From a virus (lineage: Duplodnaviria; Heunggongvirae; Uroviricota; Caudoviricetes): 64,000 nucleotides of DNA. Made by a program: the position numbers and the translations under genes. The DNA lies in IMG/VR virus record IMGVR_UViG_2541047715_000004. The stretch is one strand, 5' to 3'. Numbering within the stretch: position 1 is the stretch's first letter; every line of letters begins with the position of its first letter. This document shows, one piece after another, positions 1-64,000 of the stretch. The notes below the pieces were generated by a model. It saw only the letters and a program-made list of their open reading frames with translations. It was not told the DNA's origin and searched no databases.

Positions 1-1
1 G

Positions 2-649
2 AGCACCACAACAAAAGACCTGATGACGCTGAAATGGGATGCGCTAAATATTCTGGTAAATGCCGTCATTAATGGCAGTCTTGGAGTTGGTACGACGAAT
101 GCGTTAGGTGGTAGCTCTATTGTTCTTGGTGATAATGACACCGGATTCAAACAGAATGGTGATGGTATTCTGGATGTTTACGCTAATAGTCAGCGAGTAT
201 TCCGCTTTCAGAATGGAGTTGCTATTGCTTTTAAAAACATTCAGGCTGGTGATAGTAAAAAGTTCTCGCTATCCAGCTCCAACACCTCCACAAAGAATGC
301 AACGTTTAATTTATGGGGTGCTTCAACCCGTCCAGTAGTTGCAGAGTTAGGCGATGAGGCAGGATGGCATTTCTATAGCCAGCGAAATACAGATAACTCG
401 GTAATATTTTCTGTTAACGGTCAGATACAGCCCAACAACTGGGGGAATTTTGATTCACGCTATGTAAAAGATGTTCGCCTGGGTACGCGAGTTGTTCAAT
501 TGATGGCGCGTGGTGGTCGTTATGAAAAAGCCGGACACGCAATTACCGGATTAAGAATCATTGGTGAAGTAGATGGCGATGATGAAGCCATCTTCAGGCC
601 AATACAAAAATACATCAATGGCACATGGTATAACGTCGCACAGGTGTAA
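2..649 (+). CDS. tail fiber protein, C-terminal part (gene starts upstream of window)
   Basis: Reading frame open to window start; Gly/Ser/Asn/Thr-rich sequence; immediately followed by a Tfa-type chaperone gene. Confidence 0.55.
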   Translation, partial: STTTKDLMTLKWDALNILVNAVINGSLGVGTTNALGGSSIVLGDNDTGFKQNGDGILDVYANSQRVFRFQNGVAIAFKNIQAGDSKKFSLSSSNTSTKNATFNLWGASTRPVVAELGDEAGWHFYSQRNTDNSVIFSVNGQIQPNNWGNFDSRYVKDVRLGTRVVQLMARGGRYEKAGHAITGLRIIGEVDGDDEAIFRPIQKYINGTWYNVAQV

Positions 650-1180
650 ATGATGCAGCATTTAAAAAATATTAAGTCTGGAAATCCTAAAACGAAAGAA
701 CAATATCAGCTAACAAAGAATTTTGATGTTATCTGGTTATGGTCCGAAGACGGAAAAAACTGGTATGAGGAAGTGAAGAACTTTCAGCCAGACACAATAA
801 AGATTGTTTACGATGCAAATAATATTATTGTCGCCATCACCAAAGATGCCTCCACGCTTAACCCTGAAGGTTATAGCGTCGTTGAGGTTCCAGATATTAC
901 AGCCAACCGCCGCGCTGATGATTCCGGTAAGTGGATGTTTAGGGACGGAGCTGTGGTTAAACGGATTTATACGGCAGACGAGCAACAACAACAGGCCGAA
1001 TCACAAAAGGCCGCGTTGCTTTCTGAAGCTGAAAGCGTTATTCAGCCACTGGAACGCGCTGTCAGGCTGAATATGGCGACGGATGAGGAGCGTACACGAC
1101 TGGAGTCATGGGAACGCTACAGCGTTCTGGTCAACCGTGTGGATACAGCAAAGCCCGAATGGCCACAAAAGCCTGAATAA
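650..1180 (+). CDS. tfa: tail fiber assembly protein (Tfa-like chaperone)
   Basis: 176 aa; start abuts stop of fiber gene; N-terminal region typical of Tfa/gpU/gpG family chaperones. Confidence 0.65.
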
Positions 1181-1342
1181 AAATTAAGGCCCGCTATCGG
1201 GCCTTGTCTCATTCATCATATTCAGCAATTGACCAAAAGGGTTGAGGAGCTTGAAACGAAGTTAAATTCACCTAAAGAATAAACAACTTCAATCGGGGCT
1301 GGAGCTAAACCAGCCCCTGCTTAAAAGTATAAGGATATATTT

Positions 1343-1597
1343 ATGAGCTATGGTGCACAGGTTTGGTCGCCATCAAGACAGGAGATGGTCAATGCGTTGG
1401 CCCCTGTTTATTACCTCGATTATTTTACTCCCTCTGGTTCAGGAAGTAGAACATATGAGGTTGAGGCGGGATTGGGAATCGACTATTACATAATGGACGT
1501 AACCAATGGAAAGTACACAAGTCTTACGGTTTCTGGAAATACCATTTCGTGGTCTGGAGCTAGTGGTAATTTAAACATATTGGTTTTTCAAAAATAA
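1343..1597 (+). CDS. hypothetical protein, paralog of 59078..59359
   Basis: 84 aa; shares ...FxPxxxDxFTxSGSxxTY...ISWSG... pattern with ORF 59078..59359. Confidence 0.45.
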   Translation: MSYGAQVWSPSRQEMVNALAPVYYLDYFTPSGSGSRTYEVEAGLGIDYYIMDVTNGKYTSLTVSGNTISWSGASGNLNILVFQK

Positions 1598-1690
1598 TGT
1601 ACGGAAGCAAGATATATCGATCTGACGGGAAGGTCTGGATGTCTCCTTCTTTGTCTCCTATCGTTTTTTCAGAGAAAGCAGGTTGTTTCT

Positions 1691-2206
1691 TTGTCCGGCG
1701 GAACAGAGTTTAACACCAAAATATCTCCAGATCGTTCACCGATTATTTTTGTTGCCTATTCGAAAGCTGTTTCATTAATAGCCAACAGAATAGTGCGTAA
1801 CAACCAGGTGATTTACAGTTTCGGAGGTCAGGGTAGCGACTCTAGTGCCACGATATACGTATTTTCGAAAGGTATAGCCAAAAAAGAAACTTGGGGCATG
1901 AGTTTTTTCAATGCACAAGGGGAGGAAATCTATAATACGGCAAATATCCCACTTTCATTTACCTTTCTTAATAATACGGAGTGGAACAGCTCTGGAGGGC
2001 ATGTTTTTGATTACCCTCCAGCGATAATCCCAACATATGCGAATGTGTTCGCTGTTCCAGTACCGGGCGGAGCCATGACAATGGTTTATGGATATGCGGC
2101 ATATGGAAATACTGTTAGCTCGATATTCGTAAACCAACTTAATGGCGGCCATAGTTTTAGCGTAAATGGCAGAGTACCGGTAATAAATAGAAATCTGTAT
2201 AACTGA
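1691..2206 (+). CDS. hypothetical protein, paralog of 59362..59976; 5-prime end ambiguous
   Basis: ORF begins at TTG; an ATG at 1597 in another frame encodes the paralog-like N-terminus (SDGKVWMSP...CFFV) and stops after about 38 codons. Confidence 0.4.
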   Translation: MSGGTEFNTKISPDRSPIIFVAYSKAVSLIANRIVRNNQVIYSFGGQGSDSSATIYVFSKGIAKKETWGMSFFNAQGEEIYNTANIPLSFTFLNNTEWNSSGGHVFDYPPAIIPTYANVFAVPVPGGAMTMVYGYAAYGNTVSSIFVNQLNGGHSFSVNGRVPVINRNLYN

Positions 2207-2213
2207 TGAGTAA

Positions 2214-2447
2214 ATGATGAAAAGATTATTTCTAACAATAGCTGTTGTTCTCTCTCTTACTGGCTGCCAGAAATTGCCGACACCTATATGTTATGGTGAA
2301 GCTATCATTGGTGGACAGGAGACAGTCATACCCATATATGCTGTTAAAAAAGTGAACGACTATACCTTATACAAAGCGGGTAGCATCTATAACTGGCGAT
2401 GGGTTGGAGTAGGTGCTTTCTCATCAATCGGTTGCAATGCTGAATGA
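2214..2447 (+). CDS. small lipoprotein (candidate superinfection-exclusion / receptor-blocking protein)
   Basis: 77 aa; signal peptide with lipobox LTGC; three Cys; lies between fiber genes and lysis genes. Confidence 0.55.
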   Translation: MMKRLFLTIAVVLSLTGCQKLPTPICYGEAIIGGQETVIPIYAVKKVNDYTLYKAGSIYNWRWVGVGAFSSIGCNAE

Positions 2448-2516
2448 TAGGTAAGTACACACCTACAACAAAAGGGTGAAATGTGATATAAATCCGCCAT
2501 CCCGATTTGACTTTTC

Positions 2517-2852
2517 ATGGAGGAAAACATGTCGAACGAGATGGCGGGCGTTACAACAGAGCAAGTTGAGCGTATTGCCGCGATCGTTGCTCGGGAGGTT
2601 GTTGGCAAATTAGGTAAAGAACTACGTGAAGAAATTGGCCAGGAGGTCAATGATCAGCTGAAAACCTACTTTGGTGATATGACCCCGGCGCAACATAGTA
2701 TTCAACACTCCAATCTGGACAAACTCCTTAACCGGTTAGATTCCATCTCAAGTGGGTTCTTTGGCGGCATTGTTTCTAAAATAACGTCGTTCATTATTAC
2801 CGCACTGCTTTTGGGGTTAGCCGCGTATGGCGTAAAAAGTGGACTGCAATAA
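2517..2852 (+). CDS. membrane protein with C-terminal TM helix (possible holin/antiholin)
   Basis: 111 aa; hydrophobic C-terminus ITSFIITALLLGLAAYGV; first gene of a lysis-like cluster. Confidence 0.3.
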   Translation: MEENMSNEMAGVTTEQVERIAAIVAREVVGKLGKELREEIGQEVNDQLKTYFGDMTPAQHSIQHSNLDKLLNRLDSISSGFFGGIVSKITSFIITALLLGLAAYGVKSGLQ

Positions 2853-2865
2853 CAGGAGATCAAGG

Positions 2866-3558
2866 ATGAAGACTCCGAGAGGCATTCGTAATAATAACCC
2901 CGGTAATCTTGATAAAGGATCACCGTGGCAAGGTCTGGTTGCGAATCCAGACGAACCGCGCTTTTGCACGTTTAAAGACCCTGTTTGGGGGATTCGTGCG
3001 CTGGCGGTGACTCTAATTACCTACCACGACAAACGTCGCGCAAAAGACGGCTCAAGTATCGATACCATTCGTGAAGTTATTGAACGTTGGGCACCGCCGA
3101 ATGAAAACAATACTGACGCCTACATTAATGAGGTGTCTAAAGCCGTTGGTGTAACCGCAGACATGATCATCGATCTGCATGATTACGACATCCTTCGACC
3201 TTTGGTTGAGGCAATCATTCGCCACGAGAATGGCCGAGGCCCGCTAAAAACGCTGAACACCTGGTATGCGGCAGAAGTTATTGAGGAAGGTCTGCGTCGA
3301 GCTGGCGTTGTTAAGCCGGTGAAAACCGTGAAGGCTGTTCCTGTAACTAAAGAAACCGCAGGCGCAACTGTTACAGCAGGTATTGGTCTGGCGCAGCTGG
3401 CCGATGTTATGCCGCAGGTTTCCGCTGCTATGGATAAAGCACAAGGTCATATCTCTAGCGGGGATACAGTACGCATCATCTTCGGTATTGCCACTATTGT
3501 TGTGGCAGGATTCATTGCCTGGTCGCAGGTAAGAAAACACCAGAAAGGGATGGTCTAA
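2866..3558 (+). CDS. putative lysis protein / endolysin-like with C-terminal membrane anchor
   Basis: Start moved to ATG 2866 after AGGAG; conserved GIRNNNPGNL motif; C-terminal TM helix; followed directly by spanin genes. Confidence 0.35.
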   Translation: MKTPRGIRNNNPGNLDKGSPWQGLVANPDEPRFCTFKDPVWGIRALAVTLITYHDKRRAKDGSSIDTIREVIERWAPPNENNTDAYINEVSKAVGVTADMIIDLHDYDILRPLVEAIIRHENGRGPLKTLNTWYAAEVIEEGLRRAGVVKPVKTVKAVPVTKETAGATVTAGIGLAQLADVMPQVSAAMDKAQGHISSGDTVRIIFGIATIVVAGFIAWSQVRKHQKGMV

Positions 3559-3559
3559 T

Positions 3560-3811
3560 ATGCTAGGCAGCCTGATGACAAAGCTAAAAGTTGCTTTGAT
3601 TACGCTGGCTGCCGTTCTTTTCGTTCTTGTCGGCGCTTACACGATGGGCGGGAATGCGGCGCGACGAGCAATGGAAGAGAAGGCAAAACAGGAAGACAGA
3701 AAACGACTTCAAAGCACAGTGGATGTCAAAAATGAAACGGTTAATGAAGTGCGGCAAAAAGATGCCTCTGGTGTTCATCGCGAGCTGTTTGATAAATGGG
3801 TGCGTGATTAA
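3560..3811 (+). CDS. i-spanin (Rz-like)
   Basis: 83 aa; N-terminal TM helix then charged coiled-coil-like region; partner lipoprotein ORF overlaps its 3-prime end in another frame. Confidence 0.55.
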   Translation: MLGSLMTKLKVALITLAAVLFVLVGAYTMGGNAARRAMEEKAKQEDRKRLQSTVDVKNETVNEVRQKDASGVHRELFDKWVRD

Positions 3812-3959
3812 GACGCAGGCTCCAGGCGTGCTATTCTGCGATGCTGCAAATCCTATTTATGTGAGTAGAGAGGATTTTATGACTGAGGAAACGGAGCGAC
3901 AGTTGCTTATCCACAATACGATAGGTGAAAGGCTGTGTGAGTGGGGGCACCTGAACTGA
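3732..3959 (+). CDS. o-spanin (Rz1-like lipoprotein), overlapping Rz 3-prime end
   Basis: Internal ATG of ORF 3627..3959; MKRLMKCGKKMPLVFIASCLINGC signal/lipobox-like N-terminus. Confidence 0.45.
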   Translation: MKRLMKCGKKMPLVFIASCLINGCVIKTQAPGVLFCDAANPIYVSREDFMTEETERQLLIHNTIGERLCEWGHLN

Positions 3960-4183
3960 GTCGATGATTGATGAGTGGTCTCAGTTTACCTTTTATCCTA
4001 AAGATGGCATCTTCACTCATATACACGCCTGTTCACTCAAGCTCATGTTGAATCATTTAGTAATTTGATGTAGATTTATTAGGCATCCACGTAAGTGGGC
4101 ACATACAGGCTACGCATCCTCGTAGCCTTCAACCCCGAGAGGGGTGCCGCAATGACACTTGTGTTAACGGCTAAGGTGGACAC

Positions 4184-4567
4184 ATGCTGAACGAGAAACG
4201 TTCTATACAAACTATTCGCGATTGCACGAGTATTATCGAGACTCATGTGCTGAATCAGCACAAGCTTGAAGTACGTAAGCTCAATAATGACGCTATTGAA
4301 CCGGAAGACTCACGCTTCATCGTTACCTTCAAAGACGATGTTGAGCGCGCTGGTGCAAGCGTGAAGCCATTAGCTGAAGCAATTTACCTGAATGGTCGTG
4401 TTCGTTTTGTAGTCAAGCCAGCTAAACAGTACCCTGAGCTGTCTCGTTTTATCGAGGCTTTTTCGGAGGTTATTGAACATTCTATTCGCCGCTTCTTACG
4501 CAATCATGGTAGCATTGTCAGCACGGTTAAGGCTGATGATTCTGCTACAAAATGGCTCCTACACTAG
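4184..4567 (+). CDS. hypothetical protein (first gene of two-gene cassette)
   Basis: 127 aa ORF; overlaps next ORF by 16 nt. Confidence 0.45.
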   Translation: MLNEKRSIQTIRDCTSIIETHVLNQHKLEVRKLNNDAIEPEDSRFIVTFKDDVERAGASVKPLAEAIYLNGRVRFVVKPAKQYPELSRFIEAFSEVIEHSIRRFLRNHGSIVSTVKADDSATKWLLH

Positions 4568-5304
4568 ATAGCGCATATTCAAAAGATCTAAGCGAGTTTC
4601 CTCATAAAGGGGAGACTCGTGTTGTTCGTTTTGGCTTTCTTATCAATGAAGCCTCCCTCTATAAAATCTCAGAAATTGAAATCATTGAACCAGAAGATGA
4701 CATTTGCCTGTATGTCTCTATGGAACTTGTAGGTGCGCGCGACCAAGGCGACCTGAGCGAATTCATCTTAGATCGAGCGGATGAAGATGCCCCTGAAGAA
4801 GAGATTATCAAAGAGGTGCTCCAGTCCGGGCTTCTGGACGAAAACAAAAATACGATCGCTGGTAGGATAGCTCTGCGTGAATATAGTTTTGTTGAAGACG
4901 GCAATGAGATCGAATGTTACCAGGTAGCCGGTGTCGAAACTGTCAGAGAGCGTCGTCAGCGAGGATTGTGTCACCGTACCTATCTCTTTCTTCTTCATTG
5001 GTATGAGCATTTAGTCTGCGACGATACACAAACCATTCCTGGTGCTAAGATCTGGGCAGGGCCTCTCATGCGAACCGGCGATGTGCGTATATACAATGCC
5101 AAAACAGAAACGTTCGAGGATGTGTTAGGTGAGTACGGGATGGGGAAAGAAACCGGATTTTTGCCGTGGAACAGAGGATTGTTGCTTGATGCAGAGTTAA
5201 GCTCTTGGCTCCCAAACAAAGTGCAAGTTAACGTTCAGAAATTTATCGTACTTATCATCTCCCGCAAAACAAGAACTCCAGTAGGTTTATACCTAAAAGA
5301 TTAA
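4552..5304 (+). CDS. hypothetical protein (second gene of cassette)
   Basis: 250 aa ORF followed by strong intrinsic terminator. Confidence 0.45.
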   Translation: MAPTLDSAYSKDLSEFPHKGETRVVRFGFLINEASLYKISEIEIIEPEDDICLYVSMELVGARDQGDLSEFILDRADEDAPEEEIIKEVLQSGLLDENKNTIAGRIALREYSFVEDGNEIECYQVAGVETVRERRQRGLCHRTYLFLLHWYEHLVCDDTQTIPGAKIWAGPLMRTGDVRIYNAKTETFEDVLGEYGMGKETGFLPWNRGLLLDAELSSWLPNKVQVNVQKFIVLIISRKTRTPVGLYLKD

Positions 5305-5309
5305 AAATC

Positions 5310-5334
5310 AGGCGACTTTGGTCGCCTTTTTTGT
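5310..5334 (+). terminator. rho-independent terminator
   Basis: AGGCGAC-TTTG-GTCGCCT hairpin followed by TTTTTT. Confidence 0.75.
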
Positions 5335-5480
5335 TAACAGCCATTGATTCTCGCCTAAAAATTCTAAGGCAGCACCTACCATTTAACCTTTACACCACAG
5401 CCGTAGGCATTTAGGCTATATCACATATAAGAAAACAAGTTGTTTCAGACGATAATTATATACGCAAAGGGAACTCTCCA

Positions 5481-6149
5481 ATGACCAAGATCTTTGTGGT
5501 TGGCGGCACAAAGGGCGGGCCTGGCAAATCCACCGTTGCCCAGCAAATTGCCGTTTGCCTGAAAGTCAAAAAGAAGAAGAAGGTTTATATCACTGATATA
5601 GATATTCAGCGCACGACAACAAGCTGGTGTGAAGACCGTCGACAGAACGAAGACCTTGAGCTGATTCCTTTTGCATACGTTCAGGATGACATCATTAAGC
5701 ACCTAAAATCGCTTCAGGGTAGAGCTGAGTTTGTAGTGGTAGATGCTGGTGGCTTCGACTCCGAAATTCAGCGACAAGCGATGCTGATGGCTGACGTTAT
5801 CATTATCCCGCTGCGTCCTAAGCGTCGTGATTTGAAATCTTTACGTGACATCGATCCTATTATCGACAATGTTCGCAATGTAAACGATAAAGTGAAGGTC
5901 CGCGCGGTCATGAACCAGTGCCCGGCTTTGCCATCACAAGTGTCTCGCATTCTGGCGGCTAAAGAGATTGTTGAGACGTTTGGCATCGAGTCTGCGCCAG
6001 TCAATCTATATAACCGCAACGTCTATGATGATGCGGAAGAGTCTGGTCGTTCTATCTTTGAAATGACCGGTAGCGAGCGCGACAAAAAGGCGGAAGCCGA
6101 GTTTGAAGAATTTGTAGATTATCTGTTGAGTCTGGAGGAAGAAGAATAA
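5481..6149 (+). CDS. parA: ParA-family partition ATPase
   Basis: Deviant Walker A GGTKGGPGKST near N-terminus; 222 aa; followed by small RHH-like partner. Confidence 0.85.
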   Translation: MTKIFVVGGTKGGPGKSTVAQQIAVCLKVKKKKKVYITDIDIQRTTTSWCEDRRQNEDLELIPFAYVQDDIIKHLKSLQGRAEFVVVDAGGFDSEIQRQAMLMADVIIIPLRPKRRDLKSLRDIDPIIDNVRNVNDKVKVRAVMNQCPALPSQVSRILAAKEIVETFGIESAPVNLYNRNVYDDAEESGRSIFEMTGSERDKKAEAEFEEFVDYLLSLEEEE

Positions 6150-6508
6150 TGTCCATGAAAATGGGTGACCTAGCAAAGCGCAAAGAGCCTGATGCACCGG
6201 CTAAGAACACAACTCCTTTGCGCCAACCAGTCAGACCACAGGGACGCCCGACTCGTGGCAAAGAGAAAATTAAAAGCCGCACAATGTCACTGGAGGACGA
6301 ATACTTCGAACTGCTGGAGATGATGAAGTTCATCCCTCGCTTCGAGAAGTTCACTCGTTCTGACGTGATTCGAGCAGCCATTTTCCATCTGGCAGAGAAG
6401 TCACCGCAGGAAATCGAGGACATCGTGAAATTGAATGAGGCGATCACCGCTGCCGATGTCACGATGCGTACCGATGAAATTAAACGCGAGTTAATGAAGA
6501 AAGGTTGA
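6149..6508 (+). CDS. small partition DNA-binding protein (ParG/RHH-like)
   Basis: 119 aa; basic N-terminus then RHH-like segment; start overlaps parA stop. Confidence 0.5.
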   Translation: MSMKMGDLAKRKEPDAPAKNTTPLRQPVRPQGRPTRGKEKIKSRTMSLEDEYFELLEMMKFIPRFEKFTRSDVIRAAIFHLAEKSPQEIEDIVKLNEAITAADVTMRTDEIKRELMKKG

Positions 6509-6517
6509 TATAAATCT

Positions 6518-6547
6518 CTAAGGCTGGTCTGCATTGGACAGCCTTAG
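6518..6547. terminator. bidirectional hairpin between convergent genes
   Basis: CTAAGGCTG...CAGCCTTAG inverted repeat between 6508 and 6569. Confidence 0.5.
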
Positions 6548-6568
6548 AAATATTTCGTTCTATGAAAG

Positions 6569-7642
6569 CTATTCGTAGTTAAGCTCACCGAACAGACTGA
6601 ACATCAAGTCACCATCCAAAATTTCAAAGGGCAACTCGACATACTCATCCTTATGTCTCGGAATTGCGTTGCCGTCGTTAGGGGCATTCTTGGTATAACC
6701 TTTTACATGTTTACCGTTTTCTTTTGTATACGGCAGCACGACAATTCGACCGTGATTTTTTGAAATGATAGTTCCTTCTTTCCAGAGCGTATTGCCTCTT
6801 GAGGTGGTTTCGCTTTCGCTAGCAACTTTAACACTCCAACCTACCTGATTTTTGTCCTCAAACCAGAAAACAAAGTTGCCAACAACCAGTACCTTTTGCC
6901 CATTCCTGAGAGCTTCATCCAGCATTCTTTTTACGCTGGCGAGTTGCAGTAACCGGTTAGCACGCGGCAGAAGCATTGAGCGAATAGTCGCTTTTGTTTT
7001 TCCCCAATGTGCAGCACCTGATAAACCAAAACCTCTGGCTATGCGTTCTTGGTAGCAGATCTTCGCTGTCTTAGCTTTGTTGTTATATGAACATTCCCAA
7101 GTGTTAGGAGCAACGAGTTGAAGTGAAACTTGGAATTTGGGAAGAAAAACAAAATGTAAGTAAGGCATCTCGCTTAGCACGTCAAAAAGGGGTTGACGCA
7201 AAGTTTCGTAATCTGGGTTAATTATTAACTCATTTAATGTCACTCGCGGATCGTTGGCGTGTGCCTTAATTGCTTCGTTGAGCATTATATGCTCTTCATC
7301 CATGAGACGTGATTTGGCTTTGAGTGCTTTGTCAACTTTCAAACGCAATGACTTCTTTTGAAACATAGATAGAGGAAGTTTTTCAATGTCAAAGCTCACG
7401 TTTTTATTCAGCTCTAATGCCGCTTTTCTTGCTTCAGGATAGTTATCGTAGTCGTCATCAAAAGCGTGGTTTGGCATACCACGATCAACATATCGCCGAT
7501 ACCAAGCAAGGGTTCCATCATTACGGAGTTTCAGACAGAACATCGACCATTTATTCCGTTCATATTTAGGCTGAGGCCAAAAAGCCAGTTCGGGAAGGCC
7601 ATATCCTGGAAGTCTATTCATGCGCATGGTGACAATATCCAC
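6569..7642 (-). CDS. hypothetical protein (lone minus-strand gene)
   Basis: 357 aa ORF with no motif I recognise; opposite orientation to flanking operons. Confidence 0.5.
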   Translation of the reverse strand: MDIVTMRMNRLPGYGLPELAFWPQPKYERNKWSMFCLKLRNDGTLAWYRRYVDRGMPNHAFDDDYDNYPEARKAALELNKNVSFDIEKLPLSMFQKKSLRLKVDKALKAKSRLMDEEHIMLNEAIKAHANDPRVTLNELIINPDYETLRQPLFDVLSEMPYLHFVFLPKFQVSLQLVAPNTWECSYNNKAKTAKICYQERIARGFGLSGAAHWGKTKATIRSMLLPRANRLLQLASVKRMLDEALRNGQKVLVVGNFVFWFEDKNQVGWSVKVASESETTSRGNTLWKEGTIISKNHGRIVVLPYTKENGKHVKGYTKNAPNDGNAIPRHKDEYVELPFEILDGDLMFSLFGELNYE

Positions 7643-7744
7643 GAGGCTAAAACACTGATTCTAACATGATCTCCCTTGATAAATCTGTCAATGACATAGC
7701 ATCTGGGGTTGGAGTCAAATTATGTTGTTCTTGGTATCCATTAG

Positions 7745-7803
7745 GAGCCTGTTTCTGTATATAAATAATAAGTAACTTATTAAATATATACGGAAGCAGG
7801 TCT
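7745..7803. repeat. long GC-stem / AT-loop hairpin element, copy 1
   Basis: GCCTGTTTCTGTATATA...TATATACGGAAGCAGGTC inverted repeat with TATAAATA-containing loop; second copy at 55221..55281. Confidence 0.6.
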
Positions 7804-7907
7804 TTTAAAAGACACCACCAGAACAACTCCCTTCCGTTTTCACTTCCAAAAACTGCCACCAGTCGCTATCATCCGCTCATTGTGATAAGTAAGTAACTAC
7901 CTACCGG

Positions 7908-8657
7908 GTGAGCCACATGAGCCAAATCTTTTTCGATACCATCGACAACGACCAGTACGACTTCATGACAGAGTGGAATACCGCTGTTATGGACAAGTGG
8001 GTCGCTGAAAACATTGGTTTGTCGCGCTGTAAAGATGAGGCTGAACTCTTCGAGACGAAGTGGTTTGATTACCGCGACATGCATCCTCTTATGGCCACCT
8101 GTCTGTTTACGGAGGCATACAAACGTCAGTACTCAAATATCATGCTGACGCACGGTCGCGAACACTTTGAAACAGCTCCGTTCACCACCGGGTTAAAACG
8201 CCTGCCTTATCAGGAGTTGTCGACTGCCAATAAAACGTCTCTATGGAAAGCACGCCAGTTTGCTGACCGCTATTGCTGCTCATACGACTACTTTATCTCC
8301 ACCGTTCTTTCCGCAGCTGCACGACGGCTGTGGGACAAGCTGCCGCGCCCACAGCATTTATGGCAGCCAGAACTGATTGAGATATTTGAAGAGAAATTAG
8401 CCAGACGCGCAACAACCCGTCTGGATGACTCTCTGGTTAGCTTTAAGTATATGGGAGACATGCAGTTCAACCCGATTCAGGAAAGCTATTTTGAGTGGAT
8501 TCTGGAGCGTTTGCGCACCATCCCTCGCAGTAAGCGCATACGCGCAATTTTCTCCGCTATCTGGCTAATGGAAATCGTTCCAGAGCGCCTTATTTCCGCC
8601 CACTTTCCAGAAGAACTGGAAGAAGCACGGCGGTTTATTGATCCCCTATCTAATTAA
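7908..8657 (+). CDS. hypothetical protein
   Basis: 249 aa ORF upstream of helicase gene. Confidence 0.5.
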   Translation: MSHMSQIFFDTIDNDQYDFMTEWNTAVMDKWVAENIGLSRCKDEAELFETKWFDYRDMHPLMATCLFTEAYKRQYSNIMLTHGREHFETAPFTTGLKRLPYQELSTANKTSLWKARQFADRYCCSYDYFISTVLSAAARRLWDKLPRPQHLWQPELIEIFEEKLARRATTRLDDSLVSFKYMGDMQFNPIQESYFEWILERLRTIPRSKRIRAIFSAIWLMEIVPERLISAHFPEELEEARRFIDPLSN

Positions 8658-8700
8658 CTAATACTAGAAAACAATTTGTTTAAAAAACAAAGGAAAGCAC

Positions 8701-10041
8701 ATGACCGAACTTTGCCATACAGGACGCGGGCTGTCCGAAGAGTTTGATGAAGATTTCCAGAACAGACTGACGGCATATTTTTGTCGTGATCACGAGTTTC
8801 TTACTCGTGCGGGAGATCTGGTTGTGCCTAGCCAGTTTGCCAATGCGGCCAATGCCATATTGGTTAATATGGTTTCGGGCTATTACCGTATGTACAAGAG
8901 CGCGCCCTCTTCATCTGCAATTCTGGATATGCTTAAGCGTGCGAAACGCGATAAGACTATCCGTGAGGAACTATTCGCCGATGTTGTTGCTGCGTTTAAG
9001 CGCATTCTTGCAGAAAAATTGTCCGATACCTCGTACATGGTTGACCAGGTATCAACCTTCGCAAAAAGTGTAGCGTTTGATGATGCTCTGATTAAGGCTG
9101 CTGAACTGAAAGAGAAAGGCGACTTTCAGGGGGCGATGGCAATCATGGCCAAGGTTCAGCAGATTGGATCGAACGAAGCGACCGGAATCTATGACTACTA
9201 CACCTCCGCAAGTGAGCGATTGAAAGCGCGTGAATATGAGGCTTCAGAGGAGTATGTACCAAACAGTATTACAACTGGACTCCCTCTTCTCGATAGGTTG
9301 CTGTACCAAAAAGGCTGGGCAAAGCGCGAAATGGTGCTCTTCATGGGGTTCGCTAAATCCGGTAAATCGACCGCAATGGGTGAGTTTTCCATAAACGCAA
9401 CGCTTGCTGGCTACAATGTTCTGTATCTCTCGCTGGAGGTTCACACCACCATTTTATCCGACCGTTTTGATGCAAGATTGTCGGAGACAGAAATGTCCAA
9501 GCTGGTGGAACGGCGCGATGAGGTTCATCGTAAGTTGGCAGAGTTGGGAGCCACGAAGGGGATTGGTAGTTTGTGGGTGGTTGAGCGTCCGTCAGGAAGT
9601 ATGTCACCGGCAGATCTGGACCGTATGCTTAACAGCATGAAAGCCAACGGCATGGTACCTGACATGGTTGTTGTCGACTACGCAGATTTGATGCGTGCCA
9701 GTTATGACCTTCGTGATGATCGCGCCAACATTCGTAGTATCTACACCGATTTACGTGCTCTTTATGACAAGCATAACGTTGCTGGGATCACGGCATCGCA
9801 GACAAACCGTGAAGGTGGCGCGTCAGAAGTTGCCACAATGATGCACGCTGCCGACAACATCGAAAAAGTACGTATTGCTGACCTGGTAATAACGATCAAC
9901 AAAACCGAAGAAGAAGAAGCGAAAGGAGAGGCTCGTCTCTACTTTGCCGGTTCACGTAACCAGCAGGGAGGGATCAGCATTCGCGTTAAACAAAACCTCG
10001 AACAAATGCGCTTCATTGAGCGAATCTTAGACGTTACCTAA
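8701..10041 (+). CDS. DnaB-like replicative DNA helicase
   Basis: Walker A GFAKSGKST, Walker B-like VVVDYADLM, RecA-fold C-terminal domain; 446 aa. Confidence 0.8.
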   Translation: MTELCHTGRGLSEEFDEDFQNRLTAYFCRDHEFLTRAGDLVVPSQFANAANAILVNMVSGYYRMYKSAPSSSAILDMLKRAKRDKTIREELFADVVAAFKRILAEKLSDTSYMVDQVSTFAKSVAFDDALIKAAELKEKGDFQGAMAIMAKVQQIGSNEATGIYDYYTSASERLKAREYEASEEYVPNSITTGLPLLDRLLYQKGWAKREMVLFMGFAKSGKSTAMGEFSINATLAGYNVLYLSLEVHTTILSDRFDARLSETEMSKLVERRDEVHRKLAELGATKGIGSLWVVERPSGSMSPADLDRMLNSMKANGMVPDMVVVDYADLMRASYDLRDDRANIRSIYTDLRALYDKHNVAGITASQTNREGGASEVATMMHAADNIEKVRIADLVITINKTEEEEAKGEARLYFAGSRNQQGGISIRVKQNLEQMRFIERILDVT

Positions 10042-10122
10042 AAAATAAGCGTGGAGAACACCTCCACGCTTGATTCATTGGTGAAACAACTTTTCTTTTG
10101 CCAAACCACAAAAGAAAAACAC

Positions 10123-11304
10123 ATGAGCCTTTATGTTATATCAACATTTAGGTTGGTCACAATATTGCCTGTTAAAAGTGGAATTATCGTGAGCGAGCTG
10201 AAAGAGCTAATTACCGAATTAGATTTTGAACAATGGTTGGATACTGAAGGTATCGTTTATCGACGTGGAGGCGTGAGTACTCGCGGTCGTGAAGTGAATA
10301 TCAAGGAGTGTCCGGTATGCGGCAGCTCCAACTGGAAGGTATATTTCAATCTGACCAGTGGCGTCGGTAAATGCTTCGCTGGTGATCATCCCGAAGAGAT
10401 TCAGTTCAATAAGCTGGTCTTCCTCAAGCACTACAGCGGCAAATCACGACGACAGTTCGAGGAATATGTGCAGAACGCCCTTCTTTCCCAGGGGTGGGCA
10501 CCAAAGAAAGAAGAGCTAGTGCTTGCAAGCACAGTCGAGTTAGAGGAGCCAGTTGCACTCCCTCGTCATTACGAGCTTCCTATAGATGGCCGTCTTCCAG
10601 ACTATCTGGTTGAACGAAACATATCGCCTGAAATGGCAAAGTATTTTGACCTACGATACTGCGTCGAAGGCAAGCACGCCTATGTAGATCCGTATACAGA
10701 TCAGGTTAAAGGACAGATATTCGATATGCGAATACTGATACCGGTTTACGATCTGGATGGGGTAATGAAGACATTTCAGGGACGAGACATTACCGGTACA
10801 GCAGAACGCCGCTACCTCTTTCCTATGCAACTTCCAGCTTCAGGTAAGTTTCTCTACAACGGCCATAATGCAGTCGGCAAACAGACTGTAGTTGTCTGTG
10901 AGGGGGCGTTCGATGTTATGGGGGTTAAACGAGCTATTTTTGACGAAGAAACATTACGTGATTACGTGGAACCAATAGGAACGTTCGGGATGCATCTATC
11001 TGGTAACACCACTCAGGATGCAGAAGATCAGTTAGGCGCGTTCCTGACGCTCAAGGCGCGTGGATTACGTAATGTGATCATGATGTGGGATAGTGAAAAG
11101 CAAGCTATACGCAACACGATGGCCGCAGCCAGGCGACTGACCAGTATCGGTCTTAATGTCAAAGTTGCGTGTTTGGGTGAGGAAGGACTCGACCCGGGCG
11201 GTGCAACGCCAGAACAAATTATCAAAGCCTATTATCGGGCAAAACCGTATACCAAACAGTTGGAGTTGCAAAGCAAGGTTTTGGGCATTAAGGCTCTATC
11301 ATAA
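10123..11304 (+). CDS. DNA primase (zinc-ribbon + TOPRIM-like)
   Basis: CPVCGSSNWKV...KC zinc ribbon; VVVCEGAFDVMG TOPRIM-like motif; start set at ATG 10123 with conserved aaagaaaaacacATG context, downstream of hairpin 10047..10071. Confidence 0.6.
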   Translation: MSLYVISTFRLVTILPVKSGIIVSELKELITELDFEQWLDTEGIVYRRGGVSTRGREVNIKECPVCGSSNWKVYFNLTSGVGKCFAGDHPEEIQFNKLVFLKHYSGKSRRQFEEYVQNALLSQGWAPKKEELVLASTVELEEPVALPRHYELPIDGRLPDYLVERNISPEMAKYFDLRYCVEGKHAYVDPYTDQVKGQIFDMRILIPVYDLDGVMKTFQGRDITGTAERRYLFPMQLPASGKFLYNGHNAVGKQTVVVCEGAFDVMGVKRAIFDEETLRDYVEPIGTFGMHLSGNTTQDAEDQLGAFLTLKARGLRNVIMMWDSEKQAIRNTMAAARRLTSIGLNVKVACLGEEGLDPGGATPEQIIKAYYRAKPYTKQLELQSKVLGIKALS

Positions 11305-11379
11305 CAATCACCTTTAAAATAAGTAGATGATTACTTATCTTTCTGTGAGAATACTTTCATCTGTTAGCTAGGAGTTGGT

Positions 11380-12156
11380 ATGAAAGACGAAATTCAGAAA
11401 TTAGCCTGCGACATCATTGATAAAACTGGTTTAGAAATCAGCGAGAGCAATCGACTAGACATCATTGAAAAAGCGGTAAAAACAGCAATGGATCATATCG
11501 CCACTCGTTTGGTCGAGATCCCGCTACCGGGGCTACCTTATCTGAAGGTTAAGTTACACGTATGGGGTGAACCTTCTTGTGCACGACGTTCTGCATTAGT
11601 TGTTTTTATTAGCAAAGAAAACCCGCTCAGTCTTAAAGTGCAGGTTGGAGCATGGCTTGATGGCAGAGTGATCTACACAAATACCGTTTTTTGTCTTTCA
11701 AACGACGAAACTATTGAAGCGGCCATTCAAGAAGCAGTTCTAGCAATGCGCAGCAGCGGTTTGATGAAGAATAACTACGAAGAGTACTTGCGTTCGATAA
11801 GTGGTGAAAAGACATTATCTCTGAAAGCAGATTTCGTTACCCCGAAAAATCTGTTGGAAGTCTTGCTTAATAAAGGGGCTAATGATGCCGTAAATGTAAT
11901 CAGAGAGAGTGAGTATGCGTCTCTTTGCGACATGTGCAAAAGCCAGTTGGATCTGGTGCATATCGTTATTGATGCTGGGAAGGCATGTGATGGCGTAATG
12001 GCGGAATTTGCTTGGAAGGTGGTCAGGATTGCTAACGAATTACCGATGATAGAGCAAGAGGCTAAATCATACGCCACCAATCATATCACAGAGCTTCTTG
12101 CCCCCTATCGCTTAGAAAGCAATCAGCGCAAGATGATTAGCTGGGGAAGTTGGTAA
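11380..12156 (+). CDS. hypothetical protein
   Basis: 258 aa ORF. Confidence 0.45.
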   Translation: MKDEIQKLACDIIDKTGLEISESNRLDIIEKAVKTAMDHIATRLVEIPLPGLPYLKVKLHVWGEPSCARRSALVVFISKENPLSLKVQVGAWLDGRVIYTNTVFCLSNDETIEAAIQEAVLAMRSSGLMKNNYEEYLRSISGEKTLSLKADFVTPKNLLEVLLNKGANDAVNVIRESEYASLCDMCKSQLDLVHIVIDAGKACDGVMAEFAWKVVRIANELPMIEQEAKSYATNHITELLAPYRLESNQRKMISWGSW

Positions 12157-12211
12157 TCTCTCCGCGCGTCGTTTTTTACGCAAATAACGATAGGTAAGTA
12201 CAAGATTATTT

Positions 12212-12694
12212 ATGGCGGTAGTTGTGAAAGCTGATTTGTCAAAAATCCCCTCTATTTCAGGAAATAATGGTTATTCACTTCGTTGTGAGGAAGTAAAGAT
12301 AAACGGTGAGTCGGCATATTGCAGCTACTCCGTTTGCCAGCACACCATTCTTGCCTTCAAAGAAAACCGTCTTCCTCGAACTTCATTCCAGTCGTGCGCA
12401 ACCGCTATCAAAGCAGGCAAATGCAAGGCGTTAAAAATGATGGTTGAAGAGATTCGTAAAGGAGAATCTCTGTATTTCGAAGATATGACCGTGCTCATTA
12501 AGGAGGTTGAAGAACGGAATAAACAAGCCAGAACTTTAAAACGAAAACGTGACAGTGTAACGATTAATAGCATGGTTAAGAAGAGCACCACATCACAAAC
12601 AGCGATCACTGACGTGTATGCGGCGTTGCTTGAAGAAACAACAAAAGAAACACATGAGCAAATCGATCAACATATGGAGGTAAAACAACAATGA
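12212..12694 (+). CDS. hypothetical protein
   Basis: 160 aa ORF, Cys-containing N-terminal half, basic C-terminal half. Confidence 0.45.
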   Translation: MAVVVKADLSKIPSISGNNGYSLRCEEVKINGESAYCSYSVCQHTILAFKENRLPRTSFQSCATAIKAGKCKALKMMVEEIRKGESLYFEDMTVLIKEVEERNKQARTLKRKRDSVTINSMVKKSTTSQTAITDVYAALLEETTKETHEQIDQHMEVKQQ

Positions 12695-14013
12695 AAAAGT
12701 TGATCGCACTTAAGCATAAGCTGGACGAAATGAAAGCTATGGGAACCAATGCAAAAAAAGAGGCATTGGCCAACATGGATGACTTCGAGCAAAGCATGGT
12801 TTCATTGATGCTCAACCCTTTCATCCGTTTTGGGGTAAAGAAATACAAAGTGGCAGAGCCGCTTAGTGAGTCCATCCCAAGTGACGAAAAAGCCATTGAT
12901 GTACTGAATAAGCTGGCCTCTCGCGAGCTAACGGGGAACGCAGCAATAGCAGCTGTTGAGTCTATCGTGGCGTCAATGTGCGCCGATGGGCAGGACGTGT
13001 TCCGTCGTTTCCTCTTAAAAGACCCGAAAGCAGGTGTTGGGATTAGCCTATGCAACAAGGTTTTTGAAAATCCCATTCCGAAATTCGAGGTGCAGCTGGC
13101 GTCACCGTATAAAGAAAAAGGCGACAAATACCCCTTCAAGCCAAATCCTAAAGCAAAATGGCCGATGATTGGCAGTCTTAAGCTCGATGGTTTGCGAGTA
13201 ATTTGCGAGGTTATTGTTGACGAGGAAGAGGTTAACTTCCTTTCTCGTACTGGTAATCCAATCACGTCTCTCGATCACCTAAAGCCAGCAATGCTCGAAT
13301 TAGGCAAACTTTCAGGCCACAAACACATCTTCTTCGATGGTGAAGGAACTGCCGGTTCATTTAACCAGTCCGTATCTGCATTGCGCAAAAAGAACGTGCA
13401 GGCAATTGGCGCTATTTATCATGTTTTCGACTTCTTCCTACCGGAATGGCGAGCACAGGCTAAATCCAAAGAGTATGCAAAGACAGGTATGAAGCTGAAA
13501 GAGCGCCTGGCTATGCTGGTGGCGTTGTTCAAAAACGATCGCAGTGAAGGCTACACACAAGACATTCACCTGCATCCGTTCTATATCATCCATAGCCACG
13601 AAGACTTCATCGAACGCTTCATGAAACGCCTGGACGATAACGAAGAAGGGGAGATGGGCAAAGATCCGAACTCTGTTTACGAGTTTAAACGTACCCGCAG
13701 CTGGTGGAAGTTAAAAGACGAAGATTCAGAAGATGGTGAAATTATCGACTTTGAGCCGGGCGACCCGGACTCTGGTTTTGCCAACACACTTGGAAAAATT
13801 GTTATTCGTCTTGAAAACGGCGTCATCGTTCGTGCGAGCGGCATTAAGCATAAATATCTGGATGAGATCTGGAACAACAAAGAGAAGTACCGTGGTCGTA
13901 TTGTCGAGGTTCATTGTCACGAGAAAACACCGGACGGCAGCTTACGCCACCCACGACTGAAATGGCCGCGTTGCTTACGCGATACAGAAGATCGAATCGG
14001 AGATAAAGAATGA
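12691..14013 (+). CDS. ATP-dependent DNA ligase
   Basis: KxDG adenylation motif (SLKLDGLRV); 440 aa. Confidence 0.8.
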   Translation: MKKLIALKHKLDEMKAMGTNAKKEALANMDDFEQSMVSLMLNPFIRFGVKKYKVAEPLSESIPSDEKAIDVLNKLASRELTGNAAIAAVESIVASMCADGQDVFRRFLLKDPKAGVGISLCNKVFENPIPKFEVQLASPYKEKGDKYPFKPNPKAKWPMIGSLKLDGLRVICEVIVDEEEVNFLSRTGNPITSLDHLKPAMLELGKLSGHKHIFFDGEGTAGSFNQSVSALRKKNVQAIGAIYHVFDFFLPEWRAQAKSKEYAKTGMKLKERLAMLVALFKNDRSEGYTQDIHLHPFYIIHSHEDFIERFMKRLDDNEEGEMGKDPNSVYEFKRTRSWWKLKDEDSEDGEIIDFEPGDPDSGFANTLGKIVIRLENGVIVRASGIKHKYLDEIWNNKEKYRGRIVEVHCHEKTPDGSLRHPRLKWPRCLRDTEDRIGDKE

Positions 14014-14172
14014 TGCTCGGCTGGATGATTGCATTTTTAGCAGTTGGTTTTTTCATAGGTATTGTGGTGATGTCCAGTTGCATCAATGACTACATTAAAA
14101 GCGGTGTTATAGAAAGACGCGGTCGTATTTATCGCATTGTAGAAATAACCAACACCCTGAAGGAGATTAAGG

Positions 14173-14388
14173 ATGATCGTATTAAGTAAACGGGAGAAGG
14201 AAACGCTTCATGAAATCAGTAAGTGGCCGGAGTTCCCTGAGTACTGGAAGCCTAAAACGCGAGCTAAGTTAGAGCGTTTAGGGTTGGTTGCAAACGTTTC
14301 TGAAACGTGGTGTTCGGCCAACTACCAGTTAACTGATAAAGGGAAAGTATTGCTACAGCAATTAGTAGAATCAGGAGTGTTAAAATGA
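14173..14388 (+). CDS. hypothetical protein
   Basis: 71 aa ORF. Confidence 0.35.
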   Translation: MIVLSKREKETLHEISKWPEFPEYWKPKTRAKLERLGLVANVSETWCSANYQLTDKGKVLLQQLVESGVLK

Positions 14389-14533
14389 TTCCATACATCT
14401 AATTAGCTTTTATGGGTGGCTTCCTTATCGGCTTCGGCATCTGTCGTGATTTAATTAAGCAGGAACTTAAAACCAAAACACTGTGCATCGGAAAGCGTGT
14501 GTATCGGGTAGTTCATGAAACAAAGGTGAAAAA

Positions 14534-14824
14534 ATGAGCAATTTAACTTCTTGGGAATGGTGGTTGGCCACCTATTTCTTAGCGGCCGGAGTCGCATTCG
14601 CCTTTTACGTAGGTCAGTTAGTCGTAAAACTGTTGCTGATTAAATTTGCTAGTCATAAACGTATCGATGATGGTCTGTGGCGTCTTGGCACCCTAGTGGA
14701 AACTCGCTACGGGCAACTTAAGGAGAACGAAACCATTACTATCCAAGCGAAACGATTCACTGCCACCATTACAAGAACACCTAGTCGTAGAGTGGCCTTG
14801 ATCAAAAAAGTCACAACCGAATAA
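14534..14824 (+). CDS. small membrane protein
   Basis: 96 aa; N-terminal TM helix; two shorter unlisted ORFs (about 14009..14188 and 14412..14537) have similar hydrophobic N-termini and RxYRxVE-like tails. Confidence 0.35.
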   Translation: MSNLTSWEWWLATYFLAAGVAFAFYVGQLVVKLLLIKFASHKRIDDGLWRLGTLVETRYGQLKENETITIQAKRFTATITRTPSRRVALIKKVTTE

Positions 14825-15602
14825 AAACATATTGATAAGTATTTACTTACTTATCTTTTGTGTATAAGATGACTTTGTTTTCGTTGAGACGCGACTGTTT
14901 GAACTTAAATACAAGTGCAAACGAAGAAGTCTATCTGGCAGTAGCCTAATAAGCCAAACACCAGCGAGGTCAGTTTCCAGCCTCGTTACCGAAATGGGAC
15001 ACACTGAGCGAGTGTGATTGCAGAACGCAGGAGGGAACATTCATGTTCCCTCCGATGAAGTAACAGAATGGGCGGTTGGTATATTTTCAACTCCATATGA
15101 CTCCCGGATTCTTAGCCACTGACCGCCCATCCTGTTACGTCATTTTGTTCAATTATGTCGTTTATACTGGGTTAAAAAGCGGCGACGTAGCCCGGCTGGT
15201 ATGGTTAGCCAGCACACAACGTTGAGGCCATTACATTTTTATCAATTCTAAGGTTCTATTCACAGAGATACCGGCGAGCGTTGATATGTAACATGTTGGG
15301 CAAACATTCAATCGGAGTAGTGGCCTCAACGTTGTGAAGACGGGATTGTTGTGTAGGTTTAACCACTGTTGCCATTGGTGCCTGTTTTCACAACAAATGA
15401 TTCCATACATCACATTGTATAAATTACAAAGTAGGTGCTGTCCTCAGAAACATCATCTACTTAAAGATTTTGCCTTCTACTATTGAGCGAAGTCGAAAGC
15501 GTCTGGCACTAACGAAAAGTGCAAGTAGCGGTGCGTTTCCTGGCAGAAACTAAACCGTCGCGATTGGCACTGTTGAGTAATAAATACTGGCAGTGCTGAA
15601 TT

Positions 15603-15677
15603 GATGGTGTAGCTCAGCGGTAGAGCAGTTGGCTGTTAACCAACTGGTCGGTGGTTCGAATCCACCCACCATCGCCA
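15603..15677 (+). tRNA. tRNA-Asn (GTT)
   Basis: Cloverleaf by eye: acceptor GATGGTG/CACCATC, D stem GCTC/GAGC, anticodon loop CTGTTAA, T loop TTCGAAT, CCA end. Confidence 0.8.
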
Positions 15678-15682
15678 ATTTA

Positions 15683-15769
15683 GGGGAGTTAGTCCGTAGA
15701 GGTAGCGGTGTAGACTGTAAATCTACTGTCATTGCGACTCGGGTGGTTCGACTCCATCACTCCCCACCA
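15683..15769 (+). tRNA. tRNA-Tyr (GTA), long variable arm
   Basis: Acceptor GGGGAGT/ACTCCCC, anticodon stem GTAGA/TCTAC with loop CTGTAAA, T loop TTCGACT, CCA end; D arm atypical. Confidence 0.65.
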
Positions 15770-15773
15770 AATT

Positions 15774-15849
15774 GCCGGTTTAGCTCAGTTGGTAGAGCGC
15801 CTGCCTTGTAAGCAGGATGTCAGCGGTTCGAGTCCGTTAACCGGCACCA
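15774..15849 (+). tRNA. tRNA-Thr (TGT)
   Basis: Acceptor GCCGGTT/AACCGGC, D stem GCTC/GAGC, anticodon stem CCTGC/GCAGG with loop CTTGTAA, T loop TTCGAGT, CCA end. Confidence 0.8.
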
Positions 15850-16076
15850 ACACAACAGGAAAGAGCATTGAAAACCGCCGAGACTGCCCTGTTTTAAGCG
15901 TAAGTCCGTGCAAACGTCATACAGTGCTCTTTTCGTTGTGGTTGATGCGCAGACTGATGCGCGGAAAGAAATGCCCCAGCGACACACGAGGCGAGTTCAC
16001 ACACTGCAATGCAGTCAGTAGCCGGGGTCGCTAAGCCGGAGATCAGTACCGGTAACCACAACAATTGGAGAGTAGG

Positions 16077-16163
16077 GAGCATGGTGCTCAAGCGGTCTTG
16101 AAAACCGTCCCATTGCGCAAGCGATGATGGTTCGATTCCATTACTCTCCGCCAGACACAGCGT
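16077..16163 (+). tRNA. tRNA-Ser (TGA), long variable arm
   Basis: Acceptor GGAGAGT/ACTCTCC, anticodon stem GCGGT/ACCGT with loop CTTGAAA, T loop TTCGATT, CCA end. Confidence 0.6.
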
Positions 16164-16307
16164 TGAGCGGTTTGGCCTTTTAATCACCCAGATTAAGACT
16201 CCGCTAACATAAACCAGACCGCTCAACGCTGTGATAGACAATTACGGCAGACGTTCTTAACCATAGCTTGCTAACATCCTAGCAACACTTTTTTCAGCGC
16301 AAAATTC

Positions 16308-16330
16308 AAAGGGGCTTCGGCCCCTTTTTT
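16308..16330 (+). terminator. rho-independent terminator after tRNA cluster
   Basis: GGGGC-TTCG-GCCCC hairpin followed by TTTTTT. Confidence 0.8.
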
Positions 16331-16457
16331 ACTGGGTTGACTCCAGAATATTTCCAGGTATGGTTTTACCACTTTTGGGTCTTCATTTAGCAACGGCAGC
16401 ATTAGACTGCCTGCATGTGGGTGACAGGATGTGGCAGAAAAACATGGAGATAAGCCA

Positions 16458-17012
16458 ATGAATAAGCGCAACCTCAATATTCTTGCCTCTCTGGTAATCA
16501 TGCTCGCTCTGACGGGATGTAACGAATCGGAGATCGACAAAATTACCTTAATAGGTAGAGATAAAAGCGATCTTGCACAGAACTATAAAGCCCAGTTCCA
16601 AGAGCAAACACCCAGTATTGAGGTATTCGCTCTTCAAGATAAAAATGCACCGAATGAACAGGAACCACATACGCATGGAAATCTCATTGATGGAAAGGTT
16701 GAATCGTCTTTAACGACAAATGTCGGTAAGTATACGTTCATGCAGATCGGTGAAATGATGACAAGGGAGTACGGAAAACCGGTAGCAACGAAAGACAGAA
16801 TTTTCGACCAAGAAGCTATCTCAGGTATGGACTGTATTGAGACAAAGACCTGTGGTGCAGGCAAGTATTATGAAGTCTATCGAGGGAAGGATCGTTTAGT
16901 AATGGTGATTAACGGTGCAGGCTTTGTGAACGAAAAAGAGGGTGTAACATTGCTTTCTATCACCGATAAGATGATTAAAGTTTCACGCTTGAAAGAAGAC
17001 AAACGCAAATAG
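16458..17012 (+). CDS. lipoprotein of unknown function
   Basis: Start set at MNKRN; signal peptide with lipobox LTGC; about 184 aa. Confidence 0.55.
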   Translation: MNKRNLNILASLVIMLALTGCNESEIDKITLIGRDKSDLAQNYKAQFQEQTPSIEVFALQDKNAPNEQEPHTHGNLIDGKVESSLTTNVGKYTFMQIGEMMTREYGKPVATKDRIFDQEAISGMDCIETKTCGAGKYYEVYRGKDRLVMVINGAGFVNEKEGVTLLSITDKMIKVSRLKEDKRK

Positions 17013-17019
17013 CCATAGA

Positions 17020-17832
17020 TTGTTTAACACTGCGAGGTTAAATGTGAGTAACAGAGATGATTTTTCCCCATCGGTGAAGCGAACACTAGCCGAACGCGTA
17101 GGCTGGAAGTGCTCTTATCCTGGCTGCAACCAGACAACTGTAGGTCCAGATAGCAGTGATACAAACAGCAGGATTAATAATGGTATTGCGGCACATATTA
17201 CAGCAGCAGCGCCAGGTGGACCGAGATATGATCCTAGCTTAACCCCAGAACAGCGAAGCTCGATTGATAACGGTATATGGATGTGTCGTTCACATGGCGC
17301 ACTCATTGACTCTGACTACACTATCTATTCCGTTGAGCAATTGAAAAACTGGAAGCAGCTGGCCGAAACTCAACAATCTCTTCTGCTACAGATGACGCAC
17401 CAGGTGAGTCAGAACAATTACTCAGAAAGAGACGTCGGTGTTTTAAAAGCCATTACTGATATTTTTAATTACAACTACCTCCAAATGCTGAAGAGCGAAC
17501 AGTTCCGGGCAAAAGTTAGCACCGACATTACCGACCCTCTCTACGCATTTGATAATATTGCCCATAACCCCTTTTACAGCTTCAATGATGTTGTTTTAGA
17601 AACAATCCGTATGGAGTTGGTCGGGAAAGTGAACAACTTTTGGGCGCTGTTCAGAGAACATTCTGCTGGAGGGCTTGGGTATTATGATTATATCGATATC
17701 CCCCATATCAGACGTTTTTATCCTGATCAGGTTGAGCGCTATTACGGAATCATTAACCAAACACAAGATCTGGCGTATGAAATCAGCATAACGGCACAGA
17801 AATTACTCGAAATTAGAGCAAAACTGCCGTGA
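17020..17832 (+). CDS. HNH-motif nuclease-like protein
   Basis: CSYPGC ... AAHITAAAPGGPRYD ... NGIWMCRSHGALID arrangement typical of HNH zinc-finger nucleases; 270 aa with extra C-terminal domain. Confidence 0.55.
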   Translation: MFNTARLNVSNRDDFSPSVKRTLAERVGWKCSYPGCNQTTVGPDSSDTNSRINNGIAAHITAAAPGGPRYDPSLTPEQRSSIDNGIWMCRSHGALIDSDYTIYSVEQLKNWKQLAETQQSLLLQMTHQVSQNNYSERDVGVLKAITDIFNYNYLQMLKSEQFRAKVSTDITDPLYAFDNIAHNPFYSFNDVVLETIRMELVGKVNNFWALFREHSAGGLGYYDYIDIPHIRRFYPDQVERYYGIINQTQDLAYEISITAQKLLEIRAKLP

Positions 17833-18069
17833 GTCATGACGATATCCCTCTACATAGTAGAGGGATAATGCACAAATAATAGGTAATGACTTACCTATTA
17901 TTTGTCGGTATAGTTCTTTCATTATTCACTTAAAAGGACTCAATATGGGAAACAAACGTAAACAGGCGCGTCGCGCAGCTCATCAGGCACTGAAGTCAAA
18001 ACCATGTATCCACTACTGCGAAATTGGCACAATCATCGTTAATGAACAGCAGTTGCACGAGGTGAAGTG

Positions 18070-18315
18070 ATGAAAGTCGTTATCTACGGACGAGATAACT
18101 GTTCATACTGCAAACGTGCGGTCGAGCTGGCGAAGCAACTAAAGGGACATGGCTACGGTGATTATGAGTACATCGACATCACCACTGCCGGTATCGACAA
18201 GGAAAAACTTAGTGAAATTGTTGGTAAACCGGTAGAGACTATCCCCCAGGTACTGATCAATGGCCAACCGATTGGCGGATACACAGAACTGGCTGCATAC
18301 GTCAGCACCCTCTGA
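18070..18315 (+). CDS. glutaredoxin (NrdH/NrdC-like redoxin)
   Basis: CSYC active site near N-terminus; about 81 aa. Confidence 0.8.
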   Translation: MKVVIYGRDNCSYCKRAVELAKQLKGHGYGDYEYIDITTAGIDKEKLSEIVGKPVETIPQVLINGQPIGGYTELAAYVSTL

Positions 18316-18317
18316 TT

Positions 18318-18344
18318 TAAACGGCTCACAAGAGCCGTTTTTAT
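18318..18344 (+). terminator. rho-independent terminator
   Basis: AACGGCTC-ACAA-GAGCCGTT hairpin followed by TTTTATT. Confidence 0.7.
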
Positions 18345-18395
18345 TCCCACCAAACTCACTCCTGTTTCCCTTAAAATTCAAAAAACAACGTCTAA

Positions 18396-29111: not shown

Positions 29112-29171
29112 AGTTTTCCTTTGAAGATAGTTGGACAGTTTCTGCAAAAGGCGGCTAATGCCGCCTTGAAA

Positions 29172-29396
29172 TCATTTACAACGATCAACCATTCGTTTGA
29201 TCTGTTTGGCATGGTTTTCGGGATTACCCGGAGTCGACCATACGCTCATTTGGTGAGTTTTGTGTTCACCTTCTGGATTACCGCATCGCAGTCTGCAAAA
29301 ACAATGTGCAGCACCACCAGCTGCTACCCAGATCCAGCCTTTACTTAATGCATAGTCAATGGCTGCTTGAATATGCTTATTCGGATGTTGCTTCAT
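29172..29396 (-). CDS. small Cys/His-rich hypothetical protein
   Basis: 74 aa ORF directly upstream of the AlpA-like gene on the same strand. Confidence 0.35.
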   Translation of the reverse strand: MKQHPNKHIQAAIDYALSKGWIWVAAGGAAHCFCRLRCGNPEGEHKTHQMSVWSTPGNPENHAKQIKRMVDRCK

Positions 29397-29650
29397 TCGC
29401 CTCCGATAATAGTATTCTATTCACAGTGTTGACATCTGTCAACGGCGACTGAATTTCATCCGTTCATGCCACACCCCCATCCATCTCATGTATGTGACCT
29501 AAAGATGGTCAGCACAGCTTACCAAAATAAGACAACTAATTATCTTCGGTGATCTCAATATTTTCCCCTGAACAAAGTTGACATGACGCCATAAACCCGT
29601 TCTCTGTTTGATATAATTGATACAGATTTTATAAGTAGGAACCTATTAGA

Positions 29651-30082
29651 GTGAACACTGATATTTTTTCTAAAATCATGGCCGATCTGGAGTTCGACCG
29701 CGACAACCTTGAGGAAGTATGGCGTAAACAGCCACGGCTTTTAATGGAGTATGGGTCAAAACTAGCGCAGGCAGATCGAGATGTCGCAGAGGCAAAACTT
29801 AACCTTGAAGCTGTTGAAGCAAAGCTATACGACACAGAGCGTAAGAACTTGAGTATGAACGGCATTAAGTTCAACGAGTCTGTACTGGACGCTAAGGTTA
29901 AAACAAACCCACAGTATCTGTCTAAACGGCAGAAGTTGGATGAAGCACGGCACATCGCAGACATATACAAACATGCTGTCGCCGCCTTTTCGCATCGCCG
30001 AGACATGATCGTTCAGGCGTCAAAGATGGCCATCGTTGAATTAGAGCGATTAGGCTCTGAACGCTTTATTACTCCCCGTTGA
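29651..30082 (+). CDS. hypothetical coiled-coil protein
   Basis: 143 aa, charged, helical-looking. Confidence 0.4.
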   Translation: MNTDIFSKIMADLEFDRDNLEEVWRKQPRLLMEYGSKLAQADRDVAEAKLNLEAVEAKLYDTERKNLSMNGIKFNESVLDAKVKTNPQYLSKRQKLDEARHIADIYKHAVAAFSHRRDMIVQASKMAIVELERLGSERFITPR

Positions 30083-30199
30083 TTTTTGATAGATAATAAG
30101 TAAGTACTGATCTATCATTTAACAGCTCGAAAGAGCCACGAATGAACGAAAGCCCAACGCGCATAGCGCCATCGGCCAAATCACAACAAGGAGAAACAC

Positions 30200-31228
30200 A
30201 TGTCTAAGACATTACTTGATTTGCTTAACAAAACTCGTGAAGACATTGCCGCCAAACGTGGCAACAACGTTGATCTGACTCGCTTAAAAGACGGCGTCAA
30301 CTATATCCGCATCTTCCCGAATAAAGACGACCCAAACGGTAAGTTCTTCCAGACTTTCGGTATGCACTACGTTAAGTATCAGAACGAGGAAGGTAAAGAA
30401 GCAACCAACGCTTATATTTGTGAGCAACATACTCACGGTCGCGCTTGTCAGCTATGCGAAATGGTGATGGAAGGTCGCGCTCGTCACAAGGGTAACAAAG
30501 CAATGGAAGAACGCATCGGTCAAATGCGTGCCACTCCTCGCTACCTGGTCAACGGCATTCTTTCTGCTCGTGAGGATTTCGCAGATGCTGAGAAATGCCA
30601 GTTAATCGAGCTGCCGTCTACTGTATTCGATGATATCTGCAAAGCAATCACCGAAGACATCGCTGATGATATCGGCAATCCACTGAGCAAAGAGGAAGGC
30701 TACGCATTCCTGATTAAACGTACTGGCTCTGGTCGCGATACCAAATATGACGTCTCGCCTAAGCGTAAAGTCTACAAAGGCGATATCGAAGATAAATTCT
30801 GGAACACCCAGCATGATCTGATCGCATACGCAAATCAGGCTGATGAAACTCGTCTTCTGTCGACAGTTCGCACTATGGGTCGTCTGATTGGCATCGCTGC
30901 ACCAACTGCCGCAGCATCTGCACCAGCAATTTCCTCAACCGCGAAAACATCGGCTGCGGCACTACCTGGATTTGGCTCTGTCACTGGTCATACAGAAGGA
31001 GCGACGGCTGTAGCAACCGCGCACACACCGGCTTCTGAACCAACCAGTCTGGTTGATGAAGAAATCCTCCGTGCCGTTGAAACTGAATTTAAACCAGAGG
31101 CAAGTTCCGCTGCCGTTGCCGTATCAGTCAAAGAGTCTGAAGCAGTCGCAGCGACATCTGTAGCAACCGCATCTGCGACGGAAGATGAAGGTCTGGATGA
31201 CCTACTGAGAGAGCTGGACTCTCTGTAA
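30200..31228 (+). CDS. single-stranded DNA-binding protein, T4 gp32-like
   Basis: IRIFPNKDD...CEQHTHGRACQLC zinc-site-like H/C cluster; Ala/Ser/Thr-rich linker and acidic C-terminal tail EDEGLDDLLRELDSL. Confidence 0.65.
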   Translation: MSKTLLDLLNKTREDIAAKRGNNVDLTRLKDGVNYIRIFPNKDDPNGKFFQTFGMHYVKYQNEEGKEATNAYICEQHTHGRACQLCEMVMEGRARHKGNKAMEERIGQMRATPRYLVNGILSAREDFADAEKCQLIELPSTVFDDICKAITEDIADDIGNPLSKEEGYAFLIKRTGSGRDTKYDVSPKRKVYKGDIEDKFWNTQHDLIAYANQADETRLLSTVRTMGRLIGIAAPTAAASAPAISSTAKTSAAALPGFGSVTGHTEGATAVATAHTPASEPTSLVDEEILRAVETEFKPEASSAAVAVSVKESEAVAATSVATASATEDEGLDDLLRELDSL

Positions 31229-31244
31229 TCCCATTACGTGACCA

Positions 31245-31275
31245 GTAAGGCGTCTACGGACGCCTTACTTTTTGG
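31245..31275 (+). terminator. rho-independent terminator after ssb
   Basis: AAGGCGTC-TACG-GACGCCTT hairpin followed by ACTTTTT. Confidence 0.65.
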
Positions 31276-31288
31276 AAGGAATGTACCG

Positions 31289-32233
31289 GTGAATTATCTC
31301 TTCGTAGATGGCAATAGCCTGGGTTATTACCACCAACAATCTGACAAATTGCACAACGGCGAAATGGAAGTACAGGCTGCTTTCGGCTTTGTTAAGAACG
31401 TCCGTCGTTATGCCTCCATCCTCCATGCCCGACCTATGATTCTTTGGGATGGATTTAGTGACAAGCGTCGCGACTTTTACCCGGACTACAAAGCAAATCG
31501 CGACGACGATCCTGATATGAAAAAGATGAAGGAAGGCTTTGCTATCCAGAAGCCATACATCCTCAAAATGATGACCGCGCTTGGAGTTACCCAACTCATT
31601 GCAAAAGATGCAGAAGCGGATGATCTGGCCGGGCTGCTGGTATCCCGCATGGCACCGCAGCCAACCGTTGAACACATCTATCTGTTAACAGGCGATAGCG
31701 ACTGGCTTCAGTTAGTTCGTGAAAACGTAAGCTGGGTAAGCCTGCGTGAAGACGCCAAAAACAAGCAGGTTAATTTTGAGCAATTTGCGGAGCTGACAGG
31801 ATTCGCTACTCCTCGCGCATTTTTGGAAGCAAAAGCATTACAAGGCGATAAATCGGACAACATTAGCGGTGTTGGTGGCATTGGTGCTGGCGGTGCGAAA
31901 GAGCTGCTGCATGAATGGGGAAGTGTCGCAACGATGGTACGCGGCATCAACGACGGCTCAATCGTGGTTGACAAAGGACGCCATAAGACCGCCTTCAACA
32001 AACTAGCGAAGAATGCCTTCAACGAGAAAACAGGCTGTCGAATGCTCGAAGCGTTCAAGAGAAACATCACGCTAATGAACCTGATTGAGACGAAGTTTCC
32101 GCCTACCGAAATCGAAACAATCAAAGGCAATCGTGACGTGAAAGCATTCGAGCAACTGTGCTACGAGCTGAATTTCCGTTCGTTCCTTGAAGACCTTGAA
32201 GTGTTTGTTCTTCCATTCGAAAGGTATTGCTAA
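31289..32233 (+). CDS. 5-prime-3-prime exonuclease / flap endonuclease (FEN family)
   Basis: YLFVDGNSLGYY N-terminal motif and acidic-residue pattern of Pol I 5-prime nuclease / T4 RNase H family; start placed at GTG 31289 downstream of terminator hairpin (table ORF starts 31238). Confidence 0.75.
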   Translation: MNYLFVDGNSLGYYHQQSDKLHNGEMEVQAAFGFVKNVRRYASILHARPMILWDGFSDKRRDFYPDYKANRDDDPDMKKMKEGFAIQKPYILKMMTALGVTQLIAKDAEADDLAGLLVSRMAPQPTVEHIYLLTGDSDWLQLVRENVSWVSLREDAKNKQVNFEQFAELTGFATPRAFLEAKALQGDKSDNISGVGGIGAGGAKELLHEWGSVATMVRGINDGSIVVDKGRHKTAFNKLAKNAFNEKTGCRMLEAFKRNITLMNLIETKFPPTEIETIKGNRDVKAFEQLCYELNFRSFLEDLEVFVLPFERYC

Positions 32234-32499
32234 TGCTTAAATCGATTATTAATGGCGCTACAACCACCCCCACCCAACTGGCAAAAGAGATTGTCTTTTA
32301 TCACGGTGAGTACGCTGTCATCGCACTGCCGTCAATTCTAGGCGCTGCCGGAATGAAAGCGACAGATCGCGAGTTTGGATTAGTCAGCGAGCAGGTCGTA
32401 AAAATCCTCGCTCGTGTATCCAGACTCCTTAATCACGATGCGATTGTATTCGACGAATCCGCCGCTTTAAAACGAATCAACGAAACAAAAGGAGCCTGA
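32227..32499 (+). CDS. hypothetical protein
   Basis: 90 aa ORF immediately upstream of recombinase. Confidence 0.4.
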   Translation: MLMLKSIINGATTTPTQLAKEIVFYHGEYAVIALPSILGAAGMKATDREFGLVSEQVVKILARVSRLLNHDAIVFDESAALKRINETKGA

Positions 32500-32501
32500 T
32501 C

Positions 32502-34841
32502 ATGGCAAAAGGAAAATCCGCACTGGCACTTGCTCTGAAAAAGAAAATCGGTAGCAACGACGAAATTCAGAAAGTAACTCATTGGATTGACACAGGCTTT
32601 CCTCCGTTAAACAAAGCTATTTCCGGTCGTTACGATGGCGGTTTCCCATGTGGTCGTATCGTAGAAGTATTCGGGCCACCAAGCGCGGGGAAATGTGTTA
32701 CCGCAGACACCATGCTGCTGACGGAGCGTGGAATGGTAACAGTGAAAGAGTTGTTTGAGATTGAAGGGTACAAAGCGACATGCACTACTCGCGATGTAGA
32801 GCATAACGTTGGACTCATCAATGAAAATGGCGTGATAGAGAAGACCTCACACCTGACATGGAACAACCGTCGCAAATTCAAGCGTATTAAGCTGGCATCA
32901 GGCGGTTATATCGAGGCTACGTTCCGTCACCCAATCCGTGTGGTTGACGACTTAGGTAATGTCGTCTGGCGACATGCTGAAAAAATCAGTGTAGGCGACA
33001 CGATTCCTTCAATGGTTGGCACACATCAATTCGGCGATCAGCACCTGGATGCCAATATCGCAAAACTGATGGGCTATTTAATTGCTGACGGATACGTGGC
33101 CTCTGAAAATTCAGTGAATTTTTCTAACACAGATCCTTTCATCAAGGATGAGTACTACCGCCTCATTTCGCTGGTATCAGACAAGATGCCAGTTACGAGA
33201 AAACATAACGGCTCGGAAGACCATGTGCTGTTTAGCAAAGAGGTGCGTTCGCTGCTTTTTAAAGAATATGGTCTGGAGTATGAGAAAGCTGCTGGCAAGC
33301 AGGTTCCGTTGAGTGTGCGTCGCGCCAATAGCGAGGCTCAAATTGCATTCCTTCGCGGCTACTTTGAGCTGGAATGCCACGTCAATGATGGTCGCTGCAT
33401 TGAGGTTGTGAGCGCGAGTGGGCTGCTGCTACAGCAAATTCGCCTCATGCTCCTGAATCTGGGGATTACGTCAACTATCTCTGAAAAACACGTCGCGGGT
33501 TATGAAAATACATATTACCGGCTGTCATTCAGTGGCTCTAATTACGACCTTTTTCTGTCAACGATTGGTTTCGAATCTCCGGCACGTTTATCAGTGGCAA
33601 CCAAACGGGACATTGGTTTTGACCGCACTTACTCAGGCTATGTTCCGCACATCAGCGGCTTAGTGAAATCACTCTACGAGTCGCTCACCAAGACCACCCG
33701 TGAAGACTACGCTCTGGTAGACCACGTTATTGGCCGCGGCGATCGTGTCGGAATAGACAAACTGCGAGAAATCTATGTCTCCTTCATTGGCAGAAAGAAT
33801 CGTTTTAACGAGCATCTGTTTGCACAACTGGCAGCGGTAATTGGCTCTAACTTGTTCTACGACGAAGTCGTGGCTATTGAGGAAGGTGAAGCACCAACGT
33901 TCGACGTAGCGATGCCGGAAACACACTCTTTCTGGTCTAACGGGATTATCAGCCACAACACATTCCTTGCAACAGCAGCGATGATCTCCGCTCAAAAACA
34001 AGATGGTCTGGCGGTATTCCTCGATCATGAAAACAGTTTTGACGTTGGCCTGGCTGTAGCCAATGGCCTGAACGCAGATGAGGATGACGGTCAGTGGGTA
34101 TACAAGCAGCCAGATACCTTCGAAGACTCTGTAGAGTTGATCGGCACAATACTTAAATTGGTTCGTGATGAAGAGCTTATCCCCGAATCAGCACCTATCT
34201 GTATCGTGGCTGACTCTCTTGCGTCTATGGTTCCGAACTCCAAAGCCGAGAAGTTCGAAAAGATGGCTGAAGGCACAGCCAAAGACAAAGATCAGCTAAA
34301 CATGAACGACAATACGGCACTGGCTCGTGCGACGAGTGCGAACTTCCCTACTCTGGCTTTGTGGGCACGCAAATACAACGCCTGCATCATCTTCTTGAAT
34401 CAGGTTCGCACAAAAATCGGTGTAATGTTTGGCGACCCTACTACGTCGCCAGGTGGAGATTCACCGAAGTTCTACGCTTCTGTACGTATCCGTCTTGGTG
34501 CATCGGTGATGAAGGATGGTAAAGAGAAGATCGGCCAGGACGTAGGCGCAGAATGCATCAAAAACAAAGTTGCACCACCGTATGGCAAATGCACCTGGAA
34601 ATTCTACTTCGATCCTACTCGTGGCCTCGACGTTATCGAATCGCTCGTCGAGTACATGCTGGAAGAAGGATACCTGCCAAAGAACGCCAGCGGGCGAGTT
34701 GAAATTGGTGACAAGAAATACACCAAATCGCAGATCGTCGAGATGTATCGGGAGAAGCCACTGGCTGAAATCATTGCGGCTTTGCAGGCAATCGACGACC
34801 GAAGAGCAAAAGACAACCCCACCGAGCCAGTAGAAGAGTAA
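32502..34841 (+). CDS. RecA/UvsX-like recombinase containing an intein
   Basis: Exteins (64 + 293 aa) rejoin to GPPSAGK-TFLATAAM Walker A; RecA-like C-terminal region. Confidence 0.8.
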   Translation: MAKGKSALALALKKKIGSNDEIQKVTHWIDTGFPPLNKAISGRYDGGFPCGRIVEVFGPPSAGKCVTADTMLLTERGMVTVKELFEIEGYKATCTTRDVEHNVGLINENGVIEKTSHLTWNNRRKFKRIKLASGGYIEATFRHPIRVVDDLGNVVWRHAEKISVGDTIPSMVGTHQFGDQHLDANIAKLMGYLIADGYVASENSVNFSNTDPFIKDEYYRLISLVSDKMPVTRKHNGSEDHVLFSKEVRSLLFKEYGLEYEKAAGKQVPLSVRRANSEAQIAFLRGYFELECHVNDGRCIEVVSASGLLLQQIRLMLLNLGITSTISEKHVAGYENTYYRLSFSGSNYDLFLSTIGFESPARLSVATKRDIGFDRTYSGYVPHISGLVKSLYESLTKTTREDYALVDHVIGRGDRVGIDKLREIYVSFIGRKNRFNEHLFAQLAAVIGSNLFYDEVVAIEEGEAPTFDVAMPETHSFWSNGIISHNTFLATAAMISAQKQDGLAVFLDHENSFDVGLAVANGLNADEDDGQWVYKQPDTFEDSVELIGTILKLVRDEELIPESAPICIVADSLASMVPNSKAEKFEKMAEGTAKDKDQLNMNDNTALARATSANFPTLALWARKYNACIIFLNQVRTKIGVMFGDPTTSPGGDSPKFYASVRIRLGASVMKDGKEKIGQDVGAECIKNKVAPPYGKCTWKFYFDPTRGLDVIESLVEYMLEEGYLPKNASGRVEIGDKKYTKSQIVEMYREKPLAEIIAALQAIDDRRAKDNPTEPVEE
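32694..33959 (+). mobile_element. intein with LAGLIDADG homing-endonuclease domain
   Basis: Starts with Cys (CVTADTML), TFRH block B, LMGYLIADGYV and FLRGYFELECHV motifs, ends ...GIISHN followed by Thr. Confidence 0.75.
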
Positions 34842-34844
34842 ACA

Positions 34845-34872
34845 CAAGGCGTCCTGTGGACGCCTTTTTATC
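34845..34872 (+). terminator. rho-independent terminator
   Basis: GGCGTCC-TGT-GGACGCC hairpin followed by TTTTTA. Confidence 0.7.
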
Positions 34873-34932
34873 TCTTGAAAATATATAAGTACTTACTTAT
34901 TATTTTCGCATAAAAACCACATAGGAAAACAC

Positions 34933-35133
34933 ATGATCAAAATCTATCTATTGGCAGTAGCCACAGGCCTTTCAGTGGCTCTCATCTACGGTTTACTGGT
35001 TCCGTCGCTGATTTCTACCAAGAGTGATTTAGCCGTCATGTTTGGAGTTGTCGTTGGTTTTGGTGCTCCTGTAATCGGTCTTATTGCTGGTCGTAAGTTT
35101 ATCAACTCATTAATCAAAGCAAAGGGGAAATAA
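34933..35133 (+). CDS. small two-TM membrane protein
   Basis: 66 aa, two hydrophobic helices; 4 nt upstream of SPFH gene. Confidence 0.45.
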   Translation: MIKIYLLAVATGLSVALIYGLLVPSLISTKSDLAVMFGVVVGFGAPVIGLIAGRKFINSLIKAKGK

Positions 35134-35136
35134 GTA

Positions 35137-35967
35137 ATGAAGAAAGGTTTACTTGCAGTTGCTCTGGCGGCTATTTGCACAATGGGTCTTACTGGCTGTG
35201 ATCGCGTGGAGCCTGGATACGTTGGCATCAAAGTAAACAAATTAGGTGAAGACAAAGGGATTGGTGAAGTGGTTGGCGTTGGTCGCCAATGGACAGGTCT
35301 TAACACCGAACTTTACGTATTCCCGACCTTCAAACAAATGAAGACCTACGACGAGCCGTTCACATTCCAGATGAGTGACGGTACTGCTATTGGTCACAAA
35401 ATTGGCGTTGCGTATCTGGTTAATCGTGACAAGGTAACGACGGTGTTCCAGACCTATCGCAAAGGCGTAGACGATATCACCGAATCAGATCTGCGTCAGA
35501 AAATTGCCGACTCTCTAAACCGTTTGGCCAGCCGTATGACCACTGACTCATTTATCGACGGTGGTAAGGCACAATTGCTGGACAACGCACTGAAAGATAT
35601 TCAGAAAGAGATGTCTCCGGTTGGTATTGAGGTACTGAGCCTGTCATGGGTTGGAAAGCCTGATTACCCAAAAACTGTCATTGAATCTATTAACGCCAAA
35701 GTAACGGCTAACCAGCGTACTCTGCAACGTCAGCAGGAAGTTGAACAACGTAAAGCTGAGGCGAATATGCTACGTGAACAGGCTAATGGTGAAGCTGATG
35801 CTATCCGTGCTCGTGCGCAAGCAGAAGCAGACGCCATTCGTCTGCGCGGTGAAGCTCTGCGTCAAAACCCGAACGTTATGGAACTGGAAGCCATCAATAA
35901 ATGGAATGGCCAGTTACCGCAGTACATGACTCAAGGGGCTAACACTCCTTTCATTACAGTGAAATAA
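35137..35967 (+). CDS. SPFH/band-7 domain lipoprotein
   Basis: Signal peptide with lipobox LTGC; SPFH-like core; Ala/Glu/Arg/Gln-rich coiled-coil C-terminal region. Confidence 0.65.
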   Translation: MKKGLLAVALAAICTMGLTGCDRVEPGYVGIKVNKLGEDKGIGEVVGVGRQWTGLNTELYVFPTFKQMKTYDEPFTFQMSDGTAIGHKIGVAYLVNRDKVTTVFQTYRKGVDDITESDLRQKIADSLNRLASRMTTDSFIDGGKAQLLDNALKDIQKEMSPVGIEVLSLSWVGKPDYPKTVIESINAKVTANQRTLQRQQEVEQRKAEANMLREQANGEADAIRARAQAEADAIRLRGEALRQNPNVMELEAINKWNGQLPQYMTQGANTPFITVK

Positions 35968-35982
35968 CTCCCCTAAAAAGTT

Positions 35983-36009
35983 CAGGCGTCCAGTTGGACG
36001 CCTTTTTTA
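35983..36009 (+). terminator. rho-independent terminator
   Basis: AGGCGTCC-AGTT-GGACGCCT hairpin followed by TTTTT. Confidence 0.75.
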
Positions 36010-36058
36010 TCGCAATTATCTTATTAAGAAAACAATTTGTTTAAAAGGATAAGAAAAC

Positions 36059-36484
36059 ATGGCAGCTATTAAGAAACTCTACGATGCCGCAAACGTGGCT
36101 CTGGATGTTATTGATGATGAAGTAGCAAAAGGCTTTCCTGAACCTGATTGGGCGCATCAGCTACGAAACGCTATCGCAGAAATGACCCCACCAGATCCAA
36201 CCCCCGACGAGACAGACTGGCAGCGATTCATCCGTATGTACGCTCAGGAAATAGGTCCAACGCCAACGGCAGAGCAGGCAATGCTGCTGAAATACTTCAA
36301 AGAGGCGGGAGAGGATTTACCAATTGATGACTCAGCATATTGGTTCCACTGCGCATGGCGTAAGTATGACGTGATATTCACACAAGGCATGGGAAGCAAA
36401 GATATGGTTGTGTGGCATCTACTCCATATAGACACAGCCGTTGACAGAGTTATTGAACAGTTTTTCCCTAAACAAGAAGATTGA
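36059..36484 (+). CDS. hypothetical protein
   Basis: 141 aa ORF preceded by AAACAATTTGTTT upstream motif. Confidence 0.45.
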   Translation: MAAIKKLYDAANVALDVIDDEVAKGFPEPDWAHQLRNAIAEMTPPDPTPDETDWQRFIRMYAQEIGPTPTAEQAMLLKYFKEAGEDLPIDDSAYWFHCAWRKYDVIFTQGMGSKDMVVWHLLHIDTAVDRVIEQFFPKQED

Positions 36485-36539
36485 TCGCCTATTCATAACT
36501 AACAAAATAAGTAAACACTAACCACAAAAGGAAAAACAC

Positions 36540-36815
36540 ATGAGAGTTTTAGTTCGAATCGTTACCAGCACTGTCTATGACGTGTTTCCGCTTTTTATGG
36601 TCAAAGCCGATGGCCTTAACGACGAAGAAACTGACGCGCTGATCCAGCGTATTCTCGTTGAATATACAGGTCATGACGCTGATTCAGTGATGGTTGATGA
36701 TGATGGTGTTTGTTGGCATAACGGCAACTGTTGGTACGTAGAAGAGACTCAACAAATCAGTGATGAAGATGCCGAACATCTTGAGCGTATTTTAAGCATC
36801 AGCACTTTTGAGTGA
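36540..36815 (+). CDS. hypothetical acidic protein
   Basis: 91 aa ORF. Confidence 0.4.
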   Translation: MRVLVRIVTSTVYDVFPLFMVKADGLNDEETDALIQRILVEYTGHDADSVMVDDDGVCWHNGNCWYVEETQQISDEDAEHLERILSISTFE

Positions 36816-37030
36816 GTTTACAGTAAAATTTATATAAGTTAGTATCTACCTATCATGAAGATTTTTATTGAATACTTGTTACTCATCGTTTCAATAGCTT
36901 TTGTCATCGACTGCATTTTCACTGGTGTCATTCGTAAAGTCTTTTCCCCGGTGCACGACGTAGTCATAAACGCTTTGGCTATCGTGCTCGTATTTAATTC
37001 AGCATTTGATGTAATCAAAGAGGTGGCAGC

Positions 37031-37366
37031 ATGAAGGCCATCCCATTCGCGCTGTTGTTCCTTTCTTCGATCGTTGTGGCCGACACCACTGTTTATCAGT
37101 GTGAAATGTCTGTAGCCGACGTTAAGAATGGCGCTCTTACCGACGTCATAAAAGCACCATATGGAGCGATGGTCGTAGACAGCGGCGACCAGTTCTATGT
37201 TGTGCGTGACGATCGAGTGTTGTCATCCCCATATCTCACAAATCGTAATGGCAAATTAACCGGCGTCGGAGAAGACCACTTCGTATACAACAAATACAAG
37301 GGCTTCTATGGCGTTCACGCTTCTCAGCAAAGCTACCTTTTCGATGACTGCAAGGAGGTTGGATAA
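37031..37366 (+). CDS. secreted hypothetical protein
   Basis: N-terminal signal peptide MKAIPFALLFLSSIVVA; preceded by unlisted 59-aa membrane ORF (about 36855..37034) overlapping its start. Confidence 0.45.
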   Translation: MKAIPFALLFLSSIVVADTTVYQCEMSVADVKNGALTDVIKAPYGAMVVDSGDQFYVVRDDRVLSSPYLTNRNGKLTGVGEDHFVYNKYKGFYGVHASQQSYLFDDCKEVG

Positions 37367-37578
37367 TGGCATTAACACTGGCAGGTCTGGAAATCGAGAA
37401 AACAAGCGGATACTGGCGTGCTAAGGGTTTCAAGCAGCCTGGCATTCTTGAGCGTCTGGAACGTGAAGATGGGTATATCGTCCACCAGCGGCGTGAATGG
37501 CGTATGTACGATCCAGAAACAGGAAAACTGACTACAAAAGCCGGAACACTTTGGGGTCTGTTGAAGAAAATACACTAA
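37366..37578 (+). CDS. hypothetical protein
   Basis: 70 aa ORF; hairpin GACTGCGG...CCGCAGTC downstream. Confidence 0.35.
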   Translation: MALTLAGLEIEKTSGYWRAKGFKQPGILERLEREDGYIVHQRREWRMYDPETGKLTTKAGTLWGLLKKIH

Positions 37579-37624
37579 ATGCAAACTGACTGCGGCACGT
37601 TCCGCAGTCATATTTCATAGTCGT

Positions 37625-38157
37625 CACCGCTGACAGCATACACAATCAACTGCCGCTGATAGCATATCGAGAGTCTATCTCACCGCTCACAGCATACTTT
37701 ACTCGATTTTTTACCGCTGACAGCATACTTAAGACATTGCATGAATAATGTGTACCGGTATGGGTATAACCAGAACAAAATTACCGCTGGCAGCATACGA
37801 AGGTCTGACATATGCCATTAATTACCGCTGATAGCATATCCAAACAAAAATTCCTCAATAAAACACCGCTGACAGCATACGTTCTATCAGGGAGCAGCAG
37901 GCAATAAATACCTTTCACTACAAGTAATCAGCGCAATGGGAATAGAATGTTAGTGAGCGCAAACCTATATGGAATGCACTCTTCGAGGTTAGTAACCACT
38001 GGGGAGGTATAAAAGAGCATTGAGTGGTGATAGATGATTTACCGCTCACAGCATACGTTTATCTCACTATACCGCTGGTAGCATATCTTTAACCGTTCAC
38101 AGCATACTTTTCAGAAAAATAGCCGCTGATAGCATACATTTCACCGCTGACAGCATA
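37625..38157. repeat. iteron array (about 12 direct repeats), incA-like control locus downstream of rep
   Basis: Repeats of CCGCTGACAGCATA and close variants (CTGATAGCATA, CTCACAGCATA, CTGGCAGCATA) spaced 20-50 bp, with a repeat-free gap 37880..38040. Confidence 0.8.
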
Positions 38158-39252
38158 TCAAAGCAGTTTGAGACTATTGGAAAGGATCTCAATCATCTTG
38201 ATATTTTCAGGCGTCAAATTCTGCGAAAGTTCGGTTATCTTATTGATAATGTTCTGTTTGGCATCAATTTCCCCGGCTTTCTCATCTGGTTTTTTGGGTT
38301 CGATGTCTTCAGGTTTTGGCGGTGCGACTTTGAGTTTTGGATTGCGGCTGTGAATCTGGATATAGATCGACCGCCCACGCTTAATCTCGCTGTATTCGAG
38401 ATAGCCCAAATCTTGGAGAGCTTTTAAGCCGTTACGTATAGTCTGATTCTGCGAGCTGACATTCCTGCTACTCAAATTGAGTCGCGCACGCAATCGAGCA
38501 AGCGATACCGGCGCAGGCTTGGTTGGAAGACTTTCGATGAAGGTGTACAGAGCCTGTGCTGTTTCTTTGCGTGGTAGCTTATTGATAACCTTTAACTGCA
38601 AAAGAACCTTATGGTCAAAGCGATATAGTTCGGCCAGCTTCGGTTCTGCATAGAACACCACCGTATCTTTCTGCTCGTTGTAGTCCACGCTATTGATGAG
38701 GTGCACCATCAGAAGCGAGATCTTGTTAGAGCCGTCGACGTTCTTTTCTTCATACGTTCTCTGGAAAGACAGAGTTGTACGCATGATCTTCAAAAGACTG
38801 TTTGTAAGCCGGTCGCGGAGTGTTTTGCGGATCTGTGACGATGGATAGCCACAAAACTTCGCAAATTTCGTGATGCTTAACTCGACACGACCATTAGGTT
38901 CGCCGTATTCTGCCAGCGAACGCACAACGCCCACCCACGTTTTGAAATCATGATCCATGTCCAGGCGAGGACCGGTTATCTTGATATCGGAATAGCCTTC
39001 AGAACGGGCTACTTCGAGCTGGACAAGCTCCTTTGAAGCATCGATCTCATTTGGCTTGTTACGTTTACTGTATTTTGTTCCCTTAAGCGTGGGGACGAAC
39101 AACCCCAGTCGCATCAACGCAATTGGTTGGACTGTATTGTTGCTATTAGGGACAAGTTCCCCTGTGTACAATTCAAGGGAACCTTCTTCAAAGTTGTCGA
39201 TGTTATCTTCTACTTCTTTGTTATTTTTACCTTTTTTATTTTTTGTGGACAT
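38158..39252 (-). CDS. repA: iteron-binding plasmid replication initiator (RepA-like)
   Basis: Gene flanked on both sides by direct iterons; start set at MSTKN (ORF extends to 39372 into iterons); no sequence motif recognised, call is from architecture. Confidence 0.65.
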   Translation of the reverse strand: MSTKNKKGKNNKEVEDNIDNFEEGSLELYTGELVPNSNNTVQPIALMRLGLFVPTLKGTKYSKRNKPNEIDASKELVQLEVARSEGYSDIKITGPRLDMDHDFKTWVGVVRSLAEYGEPNGRVELSITKFAKFCGYPSSQIRKTLRDRLTNSLLKIMRTTLSFQRTYEEKNVDGSNKISLLMVHLINSVDYNEQKDTVVFYAEPKLAELYRFDHKVLLQLKVINKLPRKETAQALYTFIESLPTKPAPVSLARLRARLNLSSRNVSSQNQTIRNGLKALQDLGYLEYSEIKRGRSIYIQIHSRNPKLKVAPPKPEDIEPKKPDEKAGEIDAKQNIINKITELSQNLTPENIKMIEILSNSLKLL

Positions 39253-39270
39253 GTGGACACCTTTGTCATT

Positions 39271-39375
39271 CAACCGCTGACAGCATACTTGATTTGCCGC
39301 TGACAGAATACTAAAAACAGTTGGCAGCATACGGTGAACCGCTGACAGACTATCAATTACCGCTGACAGCATACA
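39271..39375. repeat. iteron array (about 5 repeats) upstream of rep, origin-proximal
   Basis: CCGCTGACAGCATA, CCGCTGACAGAATA, GGCAGCATA, CCGCTGACAGACTA, CCGCTGACAGCATA. Confidence 0.8.
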
Positions 39376-39409
39376 TGAACATGACTTCAGACCAGTCGTG
39401 GCGCGGCTT

Positions 39410-39495
39410 ACAGCGATCGGGGATCTTATTTGATCTATATAAGGATCTATCTATGGATCTCTTTATTAGGATCTATCCTGTGGATATGTGAATAA
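39410..39495. promoter_or_regulatory. putative origin elements: GATC cluster and DnaA-box-like site
   Basis: Six GATC sites within about 60 bp in GGATCTAT-type repeats, then CTGTGGATATG (DnaA-box-like). Confidence 0.5.
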
Positions 39496-39573
39496 TTAAA
39501 ACAGGCATTTACTACCTTCGGCGCACCTGGTGGGTTATCGTTGCCTCGGCTAACAATCACAGAAAAATGACAT

Positions 39574-40218
39574 ATGGATCTAAAACGCACGCGCTGGGTT
39601 CGTCGTCTTGAAGACGGCTCCTACACTATCGAATCAAATTCCAACCTGAATAAGCAGAAGTTGCTTTGTGACATCTGCGGTATAGCGGCGAAGTGCCCGA
39701 TCTACGAAACCAGAATTAAACTTGATAAGGCTGGTGTGAATTTTCATTTAAACAGTTGCATCAGGTACGTTCCATTACTCGCATTTCGTAAACCGATCAT
39801 CGGATTGGATGCTCCCTACTTCAACACACTCCGTTCAGGTGTGACGTGGCGAGATCGTTTATCACCAGACAAGCTGATTTGCCTCGTATCCGCAGACACA
39901 GGGAAAATCATCCGTTTTGGGAAAGTAGACAAGGTTTACTCAGGCCCAGTAGACGAAATGTTGCGGAAACACAGCCGGTTTAATCATCTCTGTATGGGTG
40001 GTGAGAAAATCGAGAAAGTAGAAGAAGTGATCCGCAAATCCTACGGACACTTTCTGACCAAAGATAGCCTGCTCACCGCAATCTACATCAGACATGTAAA
40101 ACGTGAGTTCGACCTCGAATACCACAGCGAAGAAGAGCTTAACCTTGTTGACCCACGTCCAAAAGCTGGCGTCATAAGCATAAACGCAGCGCGTAAAAAG
40201 CCCACTGACGCGCTGTAA
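39574..40218 (+). CDS. hypothetical protein
   Basis: 214 aa ORF next to origin. Confidence 0.45.
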   Translation: MDLKRTRWVRRLEDGSYTIESNSNLNKQKLLCDICGIAAKCPIYETRIKLDKAGVNFHLNSCIRYVPLLAFRKPIIGLDAPYFNTLRSGVTWRDRLSPDKLICLVSADTGKIIRFGKVDKVYSGPVDEMLRKHSRFNHLCMGGEKIEKVEEVIRKSYGHFLTKDSLLTAIYIRHVKREFDLEYHSEEELNLVDPRPKAGVISINAARKKPTDAL

Positions 40219-40472
40219 CCCTCCAGATCGTATATTGGCGTAGATAGAATCTACGCCCCCTCAAAATAGCTCTCATAGCGTTCTACAGTGATCCTGTCTT
40301 ATTTTTAGTCATACAGACAAGCAAAGTTGCGCCACGATAAATAGGTATATACTTACTTATAAATTTTGTATATTAAGGCGCTCGTTTCATTCCTAATATA
40401 CCGTTATGCATAGTTGTTTACCTCCTCATTGCTCTTAGAATTTGTATCAAAATAACCACAAAGGAAAAATAC

Positions 40473-41558
40473 ATGACTTTGCCATACGGCGTCATTTCTG
40501 ACTGCCACTACCACAAATGGGATGCGTTCTCCACGACGAACGCTGAGGGGCTTAACTCCAGACTTGAAATACAGTTGGAAGCAACGAAAGAAGCAGCCAT
40601 CGCCATGAAGAAGGCCGGTTGTAAGTACATGTTGGTTGCCGGTGATACATTTCACGTCCGAGGAACTGTGTCCCCTTCTGTTTTGCATTACGTAACTGAA
40701 ACGTACAAGTGGATTATCAACGAGCTTGATCTGACAGTAGTAATGCTGGCCGGTAATCACGATCTTGAAACCAACGATTCAGTATATAGCGCCAACGCAG
40801 CAGCATCGCTGAGTTCTATCGGCGTGGTAATCGTATGTGGCAAGCGCCCACACTCAATAAAAATTGGTGATGTGACTGTCCACCTGATTAGCTGGCGTAA
40901 CAATCATGCGGAGCTTATCAGCGATCTGAAAGCATTACGTAAGAGCGTAGAAGGTGATAATCATGACGTTGTTATCCATACATCCATTAACAAAGCCATT
41001 CCAACAATGCCTGACGTCGGTATCGATGCGCAGGAGTTAAAGGATATCGGCTTTCGTCTCGTGCTTAGTGGGCATTACCACAACCACAAAGAGGTCATTC
41101 CTGGAGTTATCAGTGTCGGTGCACTGACTCATCAAAATTGGGGAGATGTTGGATCTCTGGCTGGCTACATGATCGTAAACCCGGACGGCAGTTTCAGTCA
41201 CTACGAAACCAGTGCGCCTAAATTCATTAACCTGGAAGATGATGTTGCTGATGACCAAATTCGCGGCAACTACGTGCGTTTCCGCGCCGTAATTGAGAAC
41301 GATGAAGAAGGCATTAAGTACCAGAACATCCTCAAAACAATGGGTGCAAAAGGTGTCGTGTGCAACTTCATCCGTAAGTCATCAATGATGGAAGGGACAG
41401 CCAGCACAACTGAAACCAGCAAAATCGATAGCCTGGGAGAGTCGGTATCTGCTTATTGCAAGATTGTCCACGATACTGACGGCGGATTTGATCTGAGCAA
41501 ATTGGATATTTTGTGTCAGGAAATCCTCACCGAAGCGGAGAGTTCGGAGGCTGTGTGA
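40473..41558 (+). CDS. sbcD: SbcD/Mre11-like nuclease
   Basis: Calcineurin-like phosphoesterase motifs GDTFHV, GNHD; 361 aa. Confidence 0.75.
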   Translation: MTLPYGVISDCHYHKWDAFSTTNAEGLNSRLEIQLEATKEAAIAMKKAGCKYMLVAGDTFHVRGTVSPSVLHYVTETYKWIINELDLTVVMLAGNHDLETNDSVYSANAAASLSSIGVVIVCGKRPHSIKIGDVTVHLISWRNNHAELISDLKALRKSVEGDNHDVVIHTSINKAIPTMPDVGIDAQELKDIGFRLVLSGHYHNHKEVIPGVISVGALTHQNWGDVGSLAGYMIVNPDGSFSHYETSAPKFINLEDDVADDQIRGNYVRFRAVIENDEEGIKYQNILKTMGAKGVVCNFIRKSSMMEGTASTTETSKIDSLGESVSAYCKIVHDTDGGFDLSKLDILCQEILTEAESSEAV

Positions 41559-41599
41559 AGCAAAGTCGTTATGGGAGCTTTCGAGACTTTGCCATCACG

Positions 41600-41791
41600 A
41601 TGAAAAGACTTGAACGAGGCCAGACGGTGATGTTTCACAAGCCCTACCCGCCACAAGGAAATCCCGTAGCGTTTTATCTTGGAAGGTTAACAAGAAAAGG
41701 CGTATTGAGGCGCAGATCCTTCCCGGCGCATACGGAGTTCAGATTGAAAGAAGGCCAAAAGCTAACACACGGTATCAGAGGTGTTATATGA
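41600..41791 (+). CDS. small basic hypothetical protein between sbcD and sbcC
   Basis: Internal ATG of ORF 41513..41791; stop overlaps sbcC start (ATGA). Confidence 0.3.
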   Translation: MKRLERGQTVMFHKPYPPQGNPVAFYLGRLTRKGVLRRRSFPAHTEFRLKEGQKLTHGIRGVI

Positions 41792-43704
41792 AGTTTTTAA
41801 AGCTCCAGGTTGAGAATTTTATGGCTATCGCCAGCGCGGAGGTCGAGTTAGATCAGCGTGGTTTAGTGCTTATTCAGGGTGTTAATAGTGATGATAGTTC
41901 CGCATCAAGTAATGGCTCAGGAAAGTCAACTCTAATGAATAGCCTGATGTGGTGTCTTTATGGCGAAACAGCTCATGGTGTGAAGGGTGACGATGTGTTG
42001 TCTACCGACCATGAAAAGAACTGTCGTGTTGCAGTAACCATCGAGGATGAAGGCAAGAGATACGCAATCATTCGTCACCGTAAACACAAAGAGTTCAAAA
42101 ATCGTCTTATCGTTCGTGGTGAAGATGGCGATATGACGAAAGGCAAAGATGCGCTGACGCAGGAGTTCGTCGAGCGTCTGATCGGTGCATCTAAAGAGGT
42201 TTTCATGGCTTCCATCTATGCGAGCCAAGAAGCTATGCCAGATTTACCTGGAATGTCCGACAAAAACCTCAAAACCATCGTAGAAGAAGCCGCTGGCGTT
42301 GACAGACTGACACGCGCCTACGCTATTGCTCGTGAGCGAGCTAATGCAGCTGCCGCACGTATGGATGTGGTTAAAACCAAATTGGAGTCGACAATCTCGA
42401 CCATTGAGGCAACACAGTCAGAAATTGAGTCAGCGAAAGCCTCCTCTGAATCATGGGAGCAAGAGCGTTCTAAACGTTATGACGATGCCCTGGCTGGGCT
42501 GGCCAGTGCCGAAGTTGAGTTAACGGAAGTTGAACTTGAGATCCGCACTCTTCCCGAACAGATACGTGATACCGAGAAGGCAATCGAAAGTGAGCGCAAA
42601 AAGTTAGCCTCAAAAGAAGAACATGACGCCAAGTTGCTCAAAGTTCGTGGTGCGATAACTGATATTCGGGCAAGCATCAAAGCTACAGAAAATAGTCAGG
42701 CTGATGCAATGAGCCGCGCGCGCAATTTTAAGACCAAAGCAGAAGAGGTTGGTACTAAAGTAGGATCACCATGCCCTACTTGTGGCAAAGCCTACTGCGA
42801 AGAAGATCTATCAACGGTGAAGGAGAATTTCATTGAACAAGCACGTCAGGAAATTGGTCAGGCGAAGACACTTGCAGAGGCAATGGCTAAACACAAAACG
42901 AATCTTGAGAAAGCGTTAAGCATTGAGTCTGCCCTTGTTAAAACGACACCTGATGTAACGGCTATCATTGCCCGGATTGAAGAGCTTACGAAACAACTCT
43001 CATCTTTGCGTCATCGTGAGAAGGAGGTTGTTGCTATTGAGTCTCTTGTGACTCGTGCTCGTACTGAGGTCGATCGTATATCAAAAGAGATTAATCCGTT
43101 TATTGCTCTTATCGCCAGACACGAAGATAACTTGGTATCCAGTAAGTCTACCTTCAAGTCCTTAAAAGATGAGTTGAAGGCTATTCAGGAACAAACGTTG
43201 CTATTGGAAAAAGCTCGTCAGGTCTACTCTCCTGCCGGGGTGCGTTCTCATATTTTGACGTCTGTTACGCCTTTCCTGAATACACGCACTGCCGAGTATC
43301 TCAATACGTTGTCTGACGGGAATATTACTGCTGAGTGGTCGACGATGGATGTCACTAAAAAAGGTGAGTATCGCGACAAATTCAACATTAGTGTGCAGAA
43401 GAAAGGTTCAAGTAAGTCGTTCCAGACCCTCTCTGGTGGTGAGAAGCGGAAGGTTCGCATTGCGTGTTCTTTGGCATTGCAGGATCTGGTTAGTAACCGG
43501 GCGAGTAAAAACATCGATTTGTTTATCGGCGACGAAATTGACGATGCACTCGATACAGCCGGTCTTGAACGCCTCATGGGTATTCTGGAGTCCAAAGCTC
43601 GCGAGCGAGGTACTGTGCTGATTATCTCCCATAAAGAGATGAAGTCATGGTTCCGGGAAACTATTACGCTGGAAGTTAAAGAGGGGCGCAGCTATGTCGT
43701 TTAA
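41788..43704 (+). CDS. sbcC: SbcC/Rad50-like ATPase
   Basis: N-terminal Walker A NGSGKSTLMN, long coiled coil with CPTCGK zinc hook-like motif, C-terminal signature LSGGEKRK and Walker B LFIGDEIDD. Confidence 0.8.
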   Translation: MKFLKLQVENFMAIASAEVELDQRGLVLIQGVNSDDSSASSNGSGKSTLMNSLMWCLYGETAHGVKGDDVLSTDHEKNCRVAVTIEDEGKRYAIIRHRKHKEFKNRLIVRGEDGDMTKGKDALTQEFVERLIGASKEVFMASIYASQEAMPDLPGMSDKNLKTIVEEAAGVDRLTRAYAIARERANAAAARMDVVKTKLESTISTIEATQSEIESAKASSESWEQERSKRYDDALAGLASAEVELTEVELEIRTLPEQIRDTEKAIESERKKLASKEEHDAKLLKVRGAITDIRASIKATENSQADAMSRARNFKTKAEEVGTKVGSPCPTCGKAYCEEDLSTVKENFIEQARQEIGQAKTLAEAMAKHKTNLEKALSIESALVKTTPDVTAIIARIEELTKQLSSLRHREKEVVAIESLVTRARTEVDRISKEINPFIALIARHEDNLVSSKSTFKSLKDELKAIQEQTLLLEKARQVYSPAGVRSHILTSVTPFLNTRTAEYLNTLSDGNITAEWSTMDVTKKGEYRDKFNISVQKKGSSKSFQTLSGGEKRKVRIACSLALQDLVSNRASKNIDLFIGDEIDDALDTAGLERLMGILESKARERGTVLIISHKEMKSWFRETITLEVKEGRSYVV

Positions 43705-44437
43705 ATTAAGCCGCTCGCAGTTTTTGCAGGTATTTGCAGTGATGCAGTCGATAAAACTGATCAATGGGCATACTTCCAATGGTGCGGCTCCACGTATTCT
43801 GTGGGGCAGCAACAATATTGACGGAGTACAATTCGCCGCGTTGCTTGGTCTAATATCCGAGACGCCATTGATGCAAAGTTTGAAATCACTACCACCTGGA
43901 TGTATTGCGCCGATCCTGATTAATCCTTTTGTTGAGGGGGGATATCTTCCCAACGTCGGGCCTGGGTTTATTGCATCCCATGAAACTGAAGATCTTAACA
44001 TTAATAGCGAAGGGTTCTTTGGGGGAATGGGTGCGCATCACTGTATGGCTTTCACGAACCTTATTCGACTTGCCAATAAGCGGGTGGATAGTTTGGCATC
44101 GCCAGGTGATGCTTTTACTGGTTTCCTTATCCAAAGGAGGGATAAAAAGTACAGTGCGGACAAACTACAGTTTGTTGGTAAGTATGGAGAAATGGTAGAA
44201 ATCGAACTTCAGCTCCCTCATGTTTTAGCAAACGATAGTGCAGACAGTCGGAGGCTATTGGGCATCATGCGTCATTTCATAGCAAGTGGTGTTAAACATG
44301 CCGCAGATAAACGTGTCACGCAGGAAAATGAGTATTCAGACTTTGCAAACTATCCCCAACCAACGTTGCAAACGGCAATAGTAGCCAATTCGTTGGAGGC
44401 GAGATTATTGGAAAACCCTATATGGGGAACATGGTAA
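43694..44437 (+). CDS. hypothetical protein
   Basis: 247 aa ORF. Confidence 0.45.
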   Translation: MSFKLSRSQFLQVFAVMQSIKLINGHTSNGAAPRILWGSNNIDGVQFAALLGLISETPLMQSLKSLPPGCIAPILINPFVEGGYLPNVGPGFIASHETEDLNINSEGFFGGMGAHHCMAFTNLIRLANKRVDSLASPGDAFTGFLIQRRDKKYSADKLQFVGKYGEMVEIELQLPHVLANDSADSRRLLGIMRHFIASGVKHAADKRVTQENEYSDFANYPQPTLQTAIVANSLEARLLENPIWGTW

Positions 44438-44446
44438 GGAGACTAT

Positions 44447-45016
44447 ATGAGTAAAAAAATCAGCGTAGTTGGTGTTGATCCCTCTATGAGCAACTTTGGG
44501 CTTGCTGTGGGCACTTTAGACCTTGAAACGGACGAACTTGAGATTCACGGCCTTACTCTTGTTGAGACTAAAGCGGGGAGTAACAAAAAGACCGTTCGTG
44601 TGAACAGTGACGATCTGCGCCGCGCCAGTGAAATATGGCGTGTTGCGAAGCCAATCATTGATAAGGCAAATATGGTTTTTTGTGAGCTACCGGTTGGGAG
44701 CCAAAACTCTCGTTCGCAGACGTCTTACGGTATTTGTATCGGTGTACTTGCGTGTGTGGATAAGCCATTGATCCAGGTTACTCCAAACGAAATCAAGCAT
44801 TTTGTCGGCAATAAACTTACTACATCGAAAGAAGAGATTATCCAGTGGGCTACGAAAAAACACCCTAAAGCACCGTGGCTGCGTCGTAAGCAATCTGGAC
44901 AGGATGTTCTCGTGAACAAAAACGAACATTTGGCTGATGCGGTGGCTGCCATCCATACCGGTATGCAAACAGATCAGTTCCGCCAGGTGCGCGATGTTCT
45001 TAAGTCTCTCATTTGA
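44447..45016 (+). CDS. RuvC-like Holliday junction resolvase (putative)
   Basis: N-terminal VVGVDPSMSNFGLAV resembles RuvC/YqgF-fold first catalytic motif. Confidence 0.45.
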   Translation: MSKKISVVGVDPSMSNFGLAVGTLDLETDELEIHGLTLVETKAGSNKKTVRVNSDDLRRASEIWRVAKPIIDKANMVFCELPVGSQNSRSQTSYGICIGVLACVDKPLIQVTPNEIKHFVGNKLTTSKEEIIQWATKKHPKAPWLRRKQSGQDVLVNKNEHLADAVAAIHTGMQTDQFRQVRDVLKSLI

Positions 45017-45089
45017 TTTCATTGATAGGTAAGTGCTTATCTATTAACATGGGCCACTATATTTAGTGGCCCTCTTTATTTGGTGATAC

Positions 45090-47405
45090 ATGATAAGCAT
45101 CGTAAAACGTAACGGCCAAACAGAGCCGTTATCCGAAGAAAAATACAACCGCGTCGTAATGTATGGCGTAGAAGGCATTCGTGGTGTAAGCGCATCCGCT
45201 GTAGCAATGGGAGCTGCGGCCAGCATTTTTGATGGGATTACCACCAGCCAGTTGCATGAGGCTTTGGTTAAATCTGCCGCTGATTTGATCTCACCAGAAG
45301 CACCAAATTACTCACAGGTGGCTGCCCGCCTGAACATTTTTAAAATCCGCAAAGATGCCTTCGGTCGTTACGACTATCCGAACTTCTACCAACACATTGT
45401 CAAGAACGTTAACAAGGGCGTTTATGACAAGGATTTGCTGACACATTATTCGTTTGAAGAGATCGAAGAACTCGGCAATTACATTAAGCCGAAACGTGAC
45501 GATCTTTTTGGCTATGCAGCTACGGTGCAGTTGCAAAGCAAATACCTCGTTCAAAACCGTGTTACTGGTGAGATTCACGAAGGCCCGCAACATATCTATA
45601 TGCTGGTGGGCATGTGTCTGTTCCAGAATTGGGAAGACGACTGCGCGGGCAAAACACGTATGGAGATGGTCAAAGGTTTCTATGACGTTACAAGTACGTT
45701 CAAACTGTCTCTGCCCACACCAATCATGGCTGGCGTCCGTACTCCAACCCGTCAGTTCTCCAGTTGTGTGCTGATTGAGTCTGGCGATAGTCTGAAAGGG
45801 ATTAGTGCAGCTTCAGCCGCAATTATCGACTACGTTTCACGTCGTGCTGGAATTGGTATTGGTTTTGGCCGTATCCGTGCGCTGGGCAGTGAGATCCGCA
45901 ATGGTGAAGCCACCCATACCGGAGTTATTCCATTCCTGAAGCATTTCCAGACTGCTGTTAAATCTTGCTCGCAAGGTGGTGTTCGTGGTGGCGCAGCAAC
46001 AGCGTTTTACCCGATCTGGCATCTTGAAGTTGAAAGTCTGCTGGTGGTGAAAAATAACCGTGGTATTGATGAAAACCGCGTTCGCCATCTTGATTACGGC
46101 GTCATGAGTAACCGTCTAATGTACCGTCGACTCGTCAGAAGCGAGAACATCACTCTGTTCAGCCCGCATGATGTGCCTGATATGTACGAAGCCTTCTTCA
46201 CAGACCAGGATCTGTTTGAAAAGCTGTACCATAAATACGAAGCCGATGATTCAATTCGCAAGAAGTCAGTACCTGCCATTGAGCTGTTCTCATCTCTGAT
46301 GCAGGAACGAGCGTCCACGGGCCGAATTTATATTGCGAACGTCGATCATATTAATGAGCATGGCGCTTTCATTCCTGCTCTTGCACCTGTCCGCCAGTCA
46401 AACCTGTGCATGGAGATCACTCTACCCACTCGTCCACTGGCATTTACCGACGACCCGAACGGTGAGATCGCGCTATGCACTTTATCCGCTTTTAACCTCG
46501 GAGCCATCCGTTCACTGGAGTCTCTTAAAGAGGTGGCGTTCTATGCCGTTGCTGCACTGGATTCGTTACTGGATTATCAAGACTATCCGATGGAGGCAGC
46601 CGAAGTGCCTGCCAAAGCTCGTCGTAGCTTGGGAATTGGTGTAACCAACTTTGCTTATTACCTGGCAAAGAATGGCGTTCGTTATTCTGATACCGCTGGC
46701 AATAAACTGGTGCATGAAACGTTCGAAGCTATCCAGTATTACCTTCTTGATGCCAGCTGCCGACTTGCTGAAGCAAAAGGTGAGTGTGACTGGTTTGAGC
46801 AGACCAAGTACGCAATTGGTCAGTTGCCGATCGACCATTACCGTTCTTCATTAGACGAAAGTGGCGAAACCAACTTTGAGTTAAAGATGCCGTGGGAAGA
46901 ACTGCGTGAACGTATTGCAAAATACGGCCTTCGCAACTCCACACTGACGGCACAAATGCCATGCGAGACTTCCAGCCAGATCACTAATTCCACCAACGGC
47001 ATCGAACCGCCTCGTGGCCCGGTGTCGGTGAAATCTTCTAAGGACGGCATCGTTAAGATGGTCGTGCCTGAGTTTGAAAAACTGAAGGAACAGTATGAAT
47101 ACCTGTGGGATATGCCGGACAACCGCGGCTATCTGACAAAGGTGGCGATCATCCAGAAGTTCTTTGACCAGGCTATTTCAGCCAATACCAACTATGACCC
47201 TTCTCGCTTTGAAGGCGATAAAGTCCCAATGATGACGCTACTGTCAGATTTGCTTCTCGCCTACAAGATGGGAGTTAAAACGCTTTACTACCACAACACC
47301 AGAGATGGGGCAGGAAAGCGTGATGACGACGAACCGCAGAATCCACTGACGCAAGCTGTAGCCGTCGAGCCAGAAGATGAGTGCGACGGAGCCTGCAAAA
47401 TCTGA
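45090..47405 (+). CDS. nrdA: ribonucleotide reductase class Ia large subunit
   Basis: 771 aa; N-terminal ATP-cone-like segment (VKRNGQTEPL); C-terminal Cys-x2-Cys-containing tail; followed by nrdB. Confidence 0.85.
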   Translation: MISIVKRNGQTEPLSEEKYNRVVMYGVEGIRGVSASAVAMGAAASIFDGITTSQLHEALVKSAADLISPEAPNYSQVAARLNIFKIRKDAFGRYDYPNFYQHIVKNVNKGVYDKDLLTHYSFEEIEELGNYIKPKRDDLFGYAATVQLQSKYLVQNRVTGEIHEGPQHIYMLVGMCLFQNWEDDCAGKTRMEMVKGFYDVTSTFKLSLPTPIMAGVRTPTRQFSSCVLIESGDSLKGISAASAAIIDYVSRRAGIGIGFGRIRALGSEIRNGEATHTGVIPFLKHFQTAVKSCSQGGVRGGAATAFYPIWHLEVESLLVVKNNRGIDENRVRHLDYGVMSNRLMYRRLVRSENITLFSPHDVPDMYEAFFTDQDLFEKLYHKYEADDSIRKKSVPAIELFSSLMQERASTGRIYIANVDHINEHGAFIPALAPVRQSNLCMEITLPTRPLAFTDDPNGEIALCTLSAFNLGAIRSLESLKEVAFYAVAALDSLLDYQDYPMEAAEVPAKARRSLGIGVTNFAYYLAKNGVRYSDTAGNKLVHETFEAIQYYLLDASCRLAEAKGECDWFEQTKYAIGQLPIDHYRSSLDESGETNFELKMPWEELRERIAKYGLRNSTLTAQMPCETSSQITNSTNGIEPPRGPVSVKSSKDGIVKMVVPEFEKLKEQYEYLWDMPDNRGYLTKVAIIQKFFDQAISANTNYDPSRFEGDKVPMMTLLSDLLLAYKMGVKTLYYHNTRDGAGKRDDDEPQNPLTQAVAVEPEDECDGACKI

Positions 47406-47511
47406 CATATGGTGGGGGATATCCCCACCTTCTCTTTGATTTGTAAGCCTTGTTTAAACACATAAGATAACAACTTGTTTAAACGCACCAAAAAAGAAAA
47501 AGGAAAAACAC

Positions 47512-48654
47512 ATGTCATATTCAACGTTCCGTTTGGGTGCTAATGATGCAACCAAAGAGCCTATGTTCCTCGGACAATCTGTCAACGTGGCACGTTACGA
47601 TCAGCAAAAATACCGTGATTTTGAAAAGTTGATTGAACGTCAATTGTCTTTCTTCTGGCGGCCGGAAGAAGTTGATATTTCGAGTGATCGTATCGACTTC
47701 AACACGAAGCTGCGGGACCACGAACGTCACATTTTTCTGAGCAATCTCCGTTATCAAACGTTACTCGATTCAGTTCAGGGACGTAGCCCAAATGCAACGC
47801 TTCTGCCGCTTATCTCTATTCCTGAACTGGAAACGTGGGTTGAAACATGGTCTTTCTCTGAGACTATCCATAGCCGCAGCTACACCCACATTATTCGTGG
47901 CATGGTGGACGATCCGAGTATTGTTTTTGACGGTATTGTTACGGATGAAGAAATCATCAACCGAGCGATCAGTATCTCTGCTGAATATGACAGGCTTTAT
48001 GGGATGACCTGCGAGCGCCAGTCGTTAGGTGAGAAAGAGTTTGAACGTCTGTACGTAAATGAATATGGCTGGGAGCCATACCCTTTGCACCGTCAGCTTT
48101 TCCGCACGTTGGTGTCCATTAATGCGCTTGAGGCGATCCGTTTCTATGTAAGTTTTGCATGTACGTTTGCCTTTGGCGAACGGAAGTTGCTTGAGGGTAA
48201 CACCAAAATTATGCGCTTTATTGCCCGTGATGAAGCTCTGCATTGCGAAGGAACTGAACGCATGATCCGCTTCATGCGTACCGGTCGCGAAGGCTTATTG
48301 TGGAAAGAGATTGCTGCTGATGAAGAAAACGTCATTTACGACACCATGAAATCAGTCGCCGAACAAGAAATGAACTGGGCAGACTATCTCTTCAAAGACG
48401 GTTCGATGATTGGTTTAAACGCGGATATTCTGAAGACCTATGTAAAATACCGCACCAATCTGGCTATGAATCGTCTTGGCCTGAAGGCTTTATTTCCAGA
48501 AGTTACCACAGATCCGCTGGTCTGGATGAACAAGTGGTTGTTAACCGACACACTGCAAATTGCACCACAAGAGGCAGAGCAAAGCACATATCTGGTAGGT
48601 CAGATCGATTCTACCGTGGATAAGGCTTCTCTAAGCCAGTTTGCAGACCTGTAA
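47512..48654 (+). CDS. nrdB: ribonucleotide reductase class Ia small subunit
   Basis: 380 aa; position and size immediately downstream of nrdA, consistent with a di-iron/tyrosyl-radical R2 subunit. Confidence 0.85.
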
Positions 48655-48731
48655 ACCGATACAAAGCATTATGTGGCCTGGCAACGCTGGGCCACAATGG
48701 ATCACAAGAATTAAGAAGGAACAAAACTAGT

Positions 48732-49601
48732 ATGAACTTTACCAAACTGACTGACCACCTGAAACTTGCCACCGATCGACTCATTGGATTTAAGCCAGAA
48801 CCATATGAGTTGCATGAAGGCCATGGTGTAGCCACTGAAAGTATTTACAAGATGGTCGATCAGTTTCATGAACTCTTCCAGCATCCGAGACGCGTTATGC
48901 CGACACCAGAGCTGCTTCGTCTCCGTGCAAGCCTGATTCATGAAGAAGCTGTAGTGGAAGGTATTCCAGCCGCAATGAATGGGGATATTGAGCAACTGCT
49001 GGATGCAATGGCCGACTTTTTATACGTTGGTGTTGGTACGATGGTCGCCATCAAAGGTGGTATTTCTACCGGCATGACCTATTACACGCAGGAACAGAGC
49101 ATTGATCGCTTTATGCAGACAATTTTTGTGCCCGGTAACACTGTTTTCGATGATATGGCAATGCCATTTCAGGAAGCTCGTGAGGCGTCATGTATGCTCG
49201 AAGAGCTGGCAGATAAACTTGAGAACAAGACTGTTAAGGATTCTGAGCTGATTCAGGAACTGCGCCGTGTCATGAACAAAATCTATGTGGCGTGCATGAT
49301 GACCTATCGACTGGCTGATTTCCTCGGTATCAATGTAGTCGAGCTGGTTGGCGAAATTCATCGGTCTAACATGACAAAATTATGGCCTGCTGATGTAGAG
49401 GAACGTCGCCAGGCTGTGGCCAACTGCAAATACGACTCTTCAGACCTGGGATTTCGCCATGCTGATGGTACCGATAAGATGATCGGTTTTCGAATTTCCG
49501 ATGGAAAGATTCTGAAGTCTCCAACCTATAGTGATGTCGATTTATCCTCCTTTGTTGAGCAAGCTAAAGCCTCAGCAATGTACGGAATGATCAAAAAATA
49601 A
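48732..49601 (+). CDS. hypothetical protein, possibly MazG-like nucleotide pyrophosphohydrolase
   Basis: Helical, Glu-rich repeats; position in nucleotide-metabolism block; no firm motif. Confidence 0.3.
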   Translation: MNFTKLTDHLKLATDRLIGFKPEPYELHEGHGVATESIYKMVDQFHELFQHPRRVMPTPELLRLRASLIHEEAVVEGIPAAMNGDIEQLLDAMADFLYVGVGTMVAIKGGISTGMTYYTQEQSIDRFMQTIFVPGNTVFDDMAMPFQEAREASCMLEELADKLENKTVKDSELIQELRRVMNKIYVACMMTYRLADFLGINVVELVGEIHRSNMTKLWPADVEERRQAVANCKYDSSDLGFRHADGTDKMIGFRISDGKILKSPTYSDVDLSSFVEQAKASAMYGMIKK

Positions 49602-49771
49602 TTGTAGGTAGTTATCTATCTGTGTATATTTAACATGCGTAATAAAACTCTGGAATGACTATTCGTTTTGGTGGCCTATGGCCACCATTTTTTTATCTGT
49701 CTGGTCTTGTTCTCTCAATGAATGTAAACTCACACGATGAATAAGTAATTACTTATATTTGTGAGGTTTTT

Positions 49772-50875
49772 GTGTCACTCCTTTTGAATCGAGAGCATAC
49801 GAACGGTCAGGTAACAAACGCATCGTATGCAAAAGTTATTGAGACGGTGCTTAAAAGCGGCGTGCAGGCTGATGATCGCACAGGCACTGGTACTTTAAGC
49901 ACCTGCTACGTTCCCTCTTACTACATGCTTACTGGTGGGACTGTGCCGCTTATTTCTGGAAAGGCGGTAAATCTTAAGCCACTACTTGTCGAACTTGAGT
50001 GGTATCTGAAAGGCACGGGCAACATCCAATTTCTCAAGGATAACGGCGTTAAGATTTGGGATGCATGGGCCGATGAGAATGGCGATTTGGGGCCGGTTTA
50101 CGGTAAGCAGTGGCGTCGATGGGAAGATACCCGCATCGTGAGCCATAGTGAATATCTGAGCAAGATCGCTACTTTCCGTGAACGCGGGTACAAAGTCGAG
50201 GGATACCTGGGTATCAGTGAAGATCGCGTAGTGCTGTCCCGTGAAATCGATCAGCTACAGCGTATTGTCGATACACTGCGCACGAACCCTACCGATCGTC
50301 GCATCATGCTTAACGCATGGAACGTAGGCGAGCTTGAGGATATGAAACTGCCACCTTGCCACTTTGTCTTCTCTTTGTGGAGTCGTGAGCTGGATTTTGA
50401 AACCCGTTTAACGATGGCAACTGACATTGGTCTTCAACACAGTCGCCTCGGTTACGAGTCTATCTACACCAAGATGCTATACGATCTGGAGATGGACGGC
50501 AGTGTTACTGAAGCTGAACTGGATGAACTTGGAATCCCCAAACGCATCCTCAACTCCTGCCTCGTACAGCGTAGCGTAGACACTTTTGTTGGTATGCCAT
50601 TCAATATTGCTGGCTATGGCATTCTCACTCATTTTCTCGCGAAGATTACGGGTCACATGGCCGGTGCATTTGTGCATTTTGGCTTTGACGTGCATTTGTA
50701 CAACAACCACATGGAAGGTGTGTGTGAGCTAATGAAACGACAGGCTCCAGAGCATTCAGATCCGGTCGTTATTTTCCCTCATGAATGGTCAGAGTTGGAT
50801 GATTTCAAATGGGACGAGGTTTTAATTCTTGGCTATGACCCTCTACCGTGGATCAAGGTTCCAGTGGCGGTGTGA
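49772..50875 (+). CDS. thyA: thymidylate synthase (ThyA-type) with two insertions
   Basis: DRTGTGT, WADENGDLGPVYGKQWR and active-site LPPCH motifs match ThyA; 367 aa (about 100 aa longer than typical bacterial ThyA); GTG start. Confidence 0.8.
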   Translation: MSLLLNREHTNGQVTNASYAKVIETVLKSGVQADDRTGTGTLSTCYVPSYYMLTGGTVPLISGKAVNLKPLLVELEWYLKGTGNIQFLKDNGVKIWDAWADENGDLGPVYGKQWRRWEDTRIVSHSEYLSKIATFRERGYKVEGYLGISEDRVVLSREIDQLQRIVDTLRTNPTDRRIMLNAWNVGELEDMKLPPCHFVFSLWSRELDFETRLTMATDIGLQHSRLGYESIYTKMLYDLEMDGSVTEAELDELGIPKRILNSCLVQRSVDTFVGMPFNIAGYGILTHFLAKITGHMAGAFVHFGFDVHLYNNHMEGVCELMKRQAPEHSDPVVIFPHEWSELDDFKWDEVLILGYDPLPWIKVPVAV

Positions 50876-50876
50876 T

Positions 50877-51290
50877 ATGGCAAGAGGTATGTATGTCTTA
50901 TGCGAAATTGAAGGTGTGCTGGCAAATGCCAGCCATCGTAAATCAGTATCTGACGCGGATGCAGGCCAGCTCATTGCCGGTGATGAACTCATTTTCCCCA
51001 CCAGCCGTATGTTGCGTGGTTTTGCTCGCTCAGGGGCTGAAGTGGTGCTTATCAGTAGCCGCTCTGAAACTCTTGAAGCGCCAACTAAACGATGGCTGAA
51101 AGATTTTGGCGTTGATTATGACTGGCTTCATCTTGTACCGAATGGCACCAGTTATGAGAAGCATATTAAGCGCACATTAGCGGAGCATAAAGGCGATCTG
51201 CTTATCGCTGCGCTGGTGCACGATCCTCGACTCCGTGCCGCTTTAGCCGACTCTCACCATCGACCGGTCATCTATGAGGTGAGCAAATGA
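50877..51290 (+). CDS. hypothetical protein (possible degenerate HAD-like fold)
   Basis: Start overlaps thyA stop; YVLCEIEGVL resembles HAD motif I without the Asp pair. Confidence 0.3.
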   Translation: MARGMYVLCEIEGVLANASHRKSVSDADAGQLIAGDELIFPTSRMLRGFARSGAEVVLISSRSETLEAPTKRWLKDFGVDYDWLHLVPNGTSYEKHIKRTLAEHKGDLLIAALVHDPRLRAALADSHHRPVIYEVSK

Positions 51291-51763
51291 AGATGATCGC
51301 TGCTGTTGGCCGTAACTATGAGATCGGCATAGCGAATGAACTCCCCTGGCGTTGTTCTACCGATCTGAAGCTATTTAAGAGACTCACCAAAAACGCCACT
51401 GTCGTTATGGGGCGTAAAACGATGGAAAGTCTCAAACGCCCTCTTCCAGAGCGTCATAACCTCGTTTTGACGCGCTCTCATGGCTTTGTACCAAATGGAT
51501 TCTACCCTGCTGGTGTGGATGATGTGTTGCGATTACCAGAGCCTGTGTGGGTGATTGGCGGGGAACAAATTTACTCGCTATTCATGCCGCATGTTGAAGA
51601 GATTTGGCTCTCCCACATCGGCGTTGATGTACCAAACGCCGATGCATTCTTCCCGGCAAGCATGATGCGTAACTTAGGCTTTGTGCCTGTTGAAACAGCT
51701 TATACCCAACGAGCCAGCGAGGAAGAGCCTGGCTTTTCGCAGATCGTATACAGAAGGTCGTAA
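51287..51763 (+). CDS. folA: dihydrofolate reductase
   Basis: MIAAVGRNYEIGIANELPW N-terminal motif and GRKT segment; 158 aa. Confidence 0.85.
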   Translation: MKMIAAVGRNYEIGIANELPWRCSTDLKLFKRLTKNATVVMGRKTMESLKRPLPERHNLVLTRSHGFVPNGFYPAGVDDVLRLPEPVWVIGGEQIYSLFMPHVEEIWLSHIGVDVPNADAFFPASMMRNLGFVPVETAYTQRASEEEPGFSQIVYRRS

Positions 51764-52407
51764 TGGATTACCGGATTGGGATCACTGGTGCTCAGGGCAG
51801 TGGGAAAACAACCCTGGCAAAATATATCGACAAACATTACGGAATCCCTTACGTGGATGCTGGTGTCGGAAGTTTGATGAGCCGCCTCGGTGTTCGAGTA
51901 GGTGAGTCTATGCCTCTATATGAGCGGCTTCAGATTCAAATGGAAATAGCAAAGCATATAGAGCTACTTACGCGTGGTGTTGAAGGCTTTGTTATCGATC
52001 GCACACCTGCTGATGTTATGGCCTACACGTTGGATTTGGTCGGCCATACCAATGAAGATCGATGTATTGAGTTAGCCCTCGATATCGAAAAGTTTTGCCA
52101 CAAAACTGCTATTTCAAACTTTAACGCCATTGCTGGCTTACGCCCGGGAGTCGCTCTCTCAGAGCGAGATTACTTGCGATCACAACGAGCATCATTAGAC
52201 CGTCTGTATGTCGCTCGTATTGATGCGTTGATGTGCGGGGAACTGACAAAAATTCACCTGCATCCGCAAAGGGGGGATCTGCAAACCTTCGTCGTTTCCA
52301 ACCGATATCGCACGGTTGAAGCAAGAGCCAGATCAGTGATGAGAATGCTAGATAACGCTGTAGAAAAGATAGAAAACCGGTTCTGTGGCCGAGTGACCGT
52401 TCATTAG
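51763..52407 (+). CDS. P-loop NTPase (putative nucleotide kinase)
   Basis: Walker A GAQGSGKTT near N-terminus; 214 aa. Confidence 0.45.
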   Translation: MDYRIGITGAQGSGKTTLAKYIDKHYGIPYVDAGVGSLMSRLGVRVGESMPLYERLQIQMEIAKHIELLTRGVEGFVIDRTPADVMAYTLDLVGHTNEDRCIELALDIEKFCHKTAISNFNAIAGLRPGVALSERDYLRSQRASLDRLYVARIDALMCGELTKIHLHPQRGDLQTFVVSNRYRTVEARARSVMRMLDNAVEKIENRFCGRVTVH

Positions 52408-52468
52408 AAATTGTTCGCCTCTTCGACATTGCGACAATAAAACTCTCAAAATGGGTTAAGGATAAAAA

Positions 52469-52888
52469 ATGTTTAGTGAAATGTTGCTTGAAGATGAACT
52501 GGATCGGAAAACAACAGAGGCTTTGATTCGTGTAGCGGACGAACATTCCCGGTCGCTTATGAGCGATCGAGAGGCTCGTCTGGCTATTCGTGCCATATTC
52601 GAAACTGCGCAGGGGCTTGTTGGCGCACAAGTAGGTGAAGCCATTAACATCGCCATGTCTCAGTTCAGTGAAGACAGTAAAAAGCCTCTGTTTCCTATGC
52701 ATTTGATGCTGGCTGGTGGCACGGTGCTTTATATCTCTGTTTGTCTGGATAGCAACCAAATCAATATTCTCAACACTGCGTCAGGTAAGTGGAAAGATCC
52801 GATTGTCTGTGAAACCAGTGAAGAAACTTTGAAAAAAGCGGCTCAATTTGTACGTAGCGCACTACTTAAGGGCGCTAAGAAGTTGTAA
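52469..52888 (+). CDS. hypothetical protein
   Basis: 139 aa ORF. Confidence 0.4.
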   Translation: MFSEMLLEDELDRKTTEALIRVADEHSRSLMSDREARLAIRAIFETAQGLVGAQVGEAINIAMSQFSEDSKKPLFPMHLMLAGGTVLYISVCLDSNQINILNTASGKWKDPIVCETSEETLKKAAQFVRSALLKGAKKL

Positions 52889-52897
52889 GGAGTTCTG

Positions 52898-53455
52898 ATG
52901 ACAACGATTGTTGCAGGCATCGATATCGAGTCTACGGGACTGGATTTCCTTGCTGGTCATAAAATTATTGAAATCGCAATTACCCGCTATGAACTGGAGA
53001 CACAGAGACATATTGATAGTCTGGAGATGCGTTTTAACCCTCGCAGAAACATAGATCCGAAAGCTCAAGCCGTTCATGGCATTTCATTAGAACAGCTCGC
53101 AGCTGAACCTTTGTTGTCAAATCATGCCAGCGAAATTGGCGCTTATATGGGGGCATGTAGTGCGTGGATTGCTCATAACGGCGAAGCGTTTGATATACCA
53201 TTTATTCGACACGAGTTTTCAGGGTATGGAGTAAGACTGCCAGACGTTCCCGTTATAGATACTATGTTATCGGGATTGTGGGCCACAGAAGACGGTAAAC
53301 GTCCTCGCCTTGAAGAGTTGGCCTTCTCTCTTGGCTTTATATACGATCATGCCAAAGCACATAGTGCCTTATATGACACAAACTTAATGATGCAATGCTT
53401 CTTTAAGGCACGTAATAAGTACGGATTTTTTAAATTACCCTCTGAAATTGTGTAA
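52898..53455 (+). CDS. DnaQ-like 3-prime-5-prime exonuclease (DEDDh)
   Basis: Exo motifs IDIESTGLD, HNGEAFDIPF, HSALYD; 185 aa. Confidence 0.8.
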   Translation: MTTIVAGIDIESTGLDFLAGHKIIEIAITRYELETQRHIDSLEMRFNPRRNIDPKAQAVHGISLEQLAAEPLLSNHASEIGAYMGACSAWIAHNGEAFDIPFIRHEFSGYGVRLPDVPVIDTMLSGLWATEDGKRPRLEELAFSLGFIYDHAKAHSALYDTNLMMQCFFKARNKYGFFKLPSEIV

Positions 53456-53460
53456 AACAA

Positions 53461-53497
53461 AAGCCTACTTTAAAGAGAGTTTAAAGTAGGCTTTCTT
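53461..53497 (+). terminator. intrinsic terminator hairpin
   Basis: AAGCCTACTTTAAA...TTTAAAGTAGGCTT followed by T-rich tract. Confidence 0.65.
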
Positions 53498-53615
53498 TTA
53501 AAGAACAGCCGCCTTTCAATCATTTCCTGCCTGTATTTAATACTTTTCCGCCTGATAGGTTTAGTCAAAATGTAGCTATCGAAACGCAAATGTAACCAAG
53601 CAGAAGGAGACTTAC

Positions 53616-54425
53616 ATGAGTTCGGTTGAAAATGTAATGACAAATGATGATCTGGACGAGCTGACAGCCATGTTGCAATCACTTGATGAACCAGTAAAAA
53701 AAGCCGCACAGGTTGAAAATACTGATGATATTGACGATCTGCTGCTCGGCCTCGATGCTGGCGTAGCCATGAGTTCTGATGATGTTGCCGAAGAACTGTT
53801 CAATGAAGAAAAAGCAGGTGATTTCAGCTCTGCTTTAAATGAGTTGGAGTTAGCGCATGAGCCTATAAACGTAATTAACGCTGAAAGTGTTGAATCTGCC
53901 GAAAACGAGCCAGAACAATTGGGATTGATTGAGGTTGAAGAGTGTGTTGATGTTAATGATGAATTAAAAGTTCAACAGTCAAATGATAGCAACACAAATA
54001 AAAAAGCGCGTACTGCAAGAGGTCCTCGTTTTACTTTAAGTGATAAAGATGATTCGTTTTTCAATAAAGCAGGCTTAGAAACAGATATTTTCTTAGACGC
54101 TTACGAAAACGCGCCTGTCAAAGCAAAGGATAAGATATTAAACCTTCTTAATTGGTTTAGCGGAGGTCCAGATATTAGTGTTTACACGGTAATTTCCATG
54201 AGACACCTTCTCACAGAAAAGAAGGCTACAAGTAATAGTATTAAGATTGCTTTAATGAGCAATCCAGAAAAACCGTATCCGCTTAACACTGCGTCAACTC
54301 AGGCTGGGCAAATGATGGCTGTATTTCCAGCGACAGGAATTGCCGTTAGAGACGGTGGAAATCTAACATTGAACGAAGAATCACCGATCGTTAAGAAGTT
54401 TGTAGCGGAGTACACTATTGGATGA
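53616..54425 (+). CDS. hypothetical protein with strongly acidic N-terminal half
   Basis: About 30 percent Asp/Glu in first 115 residues; followed by terminator hairpin 54505..54545. Confidence 0.45.
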   Translation: MSSVENVMTNDDLDELTAMLQSLDEPVKKAAQVENTDDIDDLLLGLDAGVAMSSDDVAEELFNEEKAGDFSSALNELELAHEPINVINAESVESAENEPEQLGLIEVEECVDVNDELKVQQSNDSNTNKKARTARGPRFTLSDKDDSFFNKAGLETDIFLDAYENAPVKAKDKILNLLNWFSGGPDISVYTVISMRHLLTEKKATSNSIKIALMSNPEKPYPLNTASTQAGQMMAVFPATGIAVRDGGNLTLNEESPIVKKFVAEYTIG

Positions 54426-54608
54426 CGTCCCCCTACTGAAAATAAAGCCCATAGAGAGCTTTATAGTGCTGGGTAAGCCAATCACATATCCAGCACCACA
54501 AAAACGCGCCAGAGAGCTTCTCGTTTGCATTTCTGGCGCGTTTTATTTGATTGCCAGACATAAAATCAAATGCAAAAATAGGTAATCACTTACCTATCGA
54601 GAAAGACG

Positions 54609-55202
54609 ATGATTGCAGCCGAAAAAATCAAACAGCGAAAGCGCGACAACTCTCTTCGTGACCTCTGGAGAACACCTGACTGGCTGTTTTCTGCCATTCA
54701 ACGTTATCTTGGAGTGACATTTGATGTTGACGTTGCCTGCAACAAGGACAATGCGAAGCTGCCTAATTTCATAGGCGTTGAGCGTGATGCTTTGAAATCT
54801 GAATGGGGACAGCCAGGTACAATTGCCTTCCTCAATCCACCCTACTCCAAAATCTCCCCCTGGATTGATGCGGCTATACGTGAGCAGGCTCGCGGAGTTA
54901 CAACAGTGATGCTAATTCCTCAATCCCTCGATACAAAGTGGTATGAGCGTGCAACAGAGTGTGCGAATGAGACGATTATTCTGTCTGGTGGCCGCGTAGC
55001 GTTTGTCGAGCCTGACGTCAATTTGGGTCAGGTAGAAGTAAACATCAACCCCGGTGGCAGTATGCTCGTTGTTTTTCGAGGATTCTGTCAGGACGCTGGG
55101 CACTCTATAAGCAAGATCCCTTTGGACGTCATGAAAAGTCTGGGAGGGTATGATCCTGCGAATGTGATCAGGAAAAAAAGACAATCAAAGAAGGCTGCTT
55201 AG
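54609..55202 (+). CDS. DNA N6-adenine methyltransferase, orphan phage Dam type
   Basis: Catalytic NPPY motif (FLNPPYSKISPW); 197 aa; no adjacent nuclease gene. Confidence 0.7.
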   Translation: MIAAEKIKQRKRDNSLRDLWRTPDWLFSAIQRYLGVTFDVDVACNKDNAKLPNFIGVERDALKSEWGQPGTIAFLNPPYSKISPWIDAAIREQARGVTTVMLIPQSLDTKWYERATECANETIILSGGRVAFVEPDVNLGQVEVNINPGGSMLVVFRGFCQDAGHSISKIPLDVMKSLGGYDPANVIRKKRQSKKAA

Positions 55203-55220
55203 TTTGTTCTGGCGTCTGTA

Positions 55221-55281
55221 ATTAGCCTGCTTCTGTATATATAAATAACTACATATTAATTATTAATATACGGAAGCAGGC
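55221..55281. repeat. long GC-stem / AT-loop hairpin element, copy 2
   Basis: GCCTGCTTCTGTATATATAAATA...TATACGGAAGCAGGC; near-identical arms to copy at 7745..7803. Confidence 0.6.
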
Positions 55282-55364
55282 TGTTTTATATCAGAGACTC
55301 CCAGACCTGAACACCACTACAGAATCCACTAGAACCCCTTCCCAGACGCTTTAAAATCGATTTT

Positions 55365-55619
55365 ATGAACCACTTTAAGGAAACCAACATGTCATACCCG
55401 ACTAATGTCGTTGCGCTCGTAGAGAGCGATTTTCTGGCCCAGGCTCGTGAAATGATGAAAGATCGTGAGCAGGCTTTCAACTTGTACGAATGGGCAATTA
55501 AGTGCTTGCATCTTGGGGAGCATCGCGAACTTGTTGAACAGCTTTTAGGTGAGTTGATCAACGAGGTGTTTGCCTTGAATGTTCAACTACATGGTCGAAA
55601 AAATAATCAATCGAAATGA
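55365..55619 (+). CDS. hypothetical protein
   Basis: 84 aa ORF. Confidence 0.35.
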   Translation: MNHFKETNMSYPTNVVALVESDFLAQAREMMKDREQAFNLYEWAIKCLHLGEHRELVEQLLGELINEVFALNVQLHGRKNNQSK

Positions 55620-56205
55620 TAGATAAGTACAAACTATTCATAAAGTGAATTGTAAGTGCTAAGATCTGATAGTTTCCAGTCGTAGACTGGAGGCTCGACC
55701 TGATGGGTGGGGGTAAGCGTCACTGGCGTCAGGTTTAAAAAAGCTCACTACCAGCGTAGAACCGGCACCGTTTAGGGGTTGGGGAAGGGGGAACCAAAGT
55801 GAGCAGAGACAAGGGTCACTTTATGATTGTCGAGTCTGGGGTGTTTCGAGAGGTTGAATCCAGTACTCCCCTTCATAAAGTGTGGGAAGATCTCGGTTCT
55901 GGGGTGCTGTCATCCATAACTTCCCAAGCCTAAGCTGGCAGTAGACTTAGGTCATAACTTTTCAGGTTATGAAACGACCAGGTTGGTGAGGAAATTTTGT
56001 ACTCACCTCCCTGGGAGAGTATTACCTGAAAAGACAACCTCTCACTTCGTTCGAGGTGAACTTCACTCACTTCGTTCGTTCAGTTCAGGTTTATAAAAAC
56101 CTGTTCTGGGAAGTAATTTGTTTATTTTAATAATTATTAACACGCACGCGTGTGCGCACGCGCGAGGAAAAAAAAATCGGCGCGGCGCTTGATTCAGGAG
56201 TTTAT

Positions 56206-56796
56206 ATGACGACGAAGACACCAGCCCGATCGCAAGCAAAAACTCGCAAAAATGACAAAAACAAAAATTCTCCCCGCACCAATTCCACAACGCCTGTCGT
56301 AGAGTTCAATCCCCAGCTTAAAACCGTGAAAATCTTCAGTGATGGCTCTTGCCTTAAAAATCCGGGTGGCCCGGGCGGTTACGGTATAGTTCTCCAGTAT
56401 GGTGGTGAGGAACGCGAGTTCTCAGATGGTTTTCATAGCACCACCAATAACCGCATGGAGATGATGGGGGCACTTATCGGGCTGGAGCGTTTGAAATATC
56501 CATGCAACGTTATTTTGTACTCTGATAGCCAGTATCTGAAAAACGGCATGACACAGTGGATGAAATGGTGGAAACGCAATGGATGGATGACTTCTGACAA
56601 AAAACCGGTAAAGAATGTTGATCTGTGGAAGCGTCTGGATGAGGCCGCAAGTCGACATAATGTTCGCTGGAAGTGGGTTAAAGGTCACGCCGGGCATCGT
56701 GAAAATGAAATATGTGATCGACTCGCGAAGATCGCAGCTTTTTCAGCAGCAGATATGCCTCACAAGAAAGATATTGGTTTTGTTTATAACAAGTAG
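56206..56796 (+). CDS. rnhA: ribonuclease HI with basic N-terminal extension
   Basis: KIFSDGSC...GGPGGYG and C-terminal HAGHxxNExxDxLA RNase HI motifs; about 40-aa Lys/Thr/Asn-rich N-terminal extension; start ambiguous (table ORF from 56152). Confidence 0.8.
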
Positions 56797-56944
56797 TAAG
56801 TAAGTGTTTACCTATCATTTTAAATCATGTATCTTATCAGCGTCAGGATGACAATGTGTCGGTAAGACACAGTTCCAGGATGGAACGAGAAAGGCGGCTG
56901 GCGATCGCCAGCCGCAACTCTTTCTGACACTGGATGGAGTCCAC

Positions 56945-57439
56945 ATGGCACGTCAAACCTATTTCACTTCTGCAACTAAACGTCCTCGTTCTTTACGTCA
57001 AATTTTGGCCGAATTGTTTAGCGGTCGTGTTATGTCACGTCTTGATGAACTAGAGACTACCGTTCGGTTGCTGAATGAACGTTTAGATAATCAAGCGTCA
57101 GTTGTTGCGAACGTGGGGGCGATTGTTGCCTCTGGTTCTTCACGCGAAGCGAAAAGTACACGGCCTTTAGTGAAGGAGAAAAACAACAAGGACAGTTCGA
57201 ATGGAAAATTTTCAAAGAAAGAGGCTGAAACCAATGGCCTACGTTCTCATTATAGTTTCACTGGCGACGGTAGCCGTTCCAGCCGGCCAGAGCCTTTTGA
57301 TGCCGGGTTCATCCATCACCACACCTCCGTCGACGACAATTACCACCACTCCAGTAGAGCGTCCTGTCACTCTGGATGGGATGACGGTGGATGCGATACC
57401 TCAAGTTCATCCAGTTACTCAGGATCATGTTGTGACTAA
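56945..57439 (+). CDS. hypothetical protein (model uncertain; overlaps alternative-frame ORF 57201..57452)
   Basis: 164 aa ORF; C-terminal half low-complexity Ser/His-rich; alternative frame encodes signal-peptide-like Thr/Pro-rich protein. Confidence 0.3.
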   Translation: MARQTYFTSATKRPRSLRQILAELFSGRVMSRLDELETTVRLLNERLDNQASVVANVGAIVASGSSREAKSTRPLVKEKNNKDSSNGKFSKKEAETNGLRSHYSFTGDGSRSSRPEPFDAGFIHHHTSVDDNYHHSSRASCHSGWDDGGCDTSSSSSYSGSCCD

Positions 57440-57448
57440 GGTGGTTGT

Positions 57449-57637
57449 ATGAACTGGCTTTCAAATCACTTTGGGAAAATTTGGCTGGCAATTCTGGCTC
57501 TCATGGCCGCCGGTTGGGTATCCAACATTATAAAACTCGTTTGCTCAGGTGATCTCCAGTTTCAGGCTGGCATGACCTTGGCTCGTGTAGTTGGGATTTT
57601 TATTTTTCCAGTCGGTTCGGTACTTGGTTATTTCTGA
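57449..57637 (+). CDS. small membrane protein
   Basis: 62 aa, two hydrophobic segments. Confidence 0.35.
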   Translation: MNWLSNHFGKIWLAILALMAAGWVSNIIKLVCSGDLQFQAGMTLARVVGIFIFPVGSVLGYF

Positions 57638-57730
57638 CGGTTGTTAGTGCATATGCATTGACCGTCTTTGCGTAAGCAATTTATGTAACCAGAAAACAAT
57701 TTGTTTTGACAAATAGCAAAAGGAAAACAC

Positions 57731-58156
57731 ATGTTAGGTTTCTTCAAAAAGAAAACTCGTAAAGCTGTTATCGAAGTCAAAAAAATGGAGAACCGTGATG
57801 CGGTTGAAGCCACCGTGTGGGGCGGGTACATGATCTCCTATGCCAACGGTACATGCGATGCAAAAGAAATTTCCATTCTTGAGAAAACAATTGCAGCTCT
57901 GCCTGCATTTTCTCCTTTTGCTGGTGAGATTGCCCAGATGAGCGCCAATATCCGCGCTCAATACGAAGCCTCACCGCGCCGTGCTAATGCCCAGGCTTTA
58001 CGTGAGCTGGCGGATGTGGCCGGGACTGATGATGCAGTAGATGTACTGTGTCTGTGCCTTGATATTGCCGACCAGGACGGCATTGATGAACCAGAAGAGC
58101 AGGCGCTGAAAAAGATCGCCCAGGCGCTTCAGTTGTCACTGGATGCTTATCTCTAA
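57731..58156 (+). CDS. TerB-like domain protein (putative)
   Basis: Helical pattern with acidic cluster DQDGIDEPEEQAL reminiscent of TerB family; an unlisted 52-aa membrane ORF (about 58156..58314) overlaps its stop. Confidence 0.4.
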   Translation: MLGFFKKKTRKAVIEVKKMENRDAVEATVWGGYMISYANGTCDAKEISILEKTIAALPAFSPFAGEIAQMSANIRAQYEASPRRANAQALRELADVAGTDDAVDVLCLCLDIADQDGIDEPEEQALKKIAQALQLSLDAYL

Positions 58157-58323
58157 TGCTTGAGAGATTCCGGCTTGTGACCGTCATTGCTCTTCTGGTG
58201 ATAGCGGTGTTGGTGGATTTTACGGGAAAGATGATGTCTGTCATTTCTGATGGCGTCCTCATTGGTCTGGCGATCTACTTCGCTTATCCGCTAGTCCGTA
58301 AAGCAACGTGTTAATGACAAGGG

Positions 58324-58352
58324 CCAAATGGCCCTTGTGTTTCGTTGACCGA
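58324..58352 (+). terminator. intrinsic terminator hairpin
   Basis: CAAGGGCC-AAAT-GGCCCTTG followed by TGTTTCGTT. Confidence 0.65.
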
Positions 58353-58453
58353 AATAGAGAGTTTGCACCTTTACGTTTAGCTTGCTCCCCTTTTATGCCA
58401 CATCACAATAAAGCCAATAAGAAAACAACTTGTTTAAGCATTAGGAAAAACAC

Positions 58454-59023
58454 ATGTGCAAGAAATGCAAAGCGATAGCTGATGAACAAAACGCCTTATT
58501 CGAAGAAATGGATGCTAATGAACTGGTCAAAATGTTAGCCATTCTTCGAGGAATAGAAGACGTTTCCATATTTGAGAGAGTGGTTACAGCACTTAATTTT
58601 GAGTCCACCTTTGAAGAGCCAACTCAGGTTGTAGCTTTAGCACATCATTTCGGTGTTCATTATCTTGCTGAAAAAGAGCGCGCTGATAAGTTGCAGGCGA
58701 CTTTGGATATGGTGAGCGAGACTCAACGAACTGATGACACTAACAAGAGTGAGGCGATTATTGCCAGCAAAGATCGTGAAATTGCTGGGCTTAAATCCTC
58801 TCTAACGATGTTGATGTCTGCGTTCAATCTTATGTCTTCTCAGGCGGGTTATAAAATGCCATCACTAAACAGCGATGATCCGATGGCCGTTCGTCAGCTT
58901 TTGGGAGCAATGGCCGACCAACTCGACGACACAAAGAGTCGCCTTGAAGACATGATGCGTGAGTTAAGCCATCGACATAACCTCGCAACACAACCACACA
59001 AAGTCTTTCAAAGCTCTAATTGA
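58454..59023 (+). CDS. hypothetical coiled-coil protein
   Basis: 189 aa ORF; preceded by AAACAACTTGTTT upstream motif. Confidence 0.45.
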   Translation: MCKKCKAIADEQNALFEEMDANELVKMLAILRGIEDVSIFERVVTALNFESTFEEPTQVVALAHHFGVHYLAEKERADKLQATLDMVSETQRTDDTNKSEAIIASKDREIAGLKSSLTMLMSAFNLMSSQAGYKMPSLNSDDPMAVRQLLGAMADQLDDTKSRLEDMMRELSHRHNLATQPHKVFQSSN

Positions 59024-59077
59024 TCTGATATGGCCGCATGATCGGCCATATTGTGTTGATAAAAACAAGGGTGAAAA

Positions 59078-59359
59078 ATGGCATACGGTACAGGGATTTA
59101 CAACAATAAAGGAATTAACGTTACTGGCTTCCTTACACCTATTTTTTTTCTTGATCGATTTACGGCGTCATCAGGCTCTAAGACGTACTCTAATCCGCCA
59201 CCGGGTAAATCACTACATGCCGTGTGGTCATTAATGCCTCTTAACAACGACAACTACATCAATTTACCTGTTCCAAATGTTACTATTAATGGAAATACGG
59301 TTAGTTGGTCAAATTTATATACGGGGCTTGGTTCTTACATATACACATACTGGGGATAA
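59078..59359 (+). CDS. hypothetical protein, paralog of 1343..1597
   Basis: 93 aa; shared FLDxFTxSxGSKTY...TVSWS pattern. Confidence 0.45.
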   Translation: MAYGTGIYNNKGINVTGFLTPIFFLDRFTASSGSKTYSNPPPGKSLHAVWSLMPLNNDNYINLPVPNVTINGNTVSWSNLYTGLGSYIYTYWG

Positions 59360-59361
59360 TT

Positions 59362-59976
59362 ATGTTCGGGATGTCAATTACTCAATCAGATGGAAGTTTG
59401 TGGATGAGTCCTGAATTTACTCCGCAAAATCTGATTAATAAAGGGACAATGTCTACATCTAAAGGTTCTGTTTTTCAAACATCAATCCCATCAAACAAAT
59501 CATGCTTTTTCTTCATAAAAAGCAGCAATAAGGCGAACATGATGTTTATTCATGAACATAGTAACGGATACAATGCTCTCAGATTGCATCAGGTAAATGG
59601 TAGCCCCGGAACAATAACAGTTTATGCTTTTTCTGATATGGTGTTACCACATTCTGGCTATGGCATTGCCATGTATAACAGCGCAGGCGCAATGGTGTAT
59701 CACGGTGAGATGATGCCCCTTGATGCAAAACTTATCACTATTACTGACCCACAATTTACAATAGATATGGGGTATCCGTGCGCAGTAATGCCTGCTATGG
59801 TTGGGGTTTATAACTATAGACGAACCGATTACGACAGACCTGTCTATGTAACTATGACCGGTGCAACTGGAAACCAAGTATATAACGGTCAATGGTATTC
59901 CGGTAATGTCACATGGGATATTAAGAAGATTTATACAAACAAAATCCTGGTTATAAATACCTCAAAGTATGATTAG
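59362..59976 (+). CDS. hypothetical protein, paralog of 1691..2206
   Basis: Start at ATG overlapping upstream stop (TAATTATG); shared SDGxxWMSP...CFF N-terminal pattern with region 1597..1715. Confidence 0.45.
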   Translation: MFGMSITQSDGSLWMSPEFTPQNLINKGTMSTSKGSVFQTSIPSNKSCFFFIKSSNKANMMFIHEHSNGYNALRLHQVNGSPGTITVYAFSDMVLPHSGYGIAMYNSAGAMVYHGEMMPLDAKLITITDPQFTIDMGYPCAVMPAMVGVYNYRRTDYDRPVYVTMTGATGNQVYNGQWYSGNVTWDIKKIYTNKILVINTSKYD

Positions 59977-60079
59977 CAAATACCTTTATTTAAAGGATTG
60001 CCTGTTAATTTCTATTTAGCACCTTTTCATTTTTGAAATAATTGCACTATTAAACAAATCTTTTCTTAATGGTGCAATT

Positions 60080-60556
60080 ATGAATACAGCTCTTTCCATC
60101 ATCGACGATACCAACTCAAACACTGCTATCGATTATCGTCAGGAAATGAACGTCATCCACGAAATCGTAGCCGAGTGCGAGAAAGAGATCGCCTTCATGT
60201 ATCAGGTTCACGACTTCGTTTATGGCGACGAACGCCACAACATGATTAATCGCCTGCTGCAACTGAACCATCGACCAGATGAAGAACGCTCACGTTTGAA
60301 TCGAGCTTGGCTGGATAAAGTCGATCTGGAATGGGTGAAACAGAATATTTGGGCCGAGTACTGGAGGAAGGTCACGGATATGACTAACGTTTTGCTGATC
60401 ATGCCAGCTTCCCGTCGCGACGAGTGGCGTGAGCAGTTTATAGAGGGCAAACAGGAAGTCATCAAAACTGACAGAACCGGCTACCAGATGAAGGTTAAAG
60501 AGTTCGTTGGTGTACCTGAGTTCAAAGTGGATACAAACATCCCTACGATGGTTTGA
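60080..60556 (+). CDS. hypothetical protein convergent with hsdR
   Basis: 158 aa ORF. Confidence 0.4.
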   Translation: MNTALSIIDDTNSNTAIDYRQEMNVIHEIVAECEKEIAFMYQVHDFVYGDERHNMINRLLQLNHRPDEERSRLNRAWLDKVDLEWVKQNIWAEYWRKVTDMTNVLLIMPASRRDEWREQFIEGKQEVIKTDRTGYQMKVKEFVGVPEFKVDTNIPTMV

Positions 60557-60614
60557 TCTGACAGCTATCTGCAATTTGCACAGATGTCTGCCAGATCTGG
60601 TTCAGATTAATACA

Positions 60615-63600
60615 CTATATCTGCCCACCTACTCCTTTGAACTTTTCAATAAACGTGACGATTTTCTGGAAAACGGTCTGTTTTTTCGTTTTATATTGCG
60701 GGTTTAACGGACTAAGTTTTGGTAATGTCTCGTTTAATTCTGTGCCATTTTCGGTGGCGTATTCGCGTTTTAAAGACGTGCGAATATAGCGTTTCGCCGC
60801 CTCTTCATTGAGATTTTCTTCTTTTATCAATGCTTCTGCTTCACGTTGCTGTTCGCGTTGAGCAAACGTAAAGAATGCCTCAATGATACTGGCTTTGTCT
60901 GGTAAATCATCCAGGTTCGTTTGCTGAATAAAATCGACCACCAGGCCCTCTTTCGCCCGGTTCCCCAGGCTTGAACGAATTAAGCGTTTGACCTCTTCGA
61001 TCATTTCGCCCTTGCCTTTATTTTGTCTGTTGTGTTCGAAAATCAGTCCAAGGATATAATCCAGGTTTATTTCCTGAGACTTCAGCAAATCGACCTCAAA
61101 AACTACGTCATCCCAGTCAGTGGTTGATTTCTCTTTTTTCTCAGCTTCTTTCTCACGGCGCTGCCAGTCGCGAATATCGTTATAGGCAGAACGATAATCC
61201 TGAATCTTGCGTTCAGCAGGGAGACGAATTGTTTGCAATTCAGCGAACTTTTCATCATCCACATAATGTTCTGCTTTGAATTTTTCTACCGCAACAGGAT
61301 CGCTAAGATCGATTTGTTGCAGGGCTTTCAGCGTGGCAAATTCATCATAGTTTTGCAGGATGTTCTCGGCACGCAGGTATTCACCAAACAGTTTTACGAA
61401 GTCTTTCTTCTCTTTTTCACTTTCAATACTGGCAGGGTCAGGGAACCGTTGTTCCAGTTCTGAAACTACTGCCATAAAGCCGCGTTTAGCTTCACCAGTG
61501 GCAGCATCTGTAAAGCCTTCCATATACTCAGCATAACTCTTTTCTAACACCACATTTTTAGTATTTTTATCACCAAACAGCGTTATGGCATCAATGGTTG
61601 AGCGTTCCAGATCCCGAAAAGTGACGATGTTACCGAAGGTTTTAGTAGCGTCATAAATGCGGTTGGTACGGGAGAATGCCTGCATCAGGCCGTGAAAACG
61701 CAAGTTTTTATCGACGAATAGCGTGTTCAATGTTGGAGCGTCGAAGCCGGTTAAAAACATCCCAACGACAATTAACAGATCGATATCCTGATTTTTAACC
61801 CGTTGGGCTAAATCACGATAGTAGTTCTGAAAACCGTTACTGTCGGTGCTGAAGTTAGTTTTAAAATAGCTGTTATACTCACGAATTGCAGCGTCAAGAA
61901 ACTCTTTAGCACTGCTGTCCATTGCGCTGGTATCAAAAGTTTCATCGGAAATTTCACCAATGGCATTTTGTTCTTCATTGGCGGCAAAGGAGAAGATTGT
62001 TGCAACACGCAGCGGTTTATAGGTAGCCGATTTATTAGCTGCTTCCTCTTGTAACCGTTTAAACGTCGCGTAATAGGCTTTCGCGGCATCCACGCTACTC
62101 ACTGCCAGCATGGCATTAAAGCCTTTGGAACCTGGGAAAGTACGGTGGGTCTTCTGGCGGAAGTTATTCAGAATATATTGCGTAATTTCCTGTATACGCA
62201 TGGGATGAAGAAATGCCTGCTGATTTTCAGCCGCACTCAGTTTTTTCTCGTCGGTTTCTGTCTCTAAAGATTTAAACTGTGGCCGCACATCGTTGTAGTC
62301 CACCTTGAATTTGAGCACTTTTTCATCACGAATCGCATCGGTAATTACATACGAATGCAATTCACGACCAAATACGCTGGCGGTCGTTTCTGAGCCTAAG
62401 GCGTTTTCCGGGAAAATAGGTGTGCCGGTAAAACCAAACTGATAATAGCGTTTGAATTTCTTCTTCAGGTTTTTCTGCGCTTCTCCAAACTGGCTGCGGT
62501 GACATTCATCAAATATAAACACCACTTGCTGATTGTATACAGGCAGGTCGCTTTCTGCTTTCATCAGGTTATTAAGTTTCTGAATAGTGGTGACGATAAT
62601 TTTGTTATCGTCCTTATCCAGATTGCGTTTAAGACCTGCGGTATTTTCCGAGCCGTTGACGCTGTCTGGCGAAAAACGCTTATATTCATTCATGGTCTGG
62701 TAATCGAGGTCTTTCCTGTCGACCACGAAGAAGACTTTATCAATAAAGTCCAGCTCTGTTGCCAGACGCGCGGCTTTAAAGCTGGTGAGGGTTTTACCTG
62801 AACCGGTAGTGTGCCAGATATACCCACCGCTTTCCGGTTTTGACCAGTTCTTCGCTGTAAAGGAACTCTTAATTTTCCACAGAATGCGCTCAGTGGCGGC
62901 AATCTGGTACGGTCGCATCACCAGTAGCGTTTGGCTAACATCGAATACGCTGTAGTTCACTAAGACATTAAGCAGGGTATGTTTCTGGAAAAAGGTGGCG
63001 GTAAAGTCTTTGAGGTCTTTAATCAGCGTGTTGTCTGATTTCGCCCAATTCATGGTGAAGTCAAAACTGTTTTTATCGCGCTTTGTCGTGTTGGCAAAGT
63101 AACGGGTATCGGTGCCGTTGGAAATGACAAACAGTTGCAGATACTTAAACAGAGAATTTTCGCTGTTAAAACTCTCTTTGCTGTAACGATGTATCTGGTT
63201 AAAGGCCTCACGAATCGCCACGCCGCGCTTTTTCAGTTCGATTTGTACCAGCGGTAAGCCATTAACCAGGATCGTGACGTCATAACGGTTAGCATGAGAA
63301 CCCGTCTGTTCAAACTGCTGGATAATCTGCACCTTGTTGCGCATGAGATTCTTTTTATCTATCAAATAGATGTTCTCAAGACGCTCGTCATCAAAAATAA
63401 AGTCGCAAATATAGTCGATATGGATTTTACGGGTCTTATCCAGGATGCCATCGCTCGGGTTATCCAGATACTGCTCCGTGAAACGCCGCCATTCGCTGTC
63501 ATTAAACACCACACCATTGAGGTTCTGAAGCTGTTCCCGAACGTTGGCCAGCATCGCCGACTGAGATTTTACGGAAATAAATTCATAGCCCTGATTCCGC

Positions 63601-63731
63601 AGATCCTGAATCAGTTCACGTTCCAGGTCCGATTCGCTCTGGTAGCTGTCGCCTGTTTGCTCGGCTTTGATGTACTTATCAAGAACGATAAAGTTATTGG
63701 ATTCAGCAATGGTGTGTGTCTGATGAGTCAT
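60615..63731 (-). CDS. hsdR: type I restriction enzyme R subunit (HsdR)
   Basis: 1038 aa; N-terminal PD-(D/E)xK-like nuclease segment ([19 protein letters not shown]), helicase motif I TTGSGKT, motif II FDECHRS. Confidence 0.85.
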
Positions 63732-63852
63732 AGCGCATCCTTTGTGCCGTCTGGCAAGGGCCGGAAGGGCTTTAAGGGCGACTTCCGGCGTGTAAAAAAT
63801 AGTCTCTATATAGACCGGATGTTAAGGTGATCCGGTCGGTAGCAATGGTCAA

Positions 63853-64000
63853 TTAGTTACTGATAGTTTCAGGTTTGGGAAAACTGAACAGTAAATCACG
63901 ATAGTACTCGTATTGTTTCTGGCGCAACTCGATTTCACGCGGAAGACCTTCGGTGATGGAATTGGTCAAAGCATCAAATTTATCCAGTAATTTCACTATT
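63853..64000 (-). CDS. hsdS: type I restriction specificity subunit (HsdS), 3-prime end only
   Basis: Minus-strand translation of window end gives ...[44 protein letters not shown]-stop, typical HsdS C-terminal helix; gene continues beyond window. Confidence 0.65.

What the first reader, a model, noticed from the sequence alone, without database searches (positions are those of the whole stretch)
57731..58352. TerB-like protein with overlapping small membrane protein as a terminator-closed unit near the restriction locus
A 141-aa protein with a TerB-like helical pattern and acidic patch is followed by an overlapping unlisted 52-aa hydrophobic ORF (about 58156..58314) and a terminator. The unit has the AAACAATTTGTTT upstream motif and lies in the accessory-looking stretch (56945..60556) leading up to hsdR. 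TerB-domain proteins recur in stress-response and conflict loci.
Basis: inference. Interest (0 to 1): 0.4.

Follow-up and report, generated by a model that had tools for sequence, protein, structure and literature searches.

The report
Phage tciA–tciB (TerB-like) accessory cassette
The flagged unit is real but already known: it is the tciA–tciB gene pair first named in phage P1, a distant TerB relative plus a tiny membrane hairpin protein, carried here as a removable cassette of an SSU5-like phage-plasmid, and its function has never been tested.

Summary
There is a 141-aa ORF (57731..58156) and a 52-aa hydrophobic ORF overlapping it by one base (58156..58314, TAATG). A strong hairpin terminator follows at 58317..58338, and AAACAATTTGTTT sits 24 nt upstream of the first ATG. 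The window is an E. coli SSU5-like phage-plasmid.

The 141-aa protein is 80% identical to phage P1 TciA. At profile level it is a full-length homologue of Klebsiella TerB (PDB 2JXU, E 2e-27). The 52-aa protein is DUF3927/TciB. Phage Cyrano, 97% identical over this region, already carries the annotation "P1 TciA-like/TciB-like".

The pair is accessory. SSU5 keeps the motif and the terminator with the two genes missing, and P1 tciABC is non-essential by published CRISPRi. Across 21 sampled lineages, the TciA-like gene abuts a membrane-protein gene in 19: usually this hairpin, otherwise TerC, a Na/Ca-exchanger-family protein, a porin or a single-helix protein.

I infer a membrane-bound TciA·TciB complex that stands in for TerB·TerC and acts on the membrane or cation state of the infected cell. 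Tellurite resistance is unlikely because no terC/D/E is present. Proximity to hsdR is incidental. Ordinary; low-to-moderate interest.

The parts
57694..57706 (+). Palindromic motif AAACAATTTGTTT heading the cassette. It is a candidate operator or promoter-proximal site for a dimeric regulator, and one of 7 similarly placed sites in the window.
   Evidence: enrichment 18 against 4.7 expected; all sites 16-35 nt upstream of a start codon. Homology with Klebsiella phage-plasmids begins at 57692, right at the motif. The motif is retained in SSU5, where the genes are missing.
57720..57725 (+). Ribosome-binding site AAGGAA for tciA
   Evidence: Read directly from the sequence. The same '...aaggaaaacacATG' leader recurs at other motif sites.
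57731..58156 (+). tciA: a 141-aa cytoplasmic all-helical TerB-family protein. It has a polybasic, hydrophobic-tipped N-terminus and two acidic A-[D/N]-G-x5-E loops (residues 38-46 and 113-122).
   Evidence: (80% identity to P1 TciA).
58156..58314 (+). tciB: a 52-aa two-helix membrane hairpin (DUF3927), translationally coupled to tciA through TAATG. Conserved residues are D21, F22, S28, D32, G33 and P45.
   Evidence: PF13064, E 3e-12, 46.7 bits against a cut-off of 25; 39% identity to P1 TciB.
58317..58346 (+). Intrinsic terminator: 9-bp G+C-rich stem, 4-nt loop, imperfect T tract.
   Evidence: z = -5.0; compensatory change in Klebsiella; retained in SSU5.

Best explanation
This is the tciA-tciB cassette, first named in phage P1. 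It sits here as a self-contained accessory module (motif, RBS, tciA, tciB, terminator) in the replication and nucleotide-metabolism arm of an E. coli SSU5-like phage-plasmid.

Shown: TciA is a distant, full-length homologue of TerB from the terZABCDE operon. TciB is a 52-aa two-helix membrane hairpin whose gene is translationally coupled to tciA. The pair is conserved across very different temperate and lytic phages, and it is dispensable.

Inferred, in decreasing order of confidence:
(1) About 0.6: TciA works at the inner membrane in complex with TciB, which takes the place that TerC holds next to TerB in ter operons.
(2) About 0.35: the two acidic D-G-x5-E loops of TciA bind a divalent cation or similar ligand. 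Together with the conserved aspartates at the hairpin turn of TciB, the complex senses or adjusts the membrane or cation state of the cell while the element replicates.
(3) About 0.3: the pay-off is protection of the infected or lysogenic cell against membrane-directed insults such as superinfecting phages or pore-forming colicins.

It is not by itself a tellurite-resistance determinant. The shared upstream motif suggests it is switched together with the helicase, RNR and partition genes by one DNA-binding regulator.

The confidence value given (0.5) is for the whole statement; identity as the tciA-tciB cassette alone is about 0.95.
For: Identity: 80% to P1 TciA and 39% to P1 TciB; PHROG 632 and 1470; Pfam TerB and DUF3927 above their cut-offs; annotated as P1 TciA/TciB-like in phage Cyrano, 97% nt identity.

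TerB homology: family profile against 2JXU E 2.3e-27; hhalign 99.3%; AF2 pLDDT 93.6, top Foldseek hit 2h5n; G40, E46, G117 and E122 are nearly invariant among 99 family representatives.

Membrane partner: in 14 phage lineages, 10 have a DUF3927 hairpin at offset -8 to +4 and 2 have an unrelated single-helix protein at -4/+4. In metagenome lineages I found a hairpin again (L016, L018, L029, L030), a Na_Ca_ex protein (L021-23) and a porin (L024/25), while L027 has a soluble 175-aa neighbour. TerC sits directly upstream of the TciA-like gene in L030 and two genes upstream (after a second TerB gene) in Vibrio phage BUCT194. Canonical terB is followed by terC, and a TerB-TerC complex is reported (cited in PMC8123226).

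Cation clue: TerC and Na_Ca_ex are cation-transporter families. The profile gives weak troponin-C hits (E 0.13). TerD of the same system binds Ca2+ (cited in PMC8123226).

Accessory status: SSU5 empty site, P1 CRISPRi non-essential, variable in P1-like elements.

Infection-time role: present in N4-like and jumbo lytic phages next to dUTPase, tRNA and nucleotide genes. The motif is shared with the DnaB-like, RNR-small and ParA-like genes.

Not tellurite resistance: no TerZ/A/C/D/E homologue in the 64-kb window, while terB, C, D and E are all needed for resistance (PMC8123226).
Against: No experiment exists for any TciA or TciB. The P1 names rest on homology only.

Physical interaction, TciB topology, ligand binding and any phenotype are all untested here.

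This copy has N39 where 81 of 99 relatives have Asp in the first loop.

Two of the 21 lineages have no adjacent membrane-protein gene (PMBT3 and L027). BUCT194 has a soluble protein directly downstream, and its only membrane neighbour is the TerC gene immediately upstream of the TciA-like gene.

The N-terminal helix is not significantly amphipathic.

TciB shows no detectable similarity to TerC or to any solved structure.

The one TciA-TciB fusion found (P0085) looks like a frameshifted P1 copy on a single contig, so it is weak evidence.
Confidence: 0.5

Rival explanations
1. It is a genuine tellurite (or colicin) resistance determinant, as the database names say.
For: RefSeq names it 'tellurite/colicin resistance protein'. 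It is homologous to TerB. ter operons confer tellurite resistance, phage inhibition and colicin resistance (PMC8123226; PMC9603915).
Against: Pairwise identity to TerB is about 15%, and BLAST is not significant (E 0.45). [quoted passage not shown] The pair also occurs in strictly lytic phages, where metalloid resistance has no obvious use.
Confidence: 0.05
2. It is a host cell-division or growth-arrest device: TciAB blocks septation early in lytic development.
For: terZ, A, B and C give filamentous cells (Whelan 1997 and Ponnusamy 2015, as cited in PMC8123226). This is the origin of the 'inhibition of cell division' part of the tci name. It sits among early replication genes and shares their motif. 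A P1vir transcriptome paper groups it with icd and kilA, but by annotation only.
Against: No direct evidence exists. Filamentation was mapped to gene sets that include terZ and terA, which are absent here. Knock-down in P1 had no effect on plaque formation.
Confidence: 0.12
3. It is a membrane-peptide plus regulator pair for lysis timing, or a toxin-antidote pair. TciB would be a membrane-perturbing hairpin and TciA its cytoplasmic brake.
For: The layout is a small two-helix hydrophobic protein translationally coupled to an upstream acidic soluble protein. In two Pseudomonas phages the hairpin is replaced by another small membrane protein.
Against: It is not next to lysis genes in any locus examined. 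The polar residues D21, S28 and D32 are conserved, which suggests a specific site and not bulk hydrophobicity. In some lineages the partner is a large transporter-family protein or porin. It is non-essential in P1.
Confidence: 0.1
4. It is a counter-defence decoy. A phage-borne TerB look-alike would interfere with host defence systems that use a TerB protein for membrane surveillance (Shango, Bunzi, Dionysus).
For: TerB domains occur in Shango, Bunzi and Dionysus, and Dionysus acts on jumbo phages at the membrane stage (bioRxiv 10.1101/2025.09.30.679545). TciA-like genes are found in Erwinia and Salmonella jumbo phages (PMC7824862).
Against: There is no PADLOC hit to any defence TerB model at E up to 0.1. 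The family is much wider than the known host range of those systems. The conserved membrane partner is not explained by a decoy role.
Confidence: 0.07

Closest known systems
[quoted passage not shown]
   Same: TciA has the same length and 80% identity. TciB is the same DUF3927 hairpin at 39% identity. The stop/start overlap is the same. The function is equally untested and the genes equally non-essential.
   Different: There is no tciC: a terminator follows tciB directly, and tblastn finds no TciC. P1's copy lies inside the long C1-controlled ban transcription unit, flanked by tRNA genes. Here the pair has its own upstream motif and terminator in an unrelated (SSU5-like) backbone.
TerB of the terZABCDE operon (Klebsiella TerB, PDB 2JXU) together with its neighbour TerC
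   Same: Full-length homology at profile level (E 2e-27; hhalign 99.3%), the same size (141 against 151 aa), the same duplicated A-D-G-x5-E loops, and a gene order of TerB-like protein followed by a membrane protein.
   Different: Identity is only about 15% and is not detectable by BLAST. The partner is a 52-aa hairpin with no similarity to the 345-aa TerC. TerZ, A, D and E are absent, so the tellurite phenotype cannot be assumed.
TerB-domain components of anti-phage systems (Shango SngA, Bunzi BnzA, Dionysus DinB)
   Same: A TerB domain that works with membrane proteins in a phage-host conflict setting; the proposed role is membrane surveillance.
   Different: Those are host-encoded parts of multi-gene defence systems with other effectors. 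TciA matches none of their PADLOC models and is carried by phages, including lytic ones.
Standalone TerB genes of group 1 Erwinia jumbo phages (Iyer et al. 2021, PMC7824862)
   Same: The same family: ChrisDB gp6 is 43% identical and is followed by a TciB-like hairpin. That paper proposes a role in competition with superinfecting phages.
   Different: The paper treats TerB as a standalone gene and does not mention the hairpin partner in the passage retrieved. The host, phage type and regulation also differ.

Membership tests
TerB family (Pfam PF05099) | Score above Pfam's curated gathering threshold | tested here: met
   26.2 bits against 24.4, E 1e-5, residues 33-136. The margin is narrow.
TerB family (Pfam PF05099) | Full-length homology to an experimentally solved TerB | tested here: met
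   A profile of 99 family members against 2JXU gives E 2.3e-27, positions 8-143 to 14-150. hhalign against Klebsiella TerB gives 99.3% probability, E 3.6e-20. The single sequence alone finds nothing.
TerB family (Pfam PF05099) | Duplicated acidic loop A-D-G-x5-E (predicted ligand or metal site) | tested here: inconclusive
   The second loop is complete (D116, G117, E122). The first loop has N39 where 81 of 99 relatives have D, while G40 and E46 are kept. Binding itself was not tested.
TerB family (Pfam PF05099) | All-helical TerB-like fold | tested here: met
   AF2 pLDDT 93.6, seven helices. The top Foldseek PDB hit is 2h5n (PG1108; it also matches the TciA family profile, E 0.0014), probability 1.0, TM 0.51-0.57, though E is only 0.035.
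P1-type tci module | TciA orthologue followed by an overlapping DUF3927 TciB | tested here: met
   80% and 39% identity, TAATG overlap, PF13064 46.7 bits against 25.
P1-type tci module | Third small gene tciC | tested here: not met
   The terminator starts 3 nt after the tciB stop. tblastn with P1 TciC finds nothing in the window.
ter operon tellurite-resistance determinant | Presence of terC, terD and terE with terB (all four are essential for resistance) | tested here: not met
   tblastn with TerZ, A, C, D and E against the whole window: best E 0.31. The requirement is cited from PMC8123226.
ter operon tellurite-resistance determinant | Confers tellurite, colicin or phage resistance | not testable with these tools
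   Needs MIC, colicin and phage assays.
Known anti-phage defence systems with TerB (Shango, Bunzi) | Match to the system's protein models and presence of the partner genes | tested here: not met
   No PADLOC hit for TciA, TciB or three neighbours at a meaningful E-value. Dionysus is not in that library.
Superinfection-exclusion genes | Blocks entry or development of a second phage | not testable with these tools
   Proposed for phage TerB genes in PMC7824862. No sequence criterion exists.

The most novel reading that the evidence does not exclude
TciA-TciB is a minimal, phage-borne divalent-cation device. Oligomers of the 52-aa hairpin, with conserved Asp residues at the turn, would form or gate a cation path. 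TciA would be an EF-hand-like cytoplasmic sensor that controls it. Phages would use it early in infection to reset the membrane or Ca2+/Mn2+ state, excluding rival phages or blunting membrane-triggered abortive defence. It would be the smallest working version of the still unexplained TerB-TerC pair, and therefore an experimental handle on what the Ter system senses.
Probability: 0.2. Interest if true: 0.6.

Novelty: already known. Interest (0 to 1): 0.27.

Why it matters
As a discovery it matters little. The gene pair was named in P1 in 2004, is in Pfam and PHROGs, and is annotated in a 97%-identical phage.

It matters somewhat as an open question. A version of the pair is found in about 10% of complete E. 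coli genomes (555 of 5,426), in hundreds of Klebsiella and E. coli phage-plasmids, and in lytic N4-like and jumbo phages, yet no one has tested what it does.

The neighbour survey here gives a concrete, testable lead. A TciA-like protein almost always sits beside a membrane protein, and where that neighbour belongs to a known family it is TerC, a Na/Ca-exchanger-family protein or a porin. That lead bears on both the phage genes and the long-unexplained TerB-TerC core of the tellurite-resistance operon. It also warns against reading 'tellurite resistance' in annotations of phage-plasmids as a resistance phenotype.

Tried and rejected
(1) TciB as a fragment or miniature of TerC. hhalign of the TciB alignment against Klebsiella TerC gave probability 0.1%. 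Rejected.

(2) Single-sequence searches. phmmer of TciA against the PDB found nothing relevant, and BLASTP of TciA against TerB gave E 0.45. Homology shows only at profile level.

(3) PADLOC defence models: no meaningful hit for TciA, TciB or neighbours.

(4) NCBIfam: nothing above cut-off.

(5) Sigma-70 promoter scan: no + strand promoter upstream of tciA at the tool's threshold. A weak TTGACC-17-TTATGT can be read by eye, but I do not rely on it.

(6) Rfam on 56800..60700: no RNA family.

(7) Literature search for the motif sequence: no relevant paper.

(8) The search for related loci with the 99-sequence alignment failed because the alignment was too diverse. I sampled contexts with the fetch of an annotated region and the look-up of encoding contigs instead.

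(9) A structure model of the natural TciA-TciB fusion P0085 with a block alignment. MAFFT misplaced the TciB rows, and the predictor reports no inter-chain error map, so I did not run it.

(10) An amphipathic N-terminal helix in TciA. The hydrophobic moment is not above shuffles (14% of shuffles are as high), so I claim only 'hydrophobic tip plus polybasic stretch'.

(11) TciB against the PDB by profile: nothing.

(12) P0085 as 'Rosetta stone' evidence. It is a P1-type sequence with a frameshift-like junction on one contig, so it counts as weak evidence only.

Full report
WHAT THE WINDOW IS. The 3.7-kb stretch 56900..60600 is 100% identical to about 110-kb non-mobilizable E. coli plasmids and 97% identical to Escherichia phage Cyrano. 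More distant matches go to Klebsiella phage-plasmids and to Salmonella phage SSU5. The window is therefore part of an SSU5-like phage-plasmid. The finding lies at the end of its replication and nucleotide-metabolism arm. That arm holds a ParA-like gene, a DnaB-like helicase, a DNA polymerase, RNR subunits and RNase H, and runs up to a convergent hsdR.

THE OBSERVATION.
- A 141-aa ORF at 57731..58156, and a 52-aa ORF at 58156..58314 that overlaps it by one base (TAATG).
- A hairpin terminator at 58317..58338. Its fold of -22 kcal/mol lies five standard deviations below shuffles.
- The palindrome AAACAATTTGTTT at 57694..57706.
- Residues 19-141 are acidic (pI 4.1), while residues 1-18 carry +7/-1 charges behind a hydrophobic tip, MLGFF.

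WHAT THE GENES ARE. The 141-aa protein is 80% identical over its full length to TciA of phage P1, and the 52-aa protein is 39% identical to P1 TciB.
- PHROGs files them under family 632 ('tellurite resistance', E 3e-61) and family 1470 ('TciB-like', E 6e-20).
- Pfam gives TerB just above threshold (26.2 against 24.4 bits) and DUF3927 well above it (46.7 against 25).
- Phage Cyrano already annotates the two genes as 'P1 TciA-like' and 'P1 TciB-like'. RefSeq plasmids call them 'tellurite/colicin resistance protein' and 'DUF3927 family protein'.

So the unit is a known, named gene pair, and the 'unlisted' ORF is a recognised gene.

IS IT REALLY TerB? The single sequence finds no solved structure, and BLAST against Klebsiella TerB is not significant. 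I collected 162 family representatives and aligned 98 full-length ones with the window protein. The resulting profile hits TerB 2JXU at E 2.3e-27 over the whole length, and hhalign gives 99.3% probability at about 15% identity. An AlphaFold2 model built on that alignment is confident (pLDDT 93.6, seven helices). Its best Foldseek match in the PDB is the TerB-like protein 2h5n (probability 1.0, TM 0.51-0.57). The family keeps two A-D-G-x5-E loops: G40, E46, G117 and E122 are at least 90% conserved. This copy has N39 where 81 of 99 relatives have Asp. The profile's weak matches to troponin C (E 0.13) fit the EF-hand-like look of these loops, but I treat that as a hint only.

IT IS A REMOVABLE CASSETTE. 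Nucleotide homology between the E. coli and Klebsiella phage-plasmids starts at 57692, at the motif, and ends at 58335, in the terminator, while the flanks diverge. The terminator stem carries a compensatory A-T to G-C change in Klebsiella.

In SSU5 itself the two upstream genes and the downstream 189-aa gene are syntenic, but tciA and tciB are missing. What remains is the motif, about 25 nt of leader-like sequence, and then the same AAGGGCC...GGCCC hairpin, followed by an ant gene. So the coding part of the pair is exactly what is present or absent.

Published work agrees on three points:
- About half of P1 subgroup-1 elements have lost tciABC (PMC9603915).
- CRISPRi knock-down of P1 tciA, tciB and tciC does not affect plaque formation (PMC10695390).
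- In pSLy3-type phage-plasmids these genes appear in the legend of the loci where resistance genes are found (PMC9600943).

The neighbourhood of hsdR is incidental. Cyrano has the cassette but carries a full DUF4942 methyltransferase-like gene where this window has hsdR.

THE PAIR IS THE CONSERVED UNIT. I examined 14 phage lineages that carry a TciA-like gene.
- Ten have a DUF3927-type hairpin starting between -8 and +4 nt from the tciA stop. These are this element, Klebsiella phage-plasmids, P1, lambdoid JLK-2012, two N4-like Salmonella phages, two jumbo phages, Pseudomonas phage nickie and Pantoea phage LIET2.
- Pseudomonas phages AF and Ebordelon have instead an unrelated 67-73-aa protein with one N-terminal membrane helix at -4/+4.
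- PMBT3 has no downstream partner.
- Vibrio phage BUCT194 has a soluble downstream protein, but directly upstream it has a second TerB gene followed by a TerC gene (Pfam TerC, E 3e-41).

Seven further divergent lineages from metagenomes gave the following:
- A hairpin again in four (L016, where it was not called as a gene; L018/19; L029, with a C-terminal extension; and L030, where TerC also lies directly upstream).
- A 360-aa Na_Ca_ex-family protein in one (L021-23).
- A porin in one (L024/25).
- A soluble protein in one (L027).

Canonical terB is itself followed by terC. So in 19 of 21 lineages the TerB-like gene abuts a membrane-protein gene. Where that neighbour is a large protein of known family, it is TerC in two lineages, a Na/Ca-exchanger-family protein in one and a porin in one. 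TerC and the exchanger belong to cation-transporter families.

TciB keeps D21, F22, S28, D32, G33 and P45 across lineages that are otherwise 27-40% identical. By the positive-inside rule (R4, R6, R48 and K49 against K25) both termini should be cytoplasmic and the two aspartates should lie near the outer end of the hairpin. That topology is an inference.

HOW IT MOST LIKELY WORKS. I commit to the following model, with probabilities.
- TciA acts at the inner membrane in complex with TciB, which plays the part TerC plays for TerB (about 0.6).
- The acidic loops of TciA bind a divalent cation or similar ligand, and the complex senses or adjusts the membrane or cation state of the cell (about 0.35).
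- The benefit is protection of the infected or lysogenic cell from membrane-directed insults such as superinfecting phages or pore-forming colicins (about 0.3).

Three published lines fit this. Ter operons inhibit phages and protect against colicins, and a TerB-TerC complex is reported (cited in PMC8123226). Iyer et al. propose that phage Ter genes serve competition with superinfecting phages (PMC7824862). TerB proteins in the Dionysus, Shango and Bunzi defence systems are thought to survey the membrane.

The presence of the pair in strictly lytic phages next to tRNA, dUTPase, dCTP deaminase, MazG and ThyX genes argues for a role during infection and not only in lysogenic conversion. Here the upstream motif is shared with the DnaB-like, RNR-small, CobT-like and ParA-like genes, so tciAB is probably switched with them. 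Each motif ends only 16-35 nt before a start codon, so it must lie at or after the transcription start. As a 6+1+6 palindrome it cannot form a stable RNA hairpin, and it looks like a site for a dimeric DNA-binding protein. That reading is inference, and no paper in the library mentions the sequence.

WHAT IT IS NOT. It is unlikely to be a tellurite-resistance determinant. No TerZ, A, C, D or E homologue exists in the 64-kb window (best E 0.31), and terB, C, D and E are each required for resistance (PMC8123226). It matches no PADLOC defence model. TciB is not a detectable TerC fragment. The remaining rivals cannot be excluded without experiments but have less support: cell-division inhibitor, membrane-peptide/regulator pair, and counter-defence decoy.

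VERDICT. It is an ordinary accessory cassette of unknown function. My analysis adds the clean empty site in SSU5, the motif-to-terminator boundaries, and the neighbour survey that points to a membrane- and cation-linked role. Interest 0.27.

Noticed in passing
window 5433, 8669, 20541, 36030, 47468, 57694, 58423 (each 13 nt, + strand): A dispersed palindrome AAACAAnTTGTTT with the shared context ...AGA-motif-a lies 16-35 nt upstream of the start codons of the ParA-like, DnaB-like, CobT-like, unknown (36059), RNR-small, tciA and PHROG-5508 genes. It is conserved in Klebsiella phage-plasmids and in SSU5 (4 sites in 9.5 kb against 0.04 expected). It looks like the operator or promoter-proximal site of one element-wide regulator. 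No paper found mentions it.
   Followed up: partly
window 57987..58021; L031 401-434 (E. coli EC42405 chromosome, NZ_CP043414.1): A type I-E CRISPR array in a bovine E. coli strain has a 32-nt spacer identical (32/32) to tciA at 57990..58021. The window has ATG immediately upstream, which from memory is an interference-proficient I-E PAM. So tciA-bearing elements are CRISPR targets.
   Followed up: yes
L032 2800-2880 (Salmonella phage SSU5, NC_018843.1) against window 57690..58340: SSU5 has an 'empty' cassette: the motif, about 25 nt, then the same terminator hairpin, with tciA and tciB absent. An anti-repressor (ant) gene follows in the same slot, before the conserved 189-aa gene.
   Followed up: yes
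window 60080..60556: This 158-aa ORF is only the N-terminal part of a 561-aa DUF4942 / DNA-methyltransferase-like gene that is intact in Cyrano and SSU5. Homology to Cyrano stops at about 60527. The convergent type I hsdR segment therefore replaced the rest of that gene.
   Followed up: partly
L002 (P1), L003 (ChrisDB), L004 (nickie), L007 (JLK-2012), L015 (pSal-SNUABM-04): In five unrelated phages the tciA-tciB pair lies directly beside tRNA genes: Asn/Thr and Ile in P1; Asn/Thr/Gly in JLK-2012; Trp/Cys upstream in both jumbo phages, with Tyr/Gln/Ile/Met also downstream in ChrisDB; Arg in nickie. In this window the tRNA cluster is 42 kb away (15603..16153). Unexplained.
   Followed up: no
window 59078..59976: Two genes (PHROG 557 'outer membrane protein' and PHROG 425 'membrane associated protein') are 78% identical at the DNA level to genes of the lytic phages JenP1, JenP2 and BRET. 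They are absent from the Klebsiella phage-plasmids, so they are a second horizontally shared insert in this stretch.
   Followed up: no
window 57845..57847 (codon 39 of tciA): This copy has Asn where 81 of 99 family representatives, including P1, have the Asp of the first A-D-G-x5-E loop. Six others also have Asn.
   Followed up: partly
P0085 (196 aa, one Logan contig): A single-chain TciA-TciB fusion of P1 type, with the junction ...LEQLYLMVIK.... It is probably a frameshift or assembly error. It would be topologically compatible with a cytoplasmic N-terminus for TciB.
   Followed up: partly
NZ_AP027545.1 87621-92574 against window 56900..60600: One otherwise identical plasmid matches in two pieces spanning 4,954 bp instead of 3,701. 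That implies an insertion of about 1.25 kb in this stretch, in line with the published note that resistance genes and IS elements cluster beside these genes in pSLy3-type phage-plasmids.
   Followed up: no
L006 1-1392 (Vibrio phage BUCT194), L030 70-990, L021 3499-4581: Some phages carry TerC-family or Na/Ca-exchanger-family membrane proteins next to TerB-like genes. BUCT194 has TerB-TerC followed by a second TciA-like TerB.
   Followed up: partly

Follow-up and report, generated by a model that had tools for sequence, protein, structure and literature searches.

The right end of the 64,000-nt window (the whole stretch of viral DNA that was analysed, IMG/VR record IMGVR_UViG_2541047715_000004) very probably belongs to a complete, apparently functional type IC hsdM-hsdS-hsdR cassette that is encoded on the minus strand and carried as cargo by an SSU5/pHCM2-like phage-plasmid, with the 158-codon open reading frame (ORF) that faces hsdR being the stump of a methyltransferase gene. 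The locus is a real, ordinary and already known EcoR124-family type I restriction-modification gene set, and its discovery value is small: among type IC systems the EcoR124 family has been studied most, down to crystal and cryo-EM structures, and dozens of public plasmid records already contain identical, annotated copies of the locus. The analysis is of corrective use in that a gene previously labelled "unknown convergent gene" can be relabelled as a truncated methyltransferase pseudogene. The coordinates of the features are listed in Table 1.

Table 1 Features at the right end of the window, listed from the window end inwards
Feature	Position	Strand	Basis or remark
hsdS 3′ end, last 48 codons and stop; conserved type IC C-terminal region, runs off the window	63853..64000	minus	translation
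hsdS-hsdR intergenic region, 121 nt, with two 8-bp GC-rich hairpins and a promoter-like site	63732..63852	minus	
hsdR, type IC (EcoR124I-type) restriction subunit, intact, 1038 aa	60615..63731	minus	Pfam, PDB 2w00_A alignment, motifs
hsdR 3′ flank, left end of the hsd cassette, imperfect hairpin	60554..60614	minus	
Junction-proximal remnant patch	60517..60553	plus	common to all four truncated copies compared
5′ remnant, 158 codons, of the 561-aa backbone DUF4942 / N6-adenine DNA methyltransferase gene; pseudogene	60080..60556	plus	

Sequence comparison identifies the window as an SSU5/pHCM2-like phage-plasmid of E. coli, the backbone being recognised from matches to SSU5, to Cyrano and to non-mobilizable E. 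coli plasmids of about 110 kb that carry RepB, DnaE, NrdAB, tRNAs and related genes. Positions 59000-64000 are 100% identical to eleven public E. coli plasmid records, one of which (NZ_CP010144.1) was inspected in detail, and over the last 25 kb of the window the best overall matches are 99.4-99.7%, not 100%.

Pfam analysis of the hsdR product gave matches to HSDR_N (1e-48), SWI2_SNF2/ResIII (6e-55 / 3e-43), T1R_D3-like (9e-59) and EcoR124_C (7e-72), scores that are far beyond chance. The protein aligned with EcoR124I HsdR (PDB 2w00) over residues 1-1038 with 2274 bits, and 16 differences were seen within the first 1010 residues (~98% identity over those 1010 shown); the similarity is therefore full length and includes the family-specific C-terminal domain (EcoR124_C), as expected of a type IC HsdR. 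All nuclease residues are present (D151, E165 and K167 of the PD-(D/E)xK motif; Q179 and Y183 of the QxxxY motif), as are all superfamily-2 motor motifs (GSGKT at 310, DECH at 408, TGTP at 435 and QAFSRTNR at 684). The first-pass annotation had described a 1038-aa HsdR with nuclease and helicase motifs and had guessed from its length that it was of the EcoR124I type (type IC); coordinates, Pfam matches and motifs agree with the description, and the end-to-end alignment with 2w00 bears out the guess.

The minus strand from 63999 to 63853 reads as 48 codons followed by a stop, and 44 of these 48 residues, read on the 100% identical plasmid copy, are identical to the C-terminus of EcoR124 HsdS in PDB 7bst. 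As hsdM and 88% of hsdS lie outside the window, their integrity was read from identical or near-identical plasmids. Directly past the point that corresponds to the window end, NZ_CP010144.1 carries an intact 415-aa hsdS and an intact 518-aa hsdM, so that extension via this plasmid revealed neither a missing hsdM nor a decayed locus. Three earlier proposals, namely an HsdS C-terminus in the last 148 nt of the minus strand, a 121-nt gap between hsdS and hsdR, and an hsdM beyond the window, were all confirmed, the last on NZ_CP010144.1. The HsdM of this plasmid aligned over its whole length to EcoR124 HsdM (1146 bits), and its HsdS contains the type IC N-terminal, central (LTAELTAEL) and C-terminal conserved regions, the central part being seen outside the window only. 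Both target-recognition domains (TRDs) of this HsdS differ from those of EcoR124I, and the hsdS alleles found behind one and the same junction vary (415, 377 and 425 aa). Combining hsdS-121 nt-hsdR in the window with hsdM upstream in NZ_CP010144.1 gives the gene order hsdM-hsdS-gap-hsdR. The order hsdM-hsdS-hsdR is typical of type IC systems.

It is improbable that the locus in this molecule is an inactive remnant, with hsdM or hsdS disrupted beyond the window or HsdR silenced, such that only methylation takes place or nothing is expressed. The reading draws on the position of hsdM and most of hsdS beyond the window, on the frameshifts seen in the neighbouring rnhA and theta genes of some relatives, and on a few otherwise identical records without an annotated S-subunit CDS: in the PLSDB table this CDS is missing for some records with the same 5 kb (H9, H11, H20 and H22), and hsdS may therefore be disrupted in some copies. 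Against it, the hsdR gene of the window is of full length and has lost none of its catalytic motifs, the five phage-plasmid copies inspected (L001/L006, L008, L011 and partial L012) all have an intact hsdR as well, and hsdS and hsdM are intact wherever they are covered among these copies. In addition, the one inspected member of the eleven plasmid records that are 100% identical to the window tail has an intact locus.

The 121-nt gap between hsdS and hsdR is a likely place for the separate promoter that hsdR has in type IC systems, judging from a promoter-like site on the minus strand (TTAACA-18-TATTTT at 63825..63796) that matches the consensus at 9 of 12 positions; promoter-like sites in the gap region are fewer than in shuffled sequences. 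The gap folds at -37.9 kcal/mol (z = -3.8) and is ~95% conserved relative to the cassettes of P1-like phages and of E2348/69. A search of the 121-nt gap for an ORF (prrC) found none. This result bears on the proposal that the cassette is an EcoprrI-like type IC system with a PrrC anticodon nuclease acting by abortive infection, which we consider extremely unlikely. Restriction-modification and PrrC systems have been reported on SSU5-group phage-plasmids of E. coli and Shigella (survey preprint 10.1101/2025.09.12.675607), PrrC-type systems have also been reported on P1-group phage-plasmids, and phage phi456 has two additional genes between hsdS and hsdM. However, hsdM and hsdS overlap by 4 nt in NZ_CP010144.1 with nothing inserted, and the gene map of the window and its identical relative has no embedded prrC, on which ground the EcoprrI/PrrC reading was rejected for both.

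On the other side of hsdR, the convergent ORF of the plus strand aligns to residues 1-157 of 561-aa proteins of Cyrano (97% identity), SSU5 (89%) and pECAZ155_2 (94%), in all of which the 561-aa methyltransferase gene, with its NPPY motif, is intact. The first-pass annotation had placed this ORF correctly, converging on hsdR, and had found it to be without a recognisable motif; this holds for Pfam, which gave no match to the 158-aa ORF, but not for PHROGs, in which it matches phrog_6263 'DNA methyltransferase' (2e-68, profile positions 1-150 of 548), nor for DNA comparison, and it is these two that reveal its origin. Residues 158-561 are missing from the remnant: DUF4942 (PF13708) occupies aa 140-295 of the full-length protein, of which only ~18 residues are left, and the SAM-binding (LEPxAGRGDL, ~aa 426-435) and NPPY (489-492) motifs are absent. 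PGAP/RefSeq labels the remnant a pseudogene ('incomplete; missing C-terminus'), and the copy on p.CT29-P1 has an internal stop at codon 80, with both a frameshift and an internal stop flagged by PGAP. A protein homologue search that used the 158-aa ORF as query yielded only 32 proteins, all short or partial and none of them a 561-aa relative, a result that is not a length census and only hints that many unequal fragments exist; database fragments of this N-terminus range from 87 to 262 aa, some of them on ~110-kb contigs.

The ORF had also been suggested to be an accessory or regulatory partner of the restriction system, for instance a retained N-terminal domain that was recruited to regulate the system or to counter restriction. 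A functional partner of this kind is very improbable, and the suggestion was not upheld. Of the four plasmid copies with this junction that were examined, three (L001, L008 and L012) keep the ORF open over 158 codons, as does the window, so that a 158-aa N-terminal fragment may still be expressed; phrog_16000 is a PHROG family of exactly 158-aa length, and the break lies near the start of DUF4942 (aa 140), so that a whole N-terminal module might have been kept. However, the ORF is 97% identical to the 5′ end of a methyltransferase gene whose catalytic part is gone, its stop codon is made by the cassette edge, and the p.CT29-P1 copy is interrupted. The ORF adjoins hsdR in only one junction, in 48 of 1429 matching plasmids; in the other plasmids and the chromosomes with hsdR, the match begins at the hsdR stop codon or only 35 nt beyond it, and EcoR124-type cassettes are found in chromosomes, other plasmids and P1-like phages without the ORF. 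We know of no type I system that needs such a fourth subunit. By sequence comparison the 158-aa ORF is thus a pseudogene stump cut off by the arrival of the cassette, and not a partner of the restriction system.

Junction mapping assigned the sequence through 60553 to the backbone and that from 60554 to the cassette, and the first three bases of the hsdR 3′ flank, TGA, form the stop codon of the remnant ORF. This boundary is a clean marker for tracking the cassette across phage-plasmids, P1-like phages and chromosomes. The E2348/69 chromosome has the same sequence 3′ of hsdR, apart from a 19-nt insertion in the window copy, and the idea that the 61-nt spacer 60554-60614 is a sequence of unknown origin was rejected, as it consists of the native hsdR 3′ flank plus this insertion. 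Among 5426 complete E. coli genomes the full 61-nt flank was found only on 53 plasmids and a matching 35-nt hsdR flank in 319 chromosomes; plasmid matches to hsdR end at the hsdR stop codon. The hairpin in the flank may act as an hsdR terminator or stabilise the mRNA; a stretch of 111 nt around it (60530-60640) folds at -25.5 kcal/mol (z = -2.4). A terminator scan between the convergent genes found no canonical terminator, the hairpin at 60555-60597 being without a T-run. When 55000-64000 was scanned against Rfam at E<=1, three chance matches below threshold appeared; they all lie upstream of 58601, and the locus itself had none.

On the backbone side of the junction, the remnant patch is ~25% diverged from every intact allele compared. 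Across alignment columns 437-474, truncated copies agree with one another at 34-37 of 37 positions and with full-length alleles at only 26-30 of 37, and upstream of the patch each truncated copy matches a different backbone allele. The patch presumably represents the backbone allele that first received the cassette. The flank is mosaic, with recombination breakpoints that differ between copies. The flanks of the 6.76-kb insert were searched for IS ends and for direct or inverted repeats, which brought up only short, chance-level repeats, and transposition is therefore not supported.

The insert comprises the hsd cassette and a pol III theta-like gene and stands in place of 5.4 kb of backbone, the lost portion being the 3′ 1.2 kb of the orphan N6-adenine methyltransferase gene and six small Ea22/Ead-like genes. 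The same cassette adjoins an integrase in the E2348/69 chromosome, is flanked by pap/pmgS and phd-doc in two P1-like phages, phi456 and vB_EcoM-673R5, and is also present in E. coli chromosomes and other plasmids. We infer the direction and mechanism of transfer from these comparisons: a single insertion event appears most likely, after which the cassette would have spread among diverged SSU5-like backbones through recombination between homologous flanks, for which the remnant would have provided the left arm. A broader and rather doubtful suggestion is that the stretch from the methyltransferase gene to the S24-peptidase (humD-like) gene is a hot spot of cargo exchange, where defence cassettes are swapped by homologous recombination and the stump is kept as the left homology arm; if this were true, a type IC cassette common to P1-like phages and chromosomal islands would mean that phage-plasmids shuttle type I specificities. 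In a weaker variant, the retained 158-aa N-terminal module may be expressed and have acquired a role of its own.

The predicted function follows from analogy with EcoR124I. Two HsdM and one HsdS would assemble into a methyltransferase and mark a bipartite target, the choice of which lies with the two variable HsdS domains. The spacer helix has two TAEL repeats; the role of such repeats has been described (PMC3874165). With HsdR added, the complex would bind unmethylated targets, the ATP-driven motor (GSGKT, DECH) would pull the DNA, and the N-terminal nuclease (D151/E165/K167) would cut it, so that the lysogen would be protected from other phages and plasmids. hsdR is probably driven by its own promoter in the 121-nt gap.

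Several known systems can be compared with the locus. The remnant ORF occupies the same backbone position as SSU5_095 / CYRAN_90, the 561-aa DUF4942 methyltransferase of phrog_6263, with 89-97% identity to its first 157 residues. The cassettes of E2348/69 (NZ_LT827011.1), phi456 and vB_EcoM-673R5 share ~95% DNA identity with that of the window over hsdR, the gap, the hsdS ends and hsdM, and have the same limits, namely the hsdR 3′ flank on one side and a point ~105 bp upstream of hsdM on the other. They differ from it in the variable domains of hsdS and in the DNA on either side, and the 19-nt insertion in the hairpin after hsdR distinguishes the window copy. In vB_EcoM-673R5 both hsdR and hsdM are fragmented, unlike the hsdR of the window, and phi456 has its two extra genes between hsdS and hsdM, where NZ_CP010144.1 has nothing inserted. 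A close resemblance is also seen to EcoR124I / EcoR124II of plasmid R124 (PDB 2w00, 7bst), whose HsdR has the same 1038 aa, ~98% identity, the same motifs and EcoR124_C, and EcoR124I shares the two TAEL repeats in HsdS, as seen in the identical plasmid, and the order hsdM-hsdS-gap-hsdR. EcoR124 is carried by a conjugative IncF plasmid, whereas the carrier here is an SSU5-like phage-plasmid, and since both HsdS TRDs are unrelated to those of EcoR124I, the recognition sequence should not be the EcoR124I target GAA(N6)RTCG. The original criteria for the type IC family were subunit complementation and antibody cross-reactivity (PMC3874165); at the sequence level, HsdR similarity, catalytic motifs, HsdS conserved regions and gene order all place the cassette in the type IC (EcoR124) family.

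The 3′ end of hsdS, the 1038-aa hsdR, the convergent 158-aa ORF and the 121-nt gap between hsdS and hsdR were all recovered where the first-pass annotation had placed them (table). Pfam analysis of HsdR identified HSDR_N, SWI2_SNF2/ResIII, T1R_D3-like and EcoR124_C domains (E-values 1e-48 to 7e-72), and comparison with the crystal structure of EcoR124I HsdR (PDB 2w00 and others) aligned residues 1-1038 with a score of 2274 bits; among the 1010 residues that the alignment displays, 16 are substituted (~98% identity). The nuclease residues D151, E165 and K167 and the QxxxY motif (Q179, Y183) are all conserved, as are the motor motifs Walker A GSGKT (310), the DECH box (408), TGTP (435) and QAFSRTNR (684). 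The domains, the end-to-end EcoR124I match and the motifs bear out the type IC identity that had been suggested from the length of the protein, and the window locus is classed as type IC by all sequence-based criteria of membership; classically, the family is delimited by complementation and antibody cross-reaction.

The window ends inside hsdS; for hsdM and the greater part of hsdS the sequence was taken from relatives, chiefly plasmid A of E. coli D4 (NZ_CP010144.1; locus L001, whose coordinates become window positions on adding 49999). The expectation that hsdM lies beyond the window holds in these closest relatives, in which the locus is intact, rather than absent or decayed. In D4 plasmid A hsdM (518 aa) and hsdS (415 aa) overlap by 4 nt, and HsdM scored 1146 bits against EcoR124 HsdM. 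HsdS of D4 plasmid A has the N-terminal, central and C-terminal conserved regions of type IC, the central one reading …LTAELTAEL… with two TAEL repeats, whereas neither variable domain is related to its EcoR124I counterpart. The gap between hsdS and hsdR contains two 8-bp GC-rich hairpins (GACCGGAT…ATCCGGTC and GCCGGAAG…CTTCCGGC; fold z = -3.8), and its sole promoter-like site overlaps the first of these; the gap is probably the site of a separate hsdR promoter, and the overlap may mean that hsdR expression is regulated. No prrC was present on the gene maps of the window and the D4 plasmid A locus, and an Rfam scan matched no family within the locus.

Coordinates of features at the hsd end of the window
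Feature	Position	Strand	Remarks
phrog_557 'outer membrane protein' gene	within 59078-59976		93 aa
phrog_425 'membrane associated protein' gene	within 59078-59976		~204-223 aa
Convergent ORF	60080..60556	+	158 aa, ORF list; truncated methyltransferase
hsdR 3′ flank	60554-60614	-	alignment to E2348/69 chromosomal copy
hsdR	60615..63731	-	1038 aa, ORF list
hsdS-hsdR gap	63732-63852	-	121 nt, up to hsdR start at 63731
hsdS 3′ end	63999..63853	-	48 codons, stop ending at 63853

The convergent ORF had been described as lacking any recognisable motif, which is correct for Pfam, as no domain was found in that search, but not for phrog_6263 "DNA methyltransferase", of which the ORF matches profile positions 1-150 of 548, nor for DNA comparison with the SSU5-like backbones of phages SSU5 and Cyrano and plasmid pECAZ155_2. 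At the equivalent position these carry a 1686-bp gene, the 561-aa product of which is annotated as "DNA methyltransferase" or "DUF4942 domain-containing protein", and the ORF corresponds to residues 1-157 of this protein (97% identity to Cyrano, 89% to SSU5 and 94% to pECAZ155_2). The full-length methyltransferase has DUF4942 at aa 140-295, LEPxAGRGDL near 426-435 and NPPY near 489-492; both motifs and nearly the whole of DUF4942 are missing from the ORF. The copies of the ORF in D4 plasmid A and strain 873.10 are annotated by the RefSeq pipeline as pseudogenes ("incomplete; missing C-terminus"), and the one in p.CT29-P1 as frameshifted with an internal stop; a TAA was confirmed at codon 80 of the p.CT29-P1 copy. 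On this evidence the ORF is the stump of a DUF4942 methyltransferase gene, and not the accessory or regulatory partner previously suggested. Used as a query against proteins, the stump yielded just 32 short sequences and no full-length relative, a result unusable as a census. At 60038-60081 lies a 21-nt inverted repeat (ATAATTGCACTATTAAACAAA / TTTTCTTAATGGTGCAATTAT; arms 86% complementary and 2 nt apart) whose end falls on the ATG of the stump, a possible operator or terminator for the backbone gene.

Homology to the Cyrano, SSU5 and pECAZ155_2 backbones stops at window position 60553, and in most hsdR-carrying plasmids the match begins no earlier than the hsdR stop codon (60615). That the intervening 61 nt are orphan sequence was ruled out by an E. 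coli genome search and direct alignment. Among 5426 complete E. coli genomes, the full 61 nt occur in 53 plasmids only, and the last 35 nt in 319 chromosomes. In E2348/69 these 35 nt directly follow the hsdR (1038 aa) of a chromosomal hsdMSR set that adjoins a site-specific integrase; over the full spacer, 60554-60614, the sole difference is a 19-nt insertion in the window, CAATTTGCACAGATGTCTG, which lengthens a hairpin stem and looks like an imperfect local duplication. The spacer is thus the native 3′ flank of hsdR, and the cassette therefore starts at 60554, with its first three bases, TGA, as the stop codon that closes the stump. On the right, homology to the cassettes of P1-like phages stops ~105 bp upstream of hsdM, and backbone homology resumes just before an S24-peptidase gene, with a pol III theta-like gene in between. 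Overall, 6.76 kb (L001 10555-17314) stand in place of 5.4 kb of pECAZ155_2-type backbone, with loss of the 3′ part of the methyltransferase gene and six Ea22/Ead-like small genes. No IS elements or flanking repeats were found around the insert.

Window 59000-64000 is 100% identical in eleven plasmid records of ~101-198 kb and is covered to at least 80% by 36; the last 25 kb of the window are 99.4-99.7% identical to such plasmids. The matching plasmids are non-mobilizable E. coli replicons of ~110 kb, collinear with phages SSU5 and Cyrano and carrying RepB, DnaE, NrdAB, ThyA, DHFR, tRNAs, phage Dam and similar genes, which places the carrier, as judged from gene content and order, in the SSU5/pHCM2 group of phage-plasmids. 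The phage-type DHFR of a near-identical plasmid (L001 1290-1766, corresponding to window ~51289-51765) bears the RefSeq name 'trimethoprim-resistant dihydrofolate reductase DfrA51'. A phage Dam-type N6-adenine methyltransferase and a TerB/TciA-like, DUF3927/TciB-like pair resembling P1 tciA-tciB lie at 54609-55202 and 57731-58314, and the backbone retains the Dam-type enzyme (PF05869, 2e-38) as a second methyltransferase although its DUF4942 methyltransferase is destroyed. The RNase HI gene (56152-56796) is an open 214-codon ORF in the window (GTG start; Pfam RNase_H 2e-45); the copies of p.CT29-P1 and of the near-identical D4 plasmid A carry frameshift flags. Two low-GC (~0.38) moron-like genes, phrog_557 and phrog_425, share ~78% DNA identity with siphoviruses JenP1, JenP2 and BRET; Cyrano and D4 plasmid A have the pair, which pECAZ155_2 and SSU5 lack, and this patchy presence marks a second variable spot immediately next to the hsd insertion.

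Immediately before the junction, 37 nt are common to all four truncated copies compared (34-37 of 37 positions agree), versus 26-30 identical positions with any intact allele compared. Upstream of this patch, the window resembles Cyrano, 873.10 resembles pECAZ155_2 and CT29 resembles the SSU5 allele, with allele switch points that differ between copies. On the simplest reading, the cassette would have entered a diverged backbone once, and later moves from one backbone to another would have gone by homologous recombination, for which the stump would serve as left arm. In the P1-like phages phi456 and vB_EcoM-673R5, pap/pmgS and phd-doc flank a ~95% identical cassette; this region of the P1 map is that of hot-lxr-humD. 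The theta (P1 hot-like) gene beside the S24-peptidase (humD-like) gene (L001 17013-17264, and L008 and L011 from other phage-plasmid copies) was seen at that position only in hsd-bearing phage-plasmids; Cyrano and pECAZ155_2 lack it, and in p.CT29-P1 it carries a frameshift. The theta gene and the position of the cassette in the two P1-like phages hint at exchange between two phage-plasmid groups. In phi456 (L005 11409-12676), hsdS and hsdM of this type IC cassette are separated by two extra genes, one of ~326 aa annotated 'putative baseplate hub protein' and a 96-aa ORF, which may represent a defence or abortive-infection gene embedded there. Behind the common junction hsdS encodes 415, 377 or 425 aa, reflecting TRD shuffling, as expected for type I systems (PMC3874165).

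Loci identical to that of the window are already public and annotated, and a 2025 survey preprint reports that E. coli and Shigella phage-plasmids of the SSU5 group carry RM and PrrC systems (10.1101/2025.09.12.675607). The finding is real but ordinary, and the only corrections gained concern what the convergent ORF is and where exactly the cassette boundary falls; activity, promoter use and transfer history are what we infer for the window's system. In EcoR124I-type systems, M2S1 methylates a bipartite target and R2M2S1 translocates and cuts unmodified DNA, and establishment in a new host depends on ClpXP-independent restriction alleviation (PMC3874165). By homology with EcoR124I, M2S1 of the window's system would likewise methylate, and R2M2S1 would translocate and cut.
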